A stretch of 57,710 nucleotides of DNA from a virus, in IMG/VR virus record IMGVR_UViG_3300045988_104231; one strand, given 5' to 3'. Position 1 is the first letter of the stretch. Each line of letters starts with the position of its first letter. A model generated the notes under the pieces. The model saw nothing but the letters and a program-made list of their open reading frames with translations, was not told the DNA's origin and did no database searches. A program made the position numbers and the translations under genes. Shown piece by piece: positions 1-57,710 of the stretch.

Positions 1-50
1 CTAAGAGCCATACCCGGCGGGAGTCGTATCCTGCGGGGTATGGCTCTTTT
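1..50 (+). terminator. Hairpin part of promoter+leader-hairpin cassette 1 (promoter part at 57611-57641, across the junction)
   Basis: 13-bp stem AAGAGCCATACCC (3-15) / GGGTATGGCTCTT (36-48) followed by TT. Identical to 38403-38452. Ends 18 nt before the ATG at 66. Confidence 0.7.
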
Positions 51-65
51 GGCGTTTATAGGCGT

Positions 66-956
66 ATGATAAACGTGAGCAAGATATCACCATTGCTTTT
101 TGACGTGGGCTATAACGGCATCGAGATGGAGCGTGAGTATGTACAACGCTTCTCTAATGTCGATAATGTAACTGTGCAATGCGTAGTATCCCCTTCCATC
201 ACTTTGTCAATGAAGCTGCAAGACCTCTGTTCTGGTGTGATATCTACGTTATCGCCGGTGTCGCATAATATCAATGACTCTAACAAATTGCTTGAGTTTA
301 TCATCCCGCCCGGCAATAGTGTGTATCGTGCGACAATTACCGGAAGCGGCGATCATTCAAGCAGCGTGCCATTCCGTTTCTGCGGCCAAGACGAGCTATC
401 GGATATGGTTAAGATGTCATATACAAACCGAGATAATATAACATCGTTCGGGGCCGTGTTCAAGGTCGGTAGTTCCCAAAGGGTGTTCAGCCTGTGGATA
501 GAGGGGGGATTCAAGTCGGACGGGCATTCATTAAACGTTAGCAACGAGCAATTTAGGACACAGGGACAAGAGATCATAGAGCTTTACGCCGTACCGTATC
601 AGGTGGACACGATCACGATAGGGGATAACGAGGGTGTACCTTTCGAGATGGCCCGCTTGATCAATAACATATTTTGCCTTTCGGACGTGAGATTAAACGG
701 CGTTAGGTATGTCCGTAGTGAGTCTAGCGTGCCCGAGAGACAGGTGATAGCTGAGAGATATCCGCTGTTTAATTACACGATGAATATAGAGAATGCCGAG
801 AACGTATCTTATAATGGGTTCACAGAGCAGGATGATGGGTCATGGGTGACAGGAACGATAAGTGTTAATGTCGATAACGCCAAGGATGGTCAGGTCTTGG
901 TGTATGATGATTCTGTTGGAGCGTTTGTTAATCAATCAAATTTGGATTCGTTATGA
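66..956 (+). CDS. Hypothetical protein, probable tail-tip/baseplate component (function inferred from position only)
   Basis: 296-aa ORF between the 643-aa tail protein and the tail fibre. Its stop overlaps the next start (ATGA). Confidence 0.55.
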   Translation: MINVSKISPLLFDVGYNGIEMEREYVQRFSNVDNVTVQCVVSPSITLSMKLQDLCSGVISTLSPVSHNINDSNKLLEFIIPPGNSVYRATITGSGDHSSSVPFRFCGQDELSDMVKMSYTNRDNITSFGAVFKVGSSQRVFSLWIEGGFKSDGHSLNVSNEQFRTQGQEIIELYAVPYQVDTITIGDNEGVPFEMARLINNIFCLSDVRLNGVRYVRSESSVPERQVIAERYPLFNYTMNIENAENVSYNGFTEQDDGSWVTGTISVNVDNAKDGQVLVYDDSVGAFVNQSNLDSL

Positions 957-3900
957 GCAAGAAGAAATTAACCAAGCATATATGGTACGGGTCTGATACC
1001 GTAAACGAGAACGGCGAGTTGCAGGCGGCTCCTCCCCCAAAAGCCGTGGATGACGGAACGGAGGAATGGCATCTGTCAGGCATAACCAGAGGCGAGCTTT
1101 ACCTTAACGATTATGAGGAAGATCCCTCCTTGTTTGTCTTATGCAGGGATGGTAAAATCAGAAAGATAAGCGGAGGGGGAAACGGGAATAAAGCCCCTTT
1201 ATATTGGAAACTTGTTGACAAGGACAGCGACGGCAATCCCCTTCCTGAGGACAAGTGGTACATCCTCACGGATTACCACGCCAAATCGGTAGGGGACGTT
1301 GTCGCTTACGCTACCTCGGATCACGACATTGTACTCCCTCATGCTGGCTACAACATGTTGGGTGCTGTTATGGTAAAGGAGGGTAGTGGGCTCATCATTG
1401 ATTCTACCACCGGCCTATTGTCGCTGGATCCGAATTTCGGCGGCAAGGGTAAGATCTATTATGCCGGAGCGGGCTTGCAATTACTGAACCAACCTGACAC
1501 GGAGGACACGCAGAACCAGTTCGCCGTGAAGTTCGGTAACGCCAAGGGCACTGTACTGGAAGGAGACAAGCTATACGCCGCCACATGGTGGGGGCAGAAA
1601 CTCAACTCCAACGGGATAGCTACCGGGGCGATGACAGGCGTGCCGAGCATCAACGGCCTTATACACCTTAACAGCGACAAGACGTTTGACGTGGCCAAGG
1701 ATAAATCGGCGCAATGGGTCCGTTTCTCGGGCGGGAACTCGATTAACGGGATGACCGGGACGAACGCCGTGCTGTCCAACCTATACCTCAATTATAAGGA
1801 CGCTAGCCATTATGTCAAGGTGGACGCCAGTGATAACATCCTTGCGACCGGTGATGTCGTGGCCTACGCTGCCGGGAATTATGATATCATAAGTCCTATA
1901 GCCGGTACCGGGGCGTTAGGCATGGTCAAGGTTGGGAGCGGTCTTAATATAGCTACAGATGGAACGCTGAGCGTGGCGGGTGATGTCGGTGGTAGCGTGT
2001 CTGGTATAACGAAAACAGGAACCGGGAACGCCCTTACGGATGTCGAGTTGAGTGAGGACAAAAAGATAATAGCGTTTACAAAGGGACTTACGTTCTGGCA
2101 TGCCGGGAATGATGGCTCTGGCTCTGGGTTGGACGCTGATCTATTAGACGGATGGCATACGAGTGAAATAAGAAGGAGGATATTGTCATTTGAAAACCAT
2201 GCCAAAAATTCAGAAAACAAATATAACCCAGATGATATAACAGATGGTGGTATGATGTATAATTACGAAAATATGACCAATTGGTTAAATATGCCTTCCG
2301 GATTTTCATACGGTTCAGTCATTCGTTTTTATCCATATCAAAAACCTCTACTTAATGGTATGTTAGCATGGGATATAAACCACGATAGCACAACGGATGT
2401 AACAAGGAAACTGTATTTTCGTGCGAATGGTAATGTTAATAACGTGAATACATGGGGGAAATGGCATGAGATAGCGTTCACGGACGGAAATATTGCGTCA
2501 GCCACCAAACTCCAAACAGCCCGAACTATTTGGGGGCAGTCTTTCAACGGCACCGCTAATGTTAGAGGTAATATGAGTGATGTGGATCATATTTATATGA
2601 ACAATAATAATAACTTTTTCATAAAAGACACCAATGGCAACGATATAAATGTTCTTGTTTTTAATGCCAACAATAGCCTACATATAGGTTATGGGGCGGC
2701 GGCTAATAATTACTTATTATGTTTAGAAGGAAACATAATTTTATTTAGGACTACTGCTTCTCATACCGAGAGAATGCGAATATCGGCCGACGGCAATGTC
2801 GGAATCGGGACATCATCCCCAGTAGATAGACTGGAAGTTGCAGGGGCTATTACGGCTAATGATATATATCCTAGAAGTAATAATTCTTATAGTGTTGGCT
2901 ACTCATCAAGAAGGTTCTCAAATGGATATTTTACGCAAGGCGTATACGTTGGAAACGCTAATACTAGTGCTAATAGTAATAGCAATAATACTCTTGTTGG
3001 CAAAGGATACTTGGAATTGAATGGTACCACCCCCTATATCAACTTCCATCACGGTAATTCCTCGTCTGATTACACTTCACGACTTGTAACAACCTCGAAC
3101 GACACGTTGAACTGCACTAGCAATTTCACGTCTAGCAAAAATATAAGAGCCACTGGTGATGTCGTGGCATATTCCACAGGGAACGCTCCAGCTCCATTTA
3201 AATACTGGTACCCATCGGTTGATACTAGTGGTAACCTTAGCTGGACGAACAGCACGTCAACGACAACGCCTACAACGAGGAACATCCGTGGGCCGCAAGG
3301 GGCTACCGGGCCACAGGGACCTAAAGGGGATACGGGGCCTAAAGGTGCTACCGGGGCAACAGGAGCGACTGGGCCACAAGGACCTGCGGGGCCTTCGTTC
3401 AATGGGGGGAATATAACAAATATGCTAAGTATTCGAAACAGCGGTTACCCAACACTAGAGCTATACCAAAGCACAAGCGTTTATTGGCGTATTTGTGCCA
3501 ATACGTCAAACAATACTTTTTGCTTCAAAAAATGGGACACGATTGTCAGTTACATAAATGGCGCTGGAGATTATGTAAAAAACTCAGATATGAGGCTTAA
3601 AAATCGGATATCTACAGTTAAAGATGTACTTGACAGGATAATGAGACTAGACGTATTCCGATATACATTGAAGTATGATCCGGATAAAACCGTATCTATA
3701 GGTTTATCTGCACAGCAGGTTAGTAACGAATTCCCCGAGATCGTCAGCAATGACGGTGATTATCTTGGAATATACTATGGTCAGATAGGGCCTATCGCTA
3801 TTCAAGGTATCAAGGAGTTGTATCGTAATATGATAGATGTGGATAGATTTGTTCGCTCCACAAAGTCATGGATGACCGACAAGGACAAGCGCATAGCAGA

Positions 3901-3958
3901 CCTTGAAGAAGAGGTGAAAGAGTTAAGAGAAGAGTTGAACAATTTAAAAGCGGCGTAA
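953..3958 (+). CDS. Tail fibre with collagen-like run and C-terminal S74-type intramolecular chaperone (self-cleaving) domain
   Basis: GDVVAYA repeats and an ERMRISADGNVGIGTSSPVDRLEV fibre motif. GPQGATGPQGPKGDTGPKGATGATGATGPQGPAGP collagen-like run. NSDMRLKNRI...IGLSAQQV...IKELY resembles the endosialidase-chaperone domain. Coiled-coil tail. Confidence 0.85.
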   Translation: MSKKKLTKHIWYGSDTVNENGELQAAPPPKAVDDGTEEWHLSGITRGELYLNDYEEDPSLFVLCRDGKIRKISGGGNGNKAPLYWKLVDKDSDGNPLPEDKWYILTDYHAKSVGDVVAYATSDHDIVLPHAGYNMLGAVMVKEGSGLIIDSTTGLLSLDPNFGGKGKIYYAGAGLQLLNQPDTEDTQNQFAVKFGNAKGTVLEGDKLYAATWWGQKLNSNGIATGAMTGVPSINGLIHLNSDKTFDVAKDKSAQWVRFSGGNSINGMTGTNAVLSNLYLNYKDASHYVKVDASDNILATGDVVAYAAGNYDIISPIAGTGALGMVKVGSGLNIATDGTLSVAGDVGGSVSGITKTGTGNALTDVELSEDKKIIAFTKGLTFWHAGNDGSGSGLDADLLDGWHTSEIRRRILSFENHAKNSENKYNPDDITDGGMMYNYENMTNWLNMPSGFSYGSVIRFYPYQKPLLNGMLAWDINHDSTTDVTRKLYFRANGNVNNVNTWGKWHEIAFTDGNIASATKLQTARTIWGQSFNGTANVRGNMSDVDHIYMNNNNNFFIKDTNGNDINVLVFNANNSLHIGYGAAANNYLLCLEGNIILFRTTASHTERMRISADGNVGIGTSSPVDRLEVAGAITANDIYPRSNNSYSVGYSSRRFSNGYFTQGVYVGNANTSANSNSNNTLVGKGYLELNGTTPYINFHHGNSSSDYTSRLVTTSNDTLNCTSNFTSSKNIRATGDVVAYSTGNAPAPFKYWYPSVDTSGNLSWTNSTSTTTPTTRNIRGPQGATGPQGPKGDTGPKGATGATGATGPQGPAGPSFNGGNITNMLSIRNSGYPTLELYQSTSVYWRICANTSNNTFCFKKWDTIVSYINGAGDYVKNSDMRLKNRISTVKDVLDRIMRLDVFRYTLKYDPDKTVSIGLSAQQVSNEFPEIVSNDGDYLGIYYGQIGPIAIQGIKELYRNMIDVDRFVRSTKSWMTDKDKRIADLEEEVKELREELNNLKAA
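3290..3394 (+). repeat. Collagen-like Gly-X-Y run (35 aa) inside tail fibre 1
   Basis: Uninterrupted G-X-Y triplets read directly from the translation. Confidence 0.9.
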
Positions 3959-3959
3959 A

Positions 3960-5027
3960 ATGGCTACATTACCGAATAACGATATATCAATAATGTTGGT
4001 GCGTAATGCATTAAATTGCCCAAGCACTGATCTTGGTACATTATGTGCCAAGGCAAAATCTGGAGGTAAAGGCGGGTATGCTTTTGAGATAGTAGAAAAT
4101 GGCTACACGCAAGTCCATGGAAGAAATATTATTGATTCTGAAGGTTTACCTTCTTCCCACCCGTATTGGAATATATGGTGTAATAATTCCCCGGGCCAGT
4201 GGAAATTGGTTGATAGCCCATCTAAGCCTGTACGCTTTGAGCTAAAAAGAGATTCCTCTAATAAATATATTTTTAGTCTTGGGGGCTTCAGGGGGCACAA
4301 CACCGACGCTTCAATCCCGATAATGCCAAATATAAAAAAGACGTTTGTACGGCACGGTACGTTGCCTATAAACACAGATATAGAACTCAAAGCCAATCTT
4401 GGCGATTACGATTGGTCTAAGATTAGCGGGGTAAATGGGTGCCAACTTTTTGTATACGATGGCAACTCAATATATTCTAGATCGGAAGTCAAGGCAATAA
4501 CCCGTAATTCGCTTATGAGTATGGGTAAAATTCCGTTGATGATAAACACTACAAGTACATATACTAAAAAATATACTATTAAAATGGCTTTAGGTACTGC
4601 CGCTGGTATAGGCACGCCAACGGTTGATTTTAATATGCTTGGGGTATTGCCTGTATTCGGAGAGTTATCTATTACTGTCGCGGATGCTTCTCCAGCATAT
4701 ATAGCCGATGTGTATATAGAAAACTTTGCGCATGCTTTCCGTTTAACCGATGTCATAAATGAAAATCATGTCAACGGTACATACACAGGTCTAGGTGGTA
4801 TAAGCGCTGATAACAGAAGGCTTGTTAGACTAAGATATGAGAAAGTAAGCAACGCTGATAATTCAATATTGGAGACTATAGATGTAACATCCGCTTTTAA
4901 GCCTACAGAAAGACCTCCTATGTTATCTGTATATCATGTCGGGGATACGGAGTCTTTTTATTTTGACCAGAATAGGATGTATAACTCACAAGGAACGCAT
5001 ATAGTTGTAACATTTTTTTATGAATAA
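3960..5027 (+). CDS. Hypothetical protein adjacent to tail fibre (possible receptor-binding or assembly partner)
   Basis: 355-aa ORF starting 1 nt after the fibre stop. Visibly AT-richer than the genome backbone. Confidence 0.5.
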   Translation: MATLPNNDISIMLVRNALNCPSTDLGTLCAKAKSGGKGGYAFEIVENGYTQVHGRNIIDSEGLPSSHPYWNIWCNNSPGQWKLVDSPSKPVRFELKRDSSNKYIFSLGGFRGHNTDASIPIMPNIKKTFVRHGTLPINTDIELKANLGDYDWSKISGVNGCQLFVYDGNSIYSRSEVKAITRNSLMSMGKIPLMINTTSTYTKKYTIKMALGTAAGIGTPTVDFNMLGVLPVFGELSITVADASPAYIADVYIENFAHAFRLTDVINENHVNGTYTGLGGISADNRRLVRLRYEKVSNADNSILETIDVTSAFKPTERPPMLSVYHVGDTESFYFDQNRMYNSQGTHIVVTFFYE

Positions 5028-5048
5028 ACATTTTAAAAACTAAAGATT

Positions 5049-5342
5049 ATGACATTACAAGAAGTAAAGACAGAGAGCGTAACAAAAATCATCAATGGTA
5101 CTGGAGAAACTCTTGATATCAAGGAGAGCCGTGTTACGATAACGAGCGAGAACAAGGTATCCGAGGCGAACGGACAGGTTTATAACAAGCAAGCCGGTTA
5201 TATCGGAAGCTATAACTACACCAGATTTGGTGGATTGAGCGTCAATGCAAATGATAGCACATTTACCGCTCTGCAAGTAAGCGGTGAGGTATTGAAATAC
5301 ATCGACGCTATCGAGAACCAAGTATCGGTAGTGATGAATTAA
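5049..5342 (+). CDS. Hypothetical protein
   Basis: 97-aa ORF, co-directional and tightly spaced. Confidence 0.5.
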   Translation: MTLQEVKTESVTKIINGTGETLDIKESRVTITSENKVSEANGQVYNKQAGYIGSYNYTRFGGLSVNANDSTFTALQVSGEVLKYIDAIENQVSVVMN

Positions 5343-5408
5343 TTATTTTTCCGGTCGTGTCATTCAGACGCGACCGGGCTACAAGTTGAATTATAACATA
5401 AAAAACAT

Positions 5409-5855
5409 ATGAAAAAGAAAGAAGCCATTGAATTGTACAAGGTGTTGAACGGATGCAAGCTGACCGGTATGGTGTCATCCTCGAAGATGACGGTGTTGAA
5501 CAACCTTAGAAAATTGCGCCCCATATCGGAGACATACGAGGCTGATATAAAAGAAGCCATTGAGAAGTTTAAGCCGGAGGGCTTTGACGACCTGATGAAA
5601 AAGGTTCGTGGTCATAATGATTCCGTGAACACGGGCGGTAAGCCTGTGATGTCTGGGGATGAGCTGAGGGATGCGTCCTCGATCATCGAAGAGTACAACA
5701 AGGAGGTAAATGATTTTGTCGAGAAGATACTGGATGAGGATGCCGGGATTGAGTTAAATAAGCTTGACAATCCAGACTTGGAGAAGCTTTTGGACGCTAA
5801 TGATATAGAGGCTAGCCAACTGGAGATAATCTATTCACGCTTGTCATGTAATTAA
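5409..5855 (+). CDS. Hypothetical acidic protein
   Basis: 148-aa ORF with no recognisable motif. Confidence 0.5.
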   Translation: MKKKEAIELYKVLNGCKLTGMVSSSKMTVLNNLRKLRPISETYEADIKEAIEKFKPEGFDDLMKKVRGHNDSVNTGGKPVMSGDELRDASSIIEEYNKEVNDFVEKILDEDAGIELNKLDNPDLEKLLDANDIEASQLEIIYSRLSCN

Positions 5856-6017
5856 TTACCCATGCAATATAGCCACAATCGTAGCTACCATATTGGGATC
5901 TTCGATGGTTAGGCGGTTAAGCCAAGAAGCATATTTTATTATTAAATGACTGTAATTATGAAAACTGTTAATTTCAAGAGGTTTTAGTTTTTACCTAATT
6001 GATAAATATTTTATATC

Positions 6018-9000
6018 ATGGAGAGTATAAGGATAGGTAACGACATAAACATAGAATGGAGCATCCTTAGGAATGGTGATCCAGAGACACTGGAAGGTAA
6101 GGACTTGCGTGTCGTGATGACCAATGGTTACAGGAAGATGGAGGTAAAAGACCTCCACTTCCGGGATAACGTGATACGATTCACCTACCTAGGCAAAGAC
6201 CAAGATTATAACGGAGTCTATACGCTGACCCTTATCGAGAACAAAGGGAAGGAGGGCATGTACACCGTAGATGCTTGCGATGCGTTCCGTCTTATCCCAC
6301 GGTCGTGCTCCGTAGGTGGAGATACGGGATGCGGTAGCGTCAAGGTGACAACGGTAAGGCTAACGGGAGATATATCCGTTCCTGCCGTAGGAACCGGCGA
6401 TTATGAAAGTATAACCAATAAACCACGGATCAACGGGGTTGAGTTGGTCGGGGATAAGTCCCTAGAGGAGTTAGGGATACCCATTCTACCTGATAATATC
6501 GTGACTGATGCAGATTACACGCATACGGATAACAACTTGACGGACGCTCTTTTAGAAAAGCTCGACGGATTGAGTAATTACGATGATACGGCGTTAAGAG
6601 AGGCTTTAACCTCCGAGATCAGCAGGGCAAAGGAGGTAGAGGAGGATCTTGACACGGCCATAAGGAAAGTGGCTTCCGATCTGTCCACGTTTATAACGGG
6701 AGATCCGGACGCGGACAATGTCATCAACAGATGGCAGGAGGTGGTGGAGTTCTTGTCCGGTATGACAGAGGATAAGGATATGGCCGGAGTGTTGCTGGAT
6801 TTGAAAAAACAAATACTTGCGGAGGTCACGAGTATCTTGTCAGGTTATTACACGTCCGGACAGATTGACGATAGGTTTGTCGAGAAGATCAAAGGGAAGG
6901 GACTTAGCACAAACGACCTTACGGATGAGCTGTTATCTAAGATCAACGGCTTATCCAACTATGATGATGAATGGGTCAGGAGTGAGATCGCCTCTATCAA
7001 GGCGGATATCGACACGTTATTGGGTGATGGAGCGAGCGACGCTATAGATACTTTCCATGAGATCGAGCTTTTTTTGCAGGGTATTACGGATAAGGAAACC
7101 CTAACCGGTCTTCTCAATGACTTGCGTGCGGAGATAACGGCTTTGATCCCAACCAAGACATCCCAGTTAACAAATGACGATCACATCGTAAAGGACGCTA
7201 ATTACGTCCATACGGACAATAATTATACAGACGAAGATAAGGGTAAGTTGGATGGATTGGATAATTACGACGATACGGGTATCCGGAATCTGGTCACCGG
7301 TCTAAGGACGGGCGTTGATAAGTTAAAGCCCGTTGTCACCTCCACCCCGTCTAGCGGTCAGATAACCATAACGCCGGACAAGGCCAAAAACGAAGATCCG
7401 GACGTGTCGATAACGCTGAAGACCAAGGGGGACAAGGATAAGTCGCTGATGGCCGACGGCAAGTACCGCAAGCTGCCCGTGTACGGGAGGAACCTGTTGC
7501 TGGGATCGGGTAAAGAGGTTAGCAACTCGAATTACAATATCGCTAATTATTGGTTGGCAGAACAGATACCAGAAGGGACACAAGTAACTGTTACTATATG
7601 GGGAGAATTAGGAGAAGATAGAACTGGATTTAAACTGTTTAATAGCGGAGAAAATGTAACAGCTAATGGTGGTTTCCACGGTGATACAAATGAAGCTTTT
7701 ATAGTACTGGACGAGGGTGTTGGAAAAACAACATTTAATTGGTCTACAACTGATAAAAATTCAGGATCTATTGCACCTAACACTTACTTAAGAATATATG
7801 CTTTCCCTTATAAAAGTACTCCTAATACAACCTCCACCATCCATAAGATTAAACTTGAATATGGTGACATCTCGACCGAGTGGACCCCCGCTTGGGAGGA
7901 CATCCCGGATATAGAGGAGCGGTACGCCTACGGTGTAGAGTGGGACATGGCTTCGTCAAGCCCGGACGGGAAGCGTGTGGGGAATATGCAATTGCATAGG
8001 GAGTTGCCGGTGCAAAACAGGATGAGAAGGTGTATTCTTGACACAAATGGGGGGATTCCTGCATATGATACGGAAGTTCTTACAGGAGAATATTCAAACC
8101 CATCTGTTTTTTCTGCTATGGTTGAAATCCCAGATCATTGGTATAAAATATATATCCAAGGTACTAAATTTAGGGTGATGTTGTCGGCTATGCCATTACC
8201 CGGGTATAACCACATTGATAAATTCTATATATCTACCACGGAAGCTCGTATTTCCCGATCTAATTTGATTCTGTTTAGCTCTTATGGTGTTGGTTCTTCC
8301 GATACAAACGTGCGTGGTGGAGACAACACAGCCGAATGGGATGGCACCTACCGTTCCTTGTTAGGGTGTCCCGTCACCAACCTCACCCGAGACCAATTCC
8401 GGCAAGCCGCGAGGAAAAGAGGCAGCGGATGGGAAATGTATACCTACAACGCCCACAAGATCCTGTTCTGGCTATTCGCCGTCGAGTACGCCACGCTGGA
8501 CAGCCAGAAGCCTTTCAACGCCCAGAAGGACGCTAACGGTTTCGCCCAAGGTGGCCTAGGTCCGGGACCGAAGCAAATGACGGATTGGACTAACTTCAAT
8601 AACTTAAACCCCCTTATCCCATGCGGCTATACCAACGAGTTCGGGAACGGCTCGGGAGAGAAGGCATATGTGGTGAAGAACGCTTCCGGCGGTACTCATG
8701 CCACATTGATGGCTAACAGGTATCGTGGCATAGAGAATCCGTTCGGCCATATATGGAAATACACTGACGGGGCCAATATACAGGTCACCACGGGTGATTC
8801 CGGATTGTCTATCTTATGGACTACCGATGACCCGTCGAATTTCAGCGACACCTCTTACACCGGCTATGACAAGAAGGGCAATATCTGCCGTACAAACGGT
8901 TATGCCAAGAAGATGTTGCTTGGGGAAGATGGCGATATAGTGGCCACGGAGGTCGGCGGTAGCTCCTCTACCTACTGGTGCGACTACTACTACACCTACA

Positions 9001-9164
9001 CATCGGCTAACCGCATGCAGGTGGTGCTGGTTGGCGGTCGCGCGGACAACGGGTCGAATGCGGGCCTCGCTTACGTGGATACGCATCTTGCGCCTTCCGG
9101 TGCGTATCGTAACCTCGGTTCGCGCCTTTGCTTTTTCCCCGAATATCGTAAAACGTCGGCGTAG
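6018..9164 (+). CDS. Large tail fibre / host-specificity protein with C-type-lectin/FGE-like C-terminal domain
   Basis: Three Y(T/V)HTDNN.TD...KL(D/N)GL.NYDD repeats. KLEYGDISTEWTPAWEDI motif is typical of phage fibre CBM-like modules. C-terminus RGIENPFGHIW...GGRADNGSNAGLAYVD...NLGSRLCF resembles an FGE-sulfatase/CLec fold. Confidence 0.75.
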   Translation: MESIRIGNDINIEWSILRNGDPETLEGKDLRVVMTNGYRKMEVKDLHFRDNVIRFTYLGKDQDYNGVYTLTLIENKGKEGMYTVDACDAFRLIPRSCSVGGDTGCGSVKVTTVRLTGDISVPAVGTGDYESITNKPRINGVELVGDKSLEELGIPILPDNIVTDADYTHTDNNLTDALLEKLDGLSNYDDTALREALTSEISRAKEVEEDLDTAIRKVASDLSTFITGDPDADNVINRWQEVVEFLSGMTEDKDMAGVLLDLKKQILAEVTSILSGYYTSGQIDDRFVEKIKGKGLSTNDLTDELLSKINGLSNYDDEWVRSEIASIKADIDTLLGDGASDAIDTFHEIELFLQGITDKETLTGLLNDLRAEITALIPTKTSQLTNDDHIVKDANYVHTDNNYTDEDKGKLDGLDNYDDTGIRNLVTGLRTGVDKLKPVVTSTPSSGQITITPDKAKNEDPDVSITLKTKGDKDKSLMADGKYRKLPVYGRNLLLGSGKEVSNSNYNIANYWLAEQIPEGTQVTVTIWGELGEDRTGFKLFNSGENVTANGGFHGDTNEAFIVLDEGVGKTTFNWSTTDKNSGSIAPNTYLRIYAFPYKSTPNTTSTIHKIKLEYGDISTEWTPAWEDIPDIEERYAYGVEWDMASSSPDGKRVGNMQLHRELPVQNRMRRCILDTNGGIPAYDTEVLTGEYSNPSVFSAMVEIPDHWYKIYIQGTKFRVMLSAMPLPGYNHIDKFYISTTEARISRSNLILFSSYGVGSSDTNVRGGDNTAEWDGTYRSLLGCPVTNLTRDQFRQAARKRGSGWEMYTYNAHKILFWLFAVEYATLDSQKPFNAQKDANGFAQGGLGPGPKQMTDWTNFNNLNPLIPCGYTNEFGNGSGEKAYVVKNASGGTHATLMANRYRGIENPFGHIWKYTDGANIQVTTGDSGLSILWTTDDPSNFSDTSYTGYDKKGNICRTNGYAKKMLLGEDGDIVATEVGGSSSTYWCDYYYTYTSANRMQVVLVGGRADNGSNAGLAYVDTHLAPSGAYRNLGSRLCFFPEYRKTSA

Positions 9165-9215
9165 CCGCACGTCTCACGTCGGGAATTTTTTTGTATAACG
9201 ATTAAATAACAAGAC

Positions 9216-9608
9216 ATGAAAAGAACATATAGCGACACTATACCGATCACTATAGAAAAGGACGGTGACGGATCCTACCTTTACCGGTGGGACGTTAGAG
9301 AGGAGACAAGGGAGATGGGTGACGATATGGCCCTCGTGATCTCCTATAGTTACAACGAGGTCATGGTATGGCCCACGTTGACTGCCAACAAGATATTGGA
9401 GGCCTGTATCAATGCCCTATGGGACAAGGACGTGGAGCAAAAGAAGCTGAACGACTACAACGCCGCCCAGCTAGGCATACTGGACTTGTCATACGTGGAG
9501 TCTTATAAGACGTTCCTTAACGAGAGGAAGGCGTTGAAAGACCGTGTGGATAGCGATTTCGCCGAGTGGGAGGCGGCGAGAGAGGAGGAGAGCGTAGTGG
9601 TTTTATAA
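9216..9608 (+). CDS. Hypothetical protein
   Basis: 130-aa ORF. Confidence 0.5.
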   Translation: MKRTYSDTIPITIEKDGDGSYLYRWDVREETREMGDDMALVISYSYNEVMVWPTLTANKILEACINALWDKDVEQKKLNDYNAAQLGILDLSYVESYKTFLNERKALKDRVDSDFAEWEAAREEESVVVL

Positions 9609-9631
9609 CTAAATAAAAAAGGATCGGAAGA

Positions 9632-10108
9632 ATGGAGTTTTTTAAGATGATTTGCAGTATGAGGGAGCTACTGACTGTAGTCGTGTTTGAGATGTTCATC
9701 GTTATGGTGGCGATGGGGTGGGATTTCGCCTCGGGTTATTACAAGGCTAAATTGAGGGGCGAGGAGCGTAATTCGTATGGCATGCGTAGGACGGTCAGTA
9801 AGTTCATACTTTACGCTGGTAGCGTATGTATAGCGTGCGGGATAGACTCGGTTTGCTACGTGTGTCGGTTCTGGGAATTTATCCATCTGCCTTTCTTGAC
9901 CAATGCCCCGGTCGTATCCTCGATAGTGACCGTATTTATCTTGATAACGGAGGTTAGGTCTATCTGGGAGAAGGCAGACGCTAAACAAAGGAGGCAGGCG
10001 ATTAAGACAGCCGACATGATCGGTAAGGTTGTAACGCAAAAGGTTTTGGAGGACGCTTTGACAAACGCTTTATCCAATGCCATGAATAAAAAGAAGAAAG
10101 GAGAGTAA
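9632..10108 (+). CDS. Holin (phage_holin_4-like)
   Basis: GWDFASGYYKAKLRGEE.NSYGMRRTVSKF motif, at least 3 hydrophobic helices, basic C-terminal tail. Immediately upstream of the lysin. Confidence 0.65.
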   Translation: MEFFKMICSMRELLTVVVFEMFIVMVAMGWDFASGYYKAKLRGEERNSYGMRRTVSKFILYAGSVCIACGIDSVCYVCRFWEFIHLPFLTNAPVVSSIVTVFILITEVRSIWEKADAKQRRQAIKTADMIGKVVTQKVLEDALTNALSNAMNKKKKGE

Positions 10109-10111
10109 AAT

Positions 10112-10522
10112 ATGGGGAAAAATAATTTACCTCGTGGGTATCGGAACAACAACCCGGGAAACATCCGGATCAACGGAGACTTGTTCCAAGGTGAGATACG
10201 TCCGAGCAAGGACAAGTCATTTAAACAATTCGAAACGATGGCTTATGGCTATCGGGCGATCTTTAAGATCCTGTCGAACTACTATAACAACTATAAGCTT
10301 GACACGATTCGCAAGATGATAGGAAGATGGGCGCCTCCGGAGGAGAACCATACCGAAAAGTATATCCAGTTTGTATCAGATTACGCCGGTATCCCGGCTG
10401 ATGATCCTATCAACATCAACGATCGTGAGCAGATGATCCGGATCGTGGGCGGGATGAGCAAGGTGGAGAATGGTAGGGAGGCTGATATGTCGGATGTTAT
10501 TGCGGGGTGGAATCTGTTATGA
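10112..10522 (+). CDS. Putative endolysin / peptidoglycan hydrolase (RNNNPGNIR-motif family, often labelled structural protein P5)
   Basis: RNNNPGNIR motif. Positioned between the holin and a membrane-anchored protein. Confidence 0.5.
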   Translation: MGKNNLPRGYRNNNPGNIRINGDLFQGEIRPSKDKSFKQFETMAYGYRAIFKILSNYYNNYKLDTIRKMIGRWAPPEENHTEKYIQFVSDYAGIPADDPININDREQMIRIVGGMSKVENGREADMSDVIAGWNLL

Positions 10523-10986
10523 GAGCATGGCAGGTTATATTAATACTAGTGTGCTTGGTAGCCAGTTTCACGGCTGGCTACCATATCCGGGGGGATGTGG
10601 CTAGTGATTCGATATCCAAGACCGGCAAGTTTACCAAGGTGGATACGATACATGACAGCATCCCGTACCCGGTCTATGAGACACTGGTACAAACAATACC
10701 TGAGCCGTTCCCTGTTTATATCACGTTGGACGGTGACACGGTAAAGGAACCTGTATATGTTCCGGTACCCATAACCAGCAAGGAGTACAAGACAGATGAT
10801 TACCGACTTTCAATTTCGGGTTACAAGCCTAATCTTGATTACATCGAGGTTTATAGAAGGACTGAGTATATAACCAAGACGATCAACCCACGTAGATGGG
10901 GAATCGGAGCGATAGCCGGTTATGGAATCGGTAAACACGGGTTGTCTCCCTATGTCGGGATAGGCGGGTTCTATAGGATTTGGTGA
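10519..10986 (+). CDS. N-terminally membrane-anchored protein, possible spanin-like lysis accessory
   Basis: MRAWQVILILVCLVASFTAGY anchor. ATGA overlap with the lysin stop. Confidence 0.4.
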   Translation: MRAWQVILILVCLVASFTAGYHIRGDVASDSISKTGKFTKVDTIHDSIPYPVYETLVQTIPEPFPVYITLDGDTVKEPVYVPVPITSKEYKTDDYRLSISGYKPNLDYIEVYRRTEYITKTINPRRWGIGAIAGYGIGKHGLSPYVGIGGFYRIW

Positions 10987-11188
10987 GGCTTCCGTGGCTC
11001 ACACCCGGGAAACCTCTGATAATAGAATGAATGCGTTATATGAATAACAAGGGCTGACGTTTTTTTGTTCATGATAATTTATATTAGTTTGATGGTGACT
11101 TCGTGAGAACGAACCGGAAAGGGAAGATAAAGAAAAAGAATCTTCCCTAAATAATCGGATCGGAAGTTTGATTATTTTTTCATGCCAC

Positions 11189-11233
11189 GCACGACGGGAA
11201 GATTCTTGTATGTCTTTCTGCCGTGCATTTTTT
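11189..11233 (+). terminator. Intrinsic terminator after the lysis cassette
   Basis: Long imperfect hairpin GCACGACGGGAAGA...TCTTTCTGCCGTGC followed by ATTTTTTG. Confidence 0.6.
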
Positions 11234-11277
11234 GTGCCCGGCTTTGATAGTAAAACAAACCACGAAATAAAAAGTTT

Positions 11278-11595
11278 ATGAATAAGGTGGAAATTTTTTA
11301 CAAAAAAGTGATAGAGGCAGTCTGCAAGGAGTGCGGGACCGATCCGGTAATGATGTTTAGCAACAACAAGGAGAGGAACGTTGACGCTAGGGGAGTGGCT
11401 ATAACCACACTGGCCGATCTCAAGTTGAGCGACAATATCATATCCGATCTGACTGGAATGACGAGGCAAGCCGTCAACCGGATGCGTAACTTGTACCCGG
11501 ACAGGATAAGGAGGAGTTATTTCCTGAGAGGAGTATTAGAAAGCGTGAAGGAAAAATTAGCTATAGAAATCCTCTATATTCGTGAACTTTTTTGA
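11278..11595 (+). CDS. Small HTH protein (DnaA-C / sigma region-4-like), possible regulator
   Basis: RNVDARGVAITTLADLKLSDNIISDLTGMTRQAVNRMRN resembles a DnaA domain IV-type HTH. Stand-alone gene between terminators. Confidence 0.35.
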   Translation: MNKVEIFYKKVIEAVCKECGTDPVMMFSNNKERNVDARGVAITTLADLKLSDNIISDLTGMTRQAVNRMRNLYPDRIRRSYFLRGVLESVKEKLAIEILYIRELF

Positions 11596-11645
11596 TCTTA
11601 AAATAGTTGTATATACGAAATAGTGGAAAAATAGTTATCGTTTTG

Positions 11646-11676
11646 TTTGGAGATAGTAGAATTATAGTTACCTTTG
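11646..11676 (+). promoter_or_regulatory. Bacteroidota sigma-A type promoter for hicAB
   Basis: TTTG (11646-11649), 19 nt, TACCTTTG (11669-11676). Matches the TTTG-N19-21-TAnnTTTG consensus. Confidence 0.65.
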
Positions 11677-11737
11677 CCCCTATCAAACCTTCGTTGTTTG
11701 TTATCTTTTTTTATAATTAAAAAAGAAAGGAGGCCAA

Positions 11738-11929
11738 ATGGTAATGAGAGTCAAGGATGTTATATCCTTACTTGAAGAAAACGGATGGCGTTTTGTCCGG
11801 ATGCGTGGAGATCATAGGATTTACTATAGGAAAGGAGCCAGAAGACCCATAGTAATTCCGGGTAATCTCAACGATGATCTAAAGGAAGGGACGTTGAATT
11901 CCGTTTTAAGGGAGGCAGGACTTAAATAG
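11738..11929 (+). CDS. hicA: HicA mRNA-interferase toxin
   Basis: 63 aa: VKDVISLLEENGWRFVRMRGDHRIYY...IPGNLNDDLKEGTLNSVLREAGL is the classic HicA pattern. Confidence 0.9.
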   Translation: MVMRVKDVISLLEENGWRFVRMRGDHRIYYRKGARRPIVIPGNLNDDLKEGTLNSVLREAGLK

Positions 11930-12004
11930 TCCTGCTGATGCCGCCTCCAGAAAACTTTTGAATTAATACATGAAAAACATAAGAAGAAAAAAAGACAAAA
12001 ATGT

Positions 12005-12409
12005 ATGCACACACTAAGAGTTATCATTGAACGGGCCGACAATAATTACTCGGCTTATATTGATGGTTTGGATGGTATAATAGCTACCGGTAAAACTATT
12101 GATGAGATAAAAATGGGTATGATAGAATCTATTGATACCTTTGTTTCGGAATGTGAGGAGCTAGGCTGTGATATTCCGGAAGAGTTGCAAGGTGATTACG
12201 AGTTGGTGTTTAAAATGGATGTACGGTCATTGTTGGAGTTTTATTCTGGCATATTTTCAAAGGCTGGTTTAGAACGTATTACAGGGATAAATCAAAAACA
12301 ACTATGGCATTATGCTTCTGGAGGGAGAAATCCTAGACCCGAACAAAGCTTAAAATTGGAAAAAGCCTTGCATAAATTAGGAGAAGAGCTCCTTTCCATA
12401 TCATTATAA
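12005..12409 (+). CDS. hicB: HicB antitoxin (HicB N-domain + C-terminal HTH)
   Basis: LRVIIERADNNYSAYIDGLDGIIATGKTIDEIKMGMIESI plus ITGINQKQLWHYASG HTH. Immediately downstream of hicA. Confidence 0.85.
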   Translation: MHTLRVIIERADNNYSAYIDGLDGIIATGKTIDEIKMGMIESIDTFVSECEELGCDIPEELQGDYELVFKMDVRSLLEFYSGIFSKAGLERITGINQKQLWHYASGGRNPRPEQSLKLEKALHKLGEELLSISL

Positions 12410-12427
12410 AGCCTCCCTTAAAAGGTA

Positions 12428-12462
12428 AAAGCGTCGTCAATACAAATTGGCGGCGCTTTTTT
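12428..12462 (+). terminator. Intrinsic terminator after hicB
   Basis: AAGCGTCGTC / GGCGGCGCTT stem (two G-U pairs) followed by T7. Confidence 0.7.
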
Positions 12463-12599
12463 TGTCTCATCCCCTTCCGCAAAGAACTAGCAACAACCTC
12501 GCAACAAGCTAGCAAGGAGATATTTATTTAGCAAAGCCCTTCTCATGATTTTTGTCGTGTCCGGTAATGGTGCCGGATTAACGACAAAAATTAAAGATA

Positions 12600-13574
12600 A
12601 TGGATAGAAATTATTTTATCGGTACTCCCGAAGGAGGCAATTCCGGTGGAAGTAAGTTTGACATCATGGCCTTTCTCCCGAGCTTGATGGGCGGTGGTGG
12701 AAAATCATTGGACCCCAATTTGGTAGCGGCTTTGATGAACAATAAGGGCAATCAAGACGCTTGGGGCGGTGGTGGTTGCTGGTGGATCTGGATCATCCTC
12801 CTGTTCTTCGTATGGGGAGGCTGGGGTGGCAACGGCTTCGGCAACAACGGGGCTAACGGATTACCGGCTCAATTGAACAATGACGCTGGTCGTGAATTGT
12901 TGATGAACGCTATCCAAGGAAACGGAACGGCTATCAGCCAATTGTCATCTTCCTTGAATTGCTCTACCCAGCAATTACAAAACGCTATCTGCCAGATCCA
13001 AGGACAGATCCAGAGCGTGGGTAACCAAGTAGGCATGAGTTCTCAACAAATCATTAATGCCGTCCAAAGTGGTAACAATCAATTATTGAGCCAGATCGCC
13101 GAGTGCTGCTGCACGGTTAACAACAACATCACTAAGATGGGCTACGAGAACCAATTGGCTAGCTGCAACCAGACAAACACGCTGGTGAATACGATGAACA
13201 ACAACACGTTGACTCTCCGTGACTCAGGTCTGCAGAACACCCGTGATATCATCAACGAGGTTCGTGATTTCAAGAACTTGTATCAACAAGACAAGATGGA
13301 TCGCTTGACGGCGGAGAACCTAGCCTTGAAAGGACAGATCTCCCAAAGCAACCAGAACGCCTATTTCGCCGCTACTCTACAGGCGCAGACCGCCCCTCTA
13401 GGTAACGCCTTGGGTGATTTGAGCTCAAGATTGGCCAAGATCGAGTGTAACCAGCCGGAGGTGGCAAAGGTTCCTTACTCCCCCGTGGTAGGCATACCCA
13501 CTTGCGTGGCCGCCCAGTACGGATTAGGCCTAGGTCTCGGTAACTGGGGAAACTTCGGCAACGGATGGGGATAA
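12600..13574 (+). CDS. Gly/Trp-rich, Gln/Asn-rich membrane protein of unknown function
   Basis: 324 aa: GGGGCWWIWIILLFFVWGGWGGNGFGNNG transmembrane segment, long Q/N-rich central region with a CCC cluster, C-terminal GLGLGLGNWGNFGNGWG. Confidence 0.55.
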   Translation: MDRNYFIGTPEGGNSGGSKFDIMAFLPSLMGGGGKSLDPNLVAALMNNKGNQDAWGGGGCWWIWIILLFFVWGGWGGNGFGNNGANGLPAQLNNDAGRELLMNAIQGNGTAISQLSSSLNCSTQQLQNAICQIQGQIQSVGNQVGMSSQQIINAVQSGNNQLLSQIAECCCTVNNNITKMGYENQLASCNQTNTLVNTMNNNTLTLRDSGLQNTRDIINEVRDFKNLYQQDKMDRLTAENLALKGQISQSNQNAYFAATLQAQTAPLGNALGDLSSRLAKIECNQPEVAKVPYSPVVGIPTCVAAQYGLGLGLGNWGNFGNGWG

Positions 13575-13602
13575 TGAGTTAATAACCTAAAAATAAAGAG
13601 TT

Positions 13603-13947
13603 ATGGCATTCATTAGTCCTTTCATAATGGCGAACAAGAACGGTATCCCACGTTTGGAGAGCACGGGCGTTACGGTCGGGACGACCAACGTTCGTTTCTC
13701 CTTCCGCAATCACCCGTTCCTGTCAGCCCCGTTTAGCGGGTTGATCTTGTTTCGTCTGGCCCAGCCTATCCCGGCTGGTACTACCGGGACATTGCCGGTA
13801 GTGTTTGACACGAACGGCTCCACGCAGGCGCTAACGACCATTAACGGCGCAGATGTCACGGCATCCGATATAACCGGCACCGGAATCTACTTGTGTTACT
13901 ATGAGTCGGGCAATAATACGCTCCAGATAATGACGGGAGTGGTGTGA
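13603..13947 (+). CDS. Hypothetical protein
   Basis: 114-aa ORF in the orphan block. Confidence 0.5.
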   Translation: MAFISPFIMANKNGIPRLESTGVTVGTTNVRFSFRNHPFLSAPFSGLILFRLAQPIPAGTTGTLPVVFDTNGSTQALTTINGADVTASDITGTGIYLCYYESGNNTLQIMTGVV

Positions 13948-14000
13948 GAGAGTATCAACGAGAGACCGGAGCGATCCGGCTCTCATAAAAACCAAGAAAT

Positions 14001-14546
14001 ATGTTCAAGAATCAGAGACAAGGGAATCCTTTATATATCCTTCATAAGGGGAATACGCCGTTTTGTGAGGTTGGAAGCATAGTCAGCGTGTCCCCTCCGA
14101 GACCGGAGAATCCAAATTTCAATATGTATGGTCCGCAAGCTAAAATCGTGGTGGACATAAAGGCCAAGGTAGGTGAGGACAACGTCAGCTTCTCCAACGT
14201 CTTGTCCGACGTCACCATTACGGATTACCCCACTACAAACGGGGAGAAACTGGTTGTGTCATGCGATCTAGGTGCCCTGAATACGGAGATCAACGCCATG
14301 ATGCAGCAAAGCCGACAGGCACTTGACAGCATCGATTACCATAAATCCGTGATTGGGGGGTGCGAGAAGATGCTGGTAATACTGAACCCTGAGTTTGCCC
14401 GGGAGAAGGAGAGGGAGAGTGAGATCGCTAACATGAGAAACGAGATGTCCGATCTGAAGGAGGCTAACGCAAGGTTGGTTGCCATGATGGAGCAACTTGT
14501 CGGTTCCGTGAACGGTAATAATAACAAGAATAAAAAAACAGAGTGA
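14001..14546 (+). CDS. Hypothetical protein with C-terminal coiled coil
   Basis: 181-aa ORF. Confidence 0.5.
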   Translation: MFKNQRQGNPLYILHKGNTPFCEVGSIVSVSPPRPENPNFNMYGPQAKIVVDIKAKVGEDNVSFSNVLSDVTITDYPTTNGEKLVVSCDLGALNTEINAMMQQSRQALDSIDYHKSVIGGCEKMLVILNPEFAREKERESEIANMRNEMSDLKEANARLVAMMEQLVGSVNGNNNKNKKTE

Positions 14547-14547
14547 T

Positions 14548-14865
14548 ATGGGAACATATAGCAGAAAACTGAGAGAGCTGATCGAGGAATTCGACGCCAT
14601 GGAAGACGAGGATATGTTGGAACTGGCGAAGGAGGCCTATAAGCTTGGCTGTAAGGAAGGAAAGCGGAAGGCCATGGAAGGCTATGGCAACCGTATGGAG
14701 GAAGACGATGACGATGAGTTCGAGGACGACGACGAGTTCCGTGAGATGTGGGAACGTGGCGGCTACGGCAACCGTGGCGGCGGTCGTGGATCATCTGGGG
14801 GAGGCTATGGCAATCGCCGTGGGGTGCCGGGCACCGGACGCTACTCGAGACGATATCGTAGATAA
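14548..14865 (+). CDS. Low-complexity acidic + RGG/GYGN-repeat protein
   Basis: EEDDDDEFEDDDEF followed by GGYGNRGGGRGSSGGGYGNRRG...RRYRR. Confidence 0.5.
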   Translation: MGTYSRKLRELIEEFDAMEDEDMLELAKEAYKLGCKEGKRKAMEGYGNRMEEDDDDEFEDDDEFREMWERGGYGNRGGGRGSSGGGYGNRRGVPGTGRYSRRYRR

Positions 14866-14867
14866 CC

Positions 14868-15320
14868 ATGAGGGGGGACCGGTTTCCCCCTCCTAAAAAA
14901 CAGAGGAATATGAGACTAGATATGTATGATGATTTCCCTTCCGGGATGCGATCCTACCTGAAGGCGTATGGCTGGCATTTTTCCAAGGCCATGTGCGATT
15001 GGGCCGTATCCATGATGGAGAAGGAGGACGGAAACGGGAAGAAGGTCAAGATAACCCCTTTCACGAAGGAACAGGTGGATGAGATGCTGAAGAAGTATAG
15101 CGTTGACGTGAAGAAAAAGGGTGGATACGATTATGTTTACGCCGCCAACATGTGCAAGGCCGATTACCTTGGCTCCTCCGTGCCTAACGAGCAGTACGCC
15201 GCTCTTTATGTCAAGAACGTCTGCGAAGATCCGGACGCTTACGACGGGATAGTGTTCACCCGGTTCTACGCTGATTGCATCGGGTCCGGCACGCCTATAA
15301 TCTGGGAGGAGATGATGTGA
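14868..15320 (+). CDS. Hypothetical protein (alternative start 14910)
   Basis: 150-aa ORF. The internal ATG at 14910 is preceded by AGGAA. Confidence 0.5.
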   Translation: MRGDRFPPPKKQRNMRLDMYDDFPSGMRSYLKAYGWHFSKAMCDWAVSMMEKEDGNGKKVKITPFTKEQVDEMLKKYSVDVKKKGGYDYVYAANMCKADYLGSSVPNEQYAALYVKNVCEDPDAYDGIVFTRFYADCIGSGTPIIWEEMM

Positions 15321-15502
15321 TGGGAGGCTGGGGCTACATACTGAGGATCTTGAAGGGAGAGTCCCCCAAGGACGTGCTGGCGAGTATGCCGGAGAAGGAT
15401 TTTGACAAGGTATCCGAGGTGGTGGGCAATCTCAAGGCAACCAATCTCACCCGGCAACAAAGGAGGAGGATAGAGCGGGAGTTCAAGACGGTAAGGAGAT
15501 GA
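15320..15502 (+). CDS. Hypothetical small basic protein
   Basis: ATG at 15320 overlaps the upstream TGA (TGATG). The track ORF 15275 start lies inside the previous gene. Confidence 0.45.
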   Translation: MGGWGYILRILKGESPKDVLASMPEKDFDKVSEVVGNLKATNLTRQQRRRIEREFKTVRR

Positions 15503-15969
15503 TACGACGGGATTACCATATCAAGAGATACGATTGGGTGATCCACGTGCTGTATAACGTCACCTGCCCGAGGACATCCGATATCATAGCCCTATTGAGG
15601 AGGGTCGGTTGCCCGGAAAGCAAGATACGGGAGGCTTATGGCAACGTAGGCTCCTGCAAGCTGGACGTGGGACTGACCTATTCTAATTACCGCAGCCGGG
15701 AATCCGTCATGGTGATAGGCCGGACCTCGTCCTATAGGGAGTTCGCTAATTCCCTGTTCCATGAGTGCCGCCATTTGACGGATCATATGTCCTTGGCCTT
15801 GGATATGGAGATAGGAGGGGAGCCTATCGCTTACTTGGCTGGCGATATAGGAGCCTTGATGTCCGATGAGATAAGGATGTTCATCTGCGATTGCCATTGT
15901 CACAGGAACGATATAAACGATGAGTTATGGGAAAGAAAAAAGAAGATAAAAAGAAAAAGGAATCCGTAA
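15499..15969 (+). CDS. Hypothetical protein with HExxH motif (possible Zn-metallopeptidase)
   Basis: SLFHECRHLTDH motif plus a CDCHCH cluster. ATGA overlap with the upstream gene. Confidence 0.4.
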   Translation: MIRRDYHIKRYDWVIHVLYNVTCPRTSDIIALLRRVGCPESKIREAYGNVGSCKLDVGLTYSNYRSRESVMVIGRTSSYREFANSLFHECRHLTDHMSLALDMEIGGEPIAYLAGDIGALMSDEIRMFICDCHCHRNDINDELWERKKKIKRKRNP

Positions 15970-16061
15970 GACGGGAGATAGACCGCCTCACGGATTCCTT
16001 GGATTTCGAGCCTATCAACTTCCATGAGGTGATGGCCCGGATACGGCACTTGATGTGCCTG

Positions 16062-16886
16062 TTATGATGACATGTGTTTTTTTACTATATCCATCTTACT
16101 GAAAGACATGGATAGAATCCGCATCGCATCATTCTTTACACTAGTCAATACCTCCACGTTGTCTTCAAACGGGTTCAACGATCTTATGACAGAGACAATA
16201 TCCCGCATACAATAGCAAACCAACAATACGTACGATCCCATGACCTCTGAATTGTTCTGTTCAGCGGCCTTATGCAATACTTTGTCTGCGAATCCCATCT
16301 TAACCATATTACCGTTATCATCTTTTTGATACATAGGGATATCAACTCCCATTTTGACCTTGATAAAATCAGTTATGGAAAAATTAGCCTTTGCTTGTAG
16401 GCATCCGTAGAGCCTCTCCAAGTCTTTCGGGCTGGTCTCTTGAACGATATCAGTCCAATCGTCACAGACCAACTCCCTTATGACTGAGTAAGGCTCAAGC
16501 CTGTCATTGGGGATATCGATGACCTTAACGCTCCCATCCTCGTTATAGTCATCGCTATCGCCGCCATATTCATTAACGCTCTCGATACGTTTCGAGGAAG
16601 CGTAATATTTCCAGTTCCCATCAAACTCTATCAGGTATTCATCCAGTGTTCTTATCCATCCCTTCAGCTTGTATATGGATTGATGCAGATACATTTCCCA
16701 CAAGCATGTATCATAAAAAAGATCAATGTAATATCGGCTATTCTCATCATCCTTATGACGAAAAGTACGGGGTGCGGATACGATTCTCGCCATATCCAAA
16801 TTCCCTAACACCTTATTGAAAAAGTTGGCCAATAAACTGTCATCATCTATGCGTGATAACAGCTCATAAAAAGGTTTATCTCTCAT
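16062..16886 (-). CDS. Hypothetical protein
   Basis: 274-aa ORF, last gene of the leftward arm. Start is adjacent to the stop of the Bro gene. Confidence 0.55.
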   Translation of the reverse strand: MRDKPFYELLSRIDDDSLLANFFNKVLGNLDMARIVSAPRTFRHKDDENSRYYIDLFYDTCLWEMYLHQSIYKLKGWIRTLDEYLIEFDGNWKYYASSKRIESVNEYGGDSDDYNEDGSVKVIDIPNDRLEPYSVIRELVCDDWTDIVQETSPKDLERLYGCLQAKANFSITDFIKVKMGVDIPMYQKDDNGNMVKMGFADKVLHKAAEQNNSEVMGSYVLLVCYCMRDIVSVIRSLNPFEDNVEVLTSVKNDAMRILSMSFSKMDIVKKHMSS

Positions 16887-17683
16887 TAGGCTGAAATTTT
16901 AAGGTTATACAAATCAAGGATGAACTTCTTCCCGGCCTCCGTCCAATACATATGCTGGCGTGTCTTTATCTCACCATTGCTATCCGTATATGGATGTGGC
17001 TTGTGAAAGGTAAGCCCCTTGTCCCTGTATTTAGAGTAAAGAAAGTATGTGCCGCTTTCCTTGTATTGCACGCCCCACTCGCAAAGCAGCTTGTTTAATT
17101 TGATGTCGGAGATACCGAGGCATGAAGCTATCATATTAACCGTTAGATAACCCTTGGACGAAAGAACCTTGTCGCAATATTCCGCTTTTGGTGCGGATAT
17201 CCTTAATTCTTGCGCTTGCAGCTCTATCGTGGCTTGTTTATGCTCATTCTCGATCTCAAGCGTTTTTAGCCGTTCCTCTTTCCTTAATAGAGTGGCTTGC
17301 GCTATGGTCAATGCCCGTGCCATGATCTCCTCCGGGGTATCCTCCGGTTTGGCGACCATGTAACCTCCGGTCTTGCGGATTGAAGGGAGAACCTCGTGTG
17401 TTATCCAACGAGAGAAGGGTCTAGCTTTTGGGCTATCGCTTTTTAATACCGCATCATACATCCCGGCTTCTGATACAAATACCGCTTGTTGGGTTCTACC
17501 TAAACTATCTATGATGTCCACCAGATGGACGTCATCTTCATCTAACCTGTTCTTCACGTTTCTGCTATTCGCTATATCGACCGCCTTGCATATATCTACC
17601 AAGCAGAACAAAGGGTTCTCATTAGTCCCGGCTACTCTCACTTCACCGAAACGATCGTTCTTGAATATTTCGATTCCTTTCAT
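16886..17683 (-). CDS. Bro-N / KilAC-type antirepressor
   Basis: N-terminus FKNDRFGEVRVAGTNENPLFCLVDICKAVDI...FVSEAGMYDAVLKSDSPKARPFSRWITHEVLPSIRKTG is a Bro-N domain. The C-terminal half is KilA-C-like. Confidence 0.85.
   Translation of the reverse strand: MKGIEIFKNDRFGEVRVAGTNENPLFCLVDICKAVDIANSRNVKNRLDEDDVHLVDIIDSLGRTQQAVFVSEAGMYDAVLKSDSPKARPFSRWITHEVLPSIRKTGGYMVAKPEDTPEEIMARALTIAQATLLRKEERLKTLEIENEHKQATIELQAQELRISAPKAEYCDKVLSSKGYLTVNMIASCLGISDIKLNKLLCEWGVQYKESGTYFLYSKYRDKGLTFHKPHPYTDSNGEIKTRQHMYWTEAGKKFILDLYNLKISA
17382..17661. repeat. Left copy of a 280-bp perfect inverted repeat (partner at 49515-49794)
   Basis: Base-by-base comparison of several 60-nt stretches. Both-frame ORF translations are identical (17373..17717 vs 49486..49821). 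Confidence 0.9.
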
Positions 17684-17989
17684 AATACGTAAGTCTTTAA
17701 AATTTCTGACAAAATAATTTTCAATTTTGATTTACAGTGGGGGCCAAAACAGCAACCCCCTTTTTACAATGTGATTAATGATTTAACTGATTGATCTTAA
17801 TTTCCTTAACTCGCTATAAAGTAGATATATTGTCCCGACATCATCCTTGAAAGTCTCGGAACGCTCCTCATTCACGGTCATGGAGTAATTAAACAGAAGG
17901 TCTATTAAAGCCTCGCATAACTCCTCTGGGGGTAATGACCTTGGAAAAGAAATCATCTAGACCGGACAGGTCAAAATGAATCTTGTCGA

Positions 17990-18208
17990 TCATGGCATAC
18001 CTCCTTTCTCCATCCCTGCTAAAATGAATGCGGATATCAGTAAGATCAACGCCTTGACATAGCCTTTGGCATCGTCAACGCTTTTACACTCGCATATACC
18101 GAACGGTAATACGTTAAACACTCTGGCGACATTTCGCCACGAAAAGAACTTTCCGGCTCTTACGGACACGGGTACGGGCGTACCGGTGGCTTGAATCGTT
18201 TGCTTCAT
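17990..18208 (-). CDS. Hypothetical small protein
   Basis: 72-aa ORF. A TATCTTTG -7 box lies on the minus strand at 18281-18288 upstream. Confidence 0.35.
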   Translation of the reverse strand: MKQTIQATGTPVPVSVRAGKFFSWRNVARVFNVLPFGICECKSVDDAKGYVKALILLISAFILAGMEKGGMP

Positions 18209-18457
18209 CTGGTGTGACAGTTAGATGAATAAAAAATAGCGACCCCACATAATCCAAAAGTTGTCACACCACACATATCGCAAAGATATATGAACGGATT
18301 ATGGGAGCCGCTTATGCTTCTCTCATCTTTGCTGGCCTACTCGCTTGCAGCGCCTATGTGTAATGTGACGCCGCAAACTTACGAATTTTCCCGGAAAAGC
18401 AAGCGATATTTTCATATCTTTTTAATTAAGCGCCTTCATGGGAAGGCTCGGTTAATA

Positions 18458-18841
18458 CTATTCCTCAAGATCGGGTATAGGCATCCACATATCACATTCA
18501 TAATCTCCGTAATCTTCAAACTCAAAATTCCCGGGTGTTGCGACACGTGGAGGTTTCCCGGCTTCAACAACTATATAACCACTAACTATTGCTCCATTTG
18601 ATACCATCCTGCAAAGAACCATCTCATTTTCTTTAGGTAATCTTTCTTTAATGCTTACCCACGGGGATTGCTTTGCCTGCCATTCGGCACCTGCTTTGAA
18701 GTCCTCACGACAATTATCTTTGCGAAGCACATAGTCATCCGCATCCACCTCTTTGAGGACATTCTTGCGAAAAAACGTTTTACCTATGGCGTAATCCTTT
18801 GCCGCTTCTTCTACTGTCTGTCTCTTATCAATCTTGCTCAT
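18458..18841 (-). CDS. DUF551-like protein
   Basis: WVSIKERLPKENEMVLC...DMWMPIPDL resembles the DUF551 pattern. Confidence 0.45.
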   Translation of the reverse strand: MSKIDKRQTVEEAAKDYAIGKTFFRKNVLKEVDADDYVLRKDNCREDFKAGAEWQAKQSPWVSIKERLPKENEMVLCRMVSNGAIVSGYIVVEAGKPPRVATPGNFEFEDYGDYECDMWMPIPDLEE

Positions 18842-19169
18842 ATTTATTTCTCCTTTTTATAACTTTTACAAATGTTACTTCTTGATCCGGATTTTCTTCC
18901 TCAAACCTAAATTTCTCGTTATAGAAGTCTATGAGTTCATCGAGGTCTGTAAATTCCTTTTCCACGTTATCAATGTAGTATGTCGTTTTTGGCTTGCCGT
19001 ATGATAGTTCGTCTTTTCTTGGGGTGATAGTAACAGCGGAAATCTTGTTAACGTCATCCCTGTACTTAACGATTCCACTACCTTCCATAGACATACAGGA
19101 CAATATCCTTAATTGTAAATCATCACGTGTGATCATGGTTACCTCCTTTAAGTAGTTCGGGATTGTCAT
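18828..19169 (-). CDS. Hypothetical protein
   Basis: 113-aa ORF. Confidence 0.5.
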   Translation of the reverse strand: MTIPNYLKEVTMITRDDLQLRILSCMSMEGSGIVKYRDDVNKISAVTITPRKDELSYGKPKTTYYIDNVEKEFTDLDELIDFYNEKFRFEEENPDQEVTFVKVIKRRNKYEQD

Positions 19170-19270
19170 ACACTGAGCCTATAACACTTCCTTGGCACAC
19201 CTCTGAGTCTAGCAGTTCACATGGATTAACCCCATCTAGGGATATGCACCATCCTGTATGTTCATATATA

Positions 19271-19603
19271 TCAATTATTTTTTAGAAACTCTCTTTTCTC
19301 TTCATATTTCCATGTTGAGAATATAACGGCATAAATACGTCCGCTTGGAGCTTTTATTAAATCCCCCTCGTAAATCTCCTTTCCGCTCTTGCCTTTTAAG
19401 CCTGTGAACTGGCCTACGGTGTCTTTATGAATGTAATCCCATTCCATAAAAAACGGAGAGGCAGAGCCTTCATTGAATACTCCTTCATTTTTTATGATTA
19501 TCATATTTTGCATTTCTGTCTCTAAATTCTTTAGTGTCGTAAGCATACCATGTACCCATTTCCCGCTTGTCGTACTTTTTCCTCTGAATTTAATCTCACG
19601 CAT
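19271..19603 (-). CDS. YopX-family protein
   Basis: MREIKFRGK...GKWVHG...VGQFTGLKGKSGKEIYEGDLI. Confidence 0.7.
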   Translation of the reverse strand: MREIKFRGKSTTSGKWVHGMLTTLKNLETEMQNMIIIKNEGVFNEGSASPFFMEWDYIHKDTVGQFTGLKGKSGKEIYEGDLIKAPSGRIYAVIFSTWKYEEKREFLKNN

Positions 19604-19871
19604 TTTGTACTCCTTTCTTTAAAATATCCTCACAAGCTCTACTATCGCATCTTACCAGTTTTTGATGGAAAGCACACCAAGCGTCCCCGCTTGCGTCTTC
19701 ATCCTCGATAAGTAGGCAATCGCCACATTTACCCCTCCTGTATTATGACATCCCCATCCTTATCCGTGAACACGTCCACTAAATCGTAGTAATATTGATC
19801 GTCGGACGTGCGTATCATTACCTCCGCTTCCGGGTCTTGCTCTTGAAGCAATGTTATAAGATCTTTATTTC

Positions 19872-20141
19872 TCATGATTCACCTCCTTCCTTTAATTTAT
19901 TTATAAGTAGGTCCGCTAGCTCGACAGACCATCCCACTACTTTAGAATAAAGTATACCGCATTCAGTACGGCCTTGATAATGTTGCAATTTCACAAACTC
20001 GATAGAATAGAGCTTTGCCAAATCATATCTTCGTTGTTCCCAATCAACGGCTTTATCCTCCGTCTTATCTATAACCTCTAGATCCTCTAGAGCGTTGAGT
20101 TCCTGTATGAGATCAAACCCCTCGGAATCCACATAGCGCAC
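19872..20141 (-). CDS. Hypothetical protein
   Basis: 89-aa ORF. Confidence 0.5.
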   Translation of the reverse strand: MRYVDSEGFDLIQELNALEDLEVIDKTEDKAVDWEQRRYDLAKLYSIEFVKLQHYQGRTECGILYSKVVGWSVELADLLINKLKEGGES

Positions 20142-20226
20142 CCAATCCTTTTCAGGACAGGCTTCGGAAGATTTGAAGGCGATAACATCAACAATCTCCC
20201 CTGTTTTTCTTATTTTCGCTTTAATG

Positions 20227-21054
20227 TCAAAACAATGTTTTCTCTAAATCATAATTAATCCAAATCACCTCTTGTACCTCACTGCTCCGGATGTTATTCT
20301 TCTTGACCGGGAACTTTATCATGTTCCAATCCCCGTACAACTCCCGCATTAACGGACAGTCATAACTACTTATCATTGCCTTGCCTTTGATCGAATGCAA
20401 ACGATCGGAAAGCTCACGATGCTTATCGTCAGAGAACTCGTACTTGTAATCATTCGAAGAGGCCCGGCACTCAAGCGGATAGGGTGGGTCGGCGTAGAAG
20501 AAAGCGTTTGGGAAATCAAGCCGATCAATGCAATCCTTATAGTCCAGATTGGTGATCTGGAAATTGCCCCTGATCACCTCTGCGACCTCATGCAGTTTCT
20601 CTATCGCGTTGTTCCATCGGGAGACAGTCTCTCCGCCCTTGGCGTTGACATGTTGCTTGGCACAATGCCAACCCTTGTTCTTCTGTTGCGCTCCCAACCC
20701 GAAGAATGATTGCCGGATACGGACGTAAAACCTCCTTGCACGCTCTATCTTATCCCCGGAAGGTTCCCATGAGTTATTATACTCCAGTTCGGAGCATGGG
20801 GTTAACAGCAATAACCTTGTCAACTCCGGCTCATGATCCCTTAATACCTCGAAGAAGTTGGTTATATCCCCGTTTATCTCGTTGGCCGTCTTGATAACCC
20901 TTCCCGGATAATTGATGGACACGGCCATGCTTCCGGCGAACAGATCGACCAGATGGGTGAAATCTCTTGGAAAGTTCGTGTACAGATACTCCAACCAAGT
21001 GAATTTCCCTCCGAAGTAATTGAAGGCTATAAGTTTATTTCTGTTTCCGCTCAT
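20227..21054 (-). CDS. dam: Dam-like (D12 class) N6-adenine DNA methyltransferase
   Basis: FNYFGGK...LVDLFAGSMAV (AdoMet site) and FFYADPPYP (catalytic DPPY). Confidence 0.85.
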   Translation of the reverse strand: MSGNRNKLIAFNYFGGKFTWLEYLYTNFPRDFTHLVDLFAGSMAVSINYPGRVIKTANEINGDITNFFEVLRDHEPELTRLLLLTPCSELEYNNSWEPSGDKIERARRFYVRIRQSFFGLGAQQKNKGWHCAKQHVNAKGGETVSRWNNAIEKLHEVAEVIRGNFQITNLDYKDCIDRLDFPNAFFYADPPYPLECRASSNDYKYEFSDDKHRELSDRLHSIKGKAMISSYDCPLMRELYGDWNMIKFPVKKNNIRSSEVQEVIWINYDLEKTLF

Positions 21055-21079
21055 GAATCATAATGATCAAATTAATAAT

Positions 21080-21727
21080 TTACCCCGCTTTCTCAAAAGC
21101 CTTCTCAAAGACCTCCGGCCTTAGCAAGGCGTTGCTTATCGCCGTGAACGCCTTCACGATCCCGGGCTGCTCATTTAAGTTTATTCTCACGTCCTTTCCA
21201 GTGACCTCGCTTGATAACCGGTCACTTAGGAACTCTACCCTGCCCAAATCTAGATAGGACAGGGGATTGTACGCCAAGGGGACGATCCCCCGCATCCTTT
21301 CGCCGAAATCGTATATCGTGATCCTAGACATCTGCGCAATCATGTTTATCGTGGATGACAAGGATGCTATCCTGTTCGCCGAACCGGATACCCCGTGATC
21401 CAGCAATATCTGGCTGATCGTGTAGTAATACCGGTCTATGTGAGGCTGCACGTCCTCCTCCATGCTTTGCGTTATCTCGGCTAACGCCTCCTTGTTGGCC
21501 TTGGCTATCCGGAAGATGTTGGTGTTATAAGCGTTTATCCCCCTCTCGATAGCGTTGGCCGTCCGTTTTGCGTTATGCCTGTAGTGCTCGCTATTCCTTA
21601 TGGCCTCCATGAGTGATACCGTGTAGTTATACACTTGGTCGTTCAAGAAAAGCACCATGTAGGTTAGCGAGGTGACAAGGCCGTTCGTGTCCTTGTCGAT
21701 CTCTTCCCAATCGTTGTATTGTTTCAT
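21080..21727 (-). CDS. Hypothetical protein, translationally coupled to the ACP-like gene
   Basis: 215-aa ORF. Its start overlaps the ACP-like stop by 4 nt. Confidence 0.55.
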   Translation of the reverse strand: MKQYNDWEEIDKDTNGLVTSLTYMVLFLNDQVYNYTVSLMEAIRNSEHYRHNAKRTANAIERGINAYNTNIFRIAKANKEALAEITQSMEEDVQPHIDRYYYTISQILLDHGVSGSANRIASLSSTINMIAQMSRITIYDFGERMRGIVPLAYNPLSYLDLGRVEFLSDRLSSEVTGKDVRINLNEQPGIVKAFTAISNALLRPEVFEKAFEKAG

Positions 21728-21975
21728 TCCTCCATCCTCCTGATCATATAATCAACAACGTCCTTTACGGTATGGCATCGTCCGAGATCATCATCAGGGA
21801 TCAATATGCCAAACTCTTTCTCCAGCTCCATCAATATCTCTACCTTGTCAAGACAGTCCATCCATAGATCATCCTCCAGCTTGGATTTCATCGTAAGTGG
21901 CGTATCTTCGTTAAAAAGTCTACTCTTTATGATCTCAAATACTTTGTTCTTTATAGTTTCTTTTTCCATTTTCAT
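21724..21975 (-). CDS. Acyl-carrier-protein homologue with Cys replacing the phosphopantetheine-attachment Ser
   Basis: EDDLWMDCLDKVEILMELEKEFGILIPDDD aligns with E. coli AcpP [29 protein letters not shown]. The DSL position is DCL (TGT codon at 21853-21855). Confidence 0.7.
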   Translation of the reverse strand: MKMEKETIKNKVFEIIKSRLFNEDTPLTMKSKLEDDLWMDCLDKVEILMELEKEFGILIPDDDLGRCHTVKDVVDYMIRRMEE

Positions 21976-21986
21976 GATCGTTTTAT

Positions 21987-22670
21987 TTATAATTGAAACA
22001 TTGATGTCTGTATTATCTTTTTACCACTAGGTAATATGATTTCACCTAGGCATTCTTCCTTAAACCTTTTATCTTGGGCATTGAAATATTCCTTGTCTAT
22101 CTCGGTTGCGTAAAAATCAAAACCCATTTTATAGGCGGCTATACGGCTGCTTCCGCTCCCCAAATGAGAGTCATAAATTTTGTCACCGGGATTGGCGTAA
22201 TTTTTCAAAATCCATAAATACAATGAGAGCGGTTTTTGGTGTGGATGTATCTTTCCCTTTCCGGTCTCATGTCCCATCCTATATCCATCCCACGGAATGG
22301 AGACAAGATTGCATGGGATTTTTTTTGGCACGTAGGCTATCTCACATTTCGAGTATTTAAACACATCGTTATTGTTGCTCATCTTATCCCAAACAATCAA
22401 ATAGTTGGTATTTCCTAGATATTGGGTGTAATAATTATATCCCCATATGATCTGATCCTTGCTAATTCTTTTTAACTCATCGAAGTATGACGCATCCTTG
22501 ATGGGGCTATTCTTATAGGATGTATCCTTGAATTTATACCCATTATTCCTTTTCTTCCAGTCCTCTCCTATACCATACGGTGGACCTACGATAGCTAGAT
22601 CAAAGAATTTATCAGGAATGTTTCTCATATAGTCCATACAATCCTCGTTGTAAACATTGCTTATAGCCAT
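21987..22670 (-). CDS. Beta-class N6A/N4C DNA methyltransferase
   Basis: N-terminal IVGPPYG (catalytic motif IV) and C-terminal YDSHLGSGSSRIAA (motif I). Permuted order as in N4/N6 MTases. Confidence 0.8.
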   Translation of the reverse strand: MAISNVYNEDCMDYMRNIPDKFFDLAIVGPPYGIGEDWKKRNNGYKFKDTSYKNSPIKDASYFDELKRISKDQIIWGYNYYTQYLGNTNYLIVWDKMSNNNDVFKYSKCEIAYVPKKIPCNLVSIPWDGYRMGHETGKGKIHPHQKPLSLYLWILKNYANPGDKIYDSHLGSGSSRIAAYKMGFDFYATEIDKEYFNAQDKRFKEECLGEIILPSGKKIIQTSMFQL

Positions 22671-22731
22671 AATATTTGATTTTTATTTACTCTCATCATA
22701 GATGAATGCAGCTTTCAACTATGATGAATGA

Positions 22732-22968
22732 TTAAACCTTATTTGTTTTAGCGAACACCACGCTCTCATGATCCGGCCTAAGATGGGCCATGCAAGCCTT
22801 GCTGTATTCGCAGAATCTCGCTCCCTCGTCCCGGAAGACGCATCCCCCGCACGGGATCTTGTTCTGACCGTTATAATACGGCCTGTACTTTTCAACGATA
22901 ATTTTCATGTCTCCTACCAACACGATCAAACCGGTAGGGGTGTTCTTCAGTCTGTTGATTATTTCCAT
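22732..22968 (-). CDS. Hypothetical Cys-rich small protein
   Basis: 78-aa ORF containing CGGC...C...C. Confidence 0.45.
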   Translation of the reverse strand: MEIINRLKNTPTGLIVLVGDMKIIVEKYRPYYNGQNKIPCGGCVFRDEGARFCEYSKACMAHLRPDHESVVFAKTNKV

Positions 22969-22978
22969 GATTTGTTTT

Positions 22979-24334
22979 TTAAAATGGTTCTTCTTGTGAT
23001 ACTTCTTGGCTTATAGTGAACCCGCTATCATCATATTCCATAAAGTGAGTGGTCTTTGCCTCAAATTTCACGATAAACTTGGCTAATCCGATATTTCTTC
23101 CTTTCGCTATATCTATCATGGCTGTTCCTCCCACGGGATAATTCTGGAAAGGCTCAGGATAATATTTTCCATAAAGCTCAGGCCTATAGATCAGCATGAC
23201 AACATCGGCGGCCTCCGCTATTTGTCCGCTGGCCCTTAATCTTGCCAATGAGGGGGCCGGATTCATTTGGTCCCTGTTTAGCTGGGACAAGGCGATGATC
23301 CATATGTCTAGTTCCTTGGCCAGATTCTTCAACCTACGAGCGGCCTCACCCATTTGTTGCTCGGTATTGCTACCTCTCATATTCACGGACAATATTTGCA
23401 GGTAATCCACTACCGCCCCAGATATGCCGTATTTGAGTTTCATCGTACGGATGGATGAAAGTATCGTGTCTATGTTAGAAGTGCTCCTGTCGTCAAAATA
23501 AACAGGCTTATCGTAGATCTTTCCTATTCCCATGTCGATACGGTTGAATTGCTCGGGCAAGAGTCTTGAATACATGATCTCGTTGGCGGGTATCCCAGAC
23601 TCCATGGATATCATCCTAGCCGCTATCTGCTCTTTTTTCATTTCCATAGAGTAGAACGCTATCCCATCACCATTCTTGGCGGCGGATAACGATAAGGCTA
23701 CCGCTAGGGATGTTTTTCCAGAAGACGTATCTGCCGCTATGATTATGAGATCTGATCTCTGTAATCCCCCGCTACGCTTGTCTATTTCATGGAATCCGGT
23801 AGGCGTTCCTGTTAGCTGTTTGTCATCGGATGCGTTAAGCGCCATTTGCCTTGATACCTCCTTGATCGCTTCCCTAAGGGTAAATACGCTGTCTTTCGAT
23901 GTCTGGAAAAGCCCCTTGAGCTTGTCCTCTGTATCCGATAACGTGTCAACGATATCGTCCGACTCGGAGTAAGCCCTTGATATCAACTCCTCTCCGATAT
24001 CAATAAATCTCCTTCTCTTCTCCTTGTCATGCAGTAGGGCGGCATGCTGGTAGATGTCGAATGTCATGCATGTGGATACTTGGCTTAACCTTAGCATGTC
24101 CGTGGAAGGGTCTATTTTCATCATCTCGTTGGCTACGGCTATCATGTCCGGTCTATCTCCTCTGCCGTCTATGTTGGATATAGCCTCGAACATGGCCCTA
24201 TGGAAAGGATCATAGAAACAAGAAGGGGATAATATATCCCTTACCTCATTCAATGCGTTTCTTTCCGTCATTATCGTCCCCAGCACGACTTTCTCGGCCT
24301 CCGTATCGTGGGGGACTACCCTGTTAATTTCCAT
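22979..24334 (-). CDS. dnaB: DnaB-type replicative helicase
   Basis: PHDTEAEKVVLGTIM N-terminal domain, Walker A AADTSSGKTS, and IIALSQLNR motif. Confidence 0.9.
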   Translation of the reverse strand: MEINRVVPHDTEAEKVVLGTIMTERNALNEVRDILSPSCFYDPFHRAMFEAISNIDGRGDRPDMIAVANEMMKIDPSTDMLRLSQVSTCMTFDIYQHAALLHDKEKRRRFIDIGEELISRAYSESDDIVDTLSDTEDKLKGLFQTSKDSVFTLREAIKEVSRQMALNASDDKQLTGTPTGFHEIDKRSGGLQRSDLIIIAADTSSGKTSLAVALSLSAAKNGDGIAFYSMEMKKEQIAARMISMESGIPANEIMYSRLLPEQFNRIDMGIGKIYDKPVYFDDRSTSNIDTILSSIRTMKLKYGISGAVVDYLQILSVNMRGSNTEQQMGEAARRLKNLAKELDIWIIALSQLNRDQMNPAPSLARLRASGQIAEAADVVMLIYRPELYGKYYPEPFQNYPVGGTAMIDIAKGRNIGLAKFIVKFEAKTTHFMEYDDSGFTISQEVSQEEPF

Positions 24335-25370
24335 AATCTTTTTTCTTTACCTCCATTATCGTCTCAAAAATGCTATTCTTGAACTTTATGAGGCGATCGT
24401 CGTTGTTAATTTTCTTGACTATTTCCGTTAATTGCTTTCTGTTCATACGGTTTAGGATCTCTATCTCCTCGTCTGAAGGGAATATGGGCATCTCTAGTAT
24501 CAGAGGAGCCTCCTTTTCCAGATATGAGTATAGATTAGTTTGCTTTATTGATGTTAGGGATTTGATATCCACTTTACCTCTAGCTTTTTTTACTTGGTTA
24601 GAAGGAAGATCCAAGGCGTTTATGAACGTCCTTTTCCAGTCTATATTAGAGCTTTTCGAGCTTTTTTTCTTCTTCCATCCTAATTCGGTGCTCCAGTAGT
24701 CTAAATACGCTTTCTTTAGCGACAATCGGATGTCTATGCCCGGATGCAGACTTTGGCGTTGAGCTATGAACTCGTCATCGTTAGATAAGGATTCATAGGC
24801 TTCTCTCAACCGATCGCAGTACACATCGAAGCTTTCTCTCCAATTATCCGTATTTTCATCTTCCTCTTCCTCTTCTCCTTCTTTTTCCCCCATACCCCCT
24901 ATATTATCCTTAACTCTATTACTATCTATATTACCTATACCTATACCATAGGGGCTATCAAGCCCCTTTGAAGGGGCTACTAAGGGGCTACCAAGGGGCT
25001 TTTTAAAGAAATCTTCAATTGATTGGAAACCAAACAATTGCTTCATTTCCTCTAATCTTCTTATTATACCTCTATGCGCAGCGTTCTTAGAATTCAAGGG
25101 AAGGTTCTTTTGGTGCTTGATGAAATTACGTATATAAATATACTTACCGTCCACCGAATAAAGTAATCGTCCTTCAAGCTCCCTTAGGCCTCTTTCAACT
25201 TCTTGCTTACCTAGTACTAGATCAAAGCTGATCTTCTTCTCGTTTATTTCCATGAAGCCAGCTAGGTCGCAAAGGTCGCACAAGTACAAGAACAGAAGCT
25301 TGCTAGTCGCTTTCAGGTCGCAGAACCAGTTATCCGTCCATTTGTTCGTATCTGTATATCTATATGCCAT
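24324..25370 (-). CDS. Putative replication initiator / helicase loader
   Basis: 348-aa ORF overlapping the dnaB start. Acidic EEEEEDE linker. Function inferred from synteny only. Confidence 0.45.
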   Translation of the reverse strand: MAYRYTDTNKWTDNWFCDLKATSKLLFLYLCDLCDLAGFMEINEKKISFDLVLGKQEVERGLRELEGRLLYSVDGKYIYIRNFIKHQKNLPLNSKNAAHRGIIRRLEEMKQLFGFQSIEDFFKKPLGSPLVAPSKGLDSPYGIGIGNIDSNRVKDNIGGMGEKEGEEEEEDENTDNWRESFDVYCDRLREAYESLSNDDEFIAQRQSLHPGIDIRLSLKKAYLDYWSTELGWKKKKSSKSSNIDWKRTFINALDLPSNQVKKARGKVDIKSLTSIKQTNLYSYLEKEAPLILEMPIFPSDEEIEILNRMNRKQLTEIVKKINNDDRLIKFKNSIFETIMEVKKKDYGN

Positions 25371-25384
25371 GTTCTAGTGTTTTA

Positions 25385-25879
25385 TTAAAAAGGAATATCT
25401 TTGTTCTTTTCTCTAAAGTCTTTTCGTTTTCTTTCGTTTTCTTTATATAGTTTTTCTTTAGCTTTAATCCTTCTTTGGGTTAAGGCTAATATTTCGTTTT
25501 CTCTATGGAAATAGCTTCCGTCATTGCCCGTCACTTTTAATATTGCATCATCGTGCTCAAGATATATCGATATATTTATATCCCATAGTAAAGAGGATAT
25601 TTCAAATAAGGTTATTCCCATCTTCTGTAAGGATCTTATTGTTTCAAGTATATCGTTAAGCGCATTCTTATGTTCATCTTCATGACATTTTTCGCAAAGT
25701 GAAATCAATTGCCAGTCATCGTATTCCCATATTTTTTTATTTTGTTCGTATGCTAGATGATGTACATGAAGCGTATTATCTGTATCTCCGCATATTTGGC
25801 AAGCGAAATTATCTCTGCTCAATATTTCTAACCTTCTTCTTTGCCATCTAGGGTCTTTTATTTGTTCCTTATAATCCAT
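25385..25879 (-). CDS. HNH-motif endonuclease-like protein
   Basis: RWQRRRLEILSRDNFACQICG...LHVHHL...LCEKCHEDEH. Confidence 0.55.
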   Translation of the reverse strand: MDYKEQIKDPRWQRRRLEILSRDNFACQICGDTDNTLHVHHLAYEQNKKIWEYDDWQLISLCEKCHEDEHKNALNDILETIRSLQKMGITLFEISSLLWDINISIYLEHDDAILKVTGNDGSYFHRENEILALTQRRIKAKEKLYKENERKRKDFREKNKDIPF

Positions 25880-26210
25880 CGTGCCTTCCTTTAATATATT
25901 ATCCCCCTGTTATACAACTCCTGCCTATATTGCTCCAACGCCTGAAGGCATCGTTCCTTGTCCATGTATCCCATTGGCATTATCCCGGCCAACCTTGCGT
26001 TGCATCGGTCTATGCCATATTTGAGATCCCTGTTTGACATTTTCTTTATATCCATGTTATCTCTTTTTAAAAGTGTTACAAAATCTCGTGGAGTTAGCTA
26101 CCCGTCCAGCGTCATGTATGATGCACCAAACGCATAGCCCCTTGTGAGGATGTCCGTTGGCGCAATCGCCACATTTCACCTTTTCTTGCTCGTCTTTCTT
26201 CTTCGCCATA

Positions 26211-26708
26211 TCACCAAGTCTTTATTTTTATTGGTAGATCGGCGTACCACCAAGCCAGAATCGTAGCGTCACGTTGGTCTTGGTTCGTTCTCTTAGGCAA
26301 GGGACCGACTATGTAGGAGAGTTCCTCATGGGTTATCTTGCCCTCGTCCCCTTTCCAATGCTTGGTCAAAGGCTTTACCTCCTCGCAGGGAATCCCTATG
26401 TGCTCGCACATCTGGAGAAGCAATATCCCGGTTTGCTGGTTACGACCTACATACTTGGCTATCCTCTCGCCGGATTTACCCCTAGCCTTATGGTAGTTGC
26501 TTTTTTCGTTAAGCCATCCGGCCTCGACAATGACCACTATGTCTACCCCCTTGTATCTCTCTCTTGCCTCCTTTATGAAATCGACCAACACAGGGAAGGG
26601 GAGGCTCTTTAGAATTAGCTGTCTCGTTGAAGGAGACAGTACGCATATGCCGGATTTATCTATGTCCGGGTCAACGGCTATCACTAAATCATGTTTTTTC
26701 TTTCCCAC
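26211..26708 (-). CDS. RuvC-like Holliday-junction resolvase (GTG start)
   Basis: LVIAVDPDIDKSGICVL catalytic Asp motif and EAGW. AAGGAGGA lies upstream of the GTG start. Confidence 0.55.
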   Translation of the reverse strand: MGKKKHDLVIAVDPDIDKSGICVLSPSTRQLILKSLPFPVLVDFIKEARERYKGVDIVVIVEAGWLNEKSNYHKARGKSGERIAKYVGRNQQTGILLLQMCEHIGIPCEEVKPLTKHWKGDEGKITHEELSYIVGPLPKRTNQDQRDATILAWWYADLPIKIKTW

Positions 26709-26853
26709 GGATTCCTCCTTTCTTTATCGTTTATTAGTAAGAATATGGCCAAGATCACTGCTATAAGTCCGAGTATTGCGGTGATAAGGTACATGGCCAT
26801 TGTCAAGTGATCTAAATTCTGTATTGTTTCCATAATTATATGTTTGTTATTCG

Positions 26854-26930
26854 TGGACGCTGCCGGGATCGAACCGGCCTCTTTACGTCATGCGCACTCC
26901 GTAACGTTTCATCCCGGAATACTTACCGCC
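26854..26930 (-). ncRNA. Degenerate tRNA-like element (paralogue of the CAT tRNA) with a 12-nt anticodon loop
   Basis: Intact T-arm GCCGG/TTCGATC/CCGGC. 5-bp TTACG/CGTAA anticodon stem enclosing GAGTGCGCATGA. Acceptor and D stems are mostly unpaired. Confidence 0.35.
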
Positions 26931-27004
26931 CGAAATCCCCGCATATCCTCACGGACGGCGGGGATAAAAACTAAATCTAATACCATGAAAAACACACTCT
27001 AATA

Positions 27005-27463
27005 TTAATTATCTGTTTTGCCCTTTGGTACGCTATCAGCGTCAAACGGGAAGATGTCCATAATAAGGGTCTCGCTTACCATTGCCAAGGTATAATCCGC
27101 CAAGGTCCCTTTCATATTCTCCTCGAAGCATGAGATCGCTTCCTTTAGGCCGCTCGCCTGTACTATGAATCTGGCCGCTGTTTTCTTCTCTATGCCGCTC
27201 TTCTCATCAAGCGTGATAAAATAGATCTTAATCTCATAAAATCTATCACCGTTATCGTTAAAGAATAGTTCCGCTATCTTTTTACGTGTTATGTCGGCGA
27301 TAGTGAACTCTCCGGTAATGTACGGCCTTAATTCCTCTATCGTGCGTGCTTCAGCCTCCGTATAGGAGAGGGCATCCACTAAATAGGGTTCGACCACTCG
27401 TTTTTGCATGCCGTTCTCCAGCATCTTCTCATATGCGACCTTGCTAATAAACCAGTTTCTCAT
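27005..27463 (-). CDS. DUF4494-family protein
   Basis: MRNWFISKVAYEKMLENGMQKRVVEPYLVDALSYTEAEAR...FITLDEKSGIEKKT matches the Bacteroidales DUF4494 pattern as I recall it. Start taken at the internal ATG 27463. Confidence 0.6.
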   Translation of the reverse strand: MRNWFISKVAYEKMLENGMQKRVVEPYLVDALSYTEAEARTIEELRPYITGEFTIADITRKKIAELFFNDNGDRFYEIKIYFITLDEKSGIEKKTAARFIVQASGLKEAISCFEENMKGTLADYTLAMVSETLIMDIFPFDADSVPKGKTDN

Positions 27464-27642
27464 ATATACTTTAATAATTAATGTTATACTTCTTTCTTTC
27501 GTATTGTGGGACATACCCTTTGCAAGGAGTATTCCCGTCAAGTAAGGCCGATTCCGGCCTCACAGTTTCCCCTTCTTTTTTAGACGGGTCTGTCCAATGC
27601 CTCTGCCGTTGATGGCAAAGGCAATGTCTTTTAGAACATGCC

Positions 27643-27831
27643 TCATTGAGGCATAATATCAGTTCTTTCATCTTGGATTATTTTCTCGAGTTTCTTTAGA
27701 TCCTTTTTGGCCAATCTTACGGTATCGGCTATCCTTGGTCTTCCCTTGGAATCCACGTGTTCTAGGATAACCGATAGATGGCGGGACAGTGTTTTAATGA
27801 AAGACTCGGATAGCTGGTACCTTTTAGCCAT
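27643..27831 (-). CDS. Hypothetical small protein
   Basis: 62-aa ORF. Confidence 0.45.
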   Translation of the reverse strand: MAKRYQLSESFIKTLSRHLSVILEHVDSKGRPRIADTVRLAKKDLKKLEKIIQDERTDIMPQ

Positions 27832-27836
27832 GGCCG

Positions 27837-29930
27837 TTATTTTTTATAAAAACCTTGGAACCTCACGATACCTAGATACTCGGGAGATTTCATTAGTCCG
27901 TCCCCCATGCCGCCCAACGTCTCGGCTCCCGGCTCGTCAAGGACAACCTTGGAGTCAATCTCCTTAGGTACACGGAAGCATATCTGTACGGGGAAATTCA
28001 CCTTAGCGTCTCCCGTGATCACGTTAACCGACGCTCTTTGCGTAGCCGCCATGATCCGGAACCCAAGCGATCGTCCCTTTTGTAGCAACATCTTCAGATT
28101 CTCCTCCAATGACTTTTCACGACCGACCGTGCGTAGTTCCATTTTAGGCTCGAGGAATCCGAAGGCGTTCTTTCGCTGGCCAACCTCGACCATTTCCTTT
28201 ATGTCAAGTTCTGTTCCCGAACGGGAGGACGCTACCGCGTCGGCGAACTCATCGAACACCACCAGCGTTTTCCATGATGCCCTCGATTTAGCCCTTTCTT
28301 GCATATCCTGTACGAGCTCTTTCATCTTGGCCTCTATTTCTTCTATATCATTATAGACCTTTATGTATTTCTCGGAGGAATAATTACAGAACTCGTATTT
28401 CGGATCGAAAATTACGATGTCCCGGATACCGGCTAAGCGGGCGTATTCTATCGTGGATATGATACACACGGATTTACCGCTACCGGTAGCTCCACAAATC
28501 AAGGCGTGAGGCGTGGAGTTGTTATCGAGATCCCACACCACGAGCCTACCGAAGTTATCCGTTCCTATGGGAATCCTCATGCCGTCGATATACTTCTTGT
28601 CCCAATACAAGGACTTGGTTCTTTTCTTCGGTGATTCTATGGAGAGGTAGGATTTTTCCTCATACACCATAAGCTCGTTACCCATCCTTATGGATGGCAC
28701 GTCCAGCGCGTTCGCTATGTCTAGCTTGTATTTCATCACTGTCGTGATCTTTGTCCCAGCGGATACCTCTAGCAGATACGTGTCTGACGAGTACCCGTTA
28801 ATCTCCTTGGCCACGTTCACGATCACCCCGAATGTCCGTAGGATATGCTCTATTTTCTCGCTGTTTGTCATATTACTATTGGATAAATCATATTGAATGA
28901 ATGAGGAAGCGTTCCTCTTGAACTCGGATATTACCTTGGGGTTTACCGATCCAAGGGAAGCGTCCCGTATTTTTTTCTGTCTCTTCGATATCAATTCCTT
29001 CTTTGACTCGGGCACGTTGAAATCATCGACCTCCGCTATCAGCGTCTTGGCCCAGAAATTATAAAGCTCGGCCCTGTCCACGAAGTTGTCGCTATCGTTG
29101 ATCATGTACACGTAATCCGGATCGGACACGGCCTCTATCATCCTTTTTAGCGGCTCGTACAATATGGCCTCGTAAAGTTTCCTCGTGTCGTTATCGAGAT
29201 TGATCACGAATTTCTTCAACTGGGAGGAGCCGTCCTTGTTTTTCGAGATCTTGTTCTCCACGAACCATACCTCGTCAACATTCTCCCCGAAGCGGGACTC
29301 ATAGCACTTAACGTAGGTCATCGCCTGTTTCCCGCAGGTAAACGTTAGTTCCTCGTCATCGGTGAACTTGGCCCTTGACTTATGGTCTATGATGACCGTC
29401 CGACCGCTCTCCGTCCTTATCGCCAAGTCTAGCCTAGCGTGGCAGGGCAGGGGGATGTCCACCCCGTTTACCGTTACCCATTCCTCGCATCTTAATTCCA
29501 CGGCGATTATCTCCTTGATACCGGAAAGATATATATCCTTTTCCCCGTAGAAGTTATTGATAAGCCTCGTGGCGTTCTTGGTGGCCTCGATCTTGCATTC
29601 CTCTACGGTAGGTGTCGTTTTCTGTATTTTCCAATCATTCGGGTGTACCTCCTCTATGTATGAGAACGCTACCCTCTCCATTTCCGTGATCGGTATTATC
29701 TGCCCCTTGCGCTGTAGCTCCATGAAGAAATACTCCAAGGCCGAATGATAGGCGTTACCCGCCACCGTGCTGGAGGATGATCTGGATCTTTCCCGGTAAA
29801 TCTCCCGTTTCTCGAACTCCTTCTCGTTCCGGGAGAAAGAGGCCACCTTGCTGTAACTCCAAGAGTCGATAAGGTAGTTTGATAAATGCTCCTCCAGCTC
29901 GGCGTTGGTATAGGATGAGTACTTGTTCAT
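27837..29930 (-). CDS. Fusion protein: N-terminal PD-(D/E)XK RecB/Cas4-like nuclease + C-terminal FtsK/SpoIIIE-type ATPase
   Basis: N-terminal half: ARLDLAI...VIIDHKS...GKQAMTY (D / D-x-K / QxxxY motifs). C-terminal half: GATGSGKS Walker A, LVVFDEFAD Walker B, and ATQRASVNVITGDAKVNFPVQICFRV (FtsK signature). Confidence 0.75.
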   Translation of the reverse strand: MNKYSSYTNAELEEHLSNYLIDSWSYSKVASFSRNEKEFEKREIYRERSRSSSSTVAGNAYHSALEYFFMELQRKGQIIPITEMERVAFSYIEEVHPNDWKIQKTTPTVEECKIEATKNATRLINNFYGEKDIYLSGIKEIIAVELRCEEWVTVNGVDIPLPCHARLDLAIRTESGRTVIIDHKSRAKFTDDEELTFTCGKQAMTYVKCYESRFGENVDEVWFVENKISKNKDGSSQLKKFVINLDNDTRKLYEAILYEPLKRMIEAVSDPDYVYMINDSDNFVDRAELYNFWAKTLIAEVDDFNVPESKKELISKRQKKIRDASLGSVNPKVISEFKRNASSFIQYDLSNSNMTNSEKIEHILRTFGVIVNVAKEINGYSSDTYLLEVSAGTKITTVMKYKLDIANALDVPSIRMGNELMVYEEKSYLSIESPKKRTKSLYWDKKYIDGMRIPIGTDNFGRLVVWDLDNNSTPHALICGATGSGKSVCIISTIEYARLAGIRDIVIFDPKYEFCNYSSEKYIKVYNDIEEIEAKMKELVQDMQERAKSRASWKTLVVFDEFADAVASSRSGTELDIKEMVEVGQRKNAFGFLEPKMELRTVGREKSLEENLKMLLQKGRSLGFRIMAATQRASVNVITGDAKVNFPVQICFRVPKEIDSKVVLDEPGAETLGGMGDGLMKSPEYLGIVRFQGFYKK

Positions 29931-30763
29931 GGCATGTCCTCTTTGTTTTTGCCCTTAGACTGTCTCATCGCCTCCTTTTTTTGATCGACATCTTTCTTTG
30001 TCTCACGAATTGGAAGGATTAGATCGTTTACCGTGGTATCCCCGTCCTTTAACGCTTGTATGATCCCGATCAGCATGGCGATCTCGTCGGGGCCTATCTG
30101 ATTGCTGGTCTGTTTGCCGCATAGCTTAATGACCTCCTCTTCCGTTATGGCGTATTCGTTCTTGAACTTGTTGATGATATTAGTTCTCGTTTTTAATATC
30201 TTGTCAGCGTCGGATAGATCCCCCGTGATGAATTTTTGGGCGGCTTGATAGACCCTGTCCACTATGGCCTTGGGGATAACGGCGAATACGGAATTGCGAT
30301 AAGCTATGGAGTTGGCGGCGTTTCCCGTTACGGTAATCATGTCGTCTGAGTAACGTTTCCCCTTGCTATCCACTATGCTCCTGCGAACCTCGAACGCGGA
30401 CGCTACGTTTGTCTCCAGATCCCAGCATGTACCCCTGCTGATGATCTGCTTGTCCGTTATCTGGATAACCTTGGCCTCAGTCCTGATATTACCCCAATTG
30501 GATACGATTATCTTGGCGAGGTGTACGGATGGCCCAGTAATAGGTTTCCCTCCCCTTGGCAAGGCATAACTGCATGACCTTGCCGTGTCTTGATTCATCG
30601 TGGCCATTACCACGGAATTATCAATACTCCTTCTGATATCCCTAGGATATCTTTTCGCGGTCGCAACTTGTGAGTCCACGTTTGCTCTCTCAACCGCATC
30701 TACCTGTAAAATTTGTACTTCATGGCTTTCTGCTGGAAGTACCTCGTAACTGCTTGATTCCAT
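29927..30763 (-). CDS. Possible single-strand annealing / recombination protein (RecT/Red-beta-like)
   Basis: Sits directly upstream of, and overlaps, the nuclease gene. C-terminal NAANSIAYRNSVFAVIPK resembles the RecT AKKTAIRRLFKYLP region. The similarity is weak. Confidence 0.3.
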   Translation of the reverse strand: MESSSYEVLPAESHEVQILQVDAVERANVDSQVATAKRYPRDIRRSIDNSVVMATMNQDTARSCSYALPRGGKPITGPSVHLAKIIVSNWGNIRTEAKVIQITDKQIISRGTCWDLETNVASAFEVRRSIVDSKGKRYSDDMITVTGNAANSIAYRNSVFAVIPKAIVDRVYQAAQKFITGDLSDADKILKTRTNIINKFKNEYAITEEEVIKLCGKQTSNQIGPDEIAMLIGIIQALKDGDTTVNDLILPIRETKKDVDQKKEAMRQSKGKNKEDMP

Positions 30764-30923
30764 GATTATTTATTTTGAATGATTTCCTTTACCAATATAA
30801 AGTGCTGGTTTCCCAATCTCGTTGATACCGATCTTCCTCATATTCCTCGTTGTCCTCCTCCCCGTCGTACTCCGGTTCGCCGTCGGGGTCTTTGATGTAG
30901 ATGTCTCTCATATATCTTGATTA

Positions 30924-30991
30924 GTAGGCCTCCGGGAGTCGAACCCGGCCATCCCCATGTTAGGGGCGCTCTACCGATAAGCTAAGGCCTT
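30924..30991 (-). tRNA. tRNA-like gene with non-canonical (shortened) anticodon arm; possible pseudogene
   Basis: Good D-arm (GCTT/ATCGGTA/GAGC), T-arm (CCGGG/TTCGACT/CCCGG) and 6-7 bp acceptor. The anticodon arm is only CCCC/TAACAT/GGGG, and the total length is 68 nt. Confidence 0.4.
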
Positions 30992-30995
30992 GAAT

Positions 30996-31607
30996 TTATT
31001 CGATCTCGATAATCTCGAATTTTCCTTTCTTTATATATATCTTATGATTGTAGTAATCTTTGACTATTCCACGATCGGAAACTGTATTTATGTTTCCAGC
31101 GCAATCCTCGACATATGAGTTATTGCAAGCCTCGACCGTGGCAGAGTTGTAAGCCTCGACCGTGGCAGAGTCGTAAGCCTTGACCGTGGCAGAGTCGTAA
31201 GCCTTGACCGTGGCAGAGTTGTAAGCCTCGACCGTGGCAGAGTCGTAAGCCTCGACCGTGGCAGAGTCGTAAGCCTTGACCGTGGCATAGCCGCAAGCCT
31301 TGACCGTGGCATAGCCGCAAGCCTTGACCGTGGCATAGCCGCAAGCAAATGATTCAGTATCAGAGGCGTGTTCTTTTCTTGTGTAAATGCCAGCTTCGGT
31401 TAATTCCTCCTCAGTAAAGTTTTCTTCTAGGTAATTTGCGTCAATCATCTTGGACGTACTCAAGACCCAATACCAATTATCGGTTATAGCTTTCAGCAAG
31501 TCTTGTTTGCTTTTTGCGTTTAACCCCATACTGTATCCATCTTGGCAAGCGTGATGTTTTTTAGCCCGTTCAAGCAGATCTTTTTTTAATTCTTCGAATG
31601 TCTTCAT
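30996..31607 (-). CDS. Octapeptide-repeat protein (A-[YC]-[GDN]-[YS]-A-T-V-[KE] x about 10)
   Basis: 203-aa ORF. The repeat is encoded by a 24-bp tandem array. Confidence 0.65.
   Translation of the reverse strand: MKTFEELKKDLLERAKKHHACQDGYSMGLNAKSKQDLLKAITDNWYWVLSTSKMIDANYLEENFTEEELTEAGIYTRKEHASDTESFACGYATVKACGYATVKACGYATVKAYDSATVEAYDSATVEAYNSATVKAYDSATVKAYDSATVEAYNSATVEACNNSYVEDCAGNINTVSDRGIVKDYYNHKIYIKKGKFEIIEIE
31125..31346. repeat. 24-bp tandem repeat, about 9 copies, in-frame within the CDS
   Basis: The GCCT[CT]GACCGTGGCA[GT]AG[TC][TC]G[TC]AA unit is read repeatedly on the plus strand. Confidence 0.9.
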
Positions 31608-31752
31608 TTATTTATTATTTATTAGTTCTACAATATCTTTTCTTATCTCTATTAGTTCTTCTTTGCTAAGTGTCTTTAATTCGTCTAGGATATCGTCCTT
31701 CTTGGATCGGTTAGGCCTTGAAGGGGCTTGCACCACATATAACACCCCGAAA

Positions 31753-32022
31753 TCATTTTTCTGACTCATAAGTCATTATAACTATTTGGTGTACCACAAT
31801 AAAGATTGATATGATCGCTAGGATCAAGAGGTGAATATTGAGAGGTTTTTCGTACCACTCAAATATTGACACTATTGACATTAGCCCTAGTACGGTAGCT
31901 GCAATCATCCTTAGCGAGAAGATGATAATGCTCTTTATGGCCCGGAATATCTTCCAGAACCATGCTTGGTTTCTCTTTATCATATATATTGTTGTTTTTA
32001 AAAATCGGAAGAAAGGCCTCAT
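31753..32022 (-). CDS. Small membrane protein
   Basis: Start taken at ATG 32022 (MRPFFRF...), because the longer track ORF runs through the tRNA gene. Two hydrophobic helices. Confidence 0.5.
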   Translation of the reverse strand: MRPFFRFLKTTIYMIKRNQAWFWKIFRAIKSIIIFSLRMIAATVLGLMSIVSIFEWYEKPLNIHLLILAIISIFIVVHQIVIMTYESEK

Positions 32023-32097
32023 ATCCTCACGGACGGAGACCTGCGTTGCAATTGTGACTGATTTTCTGATTGAATAAGCACCCCTAGGGGTGAAACG

Positions 32098-32172
32098 TGC
32101 TCCCTGCCGGGCTTGAACCGGCGACCTCTCGCTTATGAGGCGAATGCTCTCGACCAACTGAGCTAAGGGAGC
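32098..32172 (-). tRNA. tRNA, anticodon CAT (Met, or Ile2 if lysidine-modified)
   Basis: Perfect 75-nt cloverleaf: GCTCCCT TA GCTC AGTTGGTCGA GAGC A TTCGC CTCATAA GCGAG AGGTC GCCGG TTCAAGC CCGGC AGGGAGC A. Confidence 0.9.
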
Positions 32173-32512
32173 GTTTGCCGGGGAATCCCACCCCGGCACA
32201 GTTTAAGTAAAAACTAATATTCCCTAATTGCCTGCCTCACGGCGGTATTGTAAGGTCTTGGTAGCTTTATTACACATAAACAGCAAATAGTGTGAATTGT
32301 GATAGTGGTAGCCGGGGAACTCGCACCCCTTGTAACCCTAGATAATAATATAACTAGATAACCGGATTTCCACCGGACGTACTCCTTTTTAGTACGATAT
32401 GAAGACGGATTAAAATTGTTTCTGCGGTTCGCTACCTGCCCTAGCCATTTCCTAGGGTGGAATTCTTCTTTCTTTCATGTGATTAACTTGGTTATTAATA
32501 GGTCTATCGGTT

Positions 32513-32866
32513 TTATTCGTTTTCTTCCTCTATTGTATCATCCAATAACTTGTCGATAGCCATGATAACCTTATCCGGCAACTCCTTGGCGGTATCATTA
32601 GACTTGAGATATTCTATGGTTCCGCCTATTCCGATAATCATCAGCATATCCCTTTTAGAGGGGATGAACACTAGCAAAAAAATAGGGATTGATATATAGG
32701 CGGCACATTTGATAGCCATGTCCTTAAACTTGGAATCGTTTTCAAAGTCATCTTCAATAAACCATCCGAGAATATATATGGAAGTTAATATTCCCAAGAT
32801 AAATACTGCGATTATCGCCAACGTTTGTATGGCATCTAGCCTTGTGATCCAATAAATCTCATTCAT
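32513..32866 (-). CDS. Membrane protein, unknown function
   Basis: 117 aa with 3 hydrophobic segments. Confidence 0.55.
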   Translation of the reverse strand: MNEIYWITRLDAIQTLAIIAVFILGILTSIYILGWFIEDDFENDSKFKDMAIKCAAYISIPIFLLVFIPSKRDMLMIIGIGGTIEYLKSNDTAKELPDKVIMAIDKLLDDTIEEENE

Positions 32867-33212
32867 GTTGTTATTATTTTAAATGTTCGCTCCCCCACAA
32901 CCTCCAACGGTTTCGAACCCGAATCATAGACGGGTAGGGGAGTGTATCTTATGCGTTAGATAGACAGTTTGACACCGATACGGAAATATCCGTACTTCAC
33001 TGACACGACGTAATATCTAACCTTTGTATATACATTATTAAATATGTAGACTCCAACACCAGAACCGATCAAACTACATCGGGAGCGGGGATCATCATCC
33101 CTTCCGGTATCTTCGCCTGTCATAACCTTACCCTCCATACCTATATCTCTTACGTATATCCTCTTATGGGGATAAGGATTTATTCACTAAGTCAAAGAAC
33201 TCTTTTTTTTAG

Positions 33213-33284
33213 TAGCCCCACCGGTAATCGAAACCGGATATCTCCTTTAGGGGAGGAGCGCTCTATCCGTTGAGCTATGGGGCT
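33213..33284 (-). tRNA. tRNA-Arg (anticodon CCT), with C at position 33
   Basis: 72-nt cloverleaf: AGCCCCA TA GCTC AACGGATA GAGC G CTCCT CCCCTAA AGGAG ATAT CCGGT TTCGATT ACCGG TGGGGCT A. Confidence 0.8.
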
Positions 33285-33293
33285 TGGTTGTGT

Positions 33294-33473
33294 TTACTTG
33301 TTCAGTTTTACTCCCCTGTAGAGTTGTAATGCTCTTTTTCTTATCATGTAAGAATTAGGGGAATTAGTCATTCCCTTTAAGGCGTGTCTAATCGTTACAT
33401 CGGTTAATCCCGTGTCCTTGGCCAAGGCTCTTATTGAGCCATGCGGCACTATGATCTCTTCTAATCTTGCCAT
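33294..33473 (-). CDS. Small HTH protein (59 aa, below the ORF-track cutoff)
   Basis: Hand translation: MARLEEIIVPHGSIRALAKDTGLTDVTIRHALKGMTNSPNSYMIRKRALQLYRGVKLNK. Confidence 0.5.
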   Translation of the reverse strand: MARLEEIIVPHGSIRALAKDTGLTDVTIRHALKGMTNSPNSYMIRKRALQLYRGVKLNK

Positions 33474-33483
33474 ATCTTTTTAT

Positions 33484-33741
33484 TTATCTGTTCATATACG
33501 CTATAAGGCCGGCCTTGCTAAACACCCTTTTCCGGCCTTTATGAGCGTGAGGTATTTCCTTTATATGTTCCCTCAGATATCGGATAGATAGCTTGGTGAT
33601 CTTGGAGGCTTCATCGAAGCCAACGAACTCGTCCTCTTTCTGGGCCTCTTTCTCCAAAACGGACTCCACGATCCTTTTTACCTCCTTTCGCATGAGGGGA
33701 ATCAATTCCTCGGCTATAAGCCTTGCGTCGTTCCTTGTCAT
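33484..33741 (-). CDS. Excisionase/MerR-like HTH DNA-binding protein
   Basis: C-terminal FDEASKITKLSIRYLREHIKEIPHAHKGRKRVFSKAGLIAYM fits the Xis/AlpA-type HTH pattern. Confidence 0.55.
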   Translation of the reverse strand: MTRNDARLIAEELIPLMRKEVKRIVESVLEKEAQKEDEFVGFDEASKITKLSIRYLREHIKEIPHAHKGRKRVFSKAGLIAYMNR

Positions 33742-33746
33742 AGCGT

Positions 33747-33953
33747 TTACTTTAATCTCGTTACAATCACGTCATCAATGCGTCCCGCTGTTTGTATCGT
33801 AAAATCATATCCTTTAGTCTTCAAGTAATCCACACCCCTTTTTACCTTTAAGTATGGTATGGTCTTGTTTTTTATGATTGTGGGTTCTCCTATATTGAAT
33901 CCCAATAAGATTTCCTCCAACAATTCGGAGGTTGTCATGCTTGTCGTAATCAT
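33747..33953 (-). CDS. Hypothetical protein
   Basis: 68-aa ORF, overlap-coupled to the upstream gene. Confidence 0.45.
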   Translation of the reverse strand: MITTSMTTSELLEEILLGFNIGEPTIIKNKTIPYLKVKRGVDYLKTKGYDFTIQTAGRIDDVIVTRLK

Positions 33954-34147
33954 ATTATTTCTATTTTCACTTCGAGCGCATCACATATCTTCGCAAGGAT
34001 ATCTATCCCAACGGAGAATTTACCGTTCTCAACGTTGGAGATAGTTGCGGCTCGAAGGTTGGCAAGTTCGGCCAGTTGTCGCACCGTGTAGCATCTTTCC
34101 TTACGTATTTCGGCTATTCGTTTCCCTATTCGTTCACGTTCATTCAT
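33950..34147 (-). CDS. XRE/Cro-type HTH regulator
   Basis: IGKRIAEIRKERCYTVRQLAELANLRAATISNVENGK. Confidence 0.8.
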   Translation of the reverse strand: MNERERIGKRIAEIRKERCYTVRQLAELANLRAATISNVENGKFSVGIDILAKICDALEVKIEII

Positions 34148-34412
34148 TCAATCCCTCCTCTCTTACTATGTTTTCATCTTCCCACTCAGCCCAATCGCAA
34201 TACCATTGAGCCGCAGGTTTTATGATTTCCTTTTTTATCATTTCGGAATCATATTTGACATCAAGCGTGGCGCAATAATGTAACGCCGCAATCATTGGCT
34301 CTTTAATGCCAAATCTATTGGTATAGCTAAACTTTAATGTCGGAACATCCGGATTTAAGGCTACATCCTTCCTGCCAAATATTTCGATGATACTGGCAGA
34401 ACGTATGTGCAT
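34140..34412 (-). CDS. Hypothetical protein
   Basis: 90-aa ORF. Confidence 0.45.
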   Translation of the reverse strand: MHIRSASIIEIFGRKDVALNPDVPTLKFSYTNRFGIKEPMIAALHYCATLDVKYDSEMIKKEIIKPAAQWYCDWAEWEDENIVREEGLNE

Positions 34413-34529
34413 TATGACATTTCTCCCATATAGGGGATCCCCGCCTTTTTAGTGACCGGAACCTTCGATGAAGGCGAACTCGGGCAATGTTAAATTCATG
34501 ATATATGTCTTTGTTATCTTTTATCTCCA

Positions 34530-34715
34530 TTAGGCTATATCTTCTATCGCATAGTCGCCAGACGCAAAGGGGGCGAAATCTTCAACAATGGTAGCAATGC
34601 GCATTGCGTCCTCGTCAGATATTACGATTTCCATATTTTCATTACAAATCATTTCTATCCCATTATTTTCTAGAATCTCTAATAACTCGCTATTTTCGCA
34701 ATATAATGTTTTCAT
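34530..34715 (-). CDS. Hypothetical acidic small protein
   Basis: 61-aa ORF. Confidence 0.4.
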   Translation of the reverse strand: MKTLYCENSELLEILENNGIEMICNENMEIVISDEDAMRIATIVEDFAPFASGDYAIEDIA

Positions 34716-34756
34716 GTTTATTGTATTTATTTGATTATTAATTAATATAGATATAT

Positions 34757-34939
34757 TTATTTTTCAATCACTTCAAGATCATTTAAAATCTTGATAGCTT
34801 TTTCTTTCCCCAAGCTTGCACATTTCACAAGGGCCTCATAAGCGGACAGCCTATGACCTCCATTAATGCCGGCATAACGAAGAATTGAAATAAAACGAAT
34901 GTGAGAGATTGACTGCCCTTTATAAATGTAAGTTGTCAT
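34757..34939 (-). CDS. Hypothetical small protein
   Basis: 60-aa ORF, first gene downstream of the leftward promoter. Confidence 0.4.
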   Translation of the reverse strand: MTTYIYKGQSISHIRFISILRYAGINGGHRLSAYEALVKCASLGKEKAIKILNDLEVIEK

Positions 34940-34989
34940 GATATTATCGCTGAATTGTTACTGTTGCCACCAGCTCTATTGTTATGATG

Positions 34990-35021
34990 CAAAGATAAGC
35001 ATAATATTGTTTGCTACCAAA
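34990..35021 (-). promoter_or_regulatory. Leftward (early) Bacteroidota-type promoter
   Basis: Minus strand TTTG (35021-35018), 20 nt, TATCTTTG (34997-34990). Confidence 0.6.
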
Positions 35022-35125
35022 TAGCGTAACGGAAATATTTATAGAATTAACAACAATTAATATTCCAGCCCTGTGTTATCCTTCCATCCTTTTTTTGTTT
35101 GATTATATCATTATGTTTCCTTGTT

Positions 35126-35413
35126 TTATACGGGCGATGTGGTCTTGGTATACGGCGTGTTTTCTTCCTCTTTTTCCTCCAGTACCTTTTTAAGCTGATA
35201 TAGACTCAAAATATCATACTCAAATGTCGGATTGTCCCAATTTTTCCGGACAGAGTTCGTTTGGACAGAGATAAATTTTCGTAAGTCAAAGATATATTGA
35301 CATTGTGACAGTCTTATCTCGTTAAATGTTATCTCGTAGTTATCAAACCACGCAAGCAGTTTTTTTAGTTCCTCGTTCATGATATAAATGATTAACCCCG
35401 CGAATATACCCAA
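35126..35413 (-). CDS. Hypothetical protein
   Basis: 95-aa ORF at the divergent junction. Confidence 0.45.
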   Translation of the reverse strand: MGIFAGLIIYIMNEELKKLLAWFDNYEITFNEIRLSQCQYIFDLRKFISVQTNSVRKNWDNPTFEYDILSLYQLKKVLEEKEEENTPYTKTTSPV

Positions 35414-35450
35414 TTTAACCTTGCGATTTTAGGATATAAATAATTTTGTC

Positions 35451-35458
35451 TATATTTG
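35451..35458 (+). promoter_or_regulatory. Candidate -7 box (TATATTTG) of the rightward promoter ahead of terS
   Basis: Same TATATTTGC core as in the four cassettes. The -33 element is poor (TTTTA). Confidence 0.4.
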
Positions 35459-35522
35459 CTTCAAGTTTGTGACTTGTATTATTGATTGGATATTATGTTT
35501 AACAATATAATATAGGTCACTT

Positions 35523-35681
35523 ATGGATTTTTATAACAACTCATCTCAAAGGCAACAAGTGGACGTTTACTGTCCTGTCCATCATAATTGGATTGGCCAC
35601 TATGATTATGGCTCCAAGGGGGTCTATTATTGCTGGTGCAAGAAATGCAAGAAAGAAATCAAAATCGTTATGGGAAAATGA
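35523..35681 (+). CDS. Small Zn-ribbon-like protein (52 aa, below the track cutoff)
   Basis: Hand translation: MDFYNNSSQRQQVDVYCPVHHNWIGHYDYGSKGVYYCWCKKCKKEIKIVMGK. Its stop overlaps the terS ATG (ATGA). Confidence 0.45.
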   Translation: MDFYNNSSQRQQVDVYCPVHHNWIGHYDYGSKGVYYCWCKKCKKEIKIVMGK

Positions 35682-36214
35682 AGAGGTTAACACAAAAACA
35701 AGAGAATTTCTGTAATTATTATATCGAGTGCGGCGGAAACGCTTCCGAGGCGTACAGGCGTGCCTACTCTTGCGATAAATGGAAGGATAAGTCCGTATGG
35801 GAGAAGGCTTCGGCTTTATTGGATGATGTCAAGGTTCAGTCAAGGGTAAGGGAACTGCAAGAGGAGCAGAAAGTTAAATCTGATATAACCAAGGAGAAAT
35901 TACTGGGCGAGTTAGGTAACATAGCGTTCTCGTCCATAGCCCACCTTCATAATACATGGATAGAACGCAAGGAGTTCGAGAATCTTACGGACAAGGAGAA
36001 GTCGGCTATCAAGAGCATATCTACTAAAATTCTGAAGAAAAATATAGGGACGAGCGATGACCCGGAGATCATTGACGTGGAATATGTCAAGATAGAGATG
36101 CACGATAAGCTGAAAGCCATAGAACGTATCTGCAAGATGCTTGGCTTTGACGCTCCAACCGTTGTAGACCTTGGCAAATCGCTGATCGGAATAGATACCG
36201 GAATAGATGATTAG
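35678..36214 (+). CDS. terS: Terminase small subunit (Terminase_2/P27-like)
   Basis: MKRLTQKQENFCNYYIECGGNASEAYRRAY... is the hallmark N-terminus. Sits directly upstream of terL. Confidence 0.8.
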   Translation: MKRLTQKQENFCNYYIECGGNASEAYRRAYSCDKWKDKSVWEKASALLDDVKVQSRVRELQEEQKVKSDITKEKLLGELGNIAFSSIAHLHNTWIERKEFENLTDKEKSAIKSISTKILKKNIGTSDDPEIIDVEYVKIEMHDKLKAIERICKMLGFDAPTVVDLGKSLIGIDTGIDD

Positions 36215-36296
36215 TGTTCTATTTTTAAATAAATGGCTATGTTTGTTAGAAAAAATACGAGGTCTATAATTTTATAATTGTTCTATATTTAATATT

Positions 36297-38330
36297 TTGG
36301 GAGCTGAGACGGATAACAGGAGGATAATAAGCTACAAGAGGTTCAATCCGAACTTTCACCATTTGAAGCCGGCGTTGGGGAATGACGATATAAGGTTCAT
36401 CTTCATGTACGGGGGATCGTCTTCCGCCAAGTCTTTCTCAGCGGCCCAAGCCTTCCTGTTGGAATGTATATCCAAGGGCTATAACACGATTGTCTTTAGG
36501 AAGACCGGAGCAACCATAGCGGACAGTATCTACAAGACGTTCCAAGAGGCGGCTAAATCATTGCATATAGATACTTTTTTCAAATTCCAAGAAAACCTTA
36601 TAAGGTGTTTCAACGGTTCCTATATCCGGTTCAAAGGGCTGGACGATCCGGAGAAGATCAAGGGTCTCGAATCTTATCAGTACGTGTTTTGCGAGGAGAT
36701 ATCCGAGTTCGATGAATCCGACTTGAAACAGATAAGGAAGCGTCTCCGTGGTCGCAAGGGACAGAAGATCGTAGCTCTATTTAACCCGATATCGGAGGAT
36801 CATTGGATCAAGAAAAAGATATTTGATACCGAGACATTGACCGAGGTGGACAATCATCTGTACGGGAAGCTCAAGGATAGCGTAACGGGTAAGATACTGC
36901 CAAAGGAATATTCCGAGGTAGGGAGGAAATGGGTCAATTCCGAGCGGACCATATACAACCCAAGAAAAAAGACTTACGAGACGCACCGCCCGGATATGGT
37001 TATCATCAAGTCCACCTATCTTAATAATTTCTGGGTTGTAGGGTCTCCTGATGGCACGTATGGCTTTTATGACGCTCAGACGATAGCGGATTTCGAGAGG
37101 GACAAGGAAAGGGATTACGCTTATTATCTGATATATGCCTTGGGCGAGTGGGGGACGATAAGGACGGGTGGAGAGTTCTTCCACGCCTTCGACCCCGCCA
37201 AGCATAAGGGCAAGTGCCCATATGTCAAGGCTCCTTTGCATATATCGATAGATAACAACGTCCTACCTTATATCTCCATCTCTTTTTGGCAGGTTGAGAC
37301 CGGGGATATAACGAGGATAAGGCAAATTCACGAGGAAACCCCGTCCGATCCGTTCAACACGGTCACCAAGGCCGCCGAGATCGCCGTTGAATATCTGGAG
37401 GGGATAGGGCATGATGATATGGTCTATCTTTATGGGGATGTATCGACCAAGGCCGGGAATACGATAGATGACGATAAGAGGTCTTTTTTCGATAAGTTCA
37501 AGGAGGGTATAGACAAGAGATTCCGTAGCGAGGACAGGCTGCCCAGATCGAACCCTTCCGTATCCATGACCGGGGAGTTTATCAACGCGATATATTCTGG
37601 AGATATAAAAGACGTGTCCATCATGATCGACGAGAGTTGCGAGACATCGATAAACGATTATATCACCGTAAAGAAGGATGTCAACGGGGCGATGCTCAAG
37701 CAGAGGGTAAAGGACAAGATTACGGGTCAGTCCTACGAGAAGGCCGGTCACCTTAGCGATGCCAAGCGTTATTTTGTCACGGAGATATTAAAGGATAGAT
37801 ATACGGCTTTCTCGTTGAGAAGAAAAAGAAACACTATAAAAGAAAGCGATATGAGATATTATGATCAAAGCATGGTGGATTTGTCCGGATTGACCGGATT
37901 GGTTGAGATTCATCCGGATAATGGAGGAAAGTTCGTTTACGCTAAGTGCATGGTCAAGGGAGGATTTGTTTACATTACGGACGCCTCAGTCCTTGATGAT
38001 CGTATAAAAGAGGAGGATATGGCCTCAAGGCTGGGGAAAGGCGATCTTTTGGTGCATGTTGAATGTGATAAGTTCAATGCTACATACGTTCGAAATCTAA
38101 GGGATTATCTCAATGACGTTCGAGGCAGGAGCTTGCCAGCGAATGTTGCGGGAAGAATAGAGGCACATTCTGAATTTATTCGGGATCATTTTCTTTTTCG
38201 TAAGGATTACGATGAAGATGACGGATACTTGAGGTTTGTTGAAAGCGTCTTGGATTATAGGGAAAAATCGGATATTGAGGCTATAAGCGTATTGTCAGCA
38301 TTGGCTGAGCGCATAAAAAACAAGACCTAG
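36297..38330 (+). CDS. terL: Terminase large subunit (PBSX/Terminase_3-like) with a long C-terminal extension
   Basis: Walker A-like YGGSSSAKS, Walker B VFCEEISE, NPISEDHW motif. TTG start in the track. Confidence 0.85.
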   Translation: MGAETDNRRIISYKRFNPNFHHLKPALGNDDIRFIFMYGGSSSAKSFSAAQAFLLECISKGYNTIVFRKTGATIADSIYKTFQEAAKSLHIDTFFKFQENLIRCFNGSYIRFKGLDDPEKIKGLESYQYVFCEEISEFDESDLKQIRKRLRGRKGQKIVALFNPISEDHWIKKKIFDTETLTEVDNHLYGKLKDSVTGKILPKEYSEVGRKWVNSERTIYNPRKKTYETHRPDMVIIKSTYLNNFWVVGSPDGTYGFYDAQTIADFERDKERDYAYYLIYALGEWGTIRTGGEFFHAFDPAKHKGKCPYVKAPLHISIDNNVLPYISISFWQVETGDITRIRQIHEETPSDPFNTVTKAAEIAVEYLEGIGHDDMVYLYGDVSTKAGNTIDDDKRSFFDKFKEGIDKRFRSEDRLPRSNPSVSMTGEFINAIYSGDIKDVSIMIDESCETSINDYITVKKDVNGAMLKQRVKDKITGQSYEKAGHLSDAKRYFVTEILKDRYTAFSLRRKRNTIKESDMRYYDQSMVDLSGLTGLVEIHPDNGGKFVYAKCMVKGGFVYITDASVLDDRIKEEDMASRLGKGDLLVHVECDKFNATYVRNLRDYLNDVRGRSLPANVAGRIEAHSEFIRDHFLFRKDYDEDDGYLRFVESVLDYREKSDIEAISVLSALAERIKNKT

Positions 38331-38348
38331 TAATTTTAGTGATAATTG

Positions 38349-38460
38349 TTTGATGTTTATCCGAATATTGTTATATTTGCGGTAACATAAAAATAAAGAA
38401 ATTAGAGCCTAAGAGCCATACCCGGCGGGAGTCGTATCCTGCGGGGTATGGCTCTTTTTA
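38349..38460 (+). promoter_or_regulatory. Promoter + leader terminator-hairpin cassette 2 (ahead of portal)
   Basis: TTTG 38349-38352, 19 nt, TATATTTG 38372-38379. Hairpin arms 38411-38423 / 38444-38456 followed by TTTTT. ATG at 38471. Confidence 0.7.
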
Positions 38461-38470
38461 TTTGTACGCT

Positions 38471-39886
38471 ATGAGTTGGTATGACAAATTATTGCCTTCG
38501 ATATTGAGGTTTGGCACTCGATCTAGTGTCAAGTCAATGTCTATGCTGGGGCATGTCGGCCAAGTGCATGTGGACAATGGGGGGGATATATGGTATATGT
38601 CCGGATTATCCTCATTGCTTGAACGTAATGATTTTAAGATTGATATGTCATCTATTCCCGGAAAGGCGTTAGCTCTGAGAGTCTGTACGCCATTCGCTAC
38701 CGTAACGGACAGGGCCGGCTCCATGTTCTCCAATGGCAAGTTTTATGTCGTGGACAAGAATGACAACGAGCATGGCATGTATAAGACAAGGGATGGAAAG
38801 ACCGACTCCTTATATCCCCGATTTGAGAAGATGAGAAGATTCCTGTCTCGTCCAAATCCATTGCAAAGTGGAAGGCAGTTTAACAAACAGGTCGAGATGA
38901 CCATGAAAGCCTTTGGCTTTTGTCCGATATTCACGTTAAGGCCTATACCGGGAGAGTTGCCCATATCCATGTGGATCATTCCCCCGGAGTTGTTCCACGT
39001 GATCCTTAGCGGGAAATTATGGTCTCAAAGTGATTTGGATGGGATAATATCAGAGGCGTACATAGAATGGAATGGAGAGAGGATCAACTTGGAGAAGGAT
39101 GATTATTTCATCGTGTCCGACTCGACCGCTATCATTGGTGGGTATCAGTCAGAATTAAGGTTTGAGACTACGGTAGATAGCTTGTCAAAGCCGGTAAATA
39201 ATTGGATCAACCAGATGTCTGCCCGTAACACGTTGATAATCGATGGAGGCCCTAAGGGTATTATATGCGATGATAGTGGCGGGGACGTATATGGTAATAG
39301 TTCCTTGACCTCAAAGGAGCAGAGGGAACTAAACGATAATTTCAAGAGAAAGTATGGATTGGTAGGAAAGTTGTATTCCATATTGGTCACCACGGCCAAG
39401 CTGAAGTGGGTACCGATCACGCATAGCTCCAAGGATCTGATGCTTCATGAGGAGGATGAGTCGTGTCGTAATATAATATCGAACGCTATCGGCCTTAATC
39501 CTAACGTCTTGATGCCGGATAGCAAGTTCGCCAACTTGCAGGAGGCCAAGACCGCCGCTTATCAAGACTTGATCATACCCGACTCCGAGAACTACACGGA
39601 GATCCTTACCGAGAATATCGCCTATGATGGAATGAGGATAAGGCTGGATTACTCGCATATATCCTGCTTGCAGGAGGACAAGCTAAGCTCCGCTCAAGCG
39701 TTCTCTACGTCTTCCACATCGGCGAAGGATCTGTACGGCATGGGATTGATAACGATGCAGGAGGCGAGAAGAGAGATCGCTAATTACATGGACATAAACC
39801 CCGATGATCCAGAGGGGGATTTTAAAGACAACAAGGAGGAAATCAGTAATGAAAGTCAAGAAGAGAACAATAGGGAAGCAATATAA
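38471..39886 (+). CDS. Portal protein
   Basis: About 470 aa. Position in the order terL - portal - protease - capsid. ATG at 38471 preferred over the TTG at 38462. Confidence 0.75.
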   Translation: MSWYDKLLPSILRFGTRSSVKSMSMLGHVGQVHVDNGGDIWYMSGLSSLLERNDFKIDMSSIPGKALALRVCTPFATVTDRAGSMFSNGKFYVVDKNDNEHGMYKTRDGKTDSLYPRFEKMRRFLSRPNPLQSGRQFNKQVEMTMKAFGFCPIFTLRPIPGELPISMWIIPPELFHVILSGKLWSQSDLDGIISEAYIEWNGERINLEKDDYFIVSDSTAIIGGYQSELRFETTVDSLSKPVNNWINQMSARNTLIIDGGPKGIICDDSGGDVYGNSSLTSKEQRELNDNFKRKYGLVGKLYSILVTTAKLKWVPITHSSKDLMLHEEDESCRNIISNAIGLNPNVLMPDSKFANLQEAKTAAYQDLIIPDSENYTEILTENIAYDGMRIRLDYSHISCLQEDKLSSAQAFSTSSTSAKDLYGMGLITMQEARREIANYMDINPDDPEGDFKDNKEEISNESQEENNREAI

Positions 39887-40580
39887 GCGGCTTCCTTTCG
39901 ACGTGAAGGAAATGGCGTTGGATAGCCGTAAGATCAGCGGATACGCCGCTATTTTTGGCGTTAAGGACAAGGCGGATGATATCTTGATAAAGGGATGCTT
40001 CGCTAAATCCATAGCCGAGAGAGGCCCCGATAGCCAAGCGAACGATAAGATCATCCTGCTGTGGATGCACGATATGAGTGAGCCTATAGGTCGTATCACC
40101 AAGCTCATCGAGGATGATAAGGGACTTTATTTCGAGGCCGATATTGACGATATACCGTTAGGGGATAGGGCTATAAAACAAATGGAATCAGGCACTATCA
40201 ATCAGTTTAGTTTTGGGTACTCGTATGTATGGGACAAGATTGATTACGATGAGAAGATGGACGCTTATATCGTCAAGGAGGTCGTGTTATACGAGATTTC
40301 CCCGGTATCCATAGGGTGTAATGGCATGACGGAGTATACTGGACTCAAGTCTGAGGATGACATAGCCGAGCGTATCGAAAAACTTAGGGAGGATATCGAT
40401 AGTGAGTTGATCACCATGTCTGTCTCCAAGAGATCAAGGATGCAAGAATTATTCGGAAAGGTATGGGCACTCGCTAGTCTTGAGCCGGAGAGGGGCCGAA
40501 AAGACTCCGTGGGAAATCCACTCAAGGACAAGGGAGCCGAACATGCAAGGAAGAGTCTATTCGATATAAAATTCAATTAA
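39849..40580 (+). CDS. HK97-family prohead serine protease
   Basis: ISGYAAIFGVKDKADDILIKGCFAKSI...LLWMHD...PIGRI...GLYFEADI...FSFGY. Confidence 0.85.
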   Translation: MKVKKRTIGKQYKRLPFDVKEMALDSRKISGYAAIFGVKDKADDILIKGCFAKSIAERGPDSQANDKIILLWMHDMSEPIGRITKLIEDDKGLYFEADIDDIPLGDRAIKQMESGTINQFSFGYSYVWDKIDYDEKMDAYIVKEVVLYEISPVSIGCNGMTEYTGLKSEDDIAERIEKLREDIDSELITMSVSKRSRMQELFGKVWALASLEPERGRKDSVGNPLKDKGAEHARKSLFDIKFN

Positions 40581-40602
40581 TAATCAAAAAAAAGAGAACA
40601 AA

Positions 40603-42084
40603 ATGAGAGGTTATTTGAAAAACAAGAAGTATTGCTGGATGATGGCGGTATTCGCTATCGCCACGTTAGTGTTATCAATGTTGTCTCCAGACACAAGCGT
40701 GGTGTCTTTGGCCGGTCTAGGGTTGCTGGGATTTGTTGATCTGGAAAGCATGGATGAGGATCAAAAGAAATTCATCAAGGGCTTGGACGACAAGTTAGAG
40801 GAGATAAATATGAAGTTCTTGAAGGACGCTCTTCCTAAAAGCGAGTACGTCAAGGAGCTTACGAGCTTAACCGAAGCCATGAAAGATTTGAATGATAACG
40901 TATTGTCCGATAAGATCGACAAGAAGGACTTTGATACTTTCAAGGAGAACGTTCTTGGAGAGCTCGTTAAGATCAAGGGAGCTATGGAGAAGACCGATGA
41001 AGGTAAGTTAAAGGTCAAGACGCTGGAAGACCAGATCAGAGACCAGTTAAAGGCTTATATCAGCAAGGATGGAAGAGGCCGTGAGATCGTGGACCTAAAA
41101 TCGGCTTGCAAGGCTATGCCGGGTAATAAATTGAATCTTTCCATTATTCCCAATGTGAAAGCCAATACGCCTATCACGTCGAGCGTAACCACAACAGGAG
41201 TCCCTATGAGTCCGGGTGTGGTTTTCGACTCATCTATTTCCACCCCACCGTTAGCTGAAAGCGAGATCCGTCAGTTCGCCAATGTTGCCACTATAAATGC
41301 CCGTACTATCATCTATACTCAGCTTAAGGATTCACAAGGTGACGCTGAGTGGGTTCCGGAGGGAGGACTGAAACCCTCCATGACCGCAACAATCGAGGAG
41401 AAGAACGTTACAGCGGGAAAGGTAGCCTTGACCGCCACGTTGACAGAGGAGGTTCTTACCGATCTGCCGCAATTGGTAGCTGAGGTCAGGAGCGAGATCA
41501 TCTATAAGATCGGAGTGGCCGAGGAAGAGGGCATATTGTTCGGGTCTGGATCTGATGGTAATATCAAGGGCGTTTTCTCTGATATTCCCGAATATTCGCT
41601 TACGTCCGTAAAGGTGACATCGCCGAATAACTTTGACGCTATAGTAGCGGCATACACTCAGATCGTATCGACATCCAAGAGAAACTATTCCCCGAATTTG
41701 GTTCGGGTCAATCCCGTGGATCTGGCGAACTTGAAACTCACCAAGGACTCGTCCGGCGCTTATCTGTTCCCCCCATTCACGCTGCAAGACGGTACATTGA
41801 TCTCGGGAGTCCAGATCAAGCCATCCACGACTATCACGGAGGGTGAGTTCTACATCGGGGATTTCCGTTATTTGAATATCCGTGACTACCAGCCGTTGAG
41901 CATCACTTTCGGCTGGGTTAACGATGATTTCCAGAAGAATCAGGTGACGATGGTTGGTGAGAAGAGATTGCTTGCTTATATCAAGTCTAATTACTTGACG
42001 GCTTTCGTGAAAGGTAAATATTCCACGATCAAGGAAGCCATTGACGCTAATCCGGCAAGCGATAGCTCGGGAATTGGAAGTTAA
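40603..42084 (+). CDS. HK97-fold major capsid protein with N-terminal delta/scaffold-like region
   Basis: EWVPEGGLKPSMTATIEEKNVTAGKVALTATLTEEVLTDLPQLVAEV...EEEGILFGSG. Confidence 0.85.
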   Translation: MRGYLKNKKYCWMMAVFAIATLVLSMLSPDTSVVSLAGLGLLGFVDLESMDEDQKKFIKGLDDKLEEINMKFLKDALPKSEYVKELTSLTEAMKDLNDNVLSDKIDKKDFDTFKENVLGELVKIKGAMEKTDEGKLKVKTLEDQIRDQLKAYISKDGRGREIVDLKSACKAMPGNKLNLSIIPNVKANTPITSSVTTTGVPMSPGVVFDSSISTPPLAESEIRQFANVATINARTIIYTQLKDSQGDAEWVPEGGLKPSMTATIEEKNVTAGKVALTATLTEEVLTDLPQLVAEVRSEIIYKIGVAEEEGILFGSGSDGNIKGVFSDIPEYSLTSVKVTSPNNFDAIVAAYTQIVSTSKRNYSPNLVRVNPVDLANLKLTKDSSGAYLFPPFTLQDGTLISGVQIKPSTTITEGEFYIGDFRYLNIRDYQPLSITFGWVNDDFQKNQVTMVGEKRLLAYIKSNYLTAFVKGKYSTIKEAIDANPASDSSGIGS

Positions 42085-42102
42085 ACTATAATAAGGATAG
42101 AT

Positions 42103-42348
42103 ATGAAAAGAAAGAGAACTGAGATTGGTTCGGCCAAGGGCTATAAGCTTGATTTGGCCGAGGTATATGAGATCACCTACGCAAAGAAAACGAAATACCA
42201 TAATGTGGGAGACAAAGATTTTGTGTCATTGCCGTTGGCGATCATGTTCATAAACGACAAGAGGATATTATCAACCTCGGAGATCGACGAGGCTATTTCC
42301 AAGTATGGAATGACAGAGTTGCTCAATAGCTCCAAGAGATCAAAATAA
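42103..42348 (+). CDS. Hypothetical protein
   Basis: 81-aa ORF. Confidence 0.45.
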   Translation: MKRKRTEIGSAKGYKLDLAEVYEITYAKKTKYHNVGDKDFVSLPLAIMFINDKRILSTSEIDEAISKYGMTELLNSSKRSK

Positions 42349-42354
42349 ACCGTT

Positions 42355-42882
42355 ATGTTGATCGATGAGACATATTTCACTGGTGATATTCATATAGACG
42401 GCTTGGTGCCCTCCAGCGGGGTGCCAAGCCTCACGAATGAGGCCATAAACTTGGAGTTCAAGGCGTTGGCCGCCAAGTTCGAGAGGGATTTTTATAGGCA
42501 AATTCTAGGAAAGGATAACGCGGACGCTTTCGTGTCTTTCTTGGACTTGTTGGAGAAAGATCCGGATAAGGCGGATGAGAGGAGATGGCTGGATCTAATG
42601 GAGGTATTGGTCGATGATGCCGGAGGGACGCTCGAGTCTCCTATAGCTTACTATATCTATTTCTTCTATCTTAGAAGGAATCAGTTGGAGGCTACTCCCG
42701 TGGGAGTCACGGAGGCGGACGCTAAAATTGTCCCTTGTAACCGGAAGATGATTGACGCATGGAACCAGATGGTGTATATGAACGATTACCTGTCGAAGTG
42801 GCTCTTTGATCATCGTGATGATTACGGAGGGTATTTTTTCGATAATGATATGCTGGAAACGATAAATCAATTTGGCATATGA
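42355..42882 (+). CDS. Probable head-tail connector/adaptor (function from position only)
   Basis: 175-aa ORF following the capsid gene. Confidence 0.4.
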   Translation: MLIDETYFTGDIHIDGLVPSSGVPSLTNEAINLEFKALAAKFERDFYRQILGKDNADAFVSFLDLLEKDPDKADERRWLDLMEVLVDDAGGTLESPIAYYIYFFYLRRNQLEATPVGVTEADAKIVPCNRKMIDAWNQMVYMNDYLSKWLFDHRDDYGGYFFDNDMLETINQFGI

Positions 42883-43421
42883 CAAATCTGGTGGATATAT
42901 TCAAGGATATAAGCGTAAAGGTAGGGAACCGGCTTGGGGTTGAGACCGGATTGGACAGGAATGTGCCAGTAAATTATCTTTTCGGGGATTGGCCTTATAT
43001 ATCCAAGGCCATGGAGACTATTAGCAAGTCGAGGTTCACCGAGAGGGACAGATACCCTTTACTGGCGTTATTCACTCCCTTCAAGGAGGTTAGGGACGAT
43101 CCTGATACTTATTGCACGGTCTCAGTGGATATATTGTTAGCGACCCGGACATTGTCGGATTACAGCAACGAGCAGCGTCTAGAGATATCATACAAGGGGC
43201 TTCTTTATCCATTGTATGACATATTGATTGACGAGATAAGTAAAGACCGTAGATTCGATACCGGTTCAAGATCTTTCGTGAGCCACACGAAATCTGATAA
43301 TATGCGTTACGGGAGCCGTGGCGTATATGGATCGGATGGGAAGACCCCTTTCAAGGACTTGTTCGACGGGATTGATATCTCCGGTATGGAATTAATTATT
43401 AAGAATAAAACATGTAGATAA
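42879..43421 (+). CDS. Probable head-tail joining protein (function from position only)
   Basis: 180-aa ORF, overlap-coupled to the upstream gene. Confidence 0.4.
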   Translation: MTNLVDIFKDISVKVGNRLGVETGLDRNVPVNYLFGDWPYISKAMETISKSRFTERDRYPLLALFTPFKEVRDDPDTYCTVSVDILLATRTLSDYSNEQRLEISYKGLLYPLYDILIDEISKDRRFDTGSRSFVSHTKSDNMRYGSRGVYGSDGKTPFKDLFDGIDISGMELIIKNKTCR

Positions 43422-43423
43422 TT

Positions 43424-44272
43424 ATGGCAGTAAAAATGTTCAGGGACTGCGGTTCCGAGATTTTCAATACCGGCACGAGCAAGTGTCCGTTTGTTCCCGA
43501 CTATATCAAGGCGATCATACTCACTCCAGTAGGTATGACCTTCAAGGTATCCGATTTTGACACGAAGCTGGGAGAGTACGCCCACTCCGACCGTCCGAAC
43601 CGTGTCTATCCGATCTCGACGATAGCGGAGTACGCCACTTCCGGAGGCGAGGCACAGACATCGGCTACCGGTTATGGCTCGTCCAAGATCACGGGTTATA
43701 GCGAGCTTGTCGAGACTTACACGATGAACGATTATGACGAGGGCTTGCGAACCAATCTCATGAAGCTCAAGAACGAGAGCATGAGGGTGATCTTCATCGA
43801 CAAGAATAATGTCGTATATGGCGAGAAGACCGATACGGAAGGTGATTTCAGGGGATATGAGCTCGGTGCCGTTTATCCGGGTGGACAGAGGTTCAAGAGT
43901 TCCGGAGAGAACGCATCGCTTACGATCAACCTCGTTTATAAGGATGTTGAGAAAGCATGGATGAACGCTATATCTTTCACTAGCGATATCGATATCTTGG
44001 ACGAGGCGAAGGGATTGGTCTGGGTGGATGTCAAGAAATTACCCGAAGGAGAGAATAAGTTTAAGGTGGTGGAGCATTACGGAGGTTTTGACCTTACCGA
44101 GATGTACGGGACGTTGTTAGGTAACTCCTCTGTATGGAATAACGCTTCTGCGGCTACTTATAACGCTGATGACGGCACTCTTACTTTGACCCCTTCATCC
44201 GGCACTCCCGCGCTCAAGAGGCCATCCGAGTTATACGCCGAGGACGTTAAAGGAATAGAGCAATGGTCATAA
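43424..44272 (+). CDS. Candidate major tail protein (function from position and size only)
   Basis: 282-aa ORF. Confidence 0.35.
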   Translation: MAVKMFRDCGSEIFNTGTSKCPFVPDYIKAIILTPVGMTFKVSDFDTKLGEYAHSDRPNRVYPISTIAEYATSGGEAQTSATGYGSSKITGYSELVETYTMNDYDEGLRTNLMKLKNESMRVIFIDKNNVVYGEKTDTEGDFRGYELGAVYPGGQRFKSSGENASLTINLVYKDVEKAWMNAISFTSDIDILDEAKGLVWVDVKKLPEGENKFKVVEHYGGFDLTEMYGTLLGNSSVWNNASAATYNADDGTLTLTPSSGTPALKRPSELYAEDVKGIEQWS

Positions 44273-44419
44273 ACGGGGTATCGTTCAATGATGAGGCTTG
44301 TCTCGGTATGGGAAGGAAGGCTTTCGTGAAGGCTCACGAGGGATCTTTCTTCCTTGACCGGGGAATGGCGGATCGAAGGAGGATATTAGGTGACGCTTAT
44401 GATATAATGGAGAGGAACC

Positions 44420-44968
44420 ATGGGGACGATAGCGGGAGTGGCGAACGCCGTGAGGATGCTGGAGAAGAACTTCTGGCCGGAGGTTACGAACAGCTTGAGA
44501 GAGAGCGGGGGATTGATCCATGACTTGATCACTGATCAACTCATGTCCGGGTTAGACGAGAACAAGGAGCCTTTGAAGCCTACCTATCTGGATGACCCGT
44601 ATTTCGTGGAGACGACGAAGACCCCAAAGGCGGCGAGGGCCAAGGCCAGATGGTACAAGGCGATGAAGGAAAGCATAACCCCACCTAGATCCTCCGACAT
44701 ACTCCATCTTCCGCCACGAGACCCTAACACCCCAAATCTTATCATACGAGGCGATTACCACGCCAGTATAACGCCGATCGTGCAAGGCGGCAAGGATGGT
44801 GGCAAGATAGTCACGAGATCCATCGGTTTCTATGCCGGTGACGACGCTTTAGAGAAGAAATACGGCCCCGGTCATCTGGGTTTGACCACGGAGGCTAGGG
44901 CTTATTTGATTGAGGAGCGGGTTGTCCCCGCATTGGATAAGTTATTCAAGAAATACGGGTTCAAATGA
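44420..44968 (+). CDS. Hypothetical structural protein
   Basis: 182-aa ORF. Confidence 0.45.
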   Translation: MGTIAGVANAVRMLEKNFWPEVTNSLRESGGLIHDLITDQLMSGLDENKEPLKPTYLDDPYFVETTKTPKAARAKARWYKAMKESITPPRSSDILHLPPRDPNTPNLIIRGDYHASITPIVQGGKDGGKIVTRSIGFYAGDDALEKKYGPGHLGLTTEARAYLIEERVVPALDKLFKKYGFK

Positions 44969-45165
44969 TAAAGCCGTGCAATTGCGCCTCGCAGAACAGG
45001 GCGATGGCCACATACGAGAACATAAGGAGGCTGGCTATCAAGATGGCCGTTTCCGATAAACGCATTTACGTGCTTATCCGTAAAGCGGATGGGACGTTTG
45101 CCTTCGAGCCTTTAGATGCCATGGTGTCTAAAGGCGATATTGTTGAATATATCCATTATTTATAA
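44965..45165 (+). CDS. Hypothetical protein
   Basis: 66-aa ORF, overlap-coupled to the upstream gene. Confidence 0.4.
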   Translation: MIKPCNCASQNRAMATYENIRRLAIKMAVSDKRIYVLIRKADGTFAFEPLDAMVSKGDIVEYIHYL

Positions 45166-45170
45166 GTAGT

Positions 45171-45767
45171 ATGGCGAATATATACACGACATGCGACGAG
45201 ATACCCTTATGCAAGTTCATCGAGATGTACAAGGGAAATCTTAACGCCCTTATAAAAGGAGGGAGGACCAAGCCCACCGATGGGGAGTTAAGGAAAGCGG
45301 CGATGGGGCTTATCGACGAGTATTCCGTTATAACCGGGAACAAGAATATCGCTATCGAGATAGAGGATCGGTCAAGGGTGGTGGATTGCAATATCAAGCT
45401 TATCCTGTTGGAGTCAGCGGATCATTTGATAGACGCTATGATGTACGCTGATGCTTCGGATATTCTTGGCAGGGTAGGTATCCGCATGCCGGAGGAGCCG
45501 GGAGAGCAAGATCTGATCGTCGCTAAAAAGAGAATCCAGTCCAAGATGTCACAGGTGAAATATAGCCTGAGCGTTCTGGATAGGAACAAGTCTAAGGTGG
45601 TAGACCCCAAGGATAAAGATTTCACCCGTGAGAGAATGATCGTGTCCACCTATTTCAAGATGCGTATCGACCCAGACACGTTCACCGCGGCTGAGTACGG
45701 GAATATGATAAGGATTATGTTTAACCAATTAGAGGACATGAAGAATTATGGCGGGAAACGAGACTAA
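45171..45767 (+). CDS. Candidate tail assembly chaperone (function from position only)
   Basis: 198-aa ORF immediately upstream of, and overlapping, the tape-measure gene. Confidence 0.4.
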   Translation: MANIYTTCDEIPLCKFIEMYKGNLNALIKGGRTKPTDGELRKAAMGLIDEYSVITGNKNIAIEIEDRSRVVDCNIKLILLESADHLIDAMMYADASDILGRVGIRMPEEPGEQDLIVAKKRIQSKMSQVKYSLSVLDRNKSKVVDPKDKDFTRERMIVSTYFKMRIDPDTFTAAEYGNMIRIMFNQLEDMKNYGGKRD

Positions 45768-48700
45768 GATCACTGATATAGTAGGGAAAGAGGCGTTTGA
45801 TCAACTGGAGCGTCTGGATAGGAAATTAGCGGATACGCAGAATGTCTATATCGGGTTGGTAAAAGAGATAGGGAAAGGGTTGACGATAAATCCCTCAAGC
45901 TTGTCAGAGTTGAACGCCAAGATCGAGGAGTACAAGAAAAATGTATCAGCGCTTAAAAGCACGATTGACACTCTCAATAAGACCAATGACCAGTACAAGA
46001 GAAAGATTGATGAACTGATAGAGGTTAACAAGAGATATGCGGAAGCGGCTGGGAGAGTTCAGAATAGTTTAGATCAATCATCCTCTTCCATAGCCAAGGA
46101 ATCAAACGCTATCTCGGAGAACATGAAAGCCAAGCAGCAAGAGGTTGTCATAAGTCAGGAATTGAAGGGACTCATTGACCATACATTGGGATCTAGGGAG
46201 GAGAATATACGCAGGGTCGCTCAAGAAAGGACGATATTGGCCCAACTATCCAAGGAGAAAAGCCAATTGAATAAAATGGAGAAAAGCGGGGCTATCTCAA
46301 CTAAAGATGCCGTGCAAAAGAGGCAGGATCTGGTAAGGTCTGAATTGCTTCATCGAGAATCCTTGAGAGAGCTGTTGAACATTCTTACGAATGAGACAAA
46401 AATGATCAACTCGGCCAACGATAGTTATCAAGAGCAATCGTTGCAATTGGAGAGGCTGAGAAAGGCGTATCGGATGCTTTCCACGGAAGCCGCTAACAGC
46501 AAGTTAGGGGTAGAGTTACAAAAGAATATAGCGGCTTTGGACACTCAGGTAAAATCTGTTGATAAAAGTCTGGGACAGCATCAGAGAAACGTGGGTAATT
46601 ATGTCTCCACTTGGGATGGAATGGGAAACGCAATCAATCAATTAACCCGTGAGTTTCCAGCATTCTCGGTATCGCTCCAGACCGGATTCCTCGCTATCTC
46701 TAACAATATCCCTATATTGGTCGACCAAATATCTCGGATAAGGAAGGAGAACGCCGCCTTACGTGAGGAGGGACTGAAAGGTGTTCCCGTATGGAAGCAA
46801 ATAGCTAAGTCCGCTTTGTCTTGGAATACCTTGTTGTCGGTTGGTATAACTCTACTTACCGTATATGGTAAGGATATCTTTGAGTGGGGTAAAAACTTAT
46901 TGTCATCCTCTAGCTCGGCTAAGGCCGCTTCGGAAGCCCAGAGAGACTTGAATTCATCCACCGGGGATTATGCCAAGGCTTTAAAGAACTCGACATCATC
47001 ATATGGGGAGAATCTTGTAACATTACGCAACTTACAAGCGGAATGGAATAATTTAGGAGATAATCTCAATAAGCAGAAGCAATTTATCATTGATAACGCC
47101 TCTGAGTTTAAGAAATTAGATGTGTCAGTTACGGATGTTAATGACGCTGAGAATCTGCTAGTAGATAATACGGATGCTTTTGTTAAAGCAATGGCTTTGA
47201 GAGCGCAAGCAACGGCTGCGCAAAAATTAGCTCAAGAAAAATATGCTGAGGCTTTACAAAAAAGGATTGAAGCCGAAAATCTACAAAAAAAAGCAGATGA
47301 GGCAAGAGAAAAAGGGCAATATGCGGCTACGGCTGTTATGCAAGATACTAGATTTGGCGTAAAATCAGTGAAAGAACTTGCTGAGGAGAATGCGAAGGCT
47401 ATAGAAGTGGATGTTAAATCTTTGAATGATCAAGCTGATGCTCTTGATGAGGCAGGATTCGCTTATTTCAATTATAACAAAAAGCAGATGGAAGCCGCAA
47501 GGAGTGAATTAGAGAGCGCAGGTATAAGAGAATCCTCTAACGAGGAGAAACTTAAACGACAGCAGGAGCAAATAGAACGAGAGGCCAAGCGTAGGGAGAA
47601 ATTAGAGATGGAGGCCGAACGGAATATTCAGGAGGATCGTCTTAATGTGATGGATGAGGGGTATAAGAAAGACCGTCTTCTCTTGGAACAATCTTTCCAG
47701 AAACGGATAGATGACGTAAAGACGAAAGGCGTAAGGGTTAATGAGCAAATCGAGGCTATTGAGGCTGAGAGAAGCAAGAGGTTGGCGGAATTCGACCGTA
47801 AGATCTCGGAGCAAAGGGCTAATGAGGAGGCTCAAAATCGTCTTGCGATTGCAGAAAAGGGAAGTTTGCAAGAGCTTGACGCTCGCTTGGATATATTGCA
47901 ACTACAAAAGGATAAAGAATTAAGAGAGGCGGACAAAACAGGCCAAGACAGGGCGTTGATAGAGGAAAAGTATCTAAAACTAATAGAGAATCTATATAAT
48001 GATTACGGAAAACGTCTTATGTCTACGGAGCAATCTCAGAACGAGATACTCCTTTCTCAAAGACAGATAGAGATAAACGAAGAGCTTAATGCCTTGACTA
48101 AACAATATGAGCAAGGTATTATCAAGAAAAAAGAGTATGAGAAACAGAAATCGGATCTGGAGCATCAGTATGCTATGGAGTCTTTACAAAGTCAATTAAG
48201 TATACTTGAATCAAATCTGTATTTGTTTGAAGGCGATGAGAGGCTAGAGAAAGAGAAGGAGATCGCTCGCCTCCGTGTTCAGTTATCGAAAGAGACCAGC
48301 GATAAAATCATAGAGGATGCCAAACGAGAGGAAGAGGAGCGAAAAAAAGTAGAACAGGCTAAAAAGCGCTTGATACAAGAATCGATCTCTGCTATCATAT
48401 CAATCGGTAATTCATTATTCCAGCGTCAAATAGATAATGTAGATGCGGAAATAGAGGCCAACCAAGAGGAGTATGACGCTAAGGTTGAGACTATAGACGC
48501 TCTTGCCGAGAAAGATATAATAACGACAGAGGAGGCCGAGGCCCGCAAGCGTGCGGCGGAGGAAGAGACCAGCCGCAAGAACAAGGAACTGGAGAAGAAA
48601 AAAGCTGAGTTGCAGACTAGACAGGCTAAGTTCCAGAAGTCTATAGATATAGCTCAGACTATTGCGGCCACAGCGCAAGCGATAATGGTAGCTTACAAAG

Positions 48701-49170
48701 ATGCGGGACCTATCGCTGGAGCTATCTTTGCGGCGATGATAGCGGCTACCGGAGCCGTGCAACTAGCCACGATCATAGCCCAGCCCATCCCCAAATACGC
48801 CCATGGTACCGACAATCACCCCGGCGGTCTGGCTATCGTTGGCGATGGAGGCCGTAGCGAGGCGGTACTGGTAGGCGATAAGGCGTACATTACCCCGGAT
48901 AAGCCCACCCTGCTGTCATTGCCTGCGGGAGCCGAGGTCGTTCCGGATCTCAATGATCCGGCCTTCCTTAGCCGCTTCGTGGATAACACGTATTGGCTTA
49001 CCCATAACAAGAAAGGCGAGCCGGTTCAGATCGTCAATAATTTCGATGCTGAAGGGATAATAAGGGCTAATAATGAGATAAAAAAAGAGATAGGCAAGCT
49101 ATCTAAAACCATATCCAAGGGTAGCAAGAACATCGATTTCGAGAATTACAAGAGATCGAGGATGAATTGA
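45748..49170 (+). CDS. Tail tape-measure protein
   Basis: 1,140 aa, overwhelmingly coiled-coil, with internal hydrophobic segments (FLAISNNIPILV, LLSVGITLLTV, AGAIFAAMIAATGAVQLATIIA). Confidence 0.85.
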   Translation: MAGNETKITDIVGKEAFDQLERLDRKLADTQNVYIGLVKEIGKGLTINPSSLSELNAKIEEYKKNVSALKSTIDTLNKTNDQYKRKIDELIEVNKRYAEAAGRVQNSLDQSSSSIAKESNAISENMKAKQQEVVISQELKGLIDHTLGSREENIRRVAQERTILAQLSKEKSQLNKMEKSGAISTKDAVQKRQDLVRSELLHRESLRELLNILTNETKMINSANDSYQEQSLQLERLRKAYRMLSTEAANSKLGVELQKNIAALDTQVKSVDKSLGQHQRNVGNYVSTWDGMGNAINQLTREFPAFSVSLQTGFLAISNNIPILVDQISRIRKENAALREEGLKGVPVWKQIAKSALSWNTLLSVGITLLTVYGKDIFEWGKNLLSSSSSAKAASEAQRDLNSSTGDYAKALKNSTSSYGENLVTLRNLQAEWNNLGDNLNKQKQFIIDNASEFKKLDVSVTDVNDAENLLVDNTDAFVKAMALRAQATAAQKLAQEKYAEALQKRIEAENLQKKADEAREKGQYAATAVMQDTRFGVKSVKELAEENAKAIEVDVKSLNDQADALDEAGFAYFNYNKKQMEAARSELESAGIRESSNEEKLKRQQEQIEREAKRREKLEMEAERNIQEDRLNVMDEGYKKDRLLLEQSFQKRIDDVKTKGVRVNEQIEAIEAERSKRLAEFDRKISEQRANEEAQNRLAIAEKGSLQELDARLDILQLQKDKELREADKTGQDRALIEEKYLKLIENLYNDYGKRLMSTEQSQNEILLSQRQIEINEELNALTKQYEQGIIKKKEYEKQKSDLEHQYAMESLQSQLSILESNLYLFEGDERLEKEKEIARLRVQLSKETSDKIIEDAKREEEERKKVEQAKKRLIQESISAIISIGNSLFQRQIDNVDAEIEANQEEYDAKVETIDALAEKDIITTEEAEARKRAAEEETSRKNKELEKKKAELQTRQAKFQKSIDIAQTIAATAQAIMVAYKDAGPIAGAIFAAMIAATGAVQLATIIAQPIPKYAHGTDNHPGGLAIVGDGGRSEAVLVGDKAYITPDKPTLLSLPAGAEVVPDLNDPAFLSRFVDNTYWLTHNKKGEPVQIVNNFDAEGIIRANNEIKKEIGKLSKTISKGSKNIDFENYKRSRMN

Positions 49171-49178
49171 GCGTAAAA

Positions 49179-49285
49179 CTTGCTTTTCTTATTCTTTCTA
49201 GTTATATTTGCTGGACATATAAGAAGACAGTAGAGCCTAAGAGCCATACCCAATAGAGTCACGTCTATGGGGTATGGCTCTTTTT
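49179..49285 (+). promoter_or_regulatory. Promoter + leader terminator-hairpin cassette 3 (opens the accessory island)
   Basis: CTTG 49179-49182, 20 nt, TATATTTG 49203-49210. Hairpin arms 49239-49251 / 49270-49282 have the same sequence as cassettes 1 and 2 but a different loop. Followed by T5. Confidence 0.65.
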
Positions 49286-49492
49286 GTTTTTACTGGTCAG
49301 CCTACCACGACAGGCTAGGAAGATTTTGGGCGACAGCGGTCGCTAACAGCCTCCTTGATACGATGTGTTGTGGCTCGTGTCGGGGAGGCTTTTTCATTAA
49401 GAGGTGCCAAAGTAATCAAAATAACAAAGTCGTTTTGATCTTGTGGCTAAAATTGCGGGAGAAAATATTTTGAACAATTAAAATTTTAAGAT

Positions 49493-49816
49493 ATGGAAGC
49501 AATTAAAATTTTTGAGAACGATCGTTTCGGTGAAGTGAGAGTAGCCGGGACTAATGAGAACCCTTTGTTCTGCTTGGTAGATATATGCAAGGCGGTCGAT
49601 ATAGCGAATAGCAGAAACGTGAAGAACAGGTTAGATGAAGATGACGTCCATCTGGTGGACATCATAGATAGTTTAGGTAGAACCCAACAAGCGGTATTTG
49701 TATCAGAAGCCGGGATGTATGATGCGGTATTAAAAAGCGATAGCCCAAAAGCTAGACCCTTCTCTCGTTGGATAACACACGAGGTTCTCCCTTCCATCCG
49801 TAAACATGGGGCGTAA
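49493..49816 (+). CDS. Stand-alone Bro-N domain protein (duplicate of the N-terminus of the 16886-17683 gene)
   Basis: 107 aa. Residues 9-101 are identical to the Bro/KilAC protein. Confidence 0.8.
   Translation: MEAIKIFENDRFGEVRVAGTNENPLFCLVDICKAVDIANSRNVKNRLDEDDVHLVDIIDSLGRTQQAVFVSEAGMYDAVLKSDSPKARPFSRWITHEVLPSIRKHGA
49515..49794. repeat. Right copy of the 280-bp perfect inverted repeat
   Basis: Reverse complement of 17382-17661. Confidence 0.9.
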
Positions 49817-49860
49817 ATCAAGCAATATAGAATATTTTTAATAGCTAAAAACTTAATAAT

Positions 49861-50601
49861 ATGGATAGTTTAGTATTTAAAGGCAATAATGGGCAAGTTG
49901 TTACTAATAGCTTGCTAGTAGCGGAGAAGTTTGGGAAAAGACATGCGGATGTAATTCGCTCAATCGAAAATTTACTAAAATCCTCTGATGAAGAACTGAA
50001 CGCAAAAATGCGTTTAGCTTTTGTATCAAACACTTATGAGGATTCTACCGGGAAAAGTAATCCTGTATACATTATGAATAGAAAAGGATTCTCTATCCTT
50101 GTTATGGGGTATAACGGGATTAAGGCTCTAAGGTTTAAGAATGATTTTTATGACGCTTTCGAAGAAATGGAGAAAGCGTTGAAAGAGCAAAGCAAACCTC
50201 TTTCATCCGCACAGATGTTTGCCATGCAAGCTAACATCAACTTGGAATATGAGAACAGGATATCCAATGTGGAAAAACGAATAGAAGCGATAGAACAAGA
50301 ACGAGAAGAAAATGGAAAACTCCTTTTGGCTATTCCTGTTTCAACGGAAAAGATACCGGAAATGAGTTTAAGAGATAAGATCAGACAGATGGTTAATAGA
50401 TACTCTTCCGCCCATAATGTGAAACAACAGGATGTTTGGCGCAAGATATACGATCAATTGTACTATCTATATCATATATCTATTCGTAGCTATAAGAAGA
50501 AAAACGGAGAGTCTAATTTGGATATCGCTGAGAAGCATCGTTTTATTGAGTATATCTACAATATTATCTCCAATATGATCAGAGAGAAAGGGGTTGCTTG
50601 A
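49861..50601 (+). CDS. Rha-family phage regulatory protein
   Basis: VVTNSLLVAEKFGKRHADVIRSIENLL...YIMNRKGFSILVMGYNG. Confidence 0.8.
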   Translation: MDSLVFKGNNGQVVTNSLLVAEKFGKRHADVIRSIENLLKSSDEELNAKMRLAFVSNTYEDSTGKSNPVYIMNRKGFSILVMGYNGIKALRFKNDFYDAFEEMEKALKEQSKPLSSAQMFAMQANINLEYENRISNVEKRIEAIEQEREENGKLLLAIPVSTEKIPEMSLRDKIRQMVNRYSSAHNVKQQDVWRKIYDQLYYLYHISIRSYKKKNGESNLDIAEKHRFIEYIYNIISNMIREKGVA

Positions 50602-50679
50602 TTATTATGGTTGCTCAAACAAAATATAGACATGATTTGGTTTAGTTTTCATAATCCTCCCTCATGTCGTGAGACAGCA

Positions 50680-50726
50680 AGGGGGATAAAAAATCCCCTC
50701 CAGAGCCTTTTGGATGGAGGGGATTT
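50680..50726 (-). terminator. Terminator for the LRR gene, located between convergent genes
   Basis: 12-bp stem AAATCCCCTCCA / TGGAGGGGATTT. On the minus strand it is followed by TTTT. Confidence 0.6.
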
Positions 50727-50735
50727 GAATTGGGT

Positions 50736-51323
50736 TTATAGCGAGATCTTGAATCTCTCTTTTCCGCATTCAATGATGTATTTGCCTTTTGGAAGGTTTA
50801 TACGGGTATCTTGACCATTGGATTTACCTTGATATCTCATGATTCCTTTGAAATCGTATACTCTAATATCAGTATTTTTGTCTATGTTTTTTAATATTAA
50901 ATATTTACCTATTCTTGAAATGGAAATTTCATGATAATCCTCATTAATAGATTGAATAGATACAGGAGAAGATGATAGGTGTTTTATATTATAATCTTTC
51001 CATAGATCGTGTTGAGCATATTCTTGAAAAAGTTCATCAGGAACATAAACATTTAATTCTTCATTCCAAATGTTTATCGAATTAGGATATATGAATACAG
51101 GATTCGATGATTTCAAGTACAAATTATCTATTTGCGTATCTATTGCTTCTTGTTCTATCTCCTCTAAAGTAGAAGGTAATATTATATTTCTAGTATGTTT
51201 TAAGTTGAAAAAAGCATGTTTTCTTATTGTCTTAATGTCTTCTGGTACTTGGCAAATTTTTTGGTTGGAAGCATTTGCGTATATAATGACATTTTTTTTC
51301 TTCATTTGATATAAGACATCCAT
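50736..51323 (-). CDS. C-terminal part of BspA-like LRR protein, ending in a T9SS C-terminal sorting domain
   Basis: LRR_5-like IPEDIKTIRKHAFFNLKHTRNIILPSTLEEIEQEAI. The tail DIRVYDFKGIMRYQGKSNGQDTRINLPKGKYIIECGKERFKISL fits the Por secretion tail pattern. Confidence 0.6.
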   Translation of the reverse strand: MDVLYQMKKKNVIIYANASNQKICQVPEDIKTIRKHAFFNLKHTRNIILPSTLEEIEQEAIDTQIDNLYLKSSNPVFIYPNSINIWNEELNVYVPDELFQEYAQHDLWKDYNIKHLSSSPVSIQSINEDYHEISISRIGKYLILKNIDKNTDIRVYDFKGIMRYQGKSNGQDTRINLPKGKYIIECGKERFKISL

Positions 51324-52149
51324 TTATAGATTCCAAAAATGGATTTTCTTTGGAAACGGTTATTTCTTTAAGGTCATATCCGCACGACAATCCTCCTTCT
51401 CCGATGTATCTTAATTTTTTTCCGATGTCTATTCTTTCAATTTTACTTAATCCAAATATCCAATTACCAAGCTCTTCCGTACTATCAGGTATACTAATAT
51501 ATTTTAAAGGACAATCCCAAAACGCATTATCGCCTATATAAGTTACTTTGCTGGGGATTTCTATTTTCGTGAGATTTTTACAACCGGAAAAAGCTTGCAT
51601 AGGTATATCTTGTATATTATCAGATAATCTAATATTTGTCAATGATTCAAGACTGTAAAAAACATGTTTGTCAATAAATTGAACGCTATCATACATGTAT
51701 ACACTTTGAAGTTTATCGCAATGCGATAATGCCCATTCAGAAATACCAACAAGGCTCTTTGGTAGTATAATCTTCTTTAATTTATCACATTCGCTAAATG
51801 CGTTATTTCCAAGTACGTCATTCTCCTCTATGCAGCAAAGATGATTTTCATTAATATAGTATCCATCTCCTCCCTTTCTTATATGAGCATCACTCATGTC
51901 TAATATGGCTAATTTCCCTTCTCTATTATCTATTCCGAATTGGCTTTTCCCCAACATATATCTGAGTGTGGCTATATCATCTGAGTTAATATATCCATTT
52001 AAAGTTAGATTAGTGATTTTAGAAATACTATCTCCTAATATTTTCGACAATGAACCGGCCTTATCTACTTCGATGAATGTTGAATCTTGATTATTCCCAA
52101 ATACATAGTTGGATAAAGAAATAAATAAAAAAAGTAATATTTTCCTCAT
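51232..52149 (-). CDS. N-terminal part of BspA-like leucine-rich-repeat protein with signal peptide
   Basis: MRKILLFLFISLSNYVFG signal peptide. Repeated ..I.IP.SV..I...AF..C..L.. units. The frame is lost at an A8 tract (plus-strand T8 at 51292-51299). Confidence 0.7.
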   Translation of the reverse strand: MRKILLFLFISLSNYVFGNNQDSTFIEVDKAGSLSKILGDSISKITNLTLNGYINSDDIATLRYMLGKSQFGIDNREGKLAILDMSDAHIRKGGDGYYINENHLCCIEENDVLGNNAFSECDKLKKIILPKSLVGISEWALSHCDKLQSVYMYDSVQFIDKHVFYSLESLTNIRLSDNIQDIPMQAFSGCKNLTKIEIPSKVTYIGDNAFWDCPLKYISIPDSTEELGNWIFGLSKIERIDIGKKLRYIGEGGLSCGYDLKEITVSKENPFLESINGCLISNEEKKCHYIRKCFQPKNLPSTRRH

Positions 52150-52178
52150 GACTTGATTTAGTTTAATTAATGATGAGA

Positions 52179-52210
52179 CAAAGGTAGATAATAGTGTTAA
52201 CAAAAGCAAA
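52179..52210 (-). promoter_or_regulatory. Bacteroidota-type promoter of the LRR gene
   Basis: Minus strand TTTG (52210-52207), 20 nt, TACCTTTG (52186-52179). Confidence 0.65.
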
Positions 52211-52273
52211 TAGTATAGAAGGGAATTACATGTTCGATAACATATTTCTTAATTTAAGTAGTACAAACCTTGT

Positions 52274-52552
52274 CTACCTCTTTTTTCCGAACAACTCGGA
52301 ATGACTACCAATTCTAAGCAAGTCGATTATTTCTCCGTCAATCCAAATAAGAAGAAAATCCCCTTCTATATGGCACTCCATACAACCTTTATACTCACCT
52401 TTCAACATGTGAGGTTTGTATTCTTGTGGAATCGGATGGTCATTTATAAGCAGATTTGCGATATATTCAAAAGCTGCGATTTTTTTGGGGAATTTCTGAA
52501 TACGTTTGAAATCTTTCTTAAACTGGCTTGTTGGGTGTAATTTCTTTTTCAC
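52274..52552 (-). CDS. yafQ: YafQ/RelE-family toxin
   Basis: FKKDFKRI...HMLKGEYKGCMECHIEGDFLLIW..DGEIIDLLRIGSHSELF. Confidence 0.85.
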   Translation of the reverse strand: MKKKLHPTSQFKKDFKRIQKFPKKIAAFEYIANLLINDHPIPQEYKPHMLKGEYKGCMECHIEGDFLLIWIDGEIIDLLRIGSHSELFGKKR

Positions 52553-52791
52553 TTCATTAATTCCTCCATCAAACTATCCACGCTGTCGAACGTTTCTTTA
52601 TTCTTGGTCGTGCGTGCTTCCCTTATAGCCGCTATCGTTTCCTCGTTTGGCTCGGAGTATACAGCGTCCATCAAGGTGCTCTCTACAAAATTATTCAAAC
52701 TCCTGTTCGCTTTCTTGGCTTGTTCCTGCAAGACTTGCAACAAGTCCTCACGTAAACGGAACGATGTTTGCTTTCTTATTACTGCTTCCAT
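52549..52791 (-). CDS. Ribbon-helix-helix antitoxin (DinJ/RelB-like partner)
   Basis: TSFRLREDLLQVLQEQAKKANRSLNNFVESTL RHH motif. 4-nt overlap with the toxin gene. Confidence 0.75.
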   Translation of the reverse strand: MEAVIRKQTSFRLREDLLQVLQEQAKKANRSLNNFVESTLMDAVYSEPNEETIAAIREARTTKNKETFDSVDSLMEELMK

Positions 52792-52816
52792 ATTACTTAT
52801 GTATTATATTGTATCG

Positions 52817-52847
52817 CAAAGGTAATGTATTGTATGCATAAAACAAA
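52817..52847 (-). promoter_or_regulatory. Bacteroidota-type promoter of the antitoxin-toxin operon
   Basis: Minus strand TTTG (52847-52844), 19 nt, TACCTTTG (52824-52817). Confidence 0.65.
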
Positions 52848-52883
52848 CTTTCATGATTTTTATTTAGAGGATTGCAGGTTATA

Positions 52884-53162
52884 TCATTCCATCTTAATCT
52901 TAACATCCACTTCAACAGGTATTGGTTTTTGACAATGGGGGCAAATGATCGTTTTGCTACTATTGATTTCATCAGAAAAGAAATCCCCGACTTTACACCC
53001 TATCACATTTGCTATCTTTTGAAGTGTTTCCACCGTTGGGTTTTTATTAATTGATTGAGATAAAGCACCTCGTGTTATAGGCTTACCGTTTTTGCTTTCC
53101 CATTCCGCAGCTATACGTTCGATAGTATAACCTTGAGCCTTAATAATTGATTTTATGTCCAT
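52884..53162 (-). CDS. XRE-family HTH repressor-like protein with C-terminal CxxC element
   Basis: ITRGALSQSINKNPTVETLQKIANVIGCKVGDFF HTH, then ICPHCQKPI. Confidence 0.7.
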   Translation of the reverse strand: MDIKSIIKAQGYTIERIAAEWESKNGKPITRGALSQSINKNPTVETLQKIANVIGCKVGDFFSDEINSSKTIICPHCQKPIPVEVDVKIKME

Positions 53163-53287
53163 CAGATGAATGTTTAGTTATTACTAACGGCAAAGATAAA
53201 TATAAAAATGATATATGATTAGGAATAACTATTCGAAATATAGTTTTTGATATATTTTAATTAAACATTGGACTTGTGTTAAAGATT

Positions 53288-53338
53288 AGTTAAACCTAAC
53301 GATCTACTTGTGTTTCGTTAGGTTTAACTATACATTTG
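53288..53338. promoter_or_regulatory. 14-bp perfect inverted repeat (candidate operator) abutting a rightward -7 box
   Basis: AGTTAAACCTAACG (53288-53301) / CGTTAGGTTTAACT (53316-53329), followed by TACATTTG at 53331-53338. A minus-strand TATCTTTG box at 53196-53189 lies ahead of the XRE gene. Confidence 0.55.
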
Positions 53339-53364
53339 CATCATCAAAATAAAACAACAGTACA

Positions 53365-53628
53365 ATGGCAACACAGAAATACAACAAGAGCGAGATCATG
53401 AAAGACGCATGGAGATTATTCAGACTTTACCGAAAATTCTCTTGGTCTTTTGGCAAGTGCCTTTCTATAGCATGGGATAATGCCAAGATAGAGATAAAAA
53501 ATAATGAGGCCAAGGCCAAGAGATTGGCAGAGGAAGAAGCTAGACGCATCGAGTATCGCAAGCATGTTGTCTTATCTCATGTCGGTATGGCTAGCCTTTA
53601 CGGTAACAGGGTTTATTCGGGTGATTGA
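53365..53628 (+). CDS. Hypothetical protein (Cro-position gene of the divergent pair)
   Basis: 87-aa ORF. Confidence 0.45.
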   Translation: MATQKYNKSEIMKDAWRLFRLYRKFSWSFGKCLSIAWDNAKIEIKNNEAKAKRLAEEEARRIEYRKHVVLSHVGMASLYGNRVYSGD

Positions 53629-53654
53629 TAACTATACATTAATAATATAAGGAT

Positions 53655-53915
53655 ATGGAAACGATAGAAGTATTGAAGAATGTGCAAAGGATTGCGTTGG
53701 AGTGTATGATCGGAAGGAAACCGGTACATATAAACGTAGGCGTAATGCCGGAGACGGGCGGTTTATGCGTCACCGTACAGGACAGATTTCACGAGGTGGT
53801 CTACATGGAGATATTCAATGACTGGATGCCGGATCACAAGGAATGGAATAAAAAGACCTACGATAGATTCATGAGCGTAATTAGCGACATGACTTGCGTA
53901 AGGCTTGCGGGATAA
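53655..53915 (+). CDS. Hypothetical protein
   Basis: 86-aa ORF. Confidence 0.45.
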   Translation: METIEVLKNVQRIALECMIGRKPVHINVGVMPETGGLCVTVQDRFHEVVYMEIFNDWMPDHKEWNKKTYDRFMSVISDMTCVRLAG

Positions 53916-54226
53916 CTCGAACGACGGGGAGAGGATCGGAAGTAGATGCCCCTCCGGTAATACGGCCGGAGGGTTTGGTGGAGTTATTTCAATGATAATT
54001 AAATGATTGCATGAAATAATAAGAAATAGGATGATTTTAGTATCTGATGGTATTATTGTTTATCTATCTGAAATACATTGATATAGAGTGTTAATAAAAT
54101 ACATTATTTAGAATGGTTCTAAATTAATGCGATTTTAGGTACCGTTATCTGTCCTTATCTATCCGTTTTGTTTTGTGCTTAAAATAAGGATGTTGTTTGA
54201 TTATTTTTTAATTATAAACTTTGCGC

Positions 54227-54421
54227 ATGGGAATACCAGAATTAAGCGGGAATAAGTTCTCCGCTATAGAGCAAAAGGAAGTCTTGGTCAAGTTGATGGA
54301 CTTTGACGGGGACAAGGAATTATGGATTCACTCGGAACTTGGTGGCAACACCATGACATTCGGGATGGAGGAAGCAAGGCGGTTAAGGGATTTCTTCAAC
54401 AGTCTCGATCTAAGGGACTAG
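54227..54421 (+). CDS. Hypothetical protein
   Basis: ATG at 54227 preferred to the TTG at 54221. Confidence 0.4.
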   Translation: MGIPELSGNKFSAIEQKEVLVKLMDFDGDKELWIHSELGGNTMTFGMEEARRLRDFFNSLDLRD

Positions 54422-54435
54422 AAGGATGGCCTTGT

Positions 54436-54460
54436 CGGGGTTCGATTCCCCGGCCACTAC
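54436..54460 (+). other. tRNA 3'-half-like fragment (T-arm plus 3' acceptor strand)
   Basis: CGGGG TTCGATT CCCCG GCCACTA C. No matching 5' acceptor strand is found upstream. Confidence 0.4.
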
Positions 54461-54549
54461 AATCAGTCAAAGTAAATCCCCGAAAGCGGAAGTGACTGAG
54501 CCGCTAACGGGGATATAATTAGTAATTCAAACAAAATTAAAACAAAGGT

Positions 54550-55173
54550 ATGAAAGATTTATCATTAAACAAAGAGACAATGAGTTCAATCGAAGTATCT
54601 GAACTTACAGGGAAACGTCATGATGCTATCTTGCGTGACATCAGAAACTTACTATGTCAAGGGGTAAACGCCCACAATTTTGTGGAGGTTGAATATGTAG
54701 ATAAAAAGGGAGAAGCAAGGCCTTGTTTCGAACTAACTAAGAAAGGATGCCTGATACTTGCTTCTGGGTATGACGCTAAACTTCGTGAAAAAATTATCGA
54801 TCGATGGGAAGAACTGGAACTGGACAAATCTCCGAAAACTTTATCCCCTGCCGAGATCATCCTCCAGCAATCTCGTCTTCTTGTTGAGAACGAGAGAAAG
54901 ATAAGAGAGCTAGAGGCGACAACCGTTAAACTTCAAAACGATCTTGAAGAGGTGAATCAGAGAACCACTGCAAACCTTAATCAATCCACCATTGTCGCTT
55001 ACGTTACTAGAAATAACATCAAGCTGGAAGTTACGAAATACGGTGCGATGGGACGAAAGGCTACATCTATTTGCAAGAAGCGAGGCATAGAGATCACCAA
55101 GATAAACGATGTTCGCTGGGGTATGGTAAGCGTTTATCCGGATAGCGTGCTGGACGAGGTGTTTAATAAGTAA
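54550..55173 (+). CDS. Second Rha-family phage regulatory protein
   Basis: MSSIEVSELTGKRHDAILRDIRNLL...ELTKKGCLILASGYDAKLREKIIDRWEELE. Confidence 0.8.
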   Translation: MKDLSLNKETMSSIEVSELTGKRHDAILRDIRNLLCQGVNAHNFVEVEYVDKKGEARPCFELTKKGCLILASGYDAKLREKIIDRWEELELDKSPKTLSPAEIILQQSRLLVENERKIRELEATTVKLQNDLEEVNQRTTANLNQSTIVAYVTRNNIKLEVTKYGAMGRKATSICKKRGIEITKINDVRWGMVSVYPDSVLDEVFNK

Positions 55174-55282
55174 ATTTTTGTGACCAAATAATTATTCGAG
55201 GTACGGCGTAAGTACGTACGGCCAAGGCTTTAACCTATTGTGACTTGAAAATAATTGTGAAATATTAAAAGATTGATTGAAT

Positions 55283-55579
55283 ATGAAAGAGAACGAGATT
55301 AAAAGCATCGTCGTGAAAGCCGACGGTAACGAGATCAAGGTTGATCACGCTCATGAGTTGGTAATAGGGAGCTTGACCATAACCCCGGAAATGATGAGAG
55401 AGATAAAGAGTATGTCCACTTGCCTGTTCTCTAAGGATATGGACGATATGATAGATACGCTTATCAATTTGAGTTGCGAGGGTAATTACGAGGACGGGTA
55501 TATCATGGACAAGATGAGGGCCGTGTCATGCGTGAGGGACTTCTTGAGGGATATCGAGAAATCAAGATCAAGGGCTTGA
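55283..55579 (+). CDS. Hypothetical protein
   Basis: About 98-aa ORF. ATG at 55283. Confidence 0.45.
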   Translation: MKENEIKSIVVKADGNEIKVDHAHELVIGSLTITPEMMREIKSMSTCLFSKDMDDMIDTLINLSCEGNYEDGYIMDKMRAVSCVRDFLRDIEKSRSRA

Positions 55580-55662
55580 TATTACGCAGACAATAGTTAT
55601 CTTTGTGACAGAGCCAAAGAGCCGTACCGGAGACGTATTTGTCCCCGGGCGGCTCTTCTTAT
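55575..55662 (+). promoter_or_regulatory. Promoter + leader hairpin cassette 4 (diverged copy, closes the island and sits ahead of the 643-aa tail gene)
   Basis: CTTG 55575-55578, 19 nt, TATCTTTG 55598-55605. AGAGCCAAAGAGCC leader. Imperfect hairpin 55617-55657. ATG at 55673. Confidence 0.6.
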
Positions 55663-55672
55663 TTATAAGCGT

Positions 55673-57604
55673 ATGATAAAAGCTGTATTATTGATAGGGG
55701 GGAAGAGGTACGACGTGACGGATCACCTCAAGAACTGGGAGGATGTGGAGATATCGGCTAAGAGGAAGGATCTTGGAGGTGTCGTTCGATCCTTCTCCAA
55801 CAAGTTCGAGTTCGTGAAGGGGGCATACGACCTTCTTGAGGCCGAGTACCTATCCAATTATACGAAAGCCTCGGCCATATTGGTGATAGGCGTGTTGAAC
55901 GATAGCTGGGGGTATAACGAGAAGTTTCGTTGCAAGCTCGATTTCTCCACGTACCAGAGCGACGGGTATACGATATCCATAAACGCCATTGATGATAGCG
56001 TAGCGTCTATCATCAACGCCAACAAGTCACAGGTATACGATATCCCGGTGTCGGAGCTAAAGGAGAACGTTTTGTATTATGACAGGATCTATCTTAACAA
56101 CAATACGAAATGGTCCATAAATCCAAATGTGGATCAAACGCAAGATGACGTATATGAGGTTATCATAAATACAAAAGACATATATACGCTATTGCCAATA
56201 ACTTATATAGATACAAATTTTGCCGTAAAGAACATAATAGATGTGTCGGATCAAATATTGAGTATCCATGAGGCTACTGGCGACAATTATATGATAAAAG
56301 GGATTACGCCACATCCTATAAAAATAAGAATTTCCTTCAGTATCAAAGCTGGTAAGACTAGTGAGGAGATCGTATTGGCTTTGTTTTTTGTTATACTAAA
56401 CAAGGGAGGGGATATTTTACGGGAAGAAAGGACCTACATACCATTATCGGATACATATATAAATATAGATAAGACATTTGACATATCATTAAATCCGGAT
56501 GATAGATTTGCCGTTTATTTCAACTCGGCGGGAGGTCATAGCACTGATATTCATTTGACAATTAAGGATGTAAAAGACATATCCGTATCTTATATAGGTC
56601 GAAATAAGCCGGTGGAAATAGACACTTTCTCTCCTAAAAAACTATTATCCTCGTTATTGTCAAGGATGGGTGTGTCATTGTCCAGCGATATCGTCTCCGG
56701 TTCCATGCCCATACCTTGGATGATGGCCGCTGAGAGCGTGAGAGGAATAAAGGATGCGAAGGTCCATACGTCCTTCTCCAAGTTCTGTGATTTCGCCAAG
56801 GCGTTGCTTGGGTATGATTACGAGATACTGGATAATAGCGTGCGTTTCCGGCATATGAATGATTTCTTCGTCAATGAGACGAAAGAATTGGATCACGTGA
56901 GCAATATGGAGCTATCCGTGGATGAGTCGTTGATATACTCTGGGATTGAAATTGGATTCGACAAGCAGGACTATGATGAGATAAACGGGCGTGACGAGTT
57001 TCACTTCAAGAGCAGTTTCAGCACGGGATTGGACATAAAGGACAACATATTGTCATTGATAAGCCCGTATAGGGCAGATTGCTACGGATTGGAGTTCCTC
57101 GCTAACGAGCGTGACGAGGAATCCAAGGATACGGATTCCGACAATGACATATTCATTGCCCACGCTAGGAAAGATGGGGATAGATTAGTTCTGGTAAGAG
57201 AAGAGAATGGGGGAGCTATATATGCCGTTACGGGAGTATTGTTCCCCGACACTATCTTTAACGCCCCCTACTCGCCGAGAAATATGCTTCTCGTCAATAA
57301 GGAAAGGCTCGGGATATGCACGGATTACCTGTCTTTCACGGCCTCGGACGGAAACTCCTCAATATCGATAGGAGGCGTATCGGAGACCCTTCCTATATCC
57401 CTGCCGGTTAACGACCGGAGGATTAGGATCGATAAGGTGTCCTTGGAGACCCCGGGGTTATCCCCGTTCCCGGGTAATTACAGGGGCAAATTATCGTTCT
57501 CGTACGCAGGGAGATCGTACGAGGGATGGGTTAGCGAGATAACGGAGAAGATAGGGAAATACCAAACGGCATCCTATTCGCTGATATTGTCTAAAATTAC
57601 ATGA
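55673..57604 (+). CDS. Large tail protein (distal-tail / tail-tip candidate; function from position only)
   Basis: 643-aa ORF. It is the first structural gene after the tape measure once the island is ignored. Confidence 0.5.
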   Translation: MIKAVLLIGGKRYDVTDHLKNWEDVEISAKRKDLGGVVRSFSNKFEFVKGAYDLLEAEYLSNYTKASAILVIGVLNDSWGYNEKFRCKLDFSTYQSDGYTISINAIDDSVASIINANKSQVYDIPVSELKENVLYYDRIYLNNNTKWSINPNVDQTQDDVYEVIINTKDIYTLLPITYIDTNFAVKNIIDVSDQILSIHEATGDNYMIKGITPHPIKIRISFSIKAGKTSEEIVLALFFVILNKGGDILREERTYIPLSDTYINIDKTFDISLNPDDRFAVYFNSAGGHSTDIHLTIKDVKDISVSYIGRNKPVEIDTFSPKKLLSSLLSRMGVSLSSDIVSGSMPIPWMMAAESVRGIKDAKVHTSFSKFCDFAKALLGYDYEILDNSVRFRHMNDFFVNETKELDHVSNMELSVDESLIYSGIEIGFDKQDYDEINGRDEFHFKSSFSTGLDIKDNILSLISPYRADCYGLEFLANERDEESKDTDSDNDIFIAHARKDGDRLVLVREENGGAIYAVTGVLFPDTIFNAPYSPRNMLLVNKERLGICTDYLSFTASDGNSSISIGGVSETLPISLPVNDRRIRIDKVSLETPGLSPFPGNYRGKLSFSYAGRSYEGWVSEITEKIGKYQTASYSLILSKIT

Positions 57605-57610
57605 ATTTGT

Positions 57611-57710
57611 TTTGACAATTGATCCTTATCCCCTATATTTGTAGGACATAACAAAAAAGAAATTAGAGCCTAAGAGCCATACCCGGCGGGAGTCGTATCC
57701 TGCGGGGTAT
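57611..57710 (+). promoter_or_regulatory. Promoter + leader hairpin cassette 1 (continues into nt 1-50)
   Basis: TTTG 57611-57614, 19 nt, TATATTTG 57634-57641, then AAAGAAATTAGAGCCTAAGAGCCATACCC... identical to cassette 2. Confidence 0.7.

What the first reader, a model, noticed from the sequence alone, without database searches (positions are those of the whole stretch)
50736..52210. Phage-borne BspA-like LRR surface protein with T9SS sorting tail, interrupted at an A8 tract
ORFs 51232-52149 and 50736-51323 are two halves of one gene. It has a signal peptide (MRKILLFLFISLSNYVFG), BspA/LRR_5-type repeats, and a C-terminal domain fitting the type IX secretion sorting signal (DIRVYDFKGIMRYQGKSNGQDTRINLPKGKYIIECGKERFKISL). 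The frame breaks at a run of eight A (plus-strand T8, 51292-51299). Removing one A joins ...CLISNEEK to NVIIYANASNQKICQVPEDIKTIRKHAFFN, which is exactly the expected LRR continuation, giving a protein of about 470 aa. The gene has its own canonical promoter (52179-52210) and terminator (50680-50726). It is far more AT-rich than the backbone. BspA-like proteins mediate adhesion and invasion in oral and gut Bacteroidota. A homopolymer switch would make this a phase-variable lysogenic-conversion factor. The T9SS tail also restricts the likely host to T9SS-bearing Bacteroidales.
Basis: partly seen in the sequence, partly recalled or inferred. Interest (0 to 1): 0.7.

Follow-up and report, generated by a model that had tools for sequence, protein, structure and literature searches.

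The report
Frameshifted phage gene for secreted adhesin
A gut Parabacteroides phage carries a self-contained accessory gene for a secreted BspA-like leucine-rich-repeat surface protein; in this copy one extra A breaks it, which looks like an ordinary loss-of-function mutation in one strain and not an on/off switch.

Summary
Two minus-strand ORFs (51232-52149 and 50736-51323) are halves of one gene, split at an A8 run (51292-51299). Removing one A gives a 470-aa protein that is 100% identical to an intact protein already present in many public assemblies. The protein has a signal peptide, BspA-type LRR_5 repeats (E=5e-55) and a C-terminal seven-strand beta-sandwich. Profile homology and fold place that domain in the T9SS type A sorting-domain family, although the direct curated-model score is below threshold. 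A Bacteroidetes-type promoter, a strong terminator and low GC (30% against 44%) mark the gene as a moron. Close temperate relatives are integrated in Parabacteroides distasonis, a species reported to have T9SS cargo. Phase variation is not supported. All 20 intact fetched copies, including a diverged allele under purifying selection (pN/pS 0.21), carry in-frame A7. A8 occurs only in contigs 100% identical to the window (one HMP strain). A-runs are not enriched in the gene. The window phage also lacks the integrase and repressor that its relatives have, so lysogenic conversion is unproven for it. Other contigs disrupt the gene differently: an inversion, an insertion, a 5' replacement and a second frameshift. 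The gene is therefore dispensable and often lost.

The parts
52179..52210 (-). Bacteroidetes-type promoter motif (TTTG, 20 nt, TACCTTTG) 30 nt upstream of the ATG
   Evidence: exact match to TTTG-N18-22-TAnnTTTG; 9 matches in the window against 1.02 expected by shuffling. Sequence-level only; activity not tested.
50736..52149 (-). BspA-like LRR_5 gene, interrupted in this window by a +1 frameshift (intact allele = 470 aa, P0001)
52096..52149 (-). N-terminal signal-peptide-like segment MRKILLFLFISLSNYVFG (no lipobox cysteine, so signal peptidase I type by inspection)
   Evidence: read from the sequence, no predictor was run
51292..51299 (-). A8 run (A7 in all intact alleles): the frameshift site
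51415..51421 (-). Second A7 run; A6 (giving ...GKN stop) in one public contig (L033); in-frame T-to-A change in L041
50739..50933 (-). C-terminal 65-residue seven-strand beta-sandwich, T9SS type A sorting-domain family
50682..50726 (-). Intrinsic terminator: 12-bp G+C-rich stem followed by U6
   Evidence: dG -21.4 kcal/mol, z -3.55; 0 of 200 shuffles fold as well
51623..51633 (-). Recurrent rearrangement breakpoint inside the gene (ACAAATATTA|GATTATCTG), used by an inversion and by a 5' replacement in other contigs
51511..51519 (-). Site where two other contigs (L040, L041) break into foreign sequence with inverted termini (probable element insertion)
52274..52791 (-). Neighbouring RelE/YafQ-like toxin (52274-52552) and Arc/RHH-like antitoxin (52549-52791), part of the same low-GC cassette; promoter motif at 52817-52847

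Best explanation
This is a moron: a self-contained accessory gene carried in the tail-region accessory island of a family of Parabacteroides distasonis siphovirus-like phages. Its intact form encodes a 470-aa protein with three parts. A Sec signal peptide takes it to the periplasm. A BspA-type LRR_5 solenoid is the likely ligand-binding or adhesive part. A C-terminal Ig-like beta-sandwich of the T9SS type A sorting-domain family would be recognised by the host's type IX secretion system, cleaved, and used to attach the LRR domain to the cell surface. When it is expressed from its own Bacteroidetes-type promoter in an infected or lysogenic cell, the phage would thereby add a surface LRR protein to its host. 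In this window the gene is a loss-of-function allele. A single A inserted into an ordinary A7 coding run (GAA GAA AAA AAT = E-E-K-N) truncates the protein at residue 305, so the signal peptide and the LRR region are separated from the sorting domain. This allele is confined to one phage strain from HMP samples. It is one of several independent ways in which this dispensable gene is knocked out in natural populations. Shown: gene structure, domain families, intact alleles elsewhere, distribution of A7 and A8, host of the relatives, and purifying selection on the intact allele. Inferred: secretion route, surface display, adhesive function, and that A8 is a real mutation and not a read error.
For: Intact allele: P0001 (470 aa) is 100% identical to the A7 repair. 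It or a near-identical allele occurs on about 37 contigs by the cluster list's per-member contig counts; the look-ups read 8 contigs for P0001 and 21 for P0123. All 20 intact loci fetched have A7. A8 occurs only in the window, L008 and L009, which are 100.000% identical to the window over 4.3 and 16.5 kb. L006 and L007 are A7 with zero mismatches to the window over about 3 kb, so A8 is a very recent single-base change. Runs of 7 or more are not enriched: 3 observed against about 2.0 expected, P=0.29. Domains: LRR_5 E=5e-55. The tail profile retrieves about 1,489 proteins, many named 'T9SS type A sorting domain-containing protein' by NCBI; 56 of 57 aligned homologs match TIGR04183. The AF2 model of the last 65 residues has pLDDT above 90 and seven strands. 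The top PDB fold matches are RgpB CTD, 5hfs, NucA CTD in the translocon, and PorZ. Host: the related prophage L029 is integrated beside lspA/trmH/tamL genes whose products are exact P. distasonis proteins; PMC4804311 lists P. distasonis among species with T9SS-secreted CTD proteins. Moron features: promoter, terminator, GC 30% against 44%, and the LRR+TA cassette is 99.1% identical between phage backbones that are otherwise 94-97% identical. Function retained where intact: pN/pS 0.21 against the diverged allele. Dispensable: the gene is also disrupted by an inversion, a 5' replacement, a probable insertion and an A6 frameshift in other contigs.
Against: The direct match of the tail to TIGR04183 is below the curated cutoff (14.8 bits for the whole protein, 18.6 bits for the tail alone, cutoff 23), and Pfam PF18962 gives no hit. 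Foldseek E-values are modest (1e-3 to 4e-2), and generic Ig-like folds also match. No reads were available, so a mixed A7/A8 population within the sample cannot be excluded. The host of the window phage itself is inferred from relatives. The window phage has no integrase or S24 repressor, so when and where the gene would be expressed is unclear. No experiment shows secretion or adhesion.
Confidence: 0.68

Rival explanations
1. The A-run is a contingency locus: slipped-strand mispairing toggles the gene between ON (A7) and OFF (A8), giving reversible phase variation of a phage-delivered surface antigen.
For: Both A7 and A8 forms exist in public data in otherwise identical sequence. A second A-run in the same gene is shortened by one base in another contig (L033). 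Surface antigens are typical phase-variable genes.
Against: A8 is seen in one strain only (three assemblies 100% identical to each other), while all 20 intact loci from about 20 other samples have A7. No A6 or A9 was seen at this site. The in-frame state is only A7, which is short for an A/T contingency tract. Runs of 7 or more are not enriched over the codon-shuffle expectation (P=0.29). The other disruptions of the gene (inversion, insertion, replacement) are irreversible, which is the pattern of gene loss and not of switching. From general knowledge, gut Bacteroidales mostly achieve phase variation through invertible promoters.
Confidence: 0.1
2. The extra A is a sequencing or assembly error in the HMP data; the real phage carries the intact A7 gene and nothing is interrupted.
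For: All A8 contigs appear to derive from HMP data of one strain (L008 = SRS016267 WUGC scaffold; L009 = HMPC12-1_SAMN00041005). They may therefore share the same reads. Every other sample has A7. Homopolymers are the classic site of indel errors.
Against: At least three differently produced assemblies (the window, a JGI-held WUGC scaffold and an ENA scaffold) give the same A8. The exact 305-aa product is listed on 5 contigs and the 325-aa form on 2. From general knowledge, consensus errors at 8-base runs are uncommon with Illumina data at normal coverage.
Confidence: 0.15
3. The A8 allele is still partly expressed: RNA polymerase slippage on the A8/T8 run yields some A7-length transcripts, so a low level of full-length protein is made (leaky rather than null).
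For: Established knowledge: transcriptional slippage on A/T runs of about 8-9 or more restores frame in some bacterial and IS genes. The tract here is 8 long, and the downstream frame is fully open to the native stop.
Against: Nothing in the data tests it. The downstream frame being open is expected for any very recent mutation (zero other differences from A7 contigs). Slippage at 8 A is usually inefficient.
Confidence: 0.05

Closest known systems
BspA of Tannerella forsythia and other BspA-like LRR_5 surface proteins of Bacteroidales (Pfam PF13306)
   Same: Signal peptide, BspA-type LRR_5 repeats and a C-terminal T9SS-type sorting domain. That BspA is a T9SS cargo is from my own knowledge. 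The nearest LRR relatives with the same tail (P0330, P0336) are LRR_5 proteins.
   Different: Much shorter (470 aa, against more than 1,000 aa for BspA), with no Big_2/Ig repeats between the LRR region and the tail. Only 23-39% identical to any non-cluster homolog. Phage-encoded. Adhesion was not tested.
T9SS type A C-terminal sorting domains (TIGR04183 / PF18962; structures of RgpB, HBP35, PorZ and NucA CTDs)
   Same: C-terminal position, about 65-70 residues, seven beta-strands. The top fold matches are T9SS CTDs. Its homologs match TIGR04183 (56 of 57) and are so named by NCBI.
   Different: Its own TIGR04183 score is below the cutoff and there is no PF18962 hit. It belongs to a subfamily whose closest members are about 100-aa Prevotella/Hoylesella proteins made of little more than a signal peptide plus the domain.
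Phage-encoded T9SS cargo proteins of 'Cryophage' (Bellas et al. 2020, PMC7468147)
   Same: A phage of a Bacteroidota host carrying variable accessory genes with T9SS type A sorting domains, presumed to use the host secretion system.
   Different: Those are glycoside hydrolases and a PA14 protein in a glacier phage. Here the cargo is an LRR adhesin-like protein in human-gut P. distasonis phages, with natural knock-out alleles.
Classical phage morons / lysogenic-conversion genes (own promoter and terminator, atypical GC)
   Same: Own promoter and terminator, GC 30% against 44%, an accessory island between the tape-measure and distal tail genes, and an adjacent RelE-like toxin filed under 'moron' by PHROGs.
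   Different: The phage in the window has no detectable integrase or repressor, so expression from a stable lysogen is not established for it. Relatives with the same gene do integrate.
Simple-sequence-repeat contingency loci (e.g. homopolymer-switched surface genes of Campylobacter, Neisseria, Haemophilus)
   Same: A frameshift at a homopolymer inside the coding region of a surface-protein gene.
   Different: The wild-type tract is only A7, is not enriched, and is invariant across samples except in one strain. No reversible switching is evident.

Membership tests
BspA-like LRR_5 proteins (Pfam PF13306) | Significant match to the LRR_5 model above the gathering threshold | tested here: met
   185.2 bits against a cutoff of 27.7, E=5.1e-55, three stretches; the repeats continue past the frameshift (25.4 bits in the 3' half alone).
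BspA-like LRR_5 proteins (Pfam PF13306) | Secreted or surface location (N-terminal signal peptide) | tested here: inconclusive
   A hydrophobic N-terminus MRKILLFLFISLSNYVFG is present. No signal-peptide predictor is available here, and there is no experiment.
T9SS type A cargo (TIGR04183 / PF18962 C-terminal sorting domain) | The protein's own C-terminus scores above the curated model threshold | tested here: not met
   TIGR04183 scores 14.8 bits (whole protein) and 18.6 bits (tail alone) against a cutoff of 23; no PF18962 hit at E<=10.
T9SS type A cargo (TIGR04183 / PF18962 C-terminal sorting domain) | Homology of the tail to recognised T9SS sorting domains | tested here: met
   significant hits to the C-termini of P0335, P0336 and P0338, each at or above the TIGR04183 cutoff; the profile finds about 1,489 proteins, many named T9SS type A sorting domain proteins; 56 of 57 homologs match TIGR04183; weak hits fall on the CTDs of NucA (8glk_D) and RemA (8gl6_D).
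T9SS type A cargo (TIGR04183 / PF18962 C-terminal sorting domain) | Compact seven-strand Ig-like beta-sandwich at the extreme C-terminus | tested here: met
   seven strands, pLDDT above 90 over the last 65 residues; the best PDB matches are RgpB CTD (7pq4, 5ag8), 5hfs, 8glk_D and PorZ 5m11, with modest E-values (1e-3 to 2e-2).
T9SS type A cargo (TIGR04183 / PF18962 C-terminal sorting domain) | Host possesses a T9SS | tested here: met
   The host of the integrated relatives is P. distasonis. PMC4804311 lists P. distasonis among species with T9SS-secreted CTD proteins. The host of the window phage itself is inferred.
T9SS type A cargo (TIGR04183 / PF18962 C-terminal sorting domain) | T9SS-dependent export and CTD cleavage | not testable with these tools
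   Needs expression in P. distasonis wild type against T9SS mutants.
Homopolymer (SSR) phase-variable contingency gene | Tract length polymorphic among and within populations, with ON and OFF lengths recurring independently | tested here: not met
   A7 in all 20 intact loci. A8 only in three contigs 100% identical to one another. No other lengths were seen. Within-sample variation could not be tested (no reads).
Homopolymer (SSR) phase-variable contingency gene | Unusually long or enriched repeat tract maintained in the gene | tested here: not met
   the wild-type gene has 3 runs of 7 or more against 1.6-2.0 expected (P=0.22-0.29) and no run of 8 or more.
Homopolymer (SSR) phase-variable contingency gene | Reversible switching | not testable with these tools
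   Needs reads, time series or passage experiments.
Phage moron / lysogenic-conversion gene | Autonomous transcription unit of atypical composition in a non-essential position of a phage genome | tested here: met
   The phage context (terminase, portal, capsid, tape measure, tail fibre) is shown. Dispensability is shown by natural knock-outs.
Phage moron / lysogenic-conversion gene | Carried by a temperate phage that forms lysogens | tested here: inconclusive
   The window has no integrase or S24 repressor by Pfam or tblastn. Relatives with the same gene sit on 170-297 kb contigs, and closely related prophages have an integrase and are integrated in P. distasonis.

The most novel reading that the evidence does not exclude
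The phage-delivered surface LRR protein is under fluctuating selection in the human gut. It is kept by purifying selection in most phages, yet it is knocked out repeatedly by unrelated mechanisms: +1 and -1 homopolymer frameshifts, a large inversion, an element insertion and a 5' replacement. This would happen because displaying it is costly in some hosts, for example as an IgA target or as a receptor for other phages. A sharper version: the recurrent breakpoint ATTA|GATTATC inside the gene (window 51623-51633), used with two different partners, is a site-specific recombination site that forms a DNA-inversion switch for the gene.
Probability: 0.12. Interest if true: 0.65.

Novelty: new member of a known kind. 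Interest (0 to 1): 0.38.

Why it matters
If the intact gene works as inferred, gut Parabacteroides phages give their host a new T9SS-displayed LRR surface protein. That would be a route by which phages alter adhesion or the antigenic surface of a common commensal. Phage-encoded T9SS cargo has very little precedent: the one paper found calls its own case 'unique' (PMC7468147). The natural series of intact and knocked-out alleles in nearly isogenic phages offers a ready-made comparison for testing what the protein does. The specific claim that made the finding look exciting, a homopolymer phase switch, is not borne out by the population data.

Tried and rejected
1. Scans of viral contigs, metagenome contigs and genome contigs for the tract with variable length, and a gapless version, found nothing. 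The pattern does work on the window and on fetched loci, so these collections simply do not hold this phage.
2. The search for related loci in GTDB representative genomes gave only distant LRR proteins (26-40% identity) and no host.
The host was instead reached through a terminase homolog (P0156) and exact look-up of the flanking host proteins.
4. The phage GenBank collection shares only the Rha/Ant genes with Bacteroides phage BF1-TP2. I rejected this as a host indicator.
5. In the exhaustive search with the tail, the multi-stretch hits (P0331-P0334, P0337) turned out to be WD40/beta-propeller or other repeat proteins, so I treated them as spurious.
6. The sigma-70 promoter scan is irrelevant for Bacteroidota, and the terminator scan missed the hairpin because of its loop limit. 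They were replaced by the Bacteroidetes motif search and direct folding.
7. dN/dS among the first 18 intact loci was uninformative, with only two alleles and 2 differences. It was resolved with the diverged allele.
8. I first read P0134 as a second tract-2 frameshift. Its contig (L041) shows an in-frame substitution plus a junction with foreign DNA instead.
9. Differing gene calls for the toxin suggested disruption in some contigs, but the toxin is intact in all except low-coverage L040.
10. PADLOC found no defence-system match for the LRR gene or its neighbours.
Full report
**1. The observation**

On the minus strand, an ORF starting at the ATG at 52149 runs to 51232. A second ORF runs from 51323 to 50736 in another frame. 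They overlap at a run of eight A at 51292-51299. Deleting one A fuses them into a 470-aa protein...CLISNEEK-NVIIYANAS....

**2. The repair matches a real gene**

Its 90% cluster holds several intact 470-aa variants. It also holds the exact 305-aa and 325-aa truncated products of the window (P0121, P0129) and the 189-aa downstream ORF (P0122). By the contig counts in that cluster list, the intact forms occur on about 37 contigs. I fetched 43 loci in total.
- All 18 intact copies first fetched have A7.
- Two further loci with a 2.9%-diverged allele also have A7.
- A8 occurs only in the window, in L008 (JGI, HMP SRS016267) and in L009 (ENA, HMPC12-1_SAMN00041005).
- L008 and L009 are 100.000% identical to the window over 4.3 kb and 16.5 kb. 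The A8 carriers are therefore one strain, probably one subject or even one read set.
- L006 and L007 carry A7 and differ from the window by nothing else over about 3 kb. The extra A is a very recent single event.

**3. No sign of a contingency tract**

The in-frame state is A7, formed by ordinary codons GAA GAA AAA AAT. The wild-type gene has three runs of 7 or more, against 2.0 expected from synonymous-codon shuffles and 1.6 from codon-order shuffles (P = 0.29 and 0.22). It has no run of 8 or more. No A6 or A9 was seen at this site.

One short contig (L033) has A6 at a second A7 run (51415-51421), giving ...GKN-stop. Its quality is unknown.

**4. What the protein is**

*LRR domain.* Pfam LRR_5, the BspA type, matches at E = 5.1e-55 (185 bits, cutoff 27.7), and LRR_8 at 8e-10. 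The repeats continue past the break. The N-terminus MRKILLFLFISLSNYVFG looks like a signal peptidase I signal peptide and has no lipobox cysteine.

*C-terminal tail, direct tests.* These are weak. TIGR04183 scores 14.8 bits on the whole protein and 18.6 bits on the tail alone, against a cutoff of 23. Pfam PF18962 gives no hit.

*C-terminal tail, indirect tests.* These are consistent with a T9SS sorting domain.
- An exhaustive HMMER search with the last 100 residues found C-terminal matches in P0330, P0335, P0336 and P0338.
- Three of those four reach the TIGR04183 cutoff themselves.
- The multi-copy hits in that search were WD40/beta-propeller or other repeat proteins and were discarded.
- A profile of six tails (A1) retrieved about 1,489 proteins. 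Many are named 'T9SS type A sorting domain-containing protein' by NCBI, in Prevotella and Hoylesella.
- 56 of 57 aligned homologs match TIGR04183 at E <= 1e-3.
- AlphaFold2 with that alignment gives seven beta-strands with pLDDT above 90 over the last 65 residues.
- Foldseek against the PDB ranks RgpB CTD (7pq4, 5ag8), the T9SS cargo CTD 5hfs, the translocon-bound NucA CTD 8glk_D and PorZ 5m11 at or near the top. E-values are modest, and other Ig-like folds also match.

I conclude that the tail belongs to the T9SS type A sorting-domain family, in a divergent subfamily.

**5. Transcription unit and composition**
- The Bacteroidetes promoter motif TTTG-N20-TACCTTTG lies at 52179-52210 on the minus strand. 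The motif occurs 9 times in the window against 1.0 expected.
- A 12-bp G+C-rich hairpin at 50691-50726, followed by U6, folds at -21.4 kcal/mol (z = -3.55).
- Gene GC is 30.3% and window GC is 43.8%.

**6. Phage and host**

The window encodes small and large terminase, portal, a 1,140-aa tape-measure-sized protein, a tail fibre with an S74 chaperone domain, DnaB, two DNA methylases and several Ant/Bro/Rha antirepressors. Other contigs run from window position 57710 directly into position 1, so the window is a complete circular genome.

The gene lies in an accessory island (about 49.4-55.6 kb) between the tape-measure gene and the distal tail genes. It sits next to a RelE/YafQ-like toxin and its antitoxin.

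Contigs of 170 and 297 kb carry the same gene. A closely related prophage (L029) has a 415-aa tyrosine integrase. It is integrated beside lspA, trmH and tamL genes whose products are exact matches to Parabacteroides distasonis proteins. PMC4804311 lists P. distasonis among the species with T9SS-secreted CTD proteins.

However, the window has no integrase and no S24 repressor. Pfam found none in any ORF of 300 aa or more, and tblastn with the relatives' proteins found nothing. About 5 kb carrying both genes in L030 is replaced by about 1.9 kb in the window. Lysogenic conversion is therefore plausible for the relatives but unproven for this phage.

**7. Evolution of the gene**
- The 18 intact loci hold only two DNA alleles. 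These differ by two nonsynonymous changes, although the phage backbones differ by 3-6%.
- The LRR+TA cassette (50530-52901) is 99.1% identical between the two backbones. That points to recent exchange of the cassette.
- A diverged allele (L042/L043; 41 differences) gives pN/pS = 0.21, so the full-length protein is under purifying selection.

**8. Other natural disruptions**
- *Inversion.* L034 and L035 join window 51623 to 12610 in inverted orientation. L036-L038 carry the reciprocal junction, 12620 to 51633. Both junctions occur in assembly ERZ27956234, and L037 comes from another sample. The 12.6-kb site lies upstream of the likely true start of the neighbouring gene, because the PHROG match begins at residue 30. 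The inversion therefore breaks only the LRR gene.
- *5' replacement.* L039 joins the same breakpoint (51633) to a Rha/ANT gene that is absent from the window.
- *Probable insertion.* L040 and L041 break at 51511-51519 into foreign sequence with inverted termini GTATTTAYAACC and a shared TGGGATTGT. L040 is a low-coverage contig.

These events are irreversible. They show that the gene is dispensable for the phage and is lost repeatedly.

**9. Comparison with known systems**
- BspA-like LRR_5 proteins with T9SS tails are common in Bacteroidales.
- LRR_5-type genes occur in two PHROG families of unknown function. They also occur in 21 phage GenBank records, nearly all unannotated contigs from human faeces, at less than 37% identity.
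- Phage-encoded T9SS cargo has a precedent in 'Cryophage' (PMC7468147).
- No paper found describes a BspA-like T9SS cargo in gut phages.

**10. Verdict**

The identification of the gene is right: a BspA-like LRR protein with a T9SS tail, phage-borne, organised as a moron, in a T9SS-bearing host. The T9SS tail rests on family-level evidence and not on the protein's own model score. The phase-variation interpretation is not supported. The A8 allele is best read as a recent loss-of-function mutation in one strain, less likely a read error. The window phage lacks the lysogeny genes of its relatives. I rate the finding a new member of a known kind, of moderate interest.

Noticed in passing
window 12610-12620 and 51623-51633; L034-L038: Both reciprocal junctions of a large inversion between a site inside the LRR gene (ACAAATATTA|GATTATCTG) and a site just upstream of the gene at 12.6 kb (ATAGAAATTA|TTTTATCGG). 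Both occur in one assembly, and the second junction also occurs in another sample. Only about 4-6 bp are shared, so this is not a k-mer assembly chimera.
   Followed up: partly
L039 1718-1740 (window breakpoint 51633): The same gene-internal breakpoint is joined to a different partner (a Rha/ANT gene absent from the window), again right after ATTA. This could be a recombination hot spot or a secondary event in the inverted lineage.
   Followed up: partly
window 51511-51519; L040 7979-8098; L041 1-54: Two contigs from different samples break here into foreign sequence with inverted termini (GTATTTATAACC / GTATTTACAACC) and a shared TGGGATTGT. This looks like an IS or MITE-like insertion with a target duplication. 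The element was not recovered, and L040 is low coverage (2.6x) and also has a frameshifted toxin gene.
   Followed up: partly
window 33207-35151 versus L030 3712-8752: The window lacks the S24 repressor and the 415-aa integrase that closely related P. distasonis prophages carry at this position. It has about 1.9 kb of small ORFs instead, next to a tRNA-Arg gene. It may be a non-integrating or virulent derivative of a temperate family.
   Followed up: partly
window 50530-52901: The low-GC cassette (LRR gene plus RelE-like toxin and antitoxin) is 99.1% identical between two phage lineages whose flanking structural genes are 94-97% identical. That implies recent horizontal exchange of the cassette. 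In L042/L043 the gene is followed by a HicA toxin module in place of the Rha gene.
   Followed up: partly
window 57634-57710 (running into 1-9) and 38372-38458: An 87-bp direct repeat (about 93% identity) precedes the portal gene and the first tail gene. Each copy lies just after a Bacteroidetes promoter motif (38349-38379; 57611-57641). This is possibly a shared late-gene leader, and the window's ends fall within it.
   Followed up: no
window 30924-30991, 32097-32172, 33212-33284: Three tRNA genes on the minus strand: one with an undetermined anticodon, tRNA-Met(CAT) and tRNA-Arg(CCT).
   Followed up: no
P0338-P0457: The closest relatives of the C-terminal domain are very abundant proteins of about 100 aa in Prevotella/Hoylesella. 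They consist of little more than a signal peptide plus a T9SS type A sorting domain, so they appear to be cargo-less 'tails'.
   Followed up: no
window 20227-21054 and 21987-22670: Two DNA methyltransferase genes (D12-class N6-adenine and N6_N4 type) lie in the early/replication module, presumably for anti-restriction.
   Followed up: no
window 16886-17683, 49493-50601, 54550-55173: There are four Ant/Bro/Rha-type antirepressor genes in a genome without a recognisable CI-type repressor. The region 49781-49581 is a mosaic boundary where related contigs diverge.
   Followed up: no
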